From Harriotta raleighana (lineage: Eukaryota): a stretch of DNA of 64,000 nt. The notes beneath the pieces are model-generated. The model did no database searches. It was not told where the DNA came from and saw only the letters and a list, made by a program, of their open reading frames with translations. Location: positions 2,510,185 to 2,574,184 of the forward strand of contig JBNZDD010013622.1 in assembly GCA_050575255.1 (NCBI GenBank), given 5' to 3'. Positions 1 to 64,000 of the stretch are shown here, piece by piece (within the stretch, counting starts at the first letter, position 1; the number at the start of each line of letters is the position of its first letter). The position numbers and the translations under genes are program-made.

Positions 1-185
1 ACCAGACTCCCTTCTATACTCGTAGGGAGAGTCTCCTTCACAGACGCCCCCAAAACCTGACTTTGAAACCAGGTCTTTGTCATCTTCCCTCCTCCACCCT
101 CCCTGCCTTCCATCTCTCTCTGATCCCAAACTCGGATCCTTGGGATTTCCTGACATGAAAGGCAGTAGAGAAATGCAATTTATCA
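1..185 (+). mobile_element. L2 LINE 3' end fragment
   Basis: C-rich body ending in cttgggatttcctgacatgaaaggc...aaatgcaattt, the tail shared by the other L2 copies in the window. Confidence 0.6.
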
Positions 186-1624
186 TTGTGTTTTGTGAGA
201 TAACTGTTGGAATTGAACCAGCTGAAATTTCACAGGTTTCCGTGGAGAGAATCGTCTGTCTTTCTCACTGCTTGTCCAGCTGGGACCCTACCCTGTAGGG
301 CTTTGACTCAGGAGCTGAGTAGGAAGAATCTCTGCCCGCAGTAGATCGATCCTTCACACCCTCTGCTTCTGCTGTTTCTGCTTCTACTGCAACAAGCATC
401 AAGGAGATCCCATCTGTTGCCTATCTTTTTAATCAGTTTCAAAAGTATGTTGAATCAACAAAGGTTTACAGACAATCAGTACAACAGATTTACCTTGAAA
501 GAAAATAAAGTATTTTTGGAAAATGAAAAATGACTTTTTAGACCTCAAAGACTCCAGGATGTCTGTACTTAAATCAAAGAATCTCAAACCAATCTCTCCT
601 CACAACACTTCTTTAGGAAGATGCATAAATTATGTTGTTAATTTTGTACTAATTATTTCGAAGGAATGAATATGCTGTGGTGACGGTCCTGGAAATTTAT
701 ATTTGTTGCATTAAAAATAATTTCAGGCTATTTTCACTTTTTAAAAAAGATTCTGTTAATTCTCAGTGCAGTGCTGGGGTTAAACTGCGGTCCTGAATAA
801 CGGATTAGTGTCTGTAGGTTAATAATTGTCTTAGTATAGTTAATGTAGCATATCAGTGGCACTAACTTTTTACTGTACTGGTTTATTCATGAGGAAAATG
901 CTCCACAGTGAACATCACAGAAGTGTAGTGTTATTATTATCTTTAAATAATCAATTATTACTCATTTGAGTTGCAGTGTACAGTGCTAACAAATACTTGC
1001 CTTCAGATCATTCAGAAATGGCAAATATTGAAGTGCCTCAAAATAATGTGATATTCATGAAGGTCGAAAGACATCAATATATTTTGTTAATTTCTATTTT
1101 AATTATAAACCGCAATCAAAGAAATTAAAAAAGTGATTGCCTGCAACCAGTGCATCTCTTATTCCAAATAATTTTCAAACCTAACATGATGCGACAGCTA
1201 AACAGTGCCACCTAAAGGATACAATATTTCTTGTGTTGTTGATCATTTTACAGTAATAATAATTCTTGAATTTGATGCAGCTCTCAGCAGCTCTCATCAC
1301 AGGATTGATTTACTGTAAAGTGTAGTGACTGTGTATTGGTTGGCAAGGACAAGGGCAGTGATTTTGAACACAGCAAAGTTTCAAAACCATGAGGTGAAGG
1401 AACAATTGATCTGTCAGATTGTTAGATTATTAGCCAGGATACATTTTTGATTGTATTTTTAATCTTTACCTGAACTGGCTAACATGATCTGAGTGTAAAA
1501 TCTTAACCAACAGACAATACAGCACTCCTCCCATATACAATCAATTCACTTTACGATATATTCTATGAAGCTCCTTGCGACGTCCAGAAAACATGATTAT
1601 TATGTAAGGATTATTATTATTATA

Positions 1625-1943
1625 TCCTGTAGCTCAGTGATTAGAGCACTCACCTTACAAGCGTGAGACCTGTGTGCGAATCCAGGCAGATCAGGGCTAA
1701 ACCTTGGGCAAGTTTCCTTATTCCACAATGCCGAATAATAATCCCTCCAAAAAAAACACGATAATAAAAATTGGTCATTTCAATCGCAACTGTTTGTGGG
1801 ACACTGCTGTGCGCAATTGGCTGCCGCGTTTCACCCATAAATATACAATCAATTCACTTTACAGTATATTCCGTGAAGTGCTTTGAGACGTCAATAAGAT
1901 GTGAAAAGCACAACATCAAATGCAAGGATTCTTATTATTATTA
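1625..1943 (+). mobile_element. Full-length tRNA-derived SINE (dominant family, L2-type tail)
   Basis: tRNA-like head tcctgtagctcagtgattagagc with A/B boxes; body tttgtgggacactgctgtgcgcaattggctgccgcg; tail aaatgcaaggatt(att)n. Confidence 0.9.
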
Positions 1944-2119
1944 CTGCACTAATTGTCAAACTACACAATCAGCTCAAATCCCGATGTGACGCTTTCACCA
2001 ACAAGCATCTAACACAGAGATGAAGATGTTCCCAATAACAGAGGTAAAAACATTGCTTATTCAGAGATGATGGTACAAAGGGCCCCATGTCTTTTTCTTA
2101 CCTCTGATAGTTCTCAGCA

Positions 2120-2400
2120 GCCAGGTGTCAACCTGATTTACTTTTAGGTCAGAAGTGGATTCAAGCCACACTTGGGGACTTTGAACCCGCAATGCAGGCT
2201 GGTGCTCCAATAAAGTGCTTGGGAGTGTACTACATTGCTGAAAGTGCTGTCCTTCGGATGAGATGTGAATCCGAGACGCCATCTCAAATGGAAGTTAAAG
2301 ATCCCATTGCAATTTTGTATTCGAAAAGAAAAGGGGAGTTCTCAAGGTTTATGTGCAATAACATTATTTACCACCAGGGGTCACATCAACTCCATAAATA
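2120..2400 (+). mobile_element. Old Deu-domain SINE (SacSINE1/AmnSINE-like)
   Basis: gggagtg..cattgctgaaagtgctgtccttcggatgagatg...gttaaagatcccattgc...ggggagttctc resembles the DeuSINE central domain. Confidence 0.7.
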
Positions 2401-2477
2401 ACAGATTGGTCTCCCAAAATATTCCATTGAAGTTGTGTAAGTAAAAAATAAAATAAAGAAATAAAAGTCCAAATAAA

Positions 2478-2658
2478 ACCACAATAATAAAATTGGTCAT
2501 TTCAATCCATGATTGTTTGTGGGAAACTGCTGTGCGCAATTAGTTGCCACGTTTTGACTACATTATACATTCAATTCACTTTACAGTATATTCTGTGTAT
2601 TGCTTTGAGATGTCTAAAAGACCAGAAAAGCGCTATATCAAATGCAAGGATTATTATG
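2478..2658 (+). mobile_element. SINE, 5'-truncated
   Basis: Body and tail match the copy at 1625-1943. Confidence 0.85.
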
Positions 2659-2856
2659 TATAATATAGTTTACATTTAGGAAAGAGCAAGGATAGATGCA
2701 AAGACTGTGAGAAGATTGAAAGGAATGGATACAAACCAAATGATTCGGAAATTGAATACATAGAGCAAAATGCTCCAGTGTTACTTAAGGTTGTTTATAT
2801 CTGGTGACAGTTTATTGAATCATCGCACTTTGCAGTTTCAGTCCTGTTTTGCTCCA

Positions 2857-3245
2857 TTTCCATAACTGAAAACATTTTTTTATTAAAAAAAAGGTCAATT
2901 TGGATAAAAATGGGCTTTGTTCCATGTGAGAGAAATGAAATGGTTGCATCAATTCATTTTGACATCTGAAAATTGAGGAGGGTGGGGGGGAACAACGGGA
3001 TGTAATCTGATTGTTGGGTTCACAAGCCAAATGCAAAACAATGTGTGTNAATTTCCATAACTGAAAACATTTTTTTTATTAAAAAAAAGGTCAATTTGGA
3101 TAAAAATAGGCTTTGTTCCATGTGAGAGAAATGAAATGGTTGCATCAATTCATTTTGACATCTGAAAATTGAGGAGGGTGGGGGGGAACAACGGGATGTA
3201 ATCTGATTGTTGGGTTCACAAGCCAAATGCAAAACAATGTGTGTT
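2857..3245. repeat. About 190-bp tandem duplication across a single N (probable contig-overlap artefact)
   Basis: 2857-3048 is nearly identical to 3052-3245, with N at 3049. Confidence 0.85.
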
Positions 3246-4524
3246 GGGTTAAACCGTGAGCAAACATGTGCACATGCCCCCAAGTAATATGAGTAAGAAC
3301 CAAGGTCAAGGATTTCAGAGATGTTTGGAATTCTTTTATTCAGTTGTTAATTACATAATTAAGGGAAGCTACAATTAACCATTTGGAAGCAGTTAATGCA
3401 ATTTGCAAATTAGACCCATTATCAAGTAGCGTTTTTTTTCTCTCCTTTTCTGTGGGGTCAACTCAGAGCAAATTGAGCCAGGATTTTGTGAAGAGTGAAG
3501 CAGGTCTCCAAGCAAGAGCATTGGCGCTGCATCGATTAACATCTTCAGAAAGGATTGGATTTGGCTCTGCTGCGGATAGAATGACAGGTGCAGAATAACA
3601 TGAAAACACACTGCATTGATTTCTGTGAGGTGTAAGCCAGTAAAGGGGGGAGGGAGGGAGAGAAAGGGTTGATGACAGAAGACAACAAACACAAGATGAA
3701 TAGTGGAGATGTGAGGATGGATGAATATACAGCTCGGCACAAGCATTTTAATATATTTTGTGGGGGGAGAAATAGTGCAAAAGGAATGTTGCAACAGCTC
3801 TAACTTGTTTGGAGTAATTTGATGGGAAAGATCCGAGAAGTCAGAGGAACCACACACAGGTTCCAAGGTATGGCCTTGGTATAAAAAAGGCAATTCCTCC
3901 AAGTCACTGCGTGTATCAATATTTCATATTCAGCCGCTTTTTATCAAAGCGAGCTTCGCTAATTAAAAATAATTGACTCTCCATGCCAATTGGGTTTGTC
4001 AGAAACGATGTGTCTGCTATCCATTGTTGACATGTTCATTACAATCTGGTTCAATTCATGCTGTGTACAGGTCACTGTCTCTAATTTTATTTTGAGGAAG
4101 TAATTAGAAGTAAATGCTGTATTTTTTTTCCCATCTGTGCCAATTAGCAGCAGTCTCTGGGTTGAGAGGCTGGATTCCAATCTCTAACCAGTCAGACGGG
4201 CCTTTGAAGAGTACACAAGGAAACTGGCCGTTTGCGATGGCAGTGGTTGAGATTGGATGATTGGCTTCCTTCTGGGCCTGTCATTTCCATGTTTCTAACA
4301 GGATTGGATTAAATCACCAGAGAGGTTGATTGAAGAAGGTAACTTTAAGACCACTGGATCTCTGCCTTCCAGCACTAAACTGCATTTTGCACTTTTTGAC
4401 TAATAGAAAATTATCTTCAAAACATTAAAAATTTGGAAATACAGCATGTGGCGAAATGATACGAAATGGAGCGAATAATTGAAGTGCAATTTCTAAACAA
4501 GGGCATTAATATGTTAAATTGGAA

Positions 4525-4787
4525 TCCTGTAGCTCAGTGGTTAGAGCACTCGCCTTCCAAGCGAGAGACCTAGGTTCAATTCCAGGCAGGGTGAGTTTCC
4601 TCACTCCAATAATATCTCCAAAAAAAAATTTGGTCACTCAATCCACTATTGTTTGTGGACACTGTTGTGCACAATTTCATCCACGAATATACAGTAAATT
4701 CACTTTACAGTATATTCTGTGAAGCACTTTGAGACGTCTAGAAGATGTGAGAAATATATCAAATACAAGGATTATCATCATTATTAT
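4525..4787 (+). mobile_element. SINE with internal deletions
   Basis: Head tcctgtagctcagtggttagagcactcgcc plus family tail. Confidence 0.85.
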
Positions 4788-6069
4788 ATACTTTGAGATG
4801 TTCTGATGTGATAAGGTGATATGTCAAATCTGGACTGGAATAGAAAAAATCTAAATTGATTAAAATGAGTAATTTTACCAGTGAAACCAGACTGAGCTAG
4901 TGAGTCTAGGATGGATGACAATGAACCCAGATCTTTGCTGACAATTGACACCACAAAACTAACGGTTAAACACTGAAAAGGTTAACTTTAAAAGTTCCTA
5001 AACTGCTTTCGAGTTGTTTTTGTAATGTTATTACAGAGGGAGAGAAAAGATTCAAGCTTCACTATCTCTTTAATACTATTACAATTTATTTGTTGAGAAG
5101 CCGCTTTCAAATAGAGAAATAATTGTCAAAAAAAGTCCTCTTCCACACAAACTATTTTAGTCATCACTATTGAAACCATGTAAGCTAGATATACTTGACT
5201 AAATATGTATTATATATACTTCCTCAGAATATAAAAAAATCTACCAGAAACTATGGTAAAGAATAAAACCTCTATTGTACAATATGTTGTTGGAAGGGAA
5301 TATAAATTAAATTCACCCACAAATATACAGTCAATTCCCATATGTTCTGTCAAGCGCTTTGCGACATCTAGAAGACGTGAGCAGTGCTATATCAAATGCA
5401 AGGATGATTCCTTTTATTCTTATTAAATCCACTTGTGAGCCAGACCCGCCAATAATGCAATGTAACCCACCCAGAGACACCTGGTCAAACTGCTCACATG
5501 TGAAGACAGTGCAGTGGTTTCCAGGGGAGAGACATGTGTTTTGACAGCAGATCCATGGCCCTGACATTGAGCTGTGACTGGGCAGCTCTGAGCTGGAGCT
5601 AAAGTTACTGTCATGTCGCGACACAGACAATTCCATTCAAACTGAAGTGTTTCCATTGCAAGAATCAGAGCATTCAGTTTTTACAATGTGCAACTCGTGC
5701 AAACACTTTGGGGATTGGAAATGTTTCTAATTTCCTCATTGGAATGTGAGTTTTTTGTTGTTAAGATGTTGAATAATTGCAGATAATTCAATAATTGCAG
5801 ATGTTGAATATTTGCAAGAAATATAATTTTCTTCTTATGTTCCCTTCCAACAACATAATACACAATAGAGCTTTATGTTTAAACACAGTGGGGATGGGGT
5901 GGGGGGGATAGAGTATGTAATGGTTTATTATTATACAAAACAATATCTGATGTTTGCAGCTTTTTCTGAATCCCAGTTACCAGCTTTACTGTCACTTTAT
6001 TATTACATCTGTGAATGTTGATGGGAATCTGCTCAGAGTCGAACTCACAAACACAACTTACTGGCAGAA

Positions 6070-6370
6070 TATGGTGGGGGGAAGAGGGTGAGAGTGGTGA
6101 GAGAGAGAAAAGGAAGGGGAAGAGAAAGAGAGGGGGAGGGAGGGAAAGGGAGAGAAAGTTGGAGAGGGAGTGAGGGAGACAGAGAGAGGGGGATGGTGGG
6201 GTGGAGAGAATGATAAGAGTGTGTGTTGTGTGTGTGGTGGGGTGGGAGAGACACATACACCAAACACACAGCAGAGATCAGAAGGAGGAGGGGTAAGATA
6301 CTCTTTCTAGAGTCAGTGTTTAATGAAAAAGGAGAGGTAAACTGAGACAGAGAGAGAGAGAGAGACCTAG
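6070..6370. repeat. GA-rich low-complexity tract and (GA)n
   Basis: Direct inspection. Confidence 0.8.
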
Positions 6371-6379
6371 AAAGTTTGA

Positions 6380-6530
6380 GATGGAAGCAGCTGCTTATTG
6401 TGCAGTTTCCTGGCAGTCGATGGAGTGATTGATAACGATCAGTTTCACTACAGAACTCAACTGTGATACTGAGCTGATGCTGTGCTCTCAGGGAGGGATA
6501 GTGGCTGAAAACAGCTTCTCAACAGGACCT
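6380..6530 (+). other. Candidate non-coding first exon of PIRT (5' end uncertain)
   Basis: Unique sequence ending at donor cct|GTAAGT (6531); the PIRT ATG sits just after a splice acceptor, so an upstream exon is required. Confidence 0.45.
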
Positions 6531-6539
6531 GTAAGTAGT

Positions 6540-6890
6540 GTCTATTTATATATATATTTATATACAGATTATAATGTATATTTATCTAGAGTAGTGTATA
6601 TTATATAGTGTATATACTGTATATAGTGTACTATATACTGTGTGTTTATTGTGTACTGTATATACTGTGTGTTTATAGTGTATTGTATGTACTGTATACT
6701 GTATATACACAGTTATATAGAGTATCGTATATATTTATAGTGTACTGTATATATTTATATAGAGTATTGTGTTTATATTGTATATTTATAGAGCGTACTG
6801 CATACGCTCTATGTTTATTTAGAGTATTGTGTATGTTCATAGAGTATTCTGTATTTACTGTATATTTATTACAACATTATGCCTACTAGT
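6540..6890. repeat. TA-rich degenerate minisatellite
   Basis: Repeated tatatttatagagtattgtg-like units. Confidence 0.8.
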
Positions 6891-7061
6891 AAATGTCAGT
6901 GGCAATAGGCTTCCAAAAAAGATAAGTGAGCGAGTGTCAATTTGAGTGGGTTTTACGCTTCTGTGCTATTTTAGCTATTTTAGCAAATATTCCATTCATA
7001 TTGGGATGATTAGCACATGTCAGATTTAGAATTGTGGAGTGCCTGTTTAGTATTCGGGAAT

Positions 7062-7570
7062 TCCTGTAGCATATTTGTTAAGAATACTCACCTCACAAGC
7101 GAAAGGACCCAGGTTCGATTCCTGGGCAGGGCAAAACCTTACTCCACATTTTTTTATTTATTATATTTATATAGCGCCTTTCACGTCAGGAGGACGTCCC
7201 AAGGCGCTGTACAGTCAAGTGGGGGGAGGGGTCGGGGGAAGAAAAGCAGGAAAATACTGACTGTATATTTGTGGGCGAAACATGCCTCTGTTTATTTAGC
7301 AATAAGTAGAGAGAGAGAACCCGGTTGTTAGTCTGTTGGTAGATCACTTTTCGGGGGGGGTAATAATCTCTTTTAAAATTAGTAATTGTGGTCCCTCAAC
7401 CCACAACTGTTTATGGATTGCTGTGGTGTGCAATTAACTGCTGCGTATATCATTAATTGATATACAGTCAATTAATTTTACAGTATATTCTGTGAATTGC
7501 TTTGATAATGATGTGATAAGGCTTTGCAATGACTTCCCAACATGAAATGCTCTCTATAAGGAATGTTATT
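7062..7570 (+). mobile_element. Long-form SINE interrupted by an antisense L2 tail (about 7160-7250)
   Basis: tRNA head, extra internal segment gcctctgtttatttagcaataagtag...aacccg, family tail. Confidence 0.7.
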
Positions 7571-7774
7571 ATTTACTGTTTATTTGCCCTGATTGCTGTG
7601 TTGGCAATGAGAGGGCATTGATTTAAGATTACGGATGAGGTTAGGGAACAACTAGTGAGTGGGAAACAAGCCTGAGATGGTGCCTATTGATGCTGGGAAT
7701 CTGCCCAGGACTGAGTAGGATGTATTCAAGGTAGATTAAGTGGCTCAATCTGCACAGAAGCGAAGCATTGAGTC

Positions 7775-8110
7775 AATAATCCTTGATGTTGCATTTCATA
7801 CAGCGCCTTAGTACATCATTCAGCTATCTCAAAATACTTCACGTAACATATTGTAAAGTGATTTGACTGTATATTTTGAGAACAAAACGCAGCAGCCGTT
7901 TGTGCACAGCAGTGTCCCATAAACCGCCATGGATTGAGTAACCAAATTATTAATTTTTTTTATGATGGGATTATTACTCCCAGAAAGCGATCAGTTAATC
8001 AACTAACAAACGGGTTCCTACTTAGTGCCAGGTAAACAGAGGCGTGTGGAGTAAGGAAACCTGGAATCAAGTCTGTGTTCGTAATATTCTCAACAGGAGC
8101 TACTCACTCT
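7775..8110 (-). mobile_element. Long-form SINE
   Basis: Reverse complement of the family tail and head, with the extra internal segment. Confidence 0.7.
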
Positions 8111-8289
8111 CTTGCTAACCTCCCCCAAACACAACACTACTATATTTAACACTACAGCATTCAAAGCTCTGATTGTACCCAGTATTGAGGAGTGGGATTA
8201 GGAATCCAGTCGGGTTTCTTCTCCCCTGTGGAATTAATCCACTATGAACAGAGACGGAGAAAGTGAGACTGCATTCCACTTTAACAAAC

Positions 8290-8400
8290 GGAAACTGAGG
8301 GATGAACTTAATCAAGGTTTTTAAAATGATGAGGGAGGGGTTTTGAGAGTCAGTAAAGAGAAATTATTTCCATTGGATATAAATTTAAAATAGTTAGCAA
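8290..8400 (+). mobile_element. CR1 LINE fragment
   Basis: aatcaaggtttttaaaatgatgagg...aaagagaaattatttccattgg resembles the CR1 ORF2 3' end. Confidence 0.5.
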
Positions 8401-8404
8401 ATGG

Positions 8405-8660
8405 GGAGAAATCTTGAGCAAGTTTCCTTACTCCTCACGCCTAATAATAATCCCACTCATCCCCGCCCACCCCAAAAAAACGCACAAAAATAAATTGGTC
8501 ATTTCAATCCATGACTGTCTGTGGGACACCCCTGCATTTCACCCACAAATATACAGTCAATTCACTTTACCATACATTCAGTGAAGCACTTTGAGACGTC
8601 TAGAAGATGTGAAAAGTGCTATATCAAATGCAAGGATTATTATTATTATTTATTATTATT
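8405..8660 (+). mobile_element. SINE, 5'-truncated
   Basis: Family body and (att)n tail. Confidence 0.85.
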
Positions 8661-8927
8661 TGTGTTTCACATAGTGTAGTTAAGATACAGAATGGTCTGT
8701 CAGGAGTGATGTCAGGCATTGTACATGATGAGTTTTCAAAAAGGAACTACTGTATATAGATATATAATAAAGAGCAAACTACAGGGTTATAAGGTAAAGG
8801 TAGTTTAACGCTCCTTAAAAGTGCTGGCACATACACAATGGGATGGACGCCTTTTTCTGTGTTGTAAATTTCTGTTGTTCTATAAACCACCTTCAATGAA
8901 AGCATGCAAGCAAAAGTCAGAGTTGTT

Positions 8928-8958
<31 letters not shown>

Positions 8959-9907
8959 TGCACAGAATGTGGATTTGCGAGACTTGCCAGCCAGTATACT
9001 CATAAAGGAGTTAGATAAGCGCTTAAACCACCAAAGTGGATCTCAAGTGGTTCCTAGCAGCAATCGCAAATCACTCAAGTCAATCTGATATTTTTTATAA
9101 CAATATTAACCGAGAAATTATTGGACGGATTTTCACTCTGTGTTTAATCTGCTTCTTCTGTCAGTGACTGTTGTGTGATCGCAGGCCACACTGAGAACGT
9201 ATTGATTGTCATGCCAGCCGCACATTACTCAATCAGTCTGCACAGTCTGACAAACATTCCTGCTTGATTTGACAACAGGAAAAGGCACAACCTTTGTCTG
9301 CTCTATAAAAAGCCCAGTCCTGGCTAACGTCAAGACTTATTTTGTCTGTGATGGAATGATGGCTTGGCTGCTTGTGGAACTTTGCTGTACCCAAACTGGC
9401 TGTGGTGTACAACTGCGAACACACAGTCACTACACTTCGCAGTAAAAAAATTGTGAAGCACTTTGAGATATCTCGTCGACGTGATAAAGCACTATATTAA
9501 AAGCAAGGATTGTTGTTGTTGTTGTCATCTTTGGCATTGAAACAAAAAGCCCTGTTTGGGCAAAAAAAAGTAACTTAGCAAACTTTGTTTTGTTTATAAA
9601 TGCCATGAGGTTTATAAATGCCATGCACGAAAATATATTTTTATTCTAATTGTGAAGATGCTCAGTGAGGACTGAACAATCACTTTGGAAGCTGGATCTC
9701 TTCAGTCCTCAAAAGAGGTGTAGTTGTGGGAACTTTATAGAAGTATTTAAGATTCCAAATGGGTTTGAAAAAAAGTAAACCCAGAACTCACACGTTGCGA
9801 GGCAAAGGACCTTTTTCATCCCCCACAAAACCACCTCTGGTGGAAACTGTATTCAAATCATGTGTTTCTTTAATCCAGAGACAGATCCATCTACTCCAGA
9901 GGCTACG

Positions 9908-10309
9908 ATGGAAATGAGTTCAACTGAAAACTTTGACTTGGGTATAAGGTCCTATTCGGAGTCAAACGATCTCCTGACCAGCCAGACGGTGAGTACCTTG
10001 TACAGCAGCTCCCGGAGTGAATCCCTGTGGGCCTTGGAACGTCGGAGCGCCTGGGAGATTTACCACAAACCCATCATCATCATGTCTGTCGGAGGAGCGT
10101 TCTTTCTTTTCGGCTGTGTACTGACCGGATTGTATTTTGCGGGGATCAACAAGAAAACGTGCAACTTGCTGGGGCCCGCGGCCCTGTCCATCGGTCTGAT
10201 GTTCCTGGTTTATGGATTGGTCTGGGTCCCCATCATCAAGGAGAAGAGACAACAGAAGTCAATATCGAAATTCTACAGGAATCAAAAGATGTCCTTCATC
10301 CACCTGTGA
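9908..10309 (+). CDS. PIRT: Phosphoinositide-interacting regulator of TRP channels, 133 aa, single coding exon
   Basis: DLLTSQTVSTLYSSSRSESLW..WEIYHKPIIIMSVGGA..LSIGLMFLVYGLVWVPIIKEK matches recalled human PIRT; two TM helices and a basic C-tail; Kozak acgATGg; acceptor tttctttaatccAG at 9878. Confidence 0.93.
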   Translation: MEMSSTENFDLGIRSYSESNDLLTSQTVSTLYSSSRSESLWALERRSAWEIYHKPIIIMSVGGAFFLFGCVLTGLYFAGINKKTCNLLGPAALSIGLMFLVYGLVWVPIIKEKRQQKSISKFYRNQKMSFIHL

Positions 10310-11269
10310 GAAGCGATTGAGTGGATTGCACTCTTACTGTCCTGTCAAACTGTTGGCATTCCGCAACCGGGATCCATGCTAATGGTCACTGTGCGTCGGA
10401 GATTTCTGTTGAGTCAGCGATCGATATGTGTGTACCTGGGGAAAGATTGGGGGTTACCTCACTCTGCAAGTATTTCCTTGAAACCAATGAAACCAGGATG
10501 AGAGACTTCCAACAAGGTCCTGGGCAATGATGGCCCATTGAGCTGAACTTATGTTGGAATGGGATTAGTTAAACATTGAGAATTGGGTAGATTGCATGGC
10601 ATGGCTCATCAGAGCAGATCATTTCTGACTGTAAAGCCCCTGAAGCCACAAAGGATTGGAAATCCTGCATGTTATTGCTGGATCAGACAATCTGACAGCT
10701 AAGGGTCATCAATTGCCTATGTCAATATCATCGTAGATAAGGGAACAGTTGATCTTATCCATGGGCCATTTGGCAATGCTGCATGTTTGTGATTAAGAGC
10801 AGGGTACTGTGTATCCTGGGTCATTTGCAAAGGTGTAACTTTTGCTCAGTTAATTGGACGCAAACGCATTTGGCAAGTGCATGCTCAGTTTAAAAAAACT
10901 CTGTAGCCAACTGGATCTGGACTAAGAACTGTAAGTGTTACATGTAAATGTTACATCAGCCAATGATAAATTACACACTACGTTTCCTGTGTGGAGCATA
11001 TCACCATCAATGTCGCAAATCGCCTCCCTTAAACATTGTCTTTTCCCATAAATGTGCACAAACAAACCCACAGATTCCTTGTTTCTTTGAAGCTTGCGAG
11101 TTGATACTAAGTTATTATTACTATGATTATTATTATTATTATTAAGTTAAACCAAGTAGAAAATCCTGCCAATCCATTTTACTTGGAAGTACCCTCCACT
11201 CCACCATTGGAGTTTGAAGCCCAGTCACCACACCCTGTGCTCTAGTATTCTCTATCCCCACATTGCCTC

Positions 11270-11460
11270 CTTCATTAATCCTTCAAGACAAAAAAGAATA
11301 AATTGGTCATTTCAATCCACAACTGTTTGTGGGTCACTGTTATGCGCATTTTGCCCACAAATGTACAGTCAATTCATTTTACAGTAAATTTTGTGAAGTG
11401 CTTTGAGACGCCTAGAAGACATGAAAAGCACGATATCAAATGCAATGATTCTTCTGATCT
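11270..11460 (+). mobile_element. SINE, 5'-truncated
   Basis: Family body and tail. Confidence 0.85.
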
Positions 11461-11789
11461 ATTACTGCCTCACTTCCTCTCTCTCAGCCATTGAATTCAG
11501 TGAAGACTCTTCACCAGTGCCTTTGCTCACCTCTAAAGTCTTCCCAATACTTATTTGGTGACTCCTGCTCCTTTGTTATGTGCAGTGCAAATACAAGTTA
11601 AACCCTTAAGGATAATAATCCTTGCCTGTAGTAGGATTATTATCCGCCAATCGACTAACAATCGGGTTCCTTCTTACTGCTGGGCAAACAACAACAGCAA
11701 CCACAACAAACAGGCGTGTGGGGTAAGGAAACATGTCTAAGGTCGTCTTGTGTCGACTTCAGTGAAACGATGGGAGGAAAATATGACTA

Positions 11790-12142
11790 TTATCCTCCCA
11801 ACCTCAAACGGAAGCCTTGCCCAGCTCCACGTCCCTCCGAGCCAACCCGCCTCACCATTGGCGGACGAGCCATTAGCCACTCTGCCCCCGACCTCTGGAA
11901 CTCTCCATCCCGCAGTCCCTCCGCCTCGCCCCCCTCTCCCTGGCCTCCTTCAAGTCCCACCTCAAGAAAGACTCTCCTCTTCGATGGTCCCATCTGCGAC
12001 TCCTAATCCCCCATCTTTCCCTTCATCCCTCCCGCCCCTGACCCTAGCTCGGGTCTGACACAGTGACTGTCCAGCGCCTTGGGACGTCCTTCGGACATGA
12101 AAGGCGTTATACAAGTGAGATTTTGTTGTTGTTGTTGTTGTT
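11790..12142 (+). mobile_element. L2 LINE 3' fragment
   Basis: Translates as TIGGRAISHSAPDLWNS (L2 ORF2 C-terminus); tail cagcgccttgggacgtcc..gaaaggcg..(ttg)n. Confidence 0.85.
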
Positions 12143-12329
12143 GGACTGAGCTATTGTACTTGAATTTTCCAACTCAGCTGAAATGGAGCTGCTTTCATTG
12201 CATTCACAGCCCAGGGCAGAAACACAGAAGCTTTGCAATGTTTTCAACAGAAAACGAAAAACATTTGAACGGAATAACTTTCAATGAAAAACAAAGTCAC
12301 TTTTAAAAATGTCTGAAAGCTCAGTCCAT

Positions 12330-12780
12330 TGTGTGTGCGTGTGAGTGGGTTTGTTTGTGGGTGTGATTGTGTGTGTTTGTGAGTGCGGATGTGAGTGACT
12401 GTGTGTTGATGTGGGTTTACGTGTGAGTATTTGTGAGCGAGTGTGTGAGTGTTTGAGTGAATGAATGCGTCTGGGTGTTTGTCTGTCTGTGAGAGTGGGA
12501 TGGGAGTGTGTGTGTTTATGAGTGTGTGTGTGTTCGTCTGTCTGTGTGTGAGGGTGAGTGTGTTTGTTTGTGAGTGAGTGAGAGTGCGAGTATGTGTAAG
12601 TGTGTGAGTGTGTCTGTGTGTGAGAGTGCGAGTGTGTGTTTATACGCACGAATAGGTGTGTGTGTGTGTCTGTGAGTGTGATTGTGTGTGTGCATGCCTG
12701 TGTGTGTGTATGTGTCTGTCTGAGTGACTGTCTGAGAGAGTGTGAATGTGAATGATTGAGGGAGGGAGTGAGTGAGTATA
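12330..12780. repeat. Degenerate (GT/GA)n microsatellite
   Basis: Direct inspection. Confidence 0.85.
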
Positions 12781-12952
12781 AAGGTGTAACTTTTCACCTT
12801 GAGTTGATTTTCTGTCAAATCCAAACACAGGAAGGGAATTTACATCACTGGAGCCAGTTCCACCATCCTTACAGATTAGTGTGTGTGTGTGTGTGTTAGT
12901 TACACACAAACTATCCCTGTGTGTGTGTGTGTGTCCCCAGGGAGCTCAGGGG

Positions 12953-13438
12953 ATGGTGGGGAGGGTGAGGTCTGTGGGTCGGTGCCCAGGGATCTTCCTG
13001 TTGGCTTTGGCTCTGGATGTGGGGGGTTTAACGGTGCTTTTCATTGGTGTATTTGCCAACGTGAGGTTGGGAGGCAGAGCCCTGGGAGACTGTTTCATCT
13101 ACAGTGGAGCCATCGTTGTCTTCCTGAGCCTGATGGCTTGGCTGTTCTGGTACACAGGCAACATCCAGGTGCCTTTGGAGCCCCTGGAGAAAAACTCTCT
13201 CACCAAGTCTGTCAGGGGGTCCTCAGAGGGGAGCCATCAGCCCCAGCTGGACAAGGTGGTGGACTTGGATCTGAAGGAATTGTCCTCGACCATCAGTTGG
13301 GAATTGGCCAAACAACTGCTCCAGATCCCAAGGGGCACAGAGGAACAGCCAAGGCTGGTGGAGCTCATCAGTGTCAAGGGCTCCTTAGACTATCAGCCAT
13401 GCCCTGTCCCACTGCAGAATGGAGACCGACTTGTGTGA
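12953..13438 (+). CDS. TMEM238: TMEM238-family two-TM protein, 161 aa (exact orthology uncertain)
   Basis: GRC..F.LALALD..GL....GVFA......GD..IYSGA..VFLSL..W.FWYTGNI.V is the TMEM238 signature; acceptor gtgtccccAG at 12940; Kozak gggATGg; donor gca|GTAAGT at 13442. Confidence 0.85.
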   Translation: MVGRVRSVGRCPGIFLLALALDVGGLTVLFIGVFANVRLGGRALGDCFIYSGAIVVFLSLMAWLFWYTGNIQVPLEPLEKNSLTKSVRGSSEGSHQPQLDKVVDLDLKELSSTISWELAKQLLQIPRGTEEQPRLVELISVKGSLDYQPCPVPLQNGDRLV

Positions 13439-13624
13439 GCAGTAAGTCAGTGGGTCAGCTTCCCTTCATCACAGTTGGTTGCACTATTTCATTTTGAAAG
13501 TGGGAGAACTTTCACTCGCTTTACAGGAACCCCTCCCTCTAATAAGGAGTTTAGAGTGAACACCGACAGCTGTACAATGCAGTAGGTGAGATTTTATAAA
13601 GTGTTGGGAGAATTATATACTACT

Positions 13625-13995
13625 AATAATAATATAATCCTAGCATTTGGTGCAGTGCATTATCCAGTCATTGAGATGTCTTAAAGCACTTCACAAAATC
13701 TATTGTAAGGTAGATATGCTACTGTATCCGCGTTTGTCCCACACATATATGTATAGATACAGTCACCACACTTTACAGTATGTTCTGTGAAGCGCTTTGA
13801 GACGTCTAGAAGATGTGAAAACAACAACAAACAAAATGACATATTCGTAGAGTGCCTTTCATGTCGGAAAAGCACTACAGTATCTCAAATGCGAGGATTG
13901 TTATCAGTATCTTATGGGAGAAACGTGGCAGTCAGTTGCACATGTTAGTGACCCACAAACAGTCGTGGATTGAATGATCACATTTTTATATTTTA
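13625..13995. mobile_element. Nested SINE fragments in both orientations with an antisense L2 tail
   Basis: Family motifs on both strands. Confidence 0.7.
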
Positions 13996-15699
13996 TATGC
14001 AAGTCAGATATTTAATGGAAGCTGTCCCCGACTGCATGGATTATTTGTGAGAAGATAGCGCTTGATTGCATTGCTTATAGAAACAGCAACTTTCATAACT
14101 CCCTTCACACAGGCAGCTGGCTTTAGAACCCAGGAAGATAAGGTGTGTGCATGTATATATATAAGATGCGAAATATAGTTATGTTAATTGATTGAACTGA
14201 TTTTTCAGAATGATGATTGTATTAGTTGGGTATAAATGTACAAAATCAATATAACCTAATTTTATCAAAAATCAAATCATGGATTTAAGTCATGGAAATC
14301 TGGTTTAAACTCTCAGGTGAATTAAAAACTAAATTCTCTAATAATAATCATTCTTGCATTTGATATAGCTTGTTGTCGTGTCATTGAGACATCTCAAAAC
14401 GCTTCAGAGATGTACCATCGAGTGGATTGACTGTGTATTTCATGGGCGGAATCATGTTTAAGAGCCTGTACCTTGCAGGGATAAGGCAGTTTGGAATATT
14501 GAACAATTGGATAATTTACCTACAGCTGCAGTGTCAGCTGTACTCTATTGGTAACTACCCACCTCCTTCTGTTTCTATGGTCAAAGCTATTTGCACCTGA
14601 ATGCACCTCACCAGGTGCTTTTTAAAGTCAGTAACAAGCATTTCTGTTTACGTGACCACGAGATTCTTGTGTTGCAAGGAAACCCAACTTATAGCAATAT
14701 GATTCAAGCCTGTGTTAATCATCAGTCCAGGGAGCACATTGGTAGAGTTGGCACTGAGCTAATATGAGAATCATGCGACAAAATACTACACAAGAATGCA
14801 ACATTTATACTGTTTAAGCTAATAGCACTCCGGTAGCACCTTGAAGTTAAATCTCTGGTGTGATATTGTTTGTGTATGGTGTAGGTTTTTTTTGGGGGGA
14901 GGGGGTATCACTTGATTTGCCCCCAGAGTGTACCCCAAACCTGCCATTTGTGGGGTCACTGACCCTGAATTTGATCGTGTTCCTCTGCAGTGCCTCCCTT
15001 TGGAACTAATAACCCATTTGCTTTAAGCAGAGATTCTTTCTACCTGGCTTAACTTGACGGCTTTCAGGGAATTGAGTTCCATTAAGTGCATCCAGTGTAA
15101 TGATTTATTCAAACTTTATGTTCTTTTGCTTCCTGCTCTCACGAAACACCGAACGTACCAACTCTCCAGCACATTTTGTATCTCTTAATAGTTCCTCGAA
15201 ATTGATCCATTTGTATAATGCCTTGGATTTCGCTGCCAAAGCTCAATATTGAGTTATTTGACCTGTCTTATTATTGAATCTTAAGTGCTGAAGTGACCCA
15301 GAGCATTAGCAATTTTGCCAACTATTGACTTTGTCTCTGTGTTTTAAAGGCTATTGGATACAGCAGAATTCCATCTAAATCCATCTAAAGCCCCTTTTGG
15401 TCCTCCCAATGCACCTCCACCTCCACACCCAACTGACTTCGTAGCTGGTGGTGGTTGGAGCTGTTGGTGTTGAGAAGATTGACAGCCAGCAGATCTGGTA
15501 CCAAGTCAGGCAGACAAGACAGTTTAACATCTCCAGTGTAGCGTCCCCGAGCACTGTACTGGGTGACCAGCTTAGACTGAGTTCAAAGGCTTTAAAGATT
15601 GAACCCACAACCTTCAAAGGCACAAGAGCTGAGAATGCTACCAGACTGTGACAGTACAACAAATTGAACGCATATTTTGCGAGGTATTCCAGAGGCGCA

Positions 15700-15870
15700 G
15701 GATAATCGAGGGTTTGCACCTGAGCTGGAGGCTGGTTCAGTGGGAGGGGTTGGGAATGGAGGGTGGGGAGAGAATTCGAGGCATTTGGAGCTGGGGTGGG
15801 GAAGGGCTGGAAGGCGAGTGAAGCTGCTGTTAAAGAGGAAGGTGTTGAGAAGCACCTGTGAAAGTTGAGG
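15700..15870 (-). mobile_element. L2 fragment
   Basis: G-rich ggaatgga..gaattcgaggcatttggagctg..gaaggc, the reverse complement of the L2 AFS..AP.LWN region. Confidence 0.5.
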
Positions 15871-16868
15871 ATTATAGAGGGTTTCCCTTCTGGAATTCGT
15901 ATTGGTTATTAATTACATCATTAGTGTAGTGAAAGCCTGGAATTCCATCCATCCCATGTGTATCTGTGTGTGGTTTACCAAGACCACAAATTAGCCCCAC
16001 CCCTCCCTAAATACTGTGAATCATTATCAAAGTTTAACACATCAAACTCTGGATTGTGTCTTGTTGCCTTTGTTATTCCAGAAACCACAAATGCTGGTGT
16101 CCTCTGTGGATCTGGTGAACTTCCAAACAGTGCCAAACGATTACTAACCAGCACCCACTAGTGGATAGGCTGTTTGTCCATTGGATCAAGATACTGTACA
16201 ATCAAGATGTAGTTTCAATTCCTTTGCCAAAATAAATATTCTCAGTTTGCATTGAATTGTGACTCCAGCCAATCTGTCTTTGATCAATTCCTGAGGCCAT
16301 TAGTGCACATATTCTTGTTGATGTAGTTCCAACACGACTGCAGCACTGTTTATGACTGCCCTTTGTACCAGAGGCAGTTTATACCATCTTCACAAACTGT
16401 ACCATGTGTTAAAGTTCAAATGAAAATGAGGAGTTGTCCAAAGTAAACGAAAAAAAACACACACATGTTCCTAAGAAAAGAAATACACCCAGAAACTCTG
16501 GAACACACTTCCTCTATCCTTTCACCTTGTCCCCTCCTTCTTCATCTTCAGATCACATCTGAAGACCTTCCTCTTTGTGCCTATGGTCACAGCCCCCTCT
16601 CTCAGCTTAACGTTGTGCACCTCCCCCTGTTGAGCACTCTCGGATGCTTCGCTGCGTAAGGGGTGCTATATAAATGCAAGTTGTTGTTTGTGACTTGTGC
16701 TCAAGTTGTGTTCATTATTATTCCTTCAGTTTGTGGGACATTGCTGTATGCGGGTTGGCTGCCTCGCTGGCCCACAAGATGCATGTAGTCATACGCCACT
16801 ATGAGACGTCTCAACAGCATAAGACACAGTATTAAATGCAGTATTATTACTGTGTTATTCACAGTAGA

Positions 16869-17175
16869 ATCCTGTAGCCCAGTGGTTATAACCCTCACTT
16901 CACAAGCTAGAGACCTGGGTTCGATTCCCTGCAGGACGAAACCTTGAGCGAGTCTCTGCGCTCCACACACCTGATGATAATCCCTCAAGAAAATAAATAC
17001 ATAAATAAATCGCAGTTTGATCACTCATTCCATGGCTGTTTGTTGGAACACTGCTGTGCGCAATTGGCTGCTGCGTTTCGCCCACAAAAGTCAATCTACT
17101 TTTGAGACGTCTAGAAGACGTGATAAAACACTAATATCAAATGAAAGTATTTTATTTATTATTATTGTTATTATT
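16869..17175 (+). mobile_element. Near full-length SINE
   Basis: tRNA head and family tail. Confidence 0.85.
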
Positions 17176-18429
17176 GAGGCAAGACTGTTTTGCACTCAAG
17201 CTTTCATTTCTCTTTGGATAATTCCAGTTGGTAGTTTTGTTTACATGAGCACCGCAACGCCACAGAACAAACTGTGTTTCCTCTTTTTTTGAAACCCAGT
17301 TTTTTGAAACCCCTCCTGGGGTTCTATGAAAGCAAAGTGTCTCACAATGATTTATTAACCATTAACCTGCTCTAAACTGCCTCGTTCAGAACCTGAGGCT
17401 GGAGGAAACCGACTGTGTGAATTCGGAGAATGTTAATGTTATGAACAAGTCAAACACTCTGAGTTACAGACTTTCGTCCCTGAGGTTCCAATGCTTAATT
17501 CCCTGATTATTTTTTTGTGTGGGGTTGAGTTTTTAACCCTGGGACTTTATTTTTAATTAATTTTAAGCCTTCGTCGTGTGACTGTCACTTAATTAATGAT
17601 CTTATCTGGTTCCACAAACTCAGGTCGTAATGTGAGATTCTGTCTGTGGTGACTGAGCAAATTCCAACGAAACGATAAAGAAGCGGTTTCTACGCTGGTT
17701 GCATTTTTTGCATAATTTTCCCCTCGAGCAATGGACTGAACTACATTTAGTTTCCAACACTTGAGAGCCTTGCCTGGTGCTTATTAAATGATGCACAACT
17801 GCAGCTTCTCATTTATCGACGATCCTTTTTGAGAAAAGGGGTATTGTTACGGTGTTATTGCCTTAATGCCACCCTGATCGGGAGCCAGCAGTCAGCTCCC
17901 TATCACATTACAGAGGGCGTATTTACTTTTGACTAATGTGTAAGCTATTAACCTTTAACGCCTTCTTTACTTGAACCTGAACCTGAATGTTCAGTGAAGC
18001 CGAGTTCACTGCTGGTCCCACCAATATGTCCGCTGTGTGGAGCTTTTTTTGTGTGTGTTTAGGTTTGTCACAATAAAGTTTCTGCTTTTAAATATTTTGA
18101 GAGGACTTGACCTCTTGTGTTTCAACGCCTTGACCATTTACCGCACAAGTTGGTGGACAGCCTCGCGTGGTCGAGCAACATTGCCAGGAATCACCAGTGA
18201 GATGACGTGACCAAAGGTCCAATGTTTTTTGGCAACACATCAATAGATCCTGTCACAGCCTCTAATATAATGTGACCTCGCGATGATTTCACACCGGATT
18301 CTATACTTGGATTCTAAATAAAATGTCGATTCGACAATGAATCAGCAAGTAATGACAGTGAGGAATAGCAAATCCATCCCACATTAATTTGCCAATGTCC
18401 CATCGCCCTATCCAGGTGGCTGGCAAGGA

Positions 18430-18690
18430 TCTGGGACCTTGGCCTATCGTTTCATTCAAAAGATGGCATCTCCCAACAGTTCTGTGCTCCCTCAAGTCTG
18501 TTGTTTTAAGAATAATAATAATCCTTGCATTTGATATAGCATTTTTTCACATCTTCTAGTCATCTCAAAGTGCTTCACAGAATATACTGTAAAGTGAGTT
18601 GACTGTGTATTTGTGGGCGAAACGTGGCAGCCAATTGCACAGCAGCGTCCCACAAATAGCCGTGGATTGAAATGACCAATTTTTAAATTT
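18430..18690 (-). mobile_element. SINE 3' half plus adjacent Deu-domain remnant
   Basis: Reverse complement of the family tail. Confidence 0.75.
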
Positions 18691-19901
18691 ATTTTCAGGG
18701 TTATCAGGTTTCAATGGTGATTTCAATCACTCACTTCTTCTTAATAGTGGTATTTCCTAATATTTTGTTGATCGATTCGAAATGTTGAAGCCTTATAAGA
18801 TTTCAAGTGAGCATTCAATGGATTGATTGGTGAACTGGGTGGGAGAATGCGATTGCACAATAAGTTTGAATAAACCTGGGAACGACATGTAAATGTGCAG
18901 ATTGCCGGTGAGATAAGCCAATTCCTTTGTGTGTAACCATGTCCCACATCCAATAAATAATTTGTATAACAATAACAAAATTACACTTATGGAGTAATGC
19001 TCTTATTCCAATAGCCACAGGAATGCCGTCATTCTGTTGCCTCTCGTCATTTTTGCATGATCCGCACAGATTACATTCACAGCAATTCAAGCTTCATTCA
19101 TAAAACTTCAAAGGTCCTCATTGCTGCAGCTGAGCAGAACTGTGCAACTTGATGTGACAATGTGGTTTTAATTTTCTGGAGCTAAATGTTGAGCATAGCT
19201 AAATCTAGCTCAAGGCAGAAACAATCTGTGATGTAACCAGTGACACACACAAACTCAAGTGTTCACACCCCAGCTGTTGAGTTGTGCAAAGTCATGGTAC
19301 TTAAGTGCAATACATAATCCAGTGTGAAACCATACACTTGTTTTTGAACATAGGAGCAACAATAAAGTAATGATAATACTCCTTGAATTTGGTGTAGGGT
19401 CTTACACCAAAGCACGTAAAGTGCTTCACAGGAATTACTGTGAAATGGATTTGTAGGCGAACACAGCTGCCCAATCTCACACAGCAATGTCCCACAAACA
19501 GCCGTGAAACCAGTGACCGGTTTTATTGTGGGGGGAATGTTGGCCAGAAAACTGGGAGAAGCCTCCTTCTCTTTTCAGAATTGGCCATAGGATCTTCTCT
19601 CTTTTTCCAAAAGGAAAACTGGGAAAGAAAGGAGCCCGTTCCACCAGTTTAATGGATCCTGACAAACATATGAATCTCAAATGTGGGCCATCCTTTATTT
19701 TAAGGTTAATGTCGGGAGCAGGGTGTATCTAACATCAATAACATACTTTAACCTTTGTTCATTGTTGGCCCCCGGGGCTCTCCTGTCCCACCCTCTATAC
19801 CAGTGTAACCGACTTTAGCTGGTTAACTCAACACTGGCCAGCAGTCAGACCTGATCTGTAAGTCTTCATATTATACAACATAACTTTTTTTTATAATGAT
19901 G

Positions 19902-20180
19902 AAATAATAATCCTTGCATTTGATAGCGCTTTTCAGGTCCTCTCGACGTCTCAAAGTGCTTCACAGAATATACTGTAAAGTGAATTGACTGTATATTTGT
20001 GGGTGAAATTATGTGGCAGTCTATTGCACACAGCAGTGTCCCACAAACAGACATGGATTGAAATGACCAAATTCTTATAGTTTTTTTTGGTGTGGTAAAA
20101 TGATAAAATAATGATAAAATAATAATCCTTGCATTTGATATCGCGCTTTTCATGTCTTCCAGATGTCTCAAAGCGCTTCA
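19902..20180 (-). mobile_element. Two tandem SINE 3' fragments
   Basis: aataataatccttgcatttgata occurs twice. Confidence 0.85.
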
Positions 20181-21123
20181 CAATTTATTTTATGATTTTT
20201 TTAAAAAAGTGTGAAAACTCAAACATGGAGAGAGCTGGCAGGGATGGAAGATGGAGGAGGGAGGGAGTGGTGTGGGGTGGTGATGGAAGTTGAAGAGAGA
20301 AAGAGGTGATTAACTATGGTAAATTTTGAATAAACAAAACATGCCTCTCTGAATCGTATGGAAAACGTGGAAAACGCAGCTCTAGCAAAAGTAGCTTGGT
20401 TTAACTGTGGCAGGATCTTCTCCCAACATCACAGGAATCTGCTGAGGTCACCTAGACTTGGTATCAACCTGGCTCAGGCCAGCACTCGTCTCAAAGATAG
20501 ATTTGAGCATTAAACTCATAATTAGGATTATGATTATCATCATTATTATCATTGCTGCCACATTAGTCTACAGAAAAAAAAGTTCAATTGACAACAATTA
20601 TCTGTAAAAGACTTGACATGATCAAGTCTACAAGTATAGAGGATTACAATTATTAAAGGCCAGTGTCCCTGTAGACTACCTTCCCTGGCATCCCATCTGA
20701 GAGGCTCACAGACACTGTGAACCGTGGAGAGACGGGGTGAGGGAGGAAGAATATAATCCCATTATGTTAATCTTACAAATCCGGTTCTGTTAATGAGGGC
20801 ATTTTTCTTCTGTCATAGTAGGCGAGCAATGTTAAGCATGCAAAATAATGTGGTATTAAATTATGTGCCTCAGTTCTAAATACAATTGAGGCCAACCAAT
20901 TCAGCAATGTAATGTTACACTTACAGCTAAATCCTTTTCAAAACAATCCTTTGAAAACAAGCCAGAAATAATGGCAGCAAATGCACAAATAAATATCCAG
21001 CTCATGCTTCCTGCTTTTCTACTTATATAATATAATGACAACTATATAACTATATAACGTCAATCTCTCTTACATCTCTTAAATATTTACCATACTCCCA
21101 CATCATACTCCCACATGGTGACG

Positions 21124-21430
21124 TCCTGTAGCTCAGTGGTTAGAGCATTCGCCCTACAAAGCAAGTGACCCAGGTTTGATTCCTGGCAGGGCAAAACCTT
21201 GAGCAGATTTCCTTACTCCACATGCCTAATAATAATCCCTCAAAAAAAAAAAAAAATCGTCATTCCAACCCATGACTGTTTGTGTGCGCAATTTCCTGCC
21301 ACGTTTCTCACACAAATTCAAAGTCAATTCACTTTACAGTATATTCTGTGAAGAGCTTTGAGACATCCAGAAGATGTGAAAAGCACTATATCAAATGCAA
21401 GGATTATTATTATTGTTATTATTTATTTAT
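21124..21430 (+). mobile_element. Full-length SINE
   Basis: tRNA head and family tail. Confidence 0.9.
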
Positions 21431-21489
21431 TATATTAAAAATCCAACAAGCAATGAGTTACTAAAAAGCAATTATCCTGATTTATTTCC

Positions 21490-22440
21490 TCACTAGGAGA
21501 ATAGAGAATGGTAGTTTGAAGTGGGTAGGAATGATGCCGGATAAAGGTATCGGCATGTATTGGGGAAAGGAGGTGGAGCTGGGAGGTAAGGAGAGGGATG
21601 GGGATGGGGTCCAGGGAACAGATGGAGGGCATCCTGGAGGATATGGTGGTGATGACAGAGGATTGGGAGACAGTTTCGAAGGTATGGAAGGAGGGATGGG
21701 CAAGAGTCGGAGTGTGAGAGGGAGGTGGGGAAGGGGTGGAAGTTGGAAGGGCGGTGACAGCTGAGCGGATTCCCTCAATTTTGGGCTTGAGGAAATCCAG
21801 CAGCTCCTCATAGTAGGAAATGGAGGAAAGGATCTGCGAAGTGAGGCGAGGAGGGGAGGGTAGAGGAGGCAGTTTGTTGTGGAGAACAGGAATCTAGGGT
21901 TGTCGTTCACCTCCAGGATTATCCTGGAGTAGAAGAACGATTTGGCGGAGGTCAGAACGGAGCGATAAGTTTTGATGCAGTCCAGCCAGATATGCCGGTG
22001 AGACCTGTGTTCAAATCCAGGCAGATCAGGGCGAAACCTCGGGCAAGTTTCCTTACTCCACATACCTAATAATAATCCCTCCAAAAAAACCACAATAATA
22101 AAATTGGTCATTTCAATCCATGACTGTTTGTGGGACGCTGCTGTGCGCAATTGGCTGCCGCGTTCCGCCCACAAATATACAGTCAATTCACGTTACAGTA
22201 TATTCTGTGAAGCGCTTTGGGACGTCGATAAGATGTGAAAAGTGCTATATCAAATGCAAGGATTCTTCTTATTATTATTATTAAACCGTATTTGAGTCAA
22301 GTGCGTTTGGTAGCCCGTACTTGTCCCTTGAGCGAGTGGAAGTGGCTGGTGAACCAGGGTGAGGTTCGACAGTCGGAGGCAGTTTGGGAGGTGAGGGGAG
22401 CAATAGAGTTGAGTGCAGTGGAGCGGGTGTTGTGGAGGAG
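21490..22440 (-). mobile_element. Degraded L2 ORF2 internal fragment split by a SINE
   Basis: HIWLDCIKTYRSVLTSAKSFFYSRII...NPRFLFST is typical of the L2 EN-RT linker; frameshifted; continues at 22285-22440. Confidence 0.8.
21996..22283 (+). mobile_element. Young SINE inserted in L2
   Basis: Close to the family consensus. Confidence 0.9.
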
Positions 22441-22750
22441 AGCACTCGCCTTCCAAGCAGGAGATCTAGGTTCAACTCCAGGCAGGGTGAAACTTTGGGC
22501 AAGTCTCTTTACGTCACACACCTAAAAATAATCCCTTGAAAAAAAACAACAATAAATTGGGTCACTTTCAATCCACGACTATTTGTGGGGACACAGCTGT
22601 GTGCAATTGGCTGCCGCGTTTTGCCCACAAATATACAGTCCATTCACTTCACAGTACAGTACTGTATATTCTGGGAAGCGCTTTGAGACGTCAAGAAGAT
22701 GTGAAAAGCACTCAATCGAATGCAAGGATTATTAATATTATTATTATACT
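22438..22750 (+). mobile_element. SINE
   Basis: Partial head, body and tail. Confidence 0.9.
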
Positions 22751-23444
22751 ATTAAAGGCACAAGCAACTGAAGTCACAATTCCCCCTTCAAAGCAGCTTC
22801 CCCCCGCCCCTCCCCAGAGAATATTGCTAAAGACTAAGTGGTTTCTGGCTAAACCTGTTTGAAAACTATCTTAACCAAATGGATCCCAGGGTAAAGTCAG
22901 GCGACTGAGAGAGACACCAAGTATCCTGTGAGCTTTGCAACAAGCTTGTGATCAATTCTAGATTGAAGCGATTTGCTGGACAAAAGTTAATGTTTAAGTC
23001 ATTGTAAAATAATTTATTTGCCACAGAGAGTGGGGGCAGCAGAGATTAAACGTGAGTCTTCATTTTTTGTGTGTGTATTTTTTTTAAAAAAGTGTGGCTT
23101 GTGGTGTCTGCCGTTTAATTGATCATTTTGTGGTATTCAAAACTAAACAGGATTTTAATTGCACATTTATGCATCTCTGATTTAATGAATCATTTCATCC
23201 CTGATCAGAGTTCAACCAGTCAGTCACAGACAGTCAATCAGAATTTAATGTGGTCGATGCTAACACAGGGATCTCACTCCCGAGTGAGTGAGTGAGTGTG
23301 AGTGTGCATTTCCTATTTTAGGAATAGGTTATATATAAAGCATGTGGAAAACTTGTCATTTGATTCCAATTTCAATATTGAAGTTTGGGCATCTTTGACC
23401 TGTTTTTTTTGTGTGTGGAAATCTACACAAATTCTGCATTTTCT

Positions 23445-23835
23445 TTGATCTCTCTGTCTCTGTGTCTGTCTCCCTAATCTCTCTCTCTCTCTGTGTCTCT
23501 TTGATCTCTCTGTCTCTGTCTCTCTCTGTCCCCTCGATCTCTCTCTTTCTCTCTCCCTGTGTCTGTCTCCCTAGTCTCTCTCTCTCTCTCCCTGTCCCCC
23601 TGATCTCTGTCTTTCTCCCCCTGTGTCTGACTCACTAATCTCTGCGTGTGTTTGTGTGTGTGTCTCTCCCTGTGGCTTCCTTAACCTTTTCTCTCTGTAG
23701 TTCCTCCTTATCTGTAGGTTGTGGCTGTCTCACCTGTCCTGTCCCCTCCCTCCCTCCCTCCCTCCCTCTGCCCTTCAGTCTCTCAGTCTATTAATTCCCT
23801 CTGTCACTCTGCATGTGTGTGTGTGTGTGTGTCTC
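23445..23835. repeat. CT/GT-rich low-complexity tract
   Basis: Direct inspection. Confidence 0.8.
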
Positions 23836-23895
23836 TCTCAGGTGTGTGAGTGAGTAGTGAGTGAGTGAGTGAGTGAGTATCAGACACAGGTTCTG

Positions 23896-24132
23896 ATGCC
23901 AGGCTGCAGTGATATCATCGGGAGATGTGGGTGGCTGTTTGTTCTGGGGGTGCTGTTCGATGTGGGTGGGTTTGTGATCATCTTGGTCGGCATCTTTGGC
24001 CAGTTGGAGTACTTTGACTTCTTCATCTTCAGCGGGGCAGCCATAGTCTTCCTCAGCCTGTTGTGGTGGTCTTTCTGGTACTCGTTTAACCTGGGGGTGA
24101 AGGAGCCCATTGGGCTGGACTACATCGTGTGA
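23896..24132 (+). CDS. TMEM238L: TMEM238-like microprotein (FORCP-like), 78 aa
   Basis: GRC..LF.L..LFD..G......GI...L...DFFI..GA....LSLL.W..WYS.N matches recalled human 79-aa TMEM238L, which also neighbours PIRT; acceptor ctctctcAG at 23841; donor aag|GTGAGA at 24181. Confidence 0.88.
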   Translation: MPGCSDIIGRCGWLFVLGVLFDVGGFVIILVGIFGQLEYFDFFIFSGAAIVFLSLLWWSFWYSFNLGVKEPIGLDYIV

Positions 24133-24184
24133 AAGACACTGGCAGGCTGGAGACTTGTGGGATGGTCACTGCCCTCCAAGGTGA

Positions 24185-25040
24185 GATACAGAGAGAGAGG
24201 GAGACACAGAGAGAAAGAGACACAGACAGAGGAGAGATAGAGAGAGAGACAGAGAGACACAGACAGAGAGAGGAGAGACAGAGAGAGGGAGAGATAGAGA
24301 GACACAGACAGAGAGAGGAGAGACAGAGAGAGGGAGAGATAGAGAGAGAGACAGAGAGACACAGACAGAGGAGAGATGGAGAGAGACGCAGAGANNNNNN
24401 NNNNNNNNNNNNNNNNNNNNNNNNNNNNNNNNNNNNNNNNNNNNNNNNNNNNNNNNNNNNNNNNNNNNNNNNNNNNNNNNNNNNNNNNNNNNNNNNNNNN
24501 NNNNNNNNNNNNNNNNNNNNNNNNNNNNNNNNNNNNNNNNNNNNNNNNNNGAGACAGGGAAGAGGAGAGACAGAGAGAGAGATGCAGACTCTCTCTCTGA
24601 GTCTGTGTGACACAGACTCAGAGAGAGAGACTTGGAGAGACAGGGAGAGACAGAGAGGGACATGGAGAGAGATGGAGAGAGGAGAGGTAGAAACAGAGAC
24701 AGAGAGAGGAGAGACACAGATACAGAGAGAGGGACTTAGACAGAGAGAGGGAGAGACAGAGACAGAGAGAGGGACATAGAGAGAGATAGAGGAGAGATAG
24801 AAACAGAGACAGGGAGAGGAGAGACACAGATACAGAGAGATGGACTTAGACAGAAAGAGGGAGAGACAGAGACAGAGAGAGGGACATAGAGAGAGATAGA
24901 GAGAGGAGAGATAGAAACAGAGACAGGGAGAGGAGGGGCAGAGAGACAGAGAAAGGGACATAGAGACAGAGAGAGGAGAGAGAATGAAATAGAAAGAGAC
25001 ACAGATAGATAGACAAAGACAGGGGAGGGACAGAGAAACA
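24185..25040. repeat. GA/GACA-rich tandem repeat containing an assembly gap (N 24394-24550)
   Basis: Direct inspection. Confidence 0.9.
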
Positions 25041-25627
25041 AAGTTTAGTTTTGTTTTTAAAAACTATTTGATCAATTCATTGCCATCGAACAAATGGAAA
25101 TTCCTGCAAATTATTCTTATTAAATCTAAAACAAAAATCAGTCAACCTTTCGTGTTCAATGTTTAGGTGTTGGTGAAGGAAGGGTGATGGACCCAGGAGA
25201 TTGACTCAAGTTCATTATTATTAATGTGGGTTTAGCTGGTTAGACTCCAGCAGTTACCCCCAACACACACCCCCCTCTCACCCCTCCCAAAGCCTTGGCT
25301 CTGGCCAACTTGCGCCTAATACTCTCCGGAATTAAGTAAACGGGATGAGTCTCTCCGGGGAGAGAGCGAAACGGAGAGAGTCCAACCAACTATCTCTGGG
25401 ATTTCCATGTGCCTGGGATTCTCAGTTTGGTTTAACTCTGAATCCTAGTGATGGGTTTCAGTAAGTGTCAGACACCCGGCCGATCACAAAAAAAAGATCA
25501 TTCATTTCAAACACATTTGGGACTGGTCATTTATTTTGACCAGTGGCCTCGAGTTTGCAATGCAATGTCCTGGCCACCATTGACAAGTTTATCACTTTTT
25601 TTATTCCTCTCTCCCCATTCCCGTCAG

Positions 25628-25725
25628 ATCCTGGTGCACAATCTCCGAATCAGTGTTGGCGACGAAGGCAAACAAGGAAAGAGGAGAAGGGAGGAAAGAA
25701 GGAAGAGGGAAAATGGCCGCCAAAG
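25628..25725 (+). other. Candidate 98-nt exon (possibly a TMEM238L 3' UTR exon)
   Basis: Long polypyrimidine tract plus cAG, purine-rich body, donor aag|GTAATC. Confidence 0.4.
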
Positions 25726-26509
25726 GTAATCGATGTGGCTGCGTGGCAAAGATGTTAGGAGTTGGACAACAATAATAATAATCGTTCCGTTTGGCATAAC
25801 GCCTTTTCCGTTGCTGAGACATCTCAAAGCAATGCACAGGATATACTGCAAAGTGGAGAGACTGAATTTAATATGTGGTCGGTTGAAAGGCAATCCATTT
25901 CACTGCTTAAACACTTCCTGTTAATCCGACGGCAGACAACCTCTTAAAGAACTTTAACGCAAGCTTGGAACCTGGACAAACGCATTTGATTCTGGAAATG
26001 CCCATCGGAGGGAGAGAGAGAGAGAGAGAGAGAGAGGGCAAAAAAAAAGACATTTGAAAAGTCATTGAAAACTTCTGCAATTTGGAGGCTGCGAGTCAAA
26101 AACAGGAAAAGGGAATAACTGTCTCAATACCAGAATGAATTGAGGGTTTTAATTTCAGGGAAAAGACAAAACTGTGATTTTTTTAATATATCTTTTTTAT
26201 GATAAATGTAGCAAATGAAAGTTTGAAGATAAGTGCAATAACTCTCAGTTAGAACTCGCTGCCGAATGCTCACAAGAGATTTCAAACAAAATGAGTTTAA
26301 AATAGATTCACATCAAGCATATAATTTTCATTGTCAAACGCAAGGGAAGTTTAGTAGGTATATATGTATATACGTGGGACTCTCACTCTGGTTTGGATAC
26401 TTTAAAGCAGTGACGGGTTTCAGTAAGTGTCAGGCACTGACACTGAACCAAAAAATATCTAATTATATTTCACATCTGGAGGACAAAAAAAAGGAAAAGA
26501 ATACCTAAT

Positions 26510-26690
26510 AGTAATAATAATAATAATCCTTGCATTTGATAGAGTGCCTTATCAGTTACGAAGACATTTGAAAGCACTTCATAGAATATACTGTAATGGG
26601 TAATGGCAGTGTATTTTGCGGGCAAAACACAGCAGCCAATTGCGCACAGCAGTGTCCCACAAACAGTTGTGGATTGAGTGATCAAATTAT
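26510..26690 (-). mobile_element. SINE 3' half
   Basis: Reverse complement of the family tail. Confidence 0.8.
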
Positions 26691-28244
26691 TCTCTATTTG
26701 ACAAAAAAAAGGATTCTGTGATATGTAAGAGATTAACACAGTTAATTTGTTACAGGTTTAATATTTTCAATGTCACATGAAGGGGAGGGAGGGGGGGCAG
26801 AGTGGGGTGAAGAGGAGAAAACCTTACTTTTTCCTCTTAGTTGAGAGCAAAGATCTAAAAGCTGACGGCTCCAGCACGGTGAAAGTCTAATTTTTTATTA
26901 TCCCATTGAAATACTACCTGCACTTGCCCACGGCAGGTCAGCCACACACCTGTGCAGGTAGAGAGACTATCAGATCTACATGTCGACATGTTTCCGCAGC
27001 TATTTTTCTCGTGTTTGTGGACAATGGCTCACAGTCCTCAGTGGATGTAATTTCACTTTCCCTTTTATTATTGAAAATAAACAATGAAGTGGGGTAAAAA
27101 GTCTGGAATCGGGTGGCAATTCCTTTCCTCCTGTGTTATTTGTGCCCCGTTCGCTCAGGGCATTGCTGGTGGATGCTCGCTGGCCTTTTCCGTGAGGAAG
27201 CCGTTCGTTTAGGCGTTGTTACCAGTGAAAGATGCACTCCTCAAGCCTCACTCTGCTGGTAACATCAAGGTAAAGTAGGTGCTGTGAGCTCTATCACTGC
27301 TCACTCTGCCAACAATACAATTGCAGTACAATTTACATGCCATTTCATGTCAGGAGGCCCTCTGGAGCTCTGCACTGGAAAAATAGCAGAGTGTGGTGAC
27401 TGCACGCTTCATAGGCAAACATGGCTGTCAATTAGGGTACGCCTTTGTCTTGCAAACAAGCAGGAAGTGAATGACCCGATGTCACTGCCTTGCGAGTGGG
27501 TGTGCGAGTGCATTTCAGGACTTGAAAAACAAGTTTGGGTCTCAGAAACCTCGCATGGGTTTACTTGCTGCAGGTGTTTCTTCATTGCTGCAGGTGCCAA
27601 AACACATTCACGTGGTAAACAGGAGGGGATTCCAAGGCCCCAAGGCCCCAAATCCCCAGCGACACCATCTCTGAACGGCTAGGATCTTGAGAATGTCTTC
27701 AATTCAGGTTAAATGCAAAAGTCTCTCAACTTCCGCAAGCTCATTTGAAATTGAGACCAAAAGAGGATGTGAATTTTTGAAAGTTTCACGTAACAAGGAT
27801 AAGGATCTGAGCCTAAGAGGAGCGAGTGGGGAATGTTTACAACAGGCTCTGGAGGGTACCAGAAAGTGTTAATTCTTTTAAAAGCAAATGAGATAGAAAC
27901 TGGAAACTAAGCACAAAACTGGATGAAGGGCGCTGTATAAATGCAGGTTGTTTACAAGGCGAGCATCTAGTCAAGTTATTCGAATGACATCACAACCTAC
28001 TTCAGAAAATCCCAAATGGATTGCAATAAACAACTGAGTGACTCCCCCTACTCCCAACCTTTACAGTCTCCAAATCCTCATTATTTATAAATAGGGTTGA
28101 TTTTGTGCCATGTTTCATTCATGTACAATGTGCCGTGTGTGATCTATCTATAAATACAATTACTATCTGCCTTGTGTAAGCCACATATAAATTCTGTGCT
28201 AGATGTAAACTGTGTGTAAATACAATGGAAAATTATATTTGTAT

Positions 28245-28575
28245 CGCCTCTCACGTCAAGAGCACGTCCCAAAGCGCTGAATACAACTGTGTTGTGCACC
28301 ATTTTTAAACCATGTATAAATACGGGGGGTGGGGACAGGGGAAGGTGGCTGAAAATACAGTCAAAGTTTGGAATCCAAGACTTGCAATGCCCTTTAGATA
28401 TTGGAAGGCCTGACATGAATCCAGATTGTACTGTATTGCAATGGACTTGAGGTAGGGTTTGAAAGTGGGGAGGGAGGGATGGGGTTGGGATAGTGGGAGG
28501 GAGGAGGGAGGAGACAAGGCAAAGTGATTCCACAGAGGATGGAGTTCCAGAGAGCAGAAGCAGAATGGCTGAAAC
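28245..28575 (-). mobile_element. L2 3' fragments
   Basis: cacgtcaagagcacgtcccaaagcgctg tail and ggagttccagagagc. Confidence 0.6.
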
Positions 28576-28899
28576 TAGTATGTTGGTGGGGTCAGAGAGG
28601 ACAGGGCTGTGACCTGATTTAAATCAATTTAAATTAGGCTCAGAAATTTTAAAACATTTAAATGCAAATAACCCTACAGGAGTGAGCAAGGAATATTAAT
28701 AGTGAAGAGATGATATTAAATACTCCCCAAAATTATTTGGTTTCCATCAACAAAAGAATATTACAGTGTTTTGTTAAGATTCTTGTCAATATCTAATCAC
28801 TTTCTCTCTTCTGCACCATTTTACATCATTTTTAACCAGAATCACAGACTCTGTACATGTAAAACCACAGTCACTGAACAGAAGCCATGGTCCATCCTA

Positions 28900-29370
28900 T
28901 CCCCCACACTCACACGCCTCATACACACTCACACACACGGACACATCACACACCATCCCGCACATACACATACTCAAATCACACACATACATCACACTCG
29001 CCCCAACACATACACAAACATATACTTACACACAAACATACACACTTCCCAACACACACAGACATCTCACCCATACATACACACCCCACACACACACTCA
29101 TATACACTCACACACCATCCCCCAAACACACACACACAGATGCATCATATATACATACTCACATCACACACACCTCCCACACATACACTCAGACACATCC
29201 CATACACATACACTCTCCCATCCACACACACCCCACACACATACACTCAAACACACACACACATTCTCACATACACATCACACCCCCCTCCCCCCACCAC
29301 CACCACACACACACACTCTTCCCACCCCCATACCCCCACACACCCCCCACCCCGTACGCACACATCACAT
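28900..29370. repeat. Degenerate (CA)n tract
   Basis: Direct inspection. Confidence 0.85.
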
Positions 29371-30314
29371 CAAAGGAGCAACTCAATACATAGAAAGAGT
29401 ATCACGTTTCTTCATAGTGATTAATGTACCACTCAGCCTTCCGTCACAGAACATTCTTGAAACTTGATGATGGTCTTTCAGGAAACAAGCGAAGAAGAAC
29501 AATTCCTGCTCTGGCCTGGAGCACAGAAAGCCTGAATGGGGGAATTCCACCTGTCCAATTGACAGGAGATAACATTTTGTGTTACTATTTTAGCCTTCAC
29601 TGCACCCGGGTGGTTTGACACCCCATCAGTTCCTAGTAACCAGGTTCGCTGACCTTAACTGGGTTACAATTTAGCTCGATGATTCATGGCTTGGGTTCAC
29701 AAACAGGTGGCCATCAGCACATTCGCCCACAAATATACAGTCAATTCACTTTACAGTGTAGAGCCATATCAAATGGAAAGATTATTATTATTATTTTCCT
29801 TAATTGTTATTTTATTATTGTGTCTGTGTCGATGCTCCTGTTTAAAATCACCTCTTTCTATCAGTCCCACTTTCTGACTGTCACTTCCAGATTCTCTTTT
29901 TTTCTCCTCAATCAAGAGTTTGTTCAGTTCCCAATCGAATGGTTCATCGATTCAATCCTCAAAGGCACCACACTATGGGAATTAATTCCAACCCTCAGAG
30001 TGAAGAGGTTCCCTTTAACTGAAGTAAAAAGTACAATCTCGACCATTTCTCTTCATATGTATATTGTCTCAGCCAGATAACGTCCCAGTGAACCAGCATA
30101 GTATCCTGGCCATGCTTATAACAGCCTTCCTGTAAACATGGCATTGCTGTAACATCCTAATAAATTGGATGTATAAACATCTCGCATTTCCTTTATCTGC
30201 TTACCAAAACGTCGTGAGTTTGCTGCTTTCCTTTTCCCCAACTCAACCACCAGCAGAAATAAACATTCACACTGTCCCCTCTCAAATCTTCCATTTATTT
30301 TGAACTATTGGATC

Positions 30315-30357
30315 TCCTCCCAGCAAGTTGGGATGTCCTCCCAACTTGCTGGGAGGA
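30315..30357. repeat. Perfect inverted repeat, 19-bp arms with 5-nt loop
   Basis: tcctcccagcaagttggga-tgtcc-tcccaacttgctgggagga. Confidence 0.95.
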
Positions 30358-32339
30358 ATTTGGTCACATCAACCCACAGCTGTTTGTGGGACACTGTTGT
30401 GCACAATTGGCTGCCGGGTTTTGCACAAAAACTATACAGACAATGTTATGAGCAAATAAGAAAATAGGAAATGTTAAATAAAACGTGTCATTCAAATCGA
30501 TGTTGTGTTGCCATGGTGAGGAAAAGACATATTTGTTTGGGGATCAAGGTGCAAATGCAGTTCGTATTTAAATAGTCAGTCCACGGTTTACCTAGTCACG
30601 TGAAAACTACAGATGTAATTCTACCTGCAAAATCAGAGCAGCTACAGCCAATATTACCGCACGGAAAGTTGTTTGTTTGCCGTTGAAAAGTGAGTCTGTA
30701 ACAGCCCAGATATGATGGCCTTCTGTTCTGTAAACTCTCTGTGATTCTTTCCTGCAGGTGATGCACAAAACGGAACGTTTGAACAGCAGGTTTATGTAGA
30801 AAGATGAGCTATTGATTTTTCATGTCACACAACACAGCCCATGCAGGCTAAGTGCAAGCAATGAAATATTAATAAAAGTGATTGGCTCAGTGGTCATCGC
30901 TCTAGCTTCAGGGTCAGAAGGTCAAGGTCCACGTTAACACTTTGGGATGTTCTCCTGACTTGAGATAAATCTAATTTTGTTGTTGTTGTTGTTTGGGCCT
31001 AGGCTGATTAGGCACATTGTTGGAGGATCCGTTCTATACCAAGGTTCTTCCTTCCTGGATGTTAAAGATGATATTGACGCTATTTGGGAGAACAAATCAA
31101 CATCCCCCAAAATAAAATTGCTCATTCACTCCATGGTTTGCGAGACATTGCTGTGTGCAAACTAATCGCTGTGTCTGTATCCACCTAAATTTACAGTAAC
31201 TACAAACGACAACAATTATCTGTGAATTGCTTTGACATATTTCAACATAGTTGGCACTCTATCAAATACTGTACAACAATTATTCAAAATAGATCAACAT
31301 TAAATTGAGACCAAATACCAAACCTACAATAAACCAGATTGTCTCAATTAGTTATTTTTAAGCGTGAAGACCGAAGACAAATGTGCCTGGTATAAAGTTC
31401 CACACACAGCGAGGTCCCAATCAATCCATTTTACTTTAGATTTGAACAAGGATGGAATATTAGGTCAGGACACTGAAAAGTGCCACGTGATTTTTATATC
31501 AATCGAATGGGACCGGCTTGACGTCACAAGGAAAGGTTGCCCCATCCTGAGCATTGAGCAATGTCAGCCTGGAGAACAAGCTCAGTGTTTCTGAGCTGCA
31601 CCCAAAGGTATCACCCAAAGGTCAGACTGCTATCACCTGAGCCAAATCAACATTTGACTGGGTTGTTGGGTGCAGTATATTCATAAACACCTTTGAAAGA
31701 TCAAACTCCTTGGCATGATGTTGTAATCTCTTTCAATCTAAACAAATATAATGGGCACAATATAATGATGCTTTTTCAACCCCACACCCCCTCCCATACC
31801 CCCACCCACCCCCTACACCAACATGTCAGAAGAACACAGGATGTCAGAGGTCATGGAAATCTGGTTGGTTTGAAAAGTTAAAAGGAAAAACAGTTGTAAA
31901 TGTGCTGTAAGGATTAATAATTAATACCGACATCCTGCCGATACTGTGTGTGATAAAGAATTGCTCTAAAAATATGATGTCTCGGTTGTTCACAAGATAG
32001 GTTCACTGATTCAGAAATTATGGTCATTTATTTAACAACCCATTTGTACAGCTGAAAGCGAAGCCACAGAGAGAGGGGGTCAGTGTTTCCTGCTATTAAA
32101 TCATCTCTTGAGGGCTGAACACAGCTCTATATGCCTCCATTGTCTGACTAACACTTGAAAACCAGCAACAGGCTGGAAAGAGATGGTTATGGGTGAGGAG
32201 AGAATATGGAATTAACGACGATTTGACCAAAACTGAAGTGATTAGTGGTGAAAAAATATATGGTACCAGAAGGAGGCCATTTACCCTACGAAGTCTGGTC
32301 CACTCTTTTGTTAGATCAAAACAGATCATTGTCCCTGCC

Positions 32340-32635
32340 ATGCAATTACTGGAGATGCCATCTTGCAAGTAAGGCATTCATCTGAAGTCCCACCTGCCTT
32401 TTTAGGTGGACATTAAAGTTCCCAGGGCCCTACACAAAAAGAGAAGAGAGTTTGTCCATGTATTCTGGCCAGCAATCTCCCAGATTTAAAAAAATAGTCA
32501 TTGACTTCATGTCTATGTGAAGATTGCCTGCAGCGTTTGTCCACAAAATGCCCACCACTTTACAATAAACCCTGCAAAGTCTTTTGAGGCATCCCAACTG
32601 ATTTGAAAAGTGCTTATATCAAAATGCATGGATTA
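32340..32635 (+). mobile_element. Old Deu-domain SINE
   Basis: ctgcctttttaggtggacattaaagttcccagggc..agaagagag..tattctggcca. Confidence 0.6.
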
Positions 32636-32649
32636 TTTTATGTTAATAA

Positions 32650-32955
32650 AGTGGAGTCATGTTGCTCATGTTACTCGCCTTACAAGCATGAGATCTGTGT
32701 TTCGAATCCAGGCAGGTCAGGGCGAAGTCTTGGGCAAGTTTCCTCATGCCACATGCCTAATAATAATCTGTCCAAAAAAACCTATAATAAATTGGTCATT
32801 TCAATCCACGACTTTTTGTGGGACACACCTGTGTGCAATTGGCTACCATGCAAATATATAGTCAATTCACTTTCCAGTATATTCTGTGAAGCGCTTTGAG
32901 ACATCTAGAAGACGTGAAAAGTGCTATAACAAATGCAAGAATATTATTATTACTG
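32650..32955 (+). mobile_element. Full-length SINE
   Basis: Family head, body and tail. Confidence 0.9.
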
Positions 32956-33113
32956 TTATATAAATCTTTATTTTCAATGTAAGCGCAATGACCGGAAATA
33001 CAAAGATACAAGTGCTTTGGCAACACACACAGATAAAGATGACAATTGAAGGTGGAATATGTGAATCAAGCTCCCCTCAATGCCTAATTGATAAACAGCA
33101 GCCTGGCTTGTAC

Positions 33114-33270
33114 ACAACAACAACAACAACAACAAAATTACATTTATAGAGCGCGTTTCACGTCAGGAGGACGTCCCAAGGCGCTGGACAGATGATTTAA
33201 GACCCGAGCAGGGGGAAATGTTCGGGGCGAGGGGGGAGGGGGAGGGTGGGAGCAAGGAGGAGGTAGAGAG
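33114..33270 (-). mobile_element. L2 3' tail
   Basis: (caa)n aattacatttatagagcgc..cacgtcaggaggacgtcccaaggcgctg. Confidence 0.85.
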
Positions 33271-35019
33271 TCGAGAAGGCAACCAACATGCCACCATTGG
33301 AAAGATTTCTGTCCTGACTGTGACCCAAAGATCTCTTGCTGGAAAGTGGATGTTGGAAGACAATCAGATTTAGATTTTTCAGGACAACGTCACCTTAACT
33401 CTGGGATGCTCTTCATGTGAGGGGCACTATATAAATGCAAGTTGTTAATCAACATTATGACCTAGCTGAAAAGTCACTCAGTTGTTTCCAACTCAATCAA
33501 AAATCTCTCATCCAGACATAACTTAATAATAATTATTCTTATTATTACTTTAGTTCACTGTTGAGTTTCATTCGGAGCTGAGAGCAGAAAAATGCTTCTT
33601 AGAACCTATTCAATGATAATAATTGATCATAATCATTCTCTGGTCTAAAATATTGTTTTATTTTTCAAATATGTCTTAAAATTAGAACAAAGGATGCTTG
33701 TAAATGAATTCCTAAAACCTGCTATTTACAATGCATTTAATTGATTAATTTTTTTCCCCACAAATATACAATCAATTCACTTTACAGTATATTCTGTGAA
33801 GTGCTTTGAGATGTCTAGAAAACGTGAAAAGTGCAATATCAATTGCAAGGAGTATTATTAATACAACATTTATATTTATTTTATTATTTCTCAAAGAAAA
33901 CAATTCCTTTGCTCAGAGCTGTGTAAATTTAACTTCCAATTCCAACTGCATTGGAGCAAATTACATTTCTGTTCAGACCATTAGGCTCCAATTCATGTGA
34001 AATTCCATCTCTGATAATCTCTGATAACAGAAGCCAAGTAGATCAAGCCTGAGTTGGGAGCGCTTGTCAGCAAAGTTAAATCTAATTCAACACTTTGAAA
34101 TTCATTCAGTCTGATTCTCTGCCTTAGCCAGCACTAAATGTGGGGTGAGGTTTCTACTCAAATGTTATTGATGGGAATTGTTCTTCTCAGCACAGCTACA
34201 GAAGCTGGTCATAAGCCTTCAGAAACCGAGGAAACTTTTGAAACTCTGAGGTAGCTCAAGGCACTGGTGATGGGTGACTATCAGGCACTCCCGGCTGCAT
34301 AAGTATGAGGAAAAACACAACCAATTTATTATCAGTATGGTGGATATATGTATAAGAAAAATCAGAAAAGGATTTCAATCTGCAACCTCTATACTCCACT
34401 GGAGTAATGCCTTTACCCACCAGATCTTTAACATCCATGTGAAGGAATTACTGGGAAGGAACAGAACAACACTTTGCATATTCTGCTAAATTATGATCGA
34501 TGAGCTGGCCGCTCTGAGAAGCTCCTGAGAAGTGCTGTAAGAGAATATTACATACATCGTAGCTCACAAGCCAATCTGTTACTGACAGGGAGGCTTTCCA
34601 ATAACTGGGTATACATCAAACCAAGCTTATGGGACTCCAGTGATCTGTAGCTGTCACTTCTGAGCAGAGATCCTCAAGCCAATCTGGAAGCATTAACATT
34701 ATTCCCACAACCTCCTGGAAGGGATGCAAGTTATGAATCTTGTTACATGTCACCTTTTGGACTCCATAGAAATCATTACTTAAACATCAAATTAAATCTT
34801 ATTAAATCTGAAACCATTTAGCCATGCAGAATTGCTATTAAGGCTAATTAAGGCTACAGCATTATTGATTCAGCGCAAAGAATGATTTCATTTATAATGG
34901 ATTGTTATTTCATGGCTTATTCCAGCTTGGTTAACCTCGGCTGTGAATGAGTCCAATGTTTCATTCGGGTCAATTTTGCCCCAAAAAAGCAAAATAGATT
35001 ACTTCCCAGCAAGAAATTT

Positions 35020-35450
35020 GCAAGGATATGGTGAAAGAGCGAAGGAGTAAGGCTGATTGTTTAGCTCTTCCAAAGAACTGGCACAGGCACAATAGGTCGA
35101 ATGGCCTCCTTTGGTGCTGTAATATTCTATGACATGTTCTCTGCTATTGGAAAATAACGATTTCCATGTTTGCTAAAAGGAATGTAAGGTTGGAGAAAAT
35201 GAGAAGCAGTTATTTGTCCCAACCAGCTCGCTTTAGTAGGAAATAGATTTCGAGAGAGGAAATCCAGAAGCCTTAGGACAAGAAGGCAAAACCTGAAGGT
35301 CATATTTGAATAGCCACCAACCAACAACTGTTTCTTTACCCAGAGAGGAATAGACAGGAGTTACCAGGAAGTTTGTTTGAGGTCAGGACATGAGACATAT
35401 TTAAGAAACAGCTCAACGCTCTCATGGGACAATGTTAGAGCTATTATTCT
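35020..35450 (+). mobile_element. CR1 3' fragments
   Basis: ggcacaggcacaataggtcgaatggcctcct..gtgctgtaatattctatga is a CR1-type tail. Confidence 0.65.
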
Positions 35451-36901
35451 ACAAGGATAAGATTAGAAATTGGCTTTGCATCAAACCTTTCCTTGTGTCT
35501 GGTGAAGCCTGTTTACTGGATCTCATTTTATGATTGGTCATTTACATGCTTTCTAAATATGGGAAAATTTGTATTCTTCTGAATTTGCCCAGTTCAGAAA
35601 CATTCTCCACCTCCCCCGCCCCACCCCAGAAAGATCTCCTCTTCATTTCAGTTCATTATAACAACCAATAATTCTTATATGTTTCCCTTTTCTCAGATAC
35701 AAAAACCTGATATGCAGGAGGCTAAATATTTAATGTGCAGATTCAGCCCAATTGGAAGTCAGTGAATTTTTGAAATCAAGAATTTCACCTGTGAGAAGAA
35801 AGTAAAAAATTCACAAAATTAATTATTAATAAATGACCAGTACAGATTCTATAGACCAATTGATCTGTTTCAGTGCTTTGTGTGATAATTCTATGATAAT
35901 CTACTACTACTGTAATAACATTTCTTGCATTTGATACAGAGCCTTGACATGTCATTGAGACGTCTCAAAGTGCTTTACGGGATATACTGTAAAGTGTAGT
36001 GACTGTGTATTTGTGTTGTGGCACTACTGCTAATGATGATAAACCATAATCCTTACATGTGACACCAGGAGAACATCTCACGGGATATTACTGTGGAATA
36101 TAGTGACTGCATTTTGTAAGTATATGTGACTGCTATTTTGCTGCAAGGAGATGCCCTGAAACAACCATGAAGTGAATAAAAGAATAATCTCGATGGATGG
36201 ATGAATGGATGGACACGTTTCTGTTTTCCAATGGCGCTTTGGTATCTTTCCCATCCCTTTGTATGACAGGTACCTGGTTCTAGAAACTTCATTTAATATT
36301 TCCTACAAAGGAAAGCACCTCATGTAAAGCAAGGCTTCCCCCTGATGTCTAACCATCATCTTAAGCCCCTTCATACGGTTTGACGCAGACAAGCTCCCGA
36401 CTCAAAGGAAAGAGTGTGTTTCCGACTGCCACAAACTCACAATAAGCTTCAGATATAAAGGTTATATTTGTCCACACACACCCACACACTCTCTCTCTCT
36501 CCCTCTTTCTGCCGCCAATCAGATTTATTCAGTGTCACAGACAGAAAAGTGACTTTCTCCCTGAGATGGCTCTGCTTTTCCAGGCACCAGAGTATCTCTG
36601 GGGGGTAAAGACTGAAAGCTTTAGTTAATTCAAAAGGGCCATTACGTTCACTGTAAAATCAACCTTTCACGCAACATTACCTCTGTCTGAAAGCTCTAAT
36701 AGTGTAAGCCATCAAATGCTTTTAAATACATTTCCGTTGAAGCTCATCGCTAAGTAATTATTACCTCATTTTTTTTTGCAACTGACGGTTCTATTTGTGC
36801 AGCAGAAAATAGTGGTTCACACTTTCTTAAGCCCTTAATTGAGATGGTGTATAATTATATTTGGGTGGAATGTTTGCTCCACTATTTTTCAGCAGTTAGT
36901 T

Positions 36902-37203
36902 ATAATAATAATCCTTGCATTTGATACATCTTATCGACATCTCAAAGCGCTTTACAGAATATACTGTAAAGTGAATTGACTGTATATTTGTGGGCGAAAC
37001 GCGGCAGCCAATTGCGAACAGCAGTGTCCCATAAACAATCGTGGATTGAAATGACCTATTTTTATTATTGTGGGTTTTTTGGAGGGATTATTATTAGGTG
37101 TGTGGAGTGAGGAAACTTGCCCAGGGTTTCGCCCTGATCTGCTTGGATTCGAACACAGGTCTCACGCTTGTAAGGTGAGTGTTCCAACCACTAAACTACA
37201 GGA
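36902..37203 (-). mobile_element. Full-length young SINE
   Basis: Reverse complement of the consensus from head to tail. Confidence 0.92.
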
Positions 37204-37499
37204 GCTGATAGGACAGTAGCACACATTAAAATAAAAACTAAAATAATACCTTAAAAATGATGAGGAAAATATATTTCACTGGTTTAGGGCATCAATTTAA
37301 CATCATTAACAAAGGGTCAGATTGTGAGCATTTTTAGGGGAAAGGCACTTAAATGGGATTGAATGACAGACACAAAGGCACAAAAAACGTACAGATAGTT
37401 TGTCCTTTACTGTTTACTTATCCATCATGGAATATCCGCAATTCCAAATCCTGATCCCTATCCGAAGTTGAGAATATTATATCGACATGATGGGCTGTC

Positions 37500-37925
37500 T
37501 ATGTGTGTGTCTTTCTGCCTGTGTGTATCTCTGCCTCTCTGTATTTGTTTGTGTGTGTGTCTCTGCCTCTCTTTCTCTCTCTGTATATGTGTGCGTCTGC
37601 CTCTCTAGCTCTGTATATTTGTGTACGTGTGTGTNGTGTGTCTCTGCCTCTCTGTATTTGTTTGTGTGTGTGTCTCTGCCTCTCTTTCTCTCTCTGTATA
37701 TGTGTGCGTCTGCCTCTCTAGCTCTGTATATTTGTGTACGTGTGTGTGTCTCTGCTGTGTGTGTGTCTGTCTCTCTCTCTGCCTGTCTGTCAGTGTATTT
37801 GTGTATGTCACTCTCTGCCTGTCTATCTATGTGTGTATATCTGTGCCTCTCTGTGAGTACAATATTTGTATGTGTGCATCTCTGCCTCTCTATCTCTGTG
37901 TGTATGTATGTGTGTGTGCGTCTCT
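37500..37925. repeat. CT/GT tandem repeat with a duplicated block across N at 37635
   Basis: Direct inspection. Confidence 0.85.
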
Positions 37926-38211
37926 TTCTAATCTTTTCCTTACTTGGATTAGATGTCTCCGCCTTGCACTATGAACCTCTCCCTACTCCACGTTGTTTTT
38001 ACCACTTCAGGGCATGAGAGATCTATAGTAACTACAGTACAGTACTTCAAAAGCACTTCCACCTCAGCCCACCCTGTGCGCGGTAAACTGAGATTAATGT
38101 GAGATTAATTTGCTGTAAACTGAGATGAATGTGGCATCCCAAATAAATGATCTGAAATGGTCACTGAAGGTGTTGGTGTAAAACTGGCTTTGAACAGAAA
38201 TGTCTCAGGTT

Positions 38212-38231
38212 AGAGCCACCTGGTGGTTGCA
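38212..38231 (-). promoter_or_regulatory. Candidate CTCF site
   Basis: Minus strand gcaaCCACCAGGTGGCtct matches the core CCASYAGRKGGC. Confidence 0.55.
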
Positions 38232-38269
38232 GCAGTACTACAACATCTAAAATACAGTAATAATATAAT

Positions 38270-38583
38270 AATAATCATAATCCTTGCATTTGATCTAGCA
38301 CCTTTCACGTCTTATCGACATTTCAAAGCGCTTCATAGAATATACTTTAAAGTGAATTGACAGCATATTTGTGGGCAAAACGCGGCAGCCAATTGCACAC
38401 AGCAGTGTCCCACAAACATTCGTGGATTGAAATGACCAATTTTTATTATCGTGCTTTGTTTTGGAGAGATTATTATTATTAGGCGTGTGCAATAAGGAAA
38501 CGTGCTCAAGGTTTCACCCTGATCTGCCTGTATTCGAGCACAGGTCTCATGATTGTAAGGCGAGTGCTCTAAAGCTCCAGGAG
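38270..38583 (-). mobile_element. Full-length SINE
   Basis: Reverse complement of the consensus. Confidence 0.9.
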
Positions 38584-39054
38584 CTTCACAATATATAATA
38601 AAATAACAGTAAACGCCTGATAGCTCAACGCTGCATTAACCTGTGTCGACCACTGGCCGCATTTATTTGTGTATATATATATATATATATGTGTCTAACT
38701 CACCACTCGCTGATAACTATTCACTGATGCCCTTTCCCTCTGAGTGACCAGTTATCAGGAGTTTACTGTGGCTGATTTTAACTGATTCAAAATCTTTTAT
38801 CAGGTGAGGTGAGTACTGTTTCCTTGCAGTAAATGCTATGTTTCAATGGGTAGTTGCATCTGGTAATGCAGTATTCTCCACCAGTCTCGAAACTCCGCCG
38901 CACTGTATCCATTCTCCTTCATTTACCCTCTGAGTTGTCACCAACATCCACACCGAACTGCAATATAGCATTTGGGATAATCTCACGTCAACGCACTTGA
39001 TTCATCATACTTTATTAATCGCTTGTTAATTGTCTCTTCACTTGCTTTGTCTGT

Positions 39055-39370
39055 GGGCCACAAGGTTTTGAGTTCAAGCACAAAGTGCAGCCAACATTCT
39101 TGTGGTGGTGAGGGAGCACCATATTGTACTTCAGATTGAAATGTTGAACTGAAGCTCACGCCTGCATGTTTTTCAGGTCAATGTTTAAGATCTCACAAGG
39201 TACTACATGGAACTGTTTCTCTCAATGTCCTGACCAGCAATCCTCCAGATCCATTTAACATTCACCTTATGGTTGCTTGCGGACGTTACTGTCTACACAA
39301 AATGGCTACAAAACAAGTCACCACAATAATTGATCGCAAGCGCTCTCAGGCAGTGCTATACATGAGGTAT
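39055..39370 (+). mobile_element. Old Deu-domain SINE
   Basis: gttcaagc..gagggagcac..ttcagattgaaatgttgaac..tcaggtcaatgtttaagatc. Confidence 0.55.
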
Positions 39371-40689
39371 TATAAATTTTTTTGGTTAAACTTGTTAAGT
39401 ATGAATCTTTCAGTTCATCATTCTCACATTTGTATTGATTTTTCCTATAATATAAAAGGCCATATTGGAGCCATCTTTCCCCATGGGTTTAGGAAATTAT
39501 CAAACTGTTGCAGATAGTTTTCTTCAGCGTTGATTAAAAAAAAACTTCTATTATTATAGTGCCTTGTCTTATGTCAAAATATCTCAAAGCGTATTCCAGT
39601 AATTAATATCAAGCGTAGTGACTATTTCTTTTGTAGATTATGTCACCAAATAACCGCAAGTGAGTGATCAAAATATTTGGACGATTGTTGACTAGAACAC
39701 CAGGAGTAACATTCCAACAGCATCTGATATGAGCAGTAAATTTTCTCCGTGACTCTAGACATTGGAAAAGGAAAGGTCAATATTCCTCCATCTGGGAAAT
39801 TTCCGACTGCCGTGAATTTCCACCAACTTTCATGAAGAAATGAGTCATTTCTGCCATTGCAATATTTTCACTCTGTGGCTTTTAAGAGTTAAATAGATTA
39901 TGTTTCTGGTAAACAAAACAATGAGCTAATATGCATCTTCCTGTAAAATCTCTGTGGAATTACAGCAATAGGGTTGCTGCTCACATCACACCAGTCAGCT
40001 AAAAGCTTTCATTGCTGCCTTTCTTTGTGAGATGCAATGACTCTGCCACAGGGTACCTAATGGATGATAAAAGCTTTTTTTATACGCCATTATTTCACCA
40101 TAAATAGACAATGACTTTAGCAGAAGCAGAACCCACATACAAATCATTTTGCTGGTCTCTGTATTTCTTGGAGACATTGCTGAGATTTTGTGCCAACTGT
40201 GAGTGATACTGAGCTGCCAGCGTTCTGGGTACAAGGCTCTATTGAGAGCAGTTCTCCCAACTACTTGTCCACTTTATCACAAGTCTGTTCTTAGTCGGGA
40301 CTGACAGAAGGGAATCAAGTAAGTGAAGCTAATAATAATCCTTACATTTGAGATGTCATTTAAACATCTCAAAGCACTTCGCAGAATATATAATGTAAAA
40401 TGCATTGACTGTGTTTTGTAGGTGAAACATATCAGCCAATTAGATTAGGGTGGAAATTCTGGCAACCATTTGGACCAGCATGGGATGGAGAGAATCACAA
40501 TTATATTATAACATAACAACTACAACAACTTGCATCTATATAGTGCCCTCCACATAGGGTAGCATCTCAGAGAGCTTCACAGAGGCGGATCTGGACTCCA
40601 AACACAGCCCCTTGCCCCATCAAACCATCTCAATGTGCCCTGCATACTCTGAAGTGGAAGAGGACACAGCAGGTAGTAACGTACAGCAC

Positions 40690-40720
<31 letters not shown>

Positions 40721-41138
40721 CCTTGCATTTGATGAAGCATCTTTCACATCAGCTTTAAATCCATATTTAAAATCTTGACATGGTGAGTATGCTACCAACT
40801 GAGCAGGTTGACACATAGATGAGAACATGGAATAAAACAGTTGAAAAATATAATCCTTGTTTAAAAAGGTATGTAGATCTAATTACTGGGTGTCAGGTCG
40901 GTGTAGTCAGGCGCCGGGTCACAAATTTCTTGAGTTCTTGACCAGGCCGATACTCCAATCCAGGATTGGTATCAGGGAATTGGCTGCATGGTCAGAGATG
41001 CTATCATTTGGATGAGATGCTGCAATGTGATTTGGCGTTATGAAAATGCAAGTGTGTTCTACTATTGGCCTTTTTAAAATATATGGCATCGCCGCGCTGA
41101 GCTGTTTCTTTTACACAAGAATAAAAAGTGTTAAATCC

Positions 41139-41157
41139 CATCACTAGGGGGCACTCA
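41139..41157 (+). promoter_or_regulatory. Candidate CTCF site
   Basis: caTCACTAGGGGGCACtc, one mismatch to CCACTAGGGGGCAC. Confidence 0.5.
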
Positions 41158-42809
41158 AATGTCATTTTTCCATTCTGAATTGAAACAGAAAATAATCTTT
41201 TGCCTCAATGGGCCACCAAGTTGTATATTAAAAAAACAAATGAATACTTTATTGAGTACGCTTTGAACTTATTTATTAATTACATCCTTTGTAAAGAAAT
41301 ACTATTGGCTGGTTTACCTAAAACTGCCTTAAAACCGAGATCTCTTGCACTGCTGCTCAGACATATATCTTGTAGCACACACAGTCGGCCATTATTTTGT
41401 GGCTGTTGAAGTATTTATTTTCAGGTTTCATTTCTTCACCTACAAAATATAGTCACATGCCTGTACAGTACTAATATCATACTGACTGTGAACCATTTCT
41501 GTAGTGTCTCAATGATGTGATATTCTGCTGTATCAAATATTAAATGTATGGATTATTATTATTTGTTTCTCATTACTATTTAATAATAATCCTCAAATTT
41601 GATATAGTGATATAGTGCCTTATTACAATGTTAAGATGTTTCAAAGCACTTCACAAGGTTTTACTTTCAAGTGTGGTGGTTGCGTATTTGTCTGCCAATT
41701 TGCAACCAGCAATTTCCCACAAATATAACATGATGCCAAGCTGTGGAGGGGAGGAGGTGACTATTAACACAGTCGAACAGGAAGGTCTTCAGTTATGATC
41801 TAAAAGAGAAGAAGAAGGCAAGACAGTACGATTGGAGGAAGAGAGTTCCAAAGCTTCGTGTAGACAGGATCTCGGTTTAACATCTCATTTGAAGGACTTC
41901 CCCTCCAACAACACAGCGCTCACCCAGCATGGCATTGCAGCGTCAGCCATTGACTAGGTGAGTTAAAATAACAACAAAATTACATTTGTAGAGCTCGAAA
42001 GCACCAATTAGAGCAATGAACCTTCTAACTCAAGGAGTGCTATTGAGCGAACCTGGTACCCCTCACTATAAATTCCTCTGAGTGTTGGTAGAATGAGAGT
42101 TGGACACCTGCTATTGGCTGTGCTATGTGCTGCCTCCCAGTGTGTGTCTGCCCCGCCCTACCCTGGTTCTTCTCAGTGTTTACAAACGCTCCCCTCTTGG
42201 GTTAAAGGTTAGACATGCTGCAGACATGATAGACACAGCCCAGCACACACACTGGGGAGAGTACGTGGGGTGGAGAGAGCAATCTCCCAGCAACGCTCTC
42301 TGGGTCTAATCCACAAATACCAATGATACAGCTCCTGCACAGGAAGCAGGTTGAGGAGACTTCCTGATTTTATTTTAGGTGTAAATTCCTCTCTTTCCTC
42401 CCCAATTTAACTATGCAGTCATTTTTTTTCCTACTTTCCTTCCCCTGACCCCTCCCCCACTGCTCTGATCCCTACTTGACTGTACAGCGCCTTGGGATGT
42501 CCTCCCAACATGAAAGGTGCTATATAAATTTTGATTGATTGATTGATGTGCTCCATCTGCACATCCTGGAGGTGTTTCACAGCCCCTTATGCGGTGGATG
42601 GGCCTTTTTGCAACTTGACCTCTGCAAGTCCAGGGATGGTGCACTCCTGATTGCAATTGACATTTTTAAAAAACTTTTTTCCCAAATTTCATTTGATAGT
42701 GCAATGAGAAGATACAAATAAACAGATTTCAATGTGCTAAGATGCTATCCCGTGTGCAGGGTACTTATATAAGTGCAAGTTGCCTCACTTCACCCTATCG
42801 CTGCAATCT

Positions 42810-43190
42810 CCTTATCCCCACCAACCTGCCTGCCACCTCCGCTCAGCAGGCTCCAGCCTGCTCCATGTCTCCCAATCTACTCACCCCACCATTGGCGGGT
42901 GAGCCTTCAGCCACTCTACCCCAACCTCTGGAACTCTATCCTGCAGTCCCTCTGTCTCACCACCTCCCTAGCCTCCTTCAAGACCCACCTCAAGACCTTC
43001 CTCCTTGACGGTCCCACGGTTCACCTCAAATCCCCCCTTTAGCTCCATCCTCCCTGTCCCCAACCTCAACTCAGATCTGAAACAGCACCTTGGGACTGTC
43101 CAGCACCTTGGGACTGACAATGACTGTCCAGCACCTTGGGATGTCCTCCTGATGTGAAAGGCACCATACAAGTGTAATTTTGTTGTTGTT
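42810..43190 (+). mobile_element. L2 3' fragment
   Basis: caccattggcgggtgagccttcagccactct..ctctggaactc, followed by the family tail. Confidence 0.85.
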
Positions 43191-43454
43191 GCCATTGTAT
43201 TATTTGAGGTGTTTCGCCTTTTTGTTGACATTTTGCGTTTTTCGAAACTTCAGGAAACAAAACAAAAAACATAAAAACACATCATTATGCCTTTTAGTGT
43301 CTTATCACTTCTTTGAGACTTCTCAAAGCGCTTCAGAGAGCATTGTAAATATTTCAGGAACAAATGAGATCAGAGTATTCTCTGCTAGAAAACAATATCT
43401 ATAGATACAGTATATAGTTTGGGACATGACATGCCAACCCATTGCCCAGGATGG

Positions 43455-43635
43455 TGAGAGGTGATGGTGACCCTTTAGGGTTAGGGTGGTGACCTGTTAG
43501 GGTTATGACTTCATTAGGGTTAGGCTGATGACCCATTAAGGTGGAGACCTGTTAGGGCGGTAACCCTTTAGGGTTAGGTGGGGATGCATAAGGTCTAGGA
43601 TGGGGACCCATAAGGTTAGGGTGATAACCCATTAC
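43455..43635 (+). repeat. Degenerate telomere-like minisatellite
   Basis: Seven exact TTAGGG hexamers within about 20-bp gtgacc(n)ttagggttagg units. Confidence 0.8.
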
Positions 43636-43679
43636 GACCTCAATCTCTCATTAGCAAATTCTTATGTTATTATTGGGTG

Positions 43680-44571
<892 letters not shown>

Positions 44572-44639
44572 TAAGCTTCTAACCCCGGCTAGCAATGTCA
44601 CATTGACTGGCCTCTAGCTAGCCCCGTTATACAGACACG

Positions 44640-45200
44640 TCTATATCTCTACAGAATTATAGCTACATCTTTATATCTATATATCTACATCAGTGTATAT
44701 ATAGAATAATGTATCTACATCAGTATACATATATATATCTATATATACCTACATCCGTATATCTATATATCTACACATCAGTACATATGTCTACATCAGT
44801 ATATATGTCTGCATCAGTATTTATATCTACATCACTAGATCTACATCTTTACATCAGTGTATCTATATATCTTCACCAGTACAGTATACCTATATCCCTA
44901 TATCTTTTTAACCACATCTTACATCAGTGTACTTATATTGCTACCTTTATATCTACTGTATATCTATTAGTAACAATATATTTATGAAATCTATTATTAT
45001 TTTATCTATATCACTGTATCTATATCTCCAAATCAGTATACATCTATATGATTATATCAATATATCTATATGTGTATTATATCTATTATAGTATCTATGA
45101 TTATATGTATATATATTTCTATAACCTCTACATTAGTATCTTCATATCCCTATATTATTATATCTATATCTACATTATTATAATCTATATCTATATTACA
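44640..45200. repeat. TA-rich minisatellite (atatctacatcagt-like unit)
   Basis: Direct inspection. Confidence 0.8.
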
Positions 45201-46107
45201 AGCGTTCGGCAGCGTAACTATGCACGAAAGGTGCTAAATGCAAGTTGGTTATAACCATATATGCATATCCACAAATCTGTGTATATATATAATGTTTCTA
45301 TCTATACTGCTTTTATTATATCCTTGCTATAATTACATGCATCCATATGTTACAATCACCTTTACTCTTAATTGTTTACCACCTTTACAGTTGTGTGTAT
45401 TTATTATATTTCCACATAACATGTAATTCTTAATGCACTTCCATATTATTGCATGTATTCATTTTCATAATTGAACTTCATTTTATGATTACATCTTCTA
45501 TTTCTGAAGGATTATTACCTTTAAGGAGCTTTGTTTTGTTGTAGAGTCTGTAATTAAAATAGTATTATTACGCACGTATCCATGTTATAAGTTAGATTTG
45601 ATATCATAATTCTCTCGAAACTTATGCTATTTGCTTATCGTGCTTTTTTGATAGGCATTCAATTTCTCGATTTATTTTCATTGCTGGTGTTTTCATTATT
45701 ATTTTGTTGGAATGTCTTTCTCAGTAGCAGCACATGTGTACTTCCTGTCACCCTACACGTGGATCTGTGTGAGTGGCGTGGTTGGTGCAGTTATATTTTG
45801 AACAGTAATGGGGATTTTAGGTTGTTGTGATTGCGGGTTTGTTAGTTTGGAGTTAAGCTGTTTTGACCTTGTCGGGGTTAGTGAGCTCTGCTGTCAGTGC
45901 AGTAAATGAAAGTAACAGTTGGCAAAGGGATGGGTGTATTCAGGGTGGGGACGTTTTATAGTCTTCGCTCTCTTTTTGCTCTACTCCATCCACCACATAA
46001 TTATTTTGAACATCTGTAGAATAAATGCTGCAAGTAATTTTTCTTACTGCCTATTTGTATCTTTTTGTTGTTTTTCTTAAGCCCCAATCTGCTCAACAAC
46101 CGCAAGT

Positions 46108-46392
46108 AGAGCAAGTTTCTTTACTGCACACGCCTGATAATAATCCTTCAAGAAGAAAAACAATAATAAATTGGTCACTTCAATCCGCAACTGTTTTTGG
46201 GACACTGCTGTGCACAATTGACTGCCATGTTTTGCCCACATATATACAGTCAATTCACTGGTATATTCAGTCGGTATATTCTGTGAAGAGCTTTGAGATA
46301 TCTCCTAACGTGGAAGGCGTTATACAAGTACAATTTTGTTGTTGTTTTGAAGATGTGATGAGCACTATATCAAATGCAAGGATTATTATTTT
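46108..46392 (+). mobile_element. SINE with an L2 tail inserted in its 3' end
   Basis: Family body; cgtggaaggcgttatacaagtacaattttgttgttg insert. Confidence 0.8.
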
Positions 46393-47702
46393 TAATTATA
46401 ATGTATCAATATTATATTCAAAGCTGTGGGACGGTTTGACATTGAAAGTTATTGTAGGCTATTGAAAGACTTTTGTAGGTGAAAGGCTTTCGTGCATTGT
46501 AGTTGACAATGGTTCATTTACTGTAAATTTTTATTTAAAACTTGTGGCTTACTCATTCATTTGACCAGGACAACCATTTTGAAGTTTTGTAAAGGGCTTG
46601 TATTTGTAATAGAATTGCTGAAATTTTAGATAACATAATGAGTTGGCTGTGTATAATTATTAAGTCATTTATTTTTCTCCAAAAAGGCATAATTCAAATG
46701 ATTTAATAGAAAATGTGTGTTTCCAAAAGGCATCAATTGAAAACCAATTTTAATAGAGATACAATTTAAAACCTTAGTATTGCTTTTTGTTCCTGGTGGT
46801 ACCGTTTTGCCTATGGTATTATATGTATACTGCTCCACCTATAATATGTCTTATTTACTTAAACCAGTTTTATTTAGGAGTGAACTGAGTATGGCTGTTT
46901 GACTGGTGAGTGAATCAAGTCATCTCATGGGCGCTAAATTTAGGCATCAGGCCTATTTCATTTGAGGAATTGCTCATGTGATTATGAACTCTCAAAATGG
47001 GTTTCACTCTTATATAACTCCAGTATATAATAATACAAGCAGAATGAATCCAGATCATGTTGATGTTGCTTAGCAGTGAGATTGACGTCTAAACTGCCTG
47101 GTGTCAGCCTGCTCATATCTATATGTAGCCTTTACCCATATATGTTCAACATTGTCCACTGAAAGTGTAAAATGTGTCGTGTGCAAAAGTGTCCTGCAGC
47201 ATTTCCACCCTGAAACATAAAATATAATTATATTAATACATAAAGAAATGTCCTTTTCAATTTGAGAACTGAATAACTTATTAAACAAAGGTAACTATTT
47301 GATCTGCTCTATTTAAAAGAACTGTATTTTTGAAAAGCTCTTTTTAAAGAACATTTGTTTTATTACGGTTGAGAAATGAAATTCCCAGGTAGAAGGATAT
47401 GTGCAATGCTGAATTTACATCATATGTCGCTGTACCACGTACTGTCTGGGTAACAGGATCAGAAACGAGCAGCAACAATCTGTTCAGTCCTCCCACATGC
47501 AAAATGGTTCCAGAAGAGGGAATGACGGTACTGTGTGTCTTTTTTTAAAATCTGAAATTGCACCCATTAGAATTGTAGAATTGTAGGATGGTGATTTTTC
47601 CATCATTCCGTGGTGATTTTTCCAGCGCTTTGGGACGTCCTCCCGACTTGAAAGACACTATACAAGTGTAATTTTGTTGTTTTTGTTGTATTTGTAATGT
47701 AC

Positions 47703-48150
47703 TATAATAATTCTAGTATTTGATATAGTGCTTTTCAAGTCTTCTAGACATCTCAAAGTACTTTATATACTGTAAAGTGAATTGACTGTATATTTTGTGG
47801 GCGAAATGAGGTAGCCAATTGTGTACAGCAGTGTCCCACAAACAGTCGTGGATTGAGATAACCAGTTTTTAATTTTTTTTTGATGGATTATTATCAGGTG
47901 CATGTAGTAAGGAAGCTTACCCAAGATTTCACCCATCCTGGATTCAAACCCAGGTCTTTCGCTTGCAAGACAACAACAACAACAACAACAAAATTACATT
48001 TATAGAGCGCGTTTCACGTCAGGAGGACGTCCCAAGGCGCTGGACAGATGATTTAAGACCCGAGCAGGGGGAAATGTTCNTGGGAGGTTCTCCCGATGTA
48101 AAAGGCGTTATACAAATGTAGTTTTGTTGTTATTTAACCACTGAGCTGCA
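47703..48150 (-). mobile_element. SINE interrupted by L2 tails and an N
   Basis: Head resumes at taaccactgagctgca (about 48136). Confidence 0.8.
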
Positions 48151-49179
48151 AGGCTCCACAATATAAGCTATATAGTGCAATGCTGTTTTGATAAACAAGG
48201 TTTCAGTGAATCATAAGGGTTCTGTCTAACTGGAGGGTTTCACATCCGAGCATCTCTTTTGCGTAGCATTTATAATAATAATCCTTGCAAGTAATATAGT
48301 GCTTTATTGTGCCTTTGAGATTCACAAAGCGATTCGCAGAATATACTGTAAAATGAATTGACTGTGTATTTTGTGCCCCACCCTTCCATTTCTCACCCTT
48401 CTGCTCTATGATCATCATCATATGTGCAATTGGCTGTCACATTTCACCCACAAAATAAAATTGTTTTCCATGCAATGATCTGTTGTAATTGGCAGAGGAA
48501 GTTGGGTCATTGTTGATACATAGCACTAGGGTGTTGTGTTCATTTAAGATCTTTGTGAATGTTATTGCCTCTTCCTGTCCCAAGATTTCTAGACATTCCC
48601 ACAAATGCACAGATATCACGGATTCTGTGCAAGATATACTATATTTGATGAGTGCGCAATATTAATTGTTCTGTTGAGCACTGCAACTGGATAACACTTG
48701 GGGCTAATACCATCACATCAAATGCAGACTAGTCTATGCAATATACAACTGCGGTGGTGGGAGTTTAGTTGGTCAACAAAGTTGATACATAATGAGCAAT
48801 GGTGAAAGATGCAATTAACTTGTGGATGAGTGAAGATCATTCTGGTGAGTCATTGCACTCACTTTGAACTTTATTCATTCAAAGTTTGATGGTTTTCCTC
48901 AAAATATTAGTCCTAACTTTAACTGTTAACTACTAAACAGGTCCATGCTTTATTGCTGCTCATGTGTAAATCACCGCCCAGTCTCTACAGATTAAACTTA
49001 ACCTTGAAGATTCCATTACTTAATGCCACAAGCATGTTTGAACAGGAAATGGCCATTTAGTCATCCACGTTCTTTCTTAGGACCATTTTTAAGTTTTAAA
49101 AAGTAGTTTAATAAGAAGCTTATTGTAGTACTGAATAATACATTTATCTGATTGGATTTTATGTTCTTGTCGATCTTCC

Positions 49180-49700
49180 CAATTCCTCCCTCCACAGGTT
49201 GCAGATAATCCAGAACTCTGCGGCCCATGTCCTCTACCACTCCCCATCTCCCCCATCCTCGCCCAACTCCATTAGCTCCCCATCACCCAGAGGATCCATT
49301 TCAAGATTCTGGTCCTCACATTGAAAGCCCTCCACAGCCTCGCCCCACCCAACATCTGTGACCTCCTAACCCCTATAAACCAGCCGTGCCCCTCCGGTCA
49401 CCAGGGTCCGGCCTGCTCCACATCCCCTGACCTACCCATCTCACCATTGGCACTCAAGCCTTCAGCCACTCTGCCCCCAACCTCTGCAACTCCATCCTGC
49501 AGTCCCTCTGCCTCGGCACCTTCCTGGCTTCCTTGAAGTCCTGTTTCAAGACCCTCTGGTCCCATAGGTCACCCCAAATCACCCCTTTCCCTCCACCCTC
49601 TCTGTTCCCGACCCCAGCTCACGTCTGAAACAATGACTGTCCCAACACCTTGGGACATCCTCCTGATGTGAAAGGTGCTATACAAGTAATTTTGTTATTG
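49180..49700 (+). mobile_element. L2 3' fragment
   Basis: LQIIQNSAAHVL..L.PITQRIHFKILVLTLKALHSLAP plus tail. Confidence 0.9.
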
Positions 49701-52700
49701 TAATCCACTAAAGGTGATGAACATTTTCATGAATTGACACACCTCAACATGAAGAAGCAGTACATTACTAAGTTTAACTTGCGACTTACATTCTCTTGTT
49801 TTGGACAAATATATTTTTCATCAAGTTATTCTATTGCATTTTGGGGTTTTCCAAAGAGAACAGGTTTTCTTACATTTTGTTCATAGCTGAATTATCTAAA
49901 CTCTTGAATCTTCTTGGTTACCTTTCATTGAATGCTTGGCTCCCGAATGACAAAGTAGCATCTGTTGCTAAATTTATTGTGTTCAAAACAGTCAAGTTGA
50001 CATTGTCGCCTATAATTTAGCCTGTGAGGTGTGACTGAGCAGCATTCTCAGTTATGACACTGAAGGTGCTGGTCCTATTTTATGCTCATGCAAAGGTTAG
50101 GTTAAGAAAAATGTATGATTTCTAGTTGAAATATTTATTATTTATTCTATCAGGCAGGAATTAAAGTGGCTCGGGTTTAAAAACCACTTGGGGAATTGGA
50201 TCAAAATGGTCTTGATGAAAGGGTAGCCTCTGAGTAAGGGTTCATTGACTCCTGGTACGTTTAGCAACACTGCCTCACATGGTGGGCATCTCGGGCTTAT
50301 CTATCCGATTAGAGCAGAGGTAAGTTTTGCAGTATTTATTTTTCGTGACCCATTTAATTTCACATAAAAACTTCCAAGTGTGCCACAAAAAATACCAGTT
50401 TAATACTTGGGCACATATATTTTATACTTTCAGTGTTGTGATGAATTGGGCAAGACTCCTGTAATTAGGACCGAACTCACAAAGTTAACCCTGGTTGTTG
50501 AGAGAACAGAAAGATTTTATAAAATAGTCCTGGGTAATATGTGCTGTATTTCAATAATCTTGATTCATCATTTGACTGTTAACTCTGCATAAAAGATTTC
50601 TATGAGAGCTTCAGAGATGGGATTGAGTTTTTGAAGGTGATGCAGAGAATGCATCTATGCATTCTCTGTTAGATGAGACCTTTTAGATTGATACACAGTG
50701 TTGAGATGGAGTTATTTTGTGGTACAGTTATATTTCTTTCAAAGAGTGATATTATTTTGTGATTAGAGAGGTGACCCCTGACTTGAAGCAGATCATCTTC
50801 CAATTCCATAGGTTTCGATGGAATGAAAAGGTATTGAGTGGAGGAGCAAGAGGCTCTGTTTCTTCACCAAGTTACAATTACTTTTATTCAGCCAGGTTTC
50901 TGACACGTGAGGAAAACAGTTACCATTAAAGTATCTCAAACCAGATAAATGTCAACTATGCATGACATTTCCCTGTCTGGAATGGAATGCGCACAGTTTA
51001 TCTGTTTACCTAATTCAAGAAATATTATACACAGACAAGAGCCATGAGGTAAAGATCATAGGTGAGTTGTGTGTTGCGAATAGGAGTTTAACCAACTAAA
51101 AGTACATCATCAGCTAAAAGTATGTGCATTGGTGTAATTTTCTTTAAATTGTGCGCAGATTAGTTTTACCATGTTGCTGTACAAAATCAGTTGCCAATGA
51201 TTCAACAATTTAATGGCTGTTTTACGGAACCAGACATGACTGTGTTTGTACTGTATTTTTAAAAGATTGAAGCTGGCACATATTGTCTCCTTGAGCAAAT
51301 AGTGCATTATAGACGGAATGTCATGGTGGAAATTACACAGATGACCTTCAATTGCAAAAATACCTTCAAAACCTTTATTTGGGCAGAATTGTTCCACTGT
51401 AGCCAAAAAATTTCTCCATTTGAAAAGTTTGCACTTGAAATTTCAGATTGCTTGATTAGCTCCAAGGAAAGATATTTTTTGTATTAGTCATGCAGAAAAA
51501 TACTACTAAGAATAGGTCCAATACATATATGTAAGTAAAAGTCCAGAGGGTATTGTTACTCATGGAAATGAGGAGAGGGTAGAGCAATCATTTTACGAGT
51601 CACATCTAGGGTGATTACTGGAAACAGATAGTTTTTGACTTTTATAGACGAAACCTCAAATACTTGTGTTGTAATTTTTTATTTCAGGGCCTTAGAACGT
51701 AATCGCAACATGAAAGACACTATACAAATGTACTTTTGTTGTTGTTGCAGGTTGTCTAACTTGTTAAAAAAAAAGCTTGCTTTTATGTAAAGTTTTTTTC
51801 AGTGGGTTTACCATTTAAGGACTAAAAATAATATTTTGCCAGAATTGTAATTTAAAGGAAAACCACTTTTGTTCTACCTGTTGAATTATTTGACTTGGTT
51901 CATGATGCAATGATCGCTTTTATTTGATCCTGTTGTTGAAAGCAGTTATAGTTGTGTGGTTTAATTGGGATGTGAGTTTCTGAAAAGATACTGCATAATG
52001 TACTAAGTTGGCAGACATCATTTGTCCGACCACAACAAAATTGACTTTGAGTCGTTTATACCCAAAGAGATTAGTAACTTCAAAATTAAGCACTTTACAT
52101 TTTAATTAGAAATTTTAGTCTCCCACCCCCGAAAATGAGAGATTAGGTGGTTTGGAAATATTTTCTCTTCACAACTTGCAAAATAATCCTTGTTGCTCGA
52201 GAAGCAAAGTCAGAGGTTACTCAGTAGCTTGCAAACCATGAGGTATGCGCATTTTGTATTTTATCAGCACCATACCAGAAATATTTCTTCCGGACACAAA
52301 CCACTGCTTCCCTCAAGCAGAAAGCAATGTTTATAATCCATGTGAATTAAAGATACTGGAAATACAGGTGATCAGTCATCAAATAAAAGAGATAAATAGG
52401 TTTGGAGCATTATTCACCATATCTTTATTTCAGATGATCAGGATCACAGTTTTTAACTTCTTAAATGTGGGCATCATATCCATCTTATTTACCAGATTTG
52501 TTTTAATGATCTCTCTTGTTTATTCTACTAGGAGTGGGGAAATTGGACATTTGGATTCTCACTGCTAAGAAACATTGGTGTTTATAATCTCCAGGAGATC
52601 TGTTTTATAGATCTATTGAGATCAATGATCCTGTGAGTAGACAGTTGATTTTAGATAAATGCATACCTGGTTTTATCTGAAGTTAACCAGATAAACACAT

Positions 52701-54594
52701 ACTTGCTTTAATGTGAAGTTAACCAGAGTACAAAATCTATGATCAGAACTGATCCATGAAAAGTGCTTCTTTATCTAGTATTAAATGTAGTGTGTTCTCA
52801 TGTAAAATGTTACCCTGGAAGGATCACCATTCTGTATTAGTCTGTGTGTAAATGCTATGGAGTGTTTATATATTCAGATCTAAAGGAATTTGGATCTAGC
52901 AGTTTGTTGTGAAAGCACTATGAGTAATGAATTCCCTTTGTTGACGGTGATTTTTCTAGCATTGTCTTCATATTCAAAAACATGTATTCTGCATACAGTA
53001 TATCTTTTCTCCAAATCAGTTATACAACATCTAATTTGTTTTATCATACAGAATGTTACCATTTTCTATATTCTGGTACTTAAAAAGACATGAAAAGTTG
53101 ACTCTGGACTTTGGGAAAAGTTAACTGTCATCACATTTTTGTATTGTGCAAGACTGGTGATTAACTACTGAGCAAATAACAAACCACTTTTCAAATGTGA
53201 AACTTTGATTTCACCTCAAAATATTTCCCTTTACATTTGTAACTATGTTCTTCTGTTAGGTATTTTATACAATTGAACACAATACCATTTTCCAATGAAT
53301 CATAGTTTAAGAAGGAGGTGACTCATTTAACTGAAGGCTCACACGCTGCTTTAAATCTTCCATAAATCTCACGTTAATTTGAGCAATTCAGGGAAAGAAG
53401 GAAATCCTGTTTAGTTAGTAGTCATTCATAAAACTGGCCGATTTGTGGTTTGAGAGGAACAAAGACTTGGACTTCCTTTCTGTGGTTTATTTACTCTTGC
53501 TGTTTGCTTACGTAGGAATTTAGTTTGTTGTATATACTGAACAAATGTAGTTGTGGTGCAGTACTTCAGTTTTTTTTGTAGATAAAGTGTCACGCTAATG
53601 TTCATTTTATTCATTTGCCTTGAGTACTTCGAGGTTTCATTTAATCTTTAATTTCTTCCAGCCAGGTATATCTTTGAATAGTAAACTTTTTTGCAGAATA
53701 AAAATTGTAACATTTGGATAATATGAGTTAGTCAAAATGATTCTGTAGCTTTTATGTACAAAAACAGAAATGTAGTCAATTTTAGGTCATTGGTTCTCTA
53801 ATTTTTTCACAATTGAATATGCTGTGGTTTCTGAAAACCTGAATTGACTTAATTTTCTAGTGTTTCCTCTGAGCATTTCTTATAGTTCAGAAATCATGTT
53901 TAACCACAACATAAGAGGATTGGCTGTTCAAATACTGATTTAATGTTGTGGTTTGAGAAGTGTTCATTGTACACGAAAGCTGCCATTTGCGCAGAAAAGG
54001 TTTGCGTCTAGCACATGACAGACTTCCTTGGTAAGATAACCACATATCACTTGAGCAGTCATTTCCAGAAAATGTTGAGCTGTTCCACTGCCAGCTTCAT
54101 CCATTCAGGTTTGAAGTTTCCCTTGGCAGTAAAGTCCTCAGTCAAACTCAAAAGTGTTACTGTACTGCAAATGTCCGTTCATGATTATATCCTATCAGCA
54201 GCCTAACAATAACTGTTGCTCACTAGAATGAAATGACTTGGCACTGATCTGGTGTTAGGACAATCATCTGTTAATAACTGCTCCTCCTATGTGCACCCAC
54301 AAACTGTTGCAACTTAGATTTTCAGTTTTGTGAGATTAAATTTCAGTAGTTGGGGCACTGAGAAAAACAATGTTGATGGTATGTTAACCGGGTTTGTGTT
54401 GAATCACTGTGGTCTTTGGGGAAACTTCAATGAAGAGCTAAGGCCTAGGATATAAGTTACCAAATTACCTTTGGGATTTGAGCTCATAATCGCGGCTGAC
54501 ATCTGAGTGCAGTACTAGGAGTAAATTGTTGTTACAGATGAGAATTAAACTAAGATTCTGCGACACTGCTTGAAAGAGAAGGGTATTCTGGTCA

Positions 54595-54892
54595 GCACTC
54601 ATGCAGCTCATTTGCATAATTTGCCTTCGCTCCCCCGAATCCTCTGTTCCACCCTCGGCGGCCGTGCTTTCAGTCACTATGCCCGAGGCTCTGGAATTCC
54701 CTTGCTCACTTCCTTCGTCTCACCCCCTCTTTCCCCAGCTTCAGGTCCCAGCTGAAGACCTTTCTCTTCGACCGCGCCTTTGGTCACCTTTCTATCCTGC
54801 TCTTTCTATCTTGCTCGGTCACGGGATCCACTTTTGTGAAGCAGTCTGAGGTGCCGTCCGGCGTGGAGGGCACTATATAAATCTAAGTTGTC
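54595..54892 (+). mobile_element. L2 (second subfamily) 3' fragment
   Basis: STLGGRAFSHYA..LWNSL; tail ggagggcactatataaatctaagttg. Confidence 0.85.
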
Positions 54893-57644
54893 ATGAATTT
54901 TTGTGAGAACGTTGCTACCACAAATAACTGGTGTTCCTCTATACAAATGGCAATTAAATTACATAGAAGAAACTAGTATTCTATGAGACATTTCAGCTTG
55001 ATAAGGAGCTATAAAATGCAAGTTTTTTTCTTTTCTATTTAATTGCATCTTTTAATTACTTTTGAGATATTTTAACATTAGCACTTCAAAAATGGGTCTT
55101 TTTCTTTTGAACTTCTTTCTGTATAAGTCCAAGTACTTTACTTCCAGTCATCCTGGAACACTTAATGGTATATAGAGCAGCCATCATAGCAATATCTAAC
55201 ATAACCTGAAGACCAGACTGTAGTTGATATCCCAAAAAAGAGCACAAATGGAATGGTAAAAATTTGAGTTGCTTCTCACATCTCAGAAGACGATGAATAA
55301 AACAATGTATTATGGACTTGAAAACCCATCAAGTATATATTTAATAACATAGTGAACAAACTTGTTTCAGCGCCTTGGGATGTCTTCACGACTTGAAAGA
55401 CATACTAGAAATGTAATTTTATTGTTGTTGCCTCATAGTAGGTGTGTTGAGAAAATTGCAAAAATTGAGAATGCGCATATTGTTTCAGTCAGTTCAATGT
55501 GGTGATAAAAGTGAACATTACACAACTCAGATAATTTCTCGCCCACAAATATACAATTCACTTTACAGTATATTCTGTGAAGCGTTTTGAGACGTCTAGA
55601 AGATGTGAAAAGCGCTATATCAAATGCAAGGATTATTATTATATACTGATAATTCCTATACTGTGATCAAGCTATGAAATCGAGATGTGAGACACCAGTA
55701 GTGGTTTTTGTACTATTTGATTTTTTTTTCATTCTCCCATTATATGGGAAAATCAGGCTCCACATTAAGCACTCTGAGATGCTACCCTGCACAGAGGTGC
55801 TATATAAGTGAAGTTGTTGTTGTATGTGACTTTTTTTTTAAACACCCCTTGAAGCAATTAATGCAATAGCTGTCTATTGTCAGTGAAACAAAAGATAAGA
55901 ACAAGTCCACTTGAGGGTCTTTGCTTTTAGAGTCTACAAAGACGCAAATTCCATAGGCATTACATGAGCAGCTTTAATGAATTAGCATCTAGTTTTTGAA
56001 CAACAGCTTTATAAACAACTTTCTATCAATTGGTGTCCTCAACATTTTTTGTGTCTTTCTTTCAGGAAGTGTAAATGAGAGCATCATTGGGGAAAAAAAT
56101 AGTTTTTCTTTTGGGTCTTAAAGATAAGACTCCTTGACAATAGTTATAGCAATTGGAGCACGGCCATTAAAGGAAGGGAAACGTTAAAAGTTTATTATCT
56201 GAAATGATTTCATCAACATTCTCATTGGTGTAGATATTCAGGAGTTTCCTATTATTTTCCCTATGTCAGAGAAGCAGTTTACTGGTTATATATAACATTT
56301 TAAAAACTTGAACCTGGGCTTGGTTTTTTTTGACAACTGGCAAATGCACTGAAAATAAGTGTAATACATATTTTTGGAGCATTTTTCAATGCGTTGCAGC
56401 TATTTATCCATTAACAGTACTGTTCATTTAACACCAATAAACAGTTTAAAATTACAGATGTGGAATATTTTCCTGCTGCATCACATGTCGGCAACTGGCA
56501 CTCATGTCTCTAGGTAAAAGAAGAAACTCCCTTTGCTCTGTCCCTAACCTCTGAAGAGCATCCACTGCTACACAAGTATGAATTTTCCATTTCTCACACT
56601 GACTAGGACTATATCTCCTTTGTGTCACTCCATAGCCATTTATCCTGTATTTGTTCCCTCTTCATCCCTAGTCCTGAAGTACGAAGATTGTAGTCTCAGC
56701 TAATGCACCGTCTGAGATCAAAACACAGGACAAATCATTTGAATCTAATCATATGGCCCAGTTTCACTCTTTGTAAATGTCCTTTCGACGTGAAAGGAGC
56801 TATACAAATGTAGTTTTGTTGTTGTTGTTGTTGTTAGTAGTGACTTTACCTCCTAACCAGTGCTTTGGGACGCCCTCCTGACATGAAAGGCGCTATACAA
56901 ATGTAATTTTGTTGTTGTAAAACAATGGGGAAGTGCCCTGGCTGTCAACATTCCAAAATAGTACAGAAATAGATAAAACAACCGATTGTCATGTTTCCAA
57001 TAATGTATTCATTATTTGAGACATGTTACAAATATTATAGGTCTCTTAAGAATTGCTTATGTTCCAGTTACTGAGTTATTAAACTACAGCAACAACAACT
57101 TGGATTTATATAGTGCCCTCCACGGCATTTCAGAGTGTTTAAACTAGTCACACAAGTGTTTTTTTGAACCTGCTAGCAGTTTTGTTATTAATCCAGCCGG
57201 ACAGCTTGTAGGTCAGATGCTGTTGTGAGTGTGTACGTTTCCCTGTGCCATGCACTGTCCAGAAAACATTTCAGAAGTTTAGAAGTACCAAATGGAGGCT
57301 CATAGAGCCAGTCCCCATTCCCTCTATCAGTGGCTCATTACTGAGGACCAACAACGCAGCCTGGAACAGGTTGCTAGGAAATATGAAAGAAAATAGCATA
57401 AAGGATCTTATATTGCAGAGGTCTAAATGTTTGCCAGCTGCAGTTTTACTGCAGATATACACTTCAGGGATATAAATGGCTTGTTCTATTCTTTAAAAAT
57501 TAAAATATTTTAAGGATCTTGTATTATATGAAGAATGAGATTTGACCACAAATATAGGCATAGCATTTGTTAGTAACTACCTGTCAAATGCCTTGAGATG
57601 TTTCAACATTATTGACACTGTAATCAAATGCAAGGTTTATTATA

Positions 57645-57925
57645 CAACAACAACTTTGATTTATGGAGCGCCCTCCACTCCGTACGGTGTCTCAGAGCGC
57701 TTCACAATAGCAGATCCCTGGACTGAGCCAGGGGCAGGGGTAGAAAGGTGATCAAAGACGTGGTGTGGTCATAGAGAAAGTTCTTCAGCTGGGACCTGAA
57801 GCTGGGGAAACGGGGCGAGACAAAGGGAGTGAGGAAAGGAATTCCAGAGCCTCGGGGCATAGTGACTGAAGGCATGGCCACCGAGGGTGGAGCAGAGGAT
57901 TTGGAGCGGAGCAGAGGATATATTG
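57645..57925 (-). mobile_element. L2 (second subfamily) 3' fragment
   Basis: Reverse complement of 54620-54890. Confidence 0.85.
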
Positions 57926-59118
57926 TGTATAATACAAGATACTGGGCAATGACTTATTGACTATTCCATTGAGATTTTCTGTCATTAGAATCTTCAGTGG
58001 CGTAACAGTCCTGTAACTAACCGTGTTCTACATAAAATGAAGTTGCTGTTTGTAGTTTGGATTTTGATCCAGTTTTGAGATGCGAGTGCTGTGTATGTTG
58101 TACCTGAGGATATTTATCTGGGACATGTATGTTTGTGATGCATTGTAGACCCATTTTTTTTAATATGACTTTATATAGTTGTAACTAGGGCAGTTAAATA
58201 GACACAATCTTATTTCTCACTGAGACAGAAATGTTTAGCAAAATATATCTCAACCAAGTTGTCCGAAAGAATTGCATCAAATGAATTGGATCAAGTTCAA
58301 AATGTTTTCTTCATTTGAAAGAGTTGTTTGATAAATTTTTATGATTCATTCATTCCCCTAGTCAGGTGGGGTTTATTTTGAATGGTTGCTGTTCCAGGAA
58401 TTTATAACACAACAAAATGACATTTATAGAGCGACTTTCACTTCGGGAGGCCATTTCAAGGCGCTGCCCAATTTACTGAAACAATTTCATTTTTAGGCTT
58501 GAAATTTATGGCTACTTTGGGAATGAACAAGTGGAATCTTCATTCACTAACCAGATTTTTAATAGGTTATAAAGGATGAAAAAATGTTTTAAGTCTCTTA
58601 ACATTATCCTACATAAAGAGTGCTATACAAAGGGCGAGACAATTTGGTGCTTCAACACTATTCTGACAAAATAGGAAAATAGAGGTTGTCGCTGCTGAGG
58701 AACACAATGTAACTTGAACGGTTGGATTTGTATCCAAAAGATTTTCAACATGATTCCATTCACAGGCATGTTTAGACATTGTAATACACTGCTTTGCCTC
58801 ACAGTAATTCATGTCTAGTTGGGTATCTAGTTTTAAAACCTTTCTACTGTTCCTGGTGCTTGAGTTTCAACTTTGAATGTTAGTCACATAACTGAGTTAG
58901 TTTGAATGATTCGTGTTGAGGTTCCAATTGGAATGTTCATCTTATCCTACCGGTTGAATTGAATCTAAACTTTCATAGCACGAGACTGTAGCACAATATA
59001 GTATATTAGTGACTGATTCAATGTAGAAGAGTTCAGAAGCCCTATATTTCACATATGCAGATAAAATATTTCCTTGTATAGTCACCTATGCTAGTAGTCT
59101 GTTTCACATGTCCATCAA

Positions 59119-59355
59119 GTAATAATAATCCTTGCATTTGTTATAGTGCTTTCTATGTCTTCTAGACTTTTCAAAGTGCTTCACAGAATATACTGTAAAG
59201 TGAATTGACTGTATATTTAGTGGACAAAATGTGGCAGCTAATTGAGCACAGCAGTGTCCCACAAACAGTTGTGGATTGACCAATTTATTATTTTGTTTTA
59301 GGATTATTATCAGGAGTGTAGAGTAAGGAAATTTACTCAAGGTTTCGCCCTGCAA
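59119..59355 (-). mobile_element. SINE
   Basis: Reverse complement of body and tail. Confidence 0.88.
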
Positions 59356-59962
59356 AAGAATGCACTCAAGAATGCACTTGCTTTGTTGTATTTATTCTGG
59401 AAGTGTGTGTATATATATATATATATTTTATAGAAGTACCAGTATGAATCATATATTACTAAAAGTTGCAAATAAAATGTTACTTTATGCATTATAGATC
59501 ACACCAGTCGGTAAACATCAATTACAAATCCCATTTTTTTAAAAAGACTTGCCAGCTATTCATAGCTGCTTCCCTGGGTAAATAGTCTCACTCAGCATTT
59601 CCCAGGAAAGCTGCACAAGATGTGGCTTCTGCTGGATAAACAACCTCACTTAATCACACCCATTTGTTATTGAGCAGTCTAGTCTTCAAGCAGTGCTGCA
59701 CCTTGATCAGCTCAAGTTGTTTTCCTACTCATTTTGGCACTCTGCCAGTGGTAAACTGGAGCTTTTAATAAATTTCAACATAGACACCAAGAGTTAGCCC
59801 CAGTAAACTCAGTGTCTCTGTGCTCTGTTCTAAACTAGTCATTGCTGAATGCAGCCAAATCAAGCACTAAATTGGGAGAAGGGGTTTCAAGATTTCAAAA
59901 GTTTTAGTAATTTTTCCAAGTTTTACTCAGTGATGCAGGCAGGCAAATTGGGTCTTTTGGAG

Positions 59963-60270
59963 TCCTGTAGAGTGATTAGAGAACTCGTCTTGCAAGCGAG
60001 ATAATTGGGTTTGAATCCAGGCAGAGTGAAACCATGGGCAAGTTTCCTTACTGCACACACCTGATGATAATACCTCAGAAAAAACAATAATTAATTGGTC
60101 ATTTCAATTCATGGCTGTTTGTGGGTCATTGCTGTGCACAATTAGCTGCCGTGTTTCACCCACAAGTGTACAGTCAATTCATTTTACAGTATATTTTGTG
60201 AAGTGCTTTGAGATACCTAGAAGACATGAAAAGCGCTATATGAAATGCAAGGAATATTATTATTATTATT
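59963..60270 (+). mobile_element. Full-length SINE
   Basis: Family head, body and tail. Confidence 0.88.
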
Positions 60271-60779
60271 CCAAGGGTTTCAAAATAGGAACAGAGCAGT
60301 CCTTGACAATTTAAAGAATTCTGGGTAATTCCACAATGAGACAAAGGTTGAATAAATATTTTGGGACATCAGATGGACAGCAAGAAGGAATGCCAATCTA
60401 TTTCTACAATACTGCTGAACATGGCTGCTGCAACAGCAGTTTGAGGCATTGGGGACTTTCACTCAGGAACATATTATTCTTTATACGTTTCCCTACAAAA
60501 TAGTCACTACACTTTACAGTAAAACCTGTTAAGTGTTTTGAGATGCCCTCTGATGTTAAAAACCCGAGCTAGATTCAATGCATGGATGATTATTGTTGAT
60601 GTTAACCCCCCCATCACACCCACTTGTTTAGAAAAGCATTGTTTGAACAATCTAATGAGATTCAAATAAACTTAATCAGCAATGTTTTGTCAATCAAGTC
60701 TACACAAGTATTTAATGACCGATTATAATGTAAGTAATCGGGTATTGGCAATAACTGAAATAATATTCTGTTTCAATAG

Positions 60780-60995
60780 CTGGGAGGAGGGGGAAGGAGT
60801 CGCCGATGGGACCATCGAAGTGGAGACTCTTGAGGCGAGACTTGAAGGAGGCCAGGGAGGGTGCGAGGCGGAGGGACTTCGGGATGGAGTTCCAGAGGTT
60901 GGGGGCAGAGTGACTGAAGGCTCGCCCACCAATGGTTGGGCGGCTGGGTCAGGGGACATGGAGCAGGCCAGAGTCTGCTGAGGGGGTGGTGGGGG
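60780..60995 (-). mobile_element. L2 3' fragment
   Basis: Reverse complement of the 11820-12005-type sequence. Confidence 0.85.
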
Positions 60996-61070
60996 TCGCT
61001 AACACTAAGTGATGTTTGAAACGAAACACAAATTTTCTAGTTTTCTAATTTTCCAGTTTTCTGTCTTTAG

Positions 61071-61421
<351 letters not shown>

Positions 61422-61596
61422 TAATCCCACACCCGCTGCCTGATTCCAAAGTGCTCTGTTTTGTGTGTGAATCTCTTACGATCTCTTACAATGTAAACTC
61501 AATGTTGAACTTTGGACAAGTTAAATTTACTGATTTGCCCTTTATTTACTGCATTCCTACACCTGACTTATGCTGCTTTTTTTTTCTTTTTCTTGA

Positions 61597-61854
<258 letters not shown>

Positions 61855-62039
61855 TGAACTACATGCTTGCTCCTCTACAAATCGTAGGATCCACTCCGCT
61901 AGACTTTTGGCAGTTTTACAGGAGCATGTCCCCTTTAAGAAATTCTTGTACATTATCCCATATGACATCCCTGTGCTGTGCTTATAAGGTGAGTTAACTC
62001 TTTTTGTGGAATGTTAATTTGTTGTCTGCTTCAGTTGGT

Positions 62040-62260
62040 TACCTCAGGGTCAAAAGGTTGTGGCTTCAAGCCCCACATTGGGTCTTGAGCTCATAGTCTA
62101 TGTCAATTGTCATAGTCTTAACAGTCAATTGTAGTACTGGGGGAGTGCTACATTGTCTGACTTGCCGTCTTTCATATGAGACATTAACAGTGGTCCCGTC
62201 TATTTGTGAATGTTGAAGATCCTGTGGCACTATTGAAATCCCGGTGTTTTGTCCAATCCT
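62040..62260 (+). mobile_element. Old Deu-domain SINE in FOXK2 intron 3
   Basis: gtagtactgggggagtgctacattgtc..tgccgtctttcatatgagacattaa..gaagatcctgtggcactatt. Confidence 0.7.
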
Positions 62261-62657
62261 CCAGATTAATTAGTCTTGAACAATATGCCTTTATTAATTA
62301 GGATCCTATCCTTTGTTTTGATCTGGAGAGCAAATACAGTGCAAGTTTCTGGAAGGGCATTGACGCAGAGGGGCACTGGAAGATTTCATAGCACTATTTG
62401 CCCTTTTCCATTCTCCCGTGAAGAATCCTCTTGCTTTCTTGTTAATTGCCACCTTCAGAGTTGATTTTGCCAACATCAATCGATGGTTGTCCCTACTGAG
62501 ATCAACTTGCTTTCCTTCCTCAGTTAGCACAGCTCAGACACTCACTTGGTAAACTCCCTGAGCTGCCAAGAACACCATAAATATATTAGAACTGTACAAA
62601 ATGACTTAGAATAGTGAATTATATGATCAAGCTGAAGAGTCTTGGTATTTTGTTTAA

Positions 62658-62900
<243 letters not shown>

Positions 62901-62903
62901 TGA

Positions 62904-63146
<243 letters not shown>

Positions 63147-63282
63147 TAAGTGAACTGCATGCGATAATAGCAACATAAACTACAATCTACTGAACTATTT
63201 AGATTGGTTAAAAGAGTTAAAGAATGTTTCAACCTTAATTATAAAGGAACCTCATTTGAAATCACAGACTAGGTGTTATTTC

Positions 63283-63500
63283 GTAGAAACAAGAGTAGGC
63301 CATCAACCCCTCAAGCTTGTTCTGCCATTCTATTAGATTTTGGCTAATCTGTACCTCAGTTCCATTTACTTGACCTTGTTCCTTGATAATCCCTTGATAC
63401 CATGACCTAACAAACATTTACCATCTAAATCTTGAAAATTTCAATTGATTCAGCACCCACAGGCTTTTGGGGGAGAAAGTGTCAGATTTCCATTGTGATA
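63283..63500 (-). mobile_element. CR1 3' fragment
   Basis: gagtaggccatcaacccctcaagcttgttctgccattc is an antisense CR1 tail. Confidence 0.75.
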
Positions 63501-63844
63501 ATACGAGAGTATTTTAGTTAATATTTTGCTGTTGATGGGTCTTACTTATTGTAAAGAACAAGGCTACTTTTTGTATTTGTTCAGAGCATGTGTGTACCTC
63601 AAGCTTAGCAGTTTCTGATTATTACAGTATCGAAAGTTCTGAAGTGCCGTCGACTGGATTGCTAAAGGAACTAAGAAAATGTGACTCAATAGAACCACAC
63701 TCACTTAGAATTATGGTGCAAGTTAATCATTCTCAGGTCGAATGACTTGTGAATTCCCATACCTGTAGAAAATCACATTTCCTGACATTATTTGTTGTCA
63801 AGATAATCTGTCATTGGGACAGATTTCTGTCCTATCTGATATGT

Positions 63845-64000
63845 ATTGTCCTCACCTCCACGGCCTTGCCTCCTCCTACCTCTCTGACCTGCTGACCCCC
63901 TATCAACCTGTGTGCTTGCTCCATTCAGACGGCTCCGGCCTGCTCCATGTCTACCGCCCGATCCGTCCTACCATCGGCAGCCAGGCCTTCAGCCTCTCTG
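63845..64000 (+). mobile_element. L2 ORF2 3' fragment (truncated by the window end)
   Basis: LHGLASSYLSDLLTPY..LLHV..TIGSQAFS. Confidence 0.85.

Follow-up and report, generated by a model that had tools for sequence, protein, structure and literature searches.

Three small genes for membrane proteins with two hydrophobic helices, one for PIRT and two of the TMEM238 family, lie in tandem on a contig of the cartilaginous fish Harriotta raleighana (assembly GCA_050575255.1, contig JBNZDD010013622.1, here C13622). The question raised by this locus is whether all three descend from one gene by tandem duplication, in which case the TMEM238 proteins might be channel or transporter auxiliaries like PIRT, or whether they are old neighbours. 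The window, to which the positions below refer, is the whole analysed stretch of 64,000 nucleotides. The reading that we prefer, with a probability of roughly 0.6, is that PIRT stands here beside two TMEM238 paralogs from a family to which it shows no detectable kinship, that the block probably predates an early vertebrate genome duplication, and that PIRT would act by means of its basic tail, the TMEM238 proteins being probable hairpin subunits in the ER.

Gene content of the locus

All three open reading frames are on the forward strand and have a combined span of 14,225 bp, which confirms the placement within 15 kb and the lengths of 133, 161 and 78 aa given in the initial annotation. They are as follows:

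9908..10309, + strand: PIRT coding sequence, single exon, 133 aa (PF15099, E 8e-39; identity to Callorhinchus and rodent PIRT; tree)
12953..13438, + strand: TMEM238-family gene, 161 aa, long-loop type (PF15125, E 5e-22)
23896..24132, + strand: TMEM238-family gene, 78 aa, short-loop, tail-less type (PF15125, E 6e-21)

These E values put family membership beyond chance, and the names PIRT and TMEM238 family, first given from the sequence alone, are upheld by the Pfam scores (132.7 bits for PIRT with PF15099, cut-off 30.6; 78.4 and 74.9 bits for the 161-aa and 78-aa proteins with PF15125, cut-off 27). As had been claimed, each protein contains two hydrophobic helices (residues 56–74 and 92–110 in PIRT, 14–32 and 47–65 in the 161-aa protein, 16–34 and 42–60 in the 78-aa protein), and the AlphaFold models of PIRT and the 78-aa protein are hairpins, the latter with a pLDDT of 86.6. 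Existing annotation of a related chimaera already includes the genes.

The PIRT protein shows 54–58% identity to rodent PIRT, and in a tree of 23 rows, which is without jawless-fish PIRT or an invertebrate outgroup and has an unreliable root, it falls outside the PIRT-like clade described below, which points to orthology with tetrapod PIRT. An alternative in-frame ATG lies upstream at 9860 (149 aa); the start at 9908 is favoured because the Callorhinchus protein has 133 aa, starts with MEMSS and is 91% identical. Gene 1 matches the PF15099 family in the hairpin, the signature KP..G..G / GP..S.G.M..GLVW.P and the polybasic C-terminal helix. This helix, after TM2, carries a 1-14 calmodulin-type motif, I109..F122 (counted by hand; motif definition in PMC7175203), and in human PIRT the helix after TM2 is the PIP2/TRPM8 site (PMC6773951). 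By analogy with the human protein, the retained polybasic helix of the fish PIRT would bind PIP2 and calmodulin as well as TRP or P2X channels, and PIRT in this fish would probably work via its basic tail, as mammalian PIRT does.

Genes 2 and 3 are members of the TMEM238/TMEM238L (FORCP) family by their hairpin residues as well as by score; both keep C11, D22, G25, G32, D41, G47, S54, W58, W61, Y62 and N65. They are 39% identical to each other, and the sequence comparison supports their being paralogs by tandem duplication. Homologues were taken from a HMMER library search (150 used among 283 matches), with a quick tree of 154 rows and a clade tree of 34 chosen rows. In the latter, the 161-aa protein, whose identity to a Callorhinchus protein is about 70% over its full length, forms a clade (support 97/93) with P0063, P0068 and P0081, which are ‘TMEM238-like’ proteins of Callorhinchus and sharks. 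For the 78-aa gene, orthology with mammalian TMEM238L/FORCP is likely, judging from its length (78 against 79 aa), the 6-residue loop and a residue other than Gly at position 64 in both, and 48% identity to sheep TMEM238L over 61 aa; its position downstream of PIRT, its short loop and the lack of a tail fit as well. However, the grouping with mammalian TMEM238L has a support of 54/50 on a long branch, the AU test rejects neither grouping (p 0.23, 0.15), and TMEM238L gives 58.9 BLAST bits for the 78-aa gene against 63.5 for the 161-aa gene. The name TMEM238L in the initial annotation is thus likely from size, loop and position, with clade support and BLAST leaving it less certain. A word-index search with the 78-aa protein as query gave no match. 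In total, the genome retains four TMEM238 lineages, namely the TMEM238 ortholog (contig C13714), one of the si:dkeyp-72e1.6 type (contig C13585) and the two in the window. FORCP has been treated as a mammal-conserved micropeptide of a lncRNA; the family reaches lampreys and hagfish, with a likely FORCP ortholog in cartilaginous fish.

Candidate splice and promoter signals

A shared exon layout, with splice acceptors 12–54 nt before the ATGs, had also been ascribed to the three genes. The sites concerned are as follows (the slash marks the putative exon end):

6528..6536, + strand: candidate donor CCT/GTAAGT of a putative non-coding PIRT first exon (read from the sequence)
9859..9878, + strand: candidate acceptor, 29 nt 5' of the PIRT ATG (sequence, rule-based score)
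12777..12784, + strand: candidate TATA box TATAAAGG, 176 nt 5' of the ATG of the 161-aa gene (read from the sequence)
13439..13447, + strand: donor-like site for a 3'-UTR intron, 3 nt past the stop of the 161-aa gene (score 6.4, matched by 9.8% of background)
23822..23841, + strand: candidate acceptor, 54 nt 5' of the ATG of the 78-aa gene (sequence, rule-based score)
24178..24186, + strand: donor-like site for a 3'-UTR intron, 48 nt past the stop of the 78-aa gene (score 10.4, matched by 0.6% of background)

An AG does lie 29, 12 and 54 nt before the respective ATGs, but the 12-nt site fails the acceptor rule (two of three pass). The rule is passed within 60 nt by 21% of random window positions, by none of six paralogous genes, and by the unrelated LRR-Ig gene in the neighbourhood; the AG sites are weak candidates for acceptors. 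The TATA candidate TATAAAGG was missed by a stricter pattern scan; if it is used, the 161-aa coding exon could be a first exon and the 12-nt ‘acceptor’ would be idle. Another TATA-like site is found at 23330, 5' of the 78-aa gene. Moreover, a donor-like site 3–48 nt past the stop is present in four of four TMEM238 genes and in none of five PIRT/TMEM100 genes, in a test that was post hoc and used approximate weights, and this difference argues against an exon layout common to the three genes.

A second PIRT–TMEM238 block and the age of the linkage

The genome carries a second PIRT-like paralog, 38% identical to gene 1, and it is likewise paired with a TMEM238 gene. On contig C13585 the PIRT-like gene (882276-882677) and the TMEM238 gene (878220-878756) are on the same strand and in the same order, from PIRT to TMEM238, with a gap of 3,519 bp, compared with 2.6 kb in the window. 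Shisa exons lie head to head with both blocks, at 130 kb on C13622 and 312 kb on C13585, and the Shisa, PIRT and TMEM238 pairs recur in the same order on the two contigs, as in an ohnolog block. We take the two Shisa genes to be SHISA6/9. The PIRT-like protein of C13585 belongs to a clade apart, reaching from sharks to lungfish (support 98/100 in the 23-row tree), which sets a lower bound on the age of the duplication, and its database matches (n = 8) all come from cartilaginous fish, non-teleost ray-finned fish or lungfish. This second PIRT lineage, labelled just ‘PIRT-like’ in the database, is a natural comparison for the evolution of TRP/PIP2 modulation. Because the pair repeats on a second, Shisa-linked scaffold, the PIRT–TMEM238 neighbourhood likely comes from an early vertebrate genome duplication; that it was a genome duplication and not a segmental one is judged from Shisa and one sub-threshold NTAN1 match.

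The mammalian TMEM238L-PIRT-SHISA6 locus, which in human we presume to be at 17p, likewise has PIRT between a TMEM238-family gene of 78–79 aa and a Shisa gene, and a TMEM220-like exon is on the Harriotta contig too. In contrast to the mammalian locus, Harriotta has the extra 161-aa TMEM238 gene between PIRT and the short gene, a single-exon LRR-Ig gene between Shisa and PIRT, TMEM220 past Shisa, a FOXK gene downstream (the PDB search gave FOXK1 and FOXK2 alike) and the second PIRT–TMEM238 block in its genome. In sheep the gene order is TMEM238L, PIRT, SHISA6 (PMC11836209). Furthermore, the longest contig recorded for PIRT has the same length as that for a TMEM238-like protein in Callorhinchus, a caecilian and a toad. 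The linkage proposed at the outset thus agrees with synteny, through the second block, the sheep order and a possible common contig elsewhere. Around the TMEM238 locus on C13714, PIRT was absent in the 150 kb scanned and a search for IL11 gave no match. No further PIRT or TMEM238 genes or remnants turned up when 654 kb around the loci were scanned with HMMs, in 60 stretches that took in the window and also 80 kb on the upstream side of a third Shisa gene. Weak matches on C13611 and C13423 were not family members. Of the filtered ORFs, 37 of 54, 54 of 228 and 29 of 115 were scanned to annotate the neighbours, so others may be missed.

Most simply, the PIRT–TMEM238 linkage is an old neighbourhood and not the duplication of one gene. 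A 3-kb pairing that lasts in two blocks exceeds what neutral drift usually leaves, and it could be supposed that unrelated genes are kept together by shared regulation, that is, by common enhancers or a shared non-coding first exon coupling their expression. The gaps of 2.6 and 3.5 kb retained in the two blocks, the single poly(A) hexamer between PIRT and the 161-aa gene, and a human antisense transcript spanning TMEM238L and PIRT, given in a single table row (PMC11603882), would agree with this. However, human FORCP is gut-specific and has its own FOXA1-bound promoter, while PIRT is expressed mainly in sensory ganglia (PMC6773951), and TATA-like sites stand 5' of both TMEM238 genes, so that we consider shared regulation unlikely.

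PIRT and TMEM238 compared as families

Alignment of the TMEM238 profile (154 rows) with the PIRT profile (49 rows) by hhalign gave a probability of 1.8% over 17 columns, and after local shuffling of the profile 7 of 40 scores were as high (with the long-loop subset, 15 of 40). PIRT against TMEM100 or TMEM200 gave a probability of about 75% with 0 of 40 shuffles as high, and PIRT against Neurensin, a likely true link, was inside the null (4 of 40); these control profiles had just 2–4 rows each. While TMEM100 (PF16311), Neurensin/TMEM74 (PF14927) and TMEM200 have profile links to PIRT, none of them links to TMEM238 (hhalign probability 0.6–1.7%). In Pfam scans, TMEM100 and Neurensin were matched by 15 and 16 of 27 PIRTs, respectively, and both PIRT and TMEM100 were absent among the best 25 of 66 families for 142 TMEM238s. 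Between PIRT and TMEM238 the best cross-HMM scores were 5.1 and 3.6 bits, whereas the PIRT HMM reached 23.6 bits on TMEM100, and pairwise BLAST of PIRT with each TMEM238 gene gave nothing. The similarity of TMEM238 to PIRT, for which the initial annotation had named a profile comparison with TMEM100, is thus not above that of generic transmembrane helices, and the tandem duplication which it suggested for all three genes is supported for the two TMEM238 genes but not for PIRT.

The fold search led to generic hairpins, with a best Z of 7.5 for TMEM238 (rmsd 2.6, 64 aligned) and 8.4 for PIRT (rmsd 6.2, 93 aligned; PIRT model pLDDT 59). A chain of the Cav1.1 complex (Z 7.5) was rejected as a fold relative of TMEM238, being tied with unrelated coiled coils. 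A search of the ESM Atlas with TMEM238 clusters excluded gave no usable match, and about 15 kb on each side of three TMEM100-like genes held neither a TMEM238 nor a PIRT gene.

By these comparisons PIRT and TMEM238 are families without detectable kinship, and their descent as duplicates is not supported; the lack of detected homology is not proof of none, because short hydrophobic hairpins may lose all signal. One could suppose that they are pre-vertebrate tandem duplicates diverged beyond detection, the TMEM238 proteins being TRP-type auxiliaries like PIRT and TMEM100. In two blocks they are next to each other and similarly oriented, each being a small hairpin encoded by one exon, and like-sized old tandem neighbours are often paralogs. 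Both have GxxxxxxG in TM1, but at differing depth, and the N-terminus has 10–16 aa in TMEM238 against 42–60 aa in PIRT. A distal basic segment, which could bind lipids, occurs in 126 of 148 tailed TMEM238s (absent in the 78-aa protein, weak in the 161-aa protein); however, the charge just past TM2 is opposite, since over the first 15 residues all 48 PIRT and all 3 TMEM100 proteins carry a net charge of at least +3 and none of the 152 TMEM238 proteins does, the basic tail being common to PIRT and TMEM100. The TMEM238 tails are net acidic in 88% (mean 0.8 K/R and 3.5 D/E, 152 rows), and three ruminant TMEM238L proteins are alike. An Asp in TM1 is present in 99% of 154 TMEM238 proteins, whereas the TM helices of PIRT are without charge. 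With hhalign pairing 17–21 columns although PIRT does link to TMEM100 and TMEM200, a different 3'-UTR donor pattern, and no TRP channel in the FORCP pull-down, we regard such a common origin as quite unlikely.

Possible role of the TMEM238 proteins in the ER

Human FORCP (TMEM238L) is located in the ER and promotes ER-stress apoptosis. BRI3BP is its only partner validated by co-immunoprecipitation. In the pull-downs, made by overexpression in one cell line, perhaps without the relevant channels, TMEM109/MG23 (1–2 spectra per replicate), CERS2 (11, 6, 8 and 10 spectra) and KDSR (11, 4, 2 and 8) were found in 4/4 replicates, the latter two with 0 spectra in controls; ACSL5 was found in four and HACD3 in two, and the table has no TRP channel. 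Because the human pull-downs gave ER partners and no TRP channel, TMEM238 is likely an ER intramembrane accessory subunit that is not PIRT-like. The channel-accessory role first suggested for these proteins is thus not supported in its PIRT-like form, given the acidic tail and no TRP channel, and persists only by way of MG23/BRI3BP in the ER, from one human paper. This correction moves attention from PIRT to the ER partners and to one invariant TM aspartate.

The near-invariant residues C11, D22, G25 and G32, and G47, S54, W58, W61 and N65, would be grouped along a single face in each helix, and these faces may make up the core of the hairpin together with a surface for binding that contains a buried acid. 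By analogy with FORCP, the TMEM238 proteins would probably serve in the ER as hairpin subunits and bind, within the bilayer, a membrane partner, most likely of the BRI3BP/TMEM109 (MG23) family, with CERS2/KDSR as the second choice.

Going further, we tentatively consider, as a doubtful extension, that the TMEM238 proteins might be vertebrate-wide auxiliary subunits of ER cation channels of the MG23/BRI3BP type, gating or assembling them via the invariant buried Asp. Early jawed vertebrates would then have had two PIRT–TMEM238 cassettes, each by the gene for a Shisa AMPA-receptor subunit, as a twice-copied channel-accessory cluster of which mammals keep a remnant, and the second PIRT would persist in sharks, sturgeons, gars and lungfish. 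That they serve instead as regulatory subunits of the sphingolipid-synthesis machinery in the ER (CERS2/KDSR), small proteins that tune ceramide and with it ER-stress apoptosis, would fit the recurrence of CERS2, KDSR, ACSL5 and HACD3 in the pull-downs and the effect of FORCP on apoptosis, but is very unlikely, since BRI3BP alone was validated by the authors and ER enzymes commonly co-purify with overexpressed small membrane proteins.

As a separate observation, the last exon of BRI3BP was found.

Gene content and identity

The window (G000:C13622:2510185-2574184) comes from a chimaera-like fish. The three small genes on its forward strand, PIRT (133 aa), a middle TMEM238 gene (161 aa) and a third TMEM238 gene (78 aa), are real, belong to known families and are already annotated in a related chimaera. 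Their ORFs are present as the initial annotation described them, far above the Pfam cut-offs (E-values 8e-39 for PIRT, 5e-22 and 6e-21 for the TMEM238 genes), with two TM helices in each protein, and PIRT is 91% identical to that of Callorhinchus milii. The AlphaFold model of the 78-aa protein is a confident hairpin (pLDDT 86.6, helices H12-34 and H40-65), that of PIRT a low-confidence one (pLDDT 59). The AG sites reported before the ATGs were found, at 29, 12 and 54 nt, but are not diagnostic as splice acceptors: the same rule is passed by 21% of random positions and by 0/6 paralogous genes, yet by an unrelated LRR-Ig neighbour, whose acceptor lies 4 nt ahead of its ATG.

The genome holds four TMEM238-family genes and two PIRT-family genes above the cut-off. 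The mammalian TMEM238 ortholog is the gene on contig C13714, which forms a clade with lemur and turtle TMEM238 (support 100/99) and is flanked by two LCAT-family genes, without PIRT; anoctamin and USB1/HVSL exons are close by. Shark 'TMEM238-like' proteins form a clade with the middle gene (97/93), and the gene on scaffold C13585 falls in the si:dkeyp-72e1.6 lineage (99/99). For the 78-aa gene, a weak grouping (54/50) places it beside sheep TMEM238L and the short forms of teleosts; it is like sheep TMEM238L in length, loop and position, and BLAST leans slightly to the middle gene. Lamprey and hagfish members also exist, the five named ones being all short-loop.

Features at and around these loci
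G000:C13714:1975129-2002898 (L027-L029): TMEM238 ortholog neighbourhood, with a tandem pair of LCAT-family genes on the other strand
G000:C13622:2496664-2498055 (L032:6480-7871), +: LRR-Ig-TM gene of one exon, encoding 463 aa; PIRT follows 22 kb downstream
Window, from 44044 on, +: FOXK gene with its FHA exon at 44044-44574 and forkhead exons around 62676
G000:C13622:1886540-1886686 (L068), -: TMEM220-like exon, below the Pfam cut-off

A duplicated PIRT-TMEM238-Shisa block

On C13585, a TMEM238 gene lies 3,519 bp downstream of the second PIRT on the same strand, the counterpart gap in the window being 2.6 kb. Each block has a Shisa exon pointing away from PIRT, 130 kb and 312 kb distant; by their motifs these exons are presumably 'SHISA6-like' and 'SHISA9-like'. 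NTAN1 gave a weak match near the second block. The second PIRT forms a clade with sequences of Callorhinchus, sawfish, skate, paddlefish, sturgeon, gar and lungfish (98/100), and as this clade reaches from sharks to lungfish, the PIRT split is probably older than the jawed-vertebrate radiation. The TMEM238 lineage neighbouring the second PIRT includes P0082 (marsupial), P0072 (bird), P0111 and P0184. Since marsupial and bird members are present there, while a search of limited reach for the second PIRT found no tetrapod among its 8 matches, a one-sided loss of this PIRT in tetrapods, with its TMEM238 neighbour lineage retained, is possible.

The linkage of PIRT and TMEM238 is old and conserved: the pair recurs in the second block of this genome, the sheep order is TMEM220, LOC101114033, TMEM238L, PIRT, SHISA6 (as given in PMC11836209), and PIRT and a long-loop TMEM238-like gene share one scaffold in Callorhinchus, Rhinatrema and Bufo, which is scaffold sharing and not adjacency. 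The TMEM220-like exon lies past the Shisa gene here, whereas sheep TMEM220 is on the TMEM238L side; the order is therefore unlike that of sheep, implying an inversion. The new points are the duplicated block and the second PIRT; literature searches turned up no description of the block, although the ohnolog tables (PMC13450315, PMC4504502) and subscription papers may contain these pairs already.

Relationship between PIRT and TMEM238

The initial annotation suggested an ancient tandem duplication as the origin of all three genes. This holds for the two TMEM238 genes, which are paralogs (39% identity, E 2e-17 in pairwise comparison), but a common origin with PIRT is unsupported by BLAST, in which PIRT matched neither TMEM238 gene, and by profiles. 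Using 154 TMEM238 cores (4 from this genome and 150 listed of 283 matches) and 49 PIRT sequences, hhalign gave a probability of 1.8% across 17 columns; with TMEM238 restricted to its 59 long-loop rows it was 1.0%. As controls, PIRT-TMEM100 gave 75.5% and PIRT-TMEM200 74.6%, from control profiles of only 2-4 rows each. Locally shuffled profiles reached the TMEM238-PIRT scores in 7/40 (full set) and 15/40 (long-loop set) cases and the TMEM100 or TMEM200 score in 0/40; because the Neurensin score also falls within its null (4/40), the shuffle test is blind to weak links. Pfam cross-matches of PIRT members fell on Neurensin (16/27) and TMEM100 (15/27); for 142 TMEM238 members, neither PIRT nor TMEM100 was among the best 25 of 66 families listed, and Neurensin occurred 3 times. 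Fold searches with predicted models returned generic matches only, and no profile similarity beyond generic TM helices was found.

Two proteins (L062, L067), presumably TMEM200-like, align with PIRT along both helices (probability 75%, 0/40 shuffles), which suggests a putative PIRT/TMEM100/Neurensin/TMEM74/TMEM200 superfamily. TMEM100 reportedly has a TRPA1-TRPV1 role (PMC10077888). This genome carries three TMEM100-family genes, L017 (C13507), L018 (C13650) and L019 (C13702), one of them strongly diverged (34.2 bits, at the cut-off).

PIRT and TMEM238 are unlike in anatomy where function resides. In human PIRT, the polybasic C-terminal helix is described as binding PIP2 and the TRPM8 S1-S4 domain (PMC6773951), and calmodulin via a 1-14 motif (PMC7175203). 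The segment after TM2 has a net charge of at least +3 in 48/48 PIRTs, 3/3 TMEM100s and 0/152 TMEM238s, being net acidic in 88% of the latter. A basic segment lies farther out in 126/148 tailed TMEM238s; it is absent from the 78-aa protein and weak in the 161-aa one. PIRT has no charged residue in its TM helices. In TMEM238, C11, D22 and N65 are conserved at 99% and G25, G32, G47, S54, W58 and W61 at 100%, and these near-invariant residues occupy a single face of each helix, which may serve intra-hairpin packing or form a partner surface. A donor-like site occurs 3-48 nt past the stop in 4/4 TMEM238 genes (background fractions 0.098, 0.006, 0.041 and 0.203; Fisher's combination ~0.002, a post hoc hand calculation) and is absent in 5 PIRT/TMEM100 genes (0.42-0.95).

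Likely function

Human FORCP (TMEM238L) is reported from the ER of gut epithelium, where it drives ER-stress apoptosis; BRI3BP is its validated partner, CERS2, KDSR, TMEM109, ERMP1 and others came down in 4/4 pull-downs, and TRP channels are absent from the pull-down table (PMC7673786). BRI3BP and TMEM109 (MG23) make up the MG23 family, and MG23 oligomers pass cations in bilayers (PMC9496750). Because of this ER location, these partners and the BRI3BP-family gene present here, we infer by orthology that TMEM238 proteins would act as accessory subunits inside the ER membrane, and PIRT would keep the conventional PIP2/TRP role. The proposal that TMEM238 is a TRP-type subunit sharing a duplication origin with PIRT finds no support in the profile, tail and pull-down data, and literature searches turned up no description of TMEM238 as a channel subunit.

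Other features of the region

The LRR-Ig-TM gene sits between Shisa and PIRT, whereas the sheep gene list shows none there; the genome has no second copy at E<1e-15. The FOXK gene is presumably FOXK2 by its motifs; a PDB search for its assignment to FOXK1 or FOXK2 was ambiguous, and a further FOXK gene lies on C13706. Window positions 2850-3050 and 3050-3250 form a near-exact tandem duplicate of ~200 bp whose two copies meet at an N; the duplicate may be an artefact of assembly.
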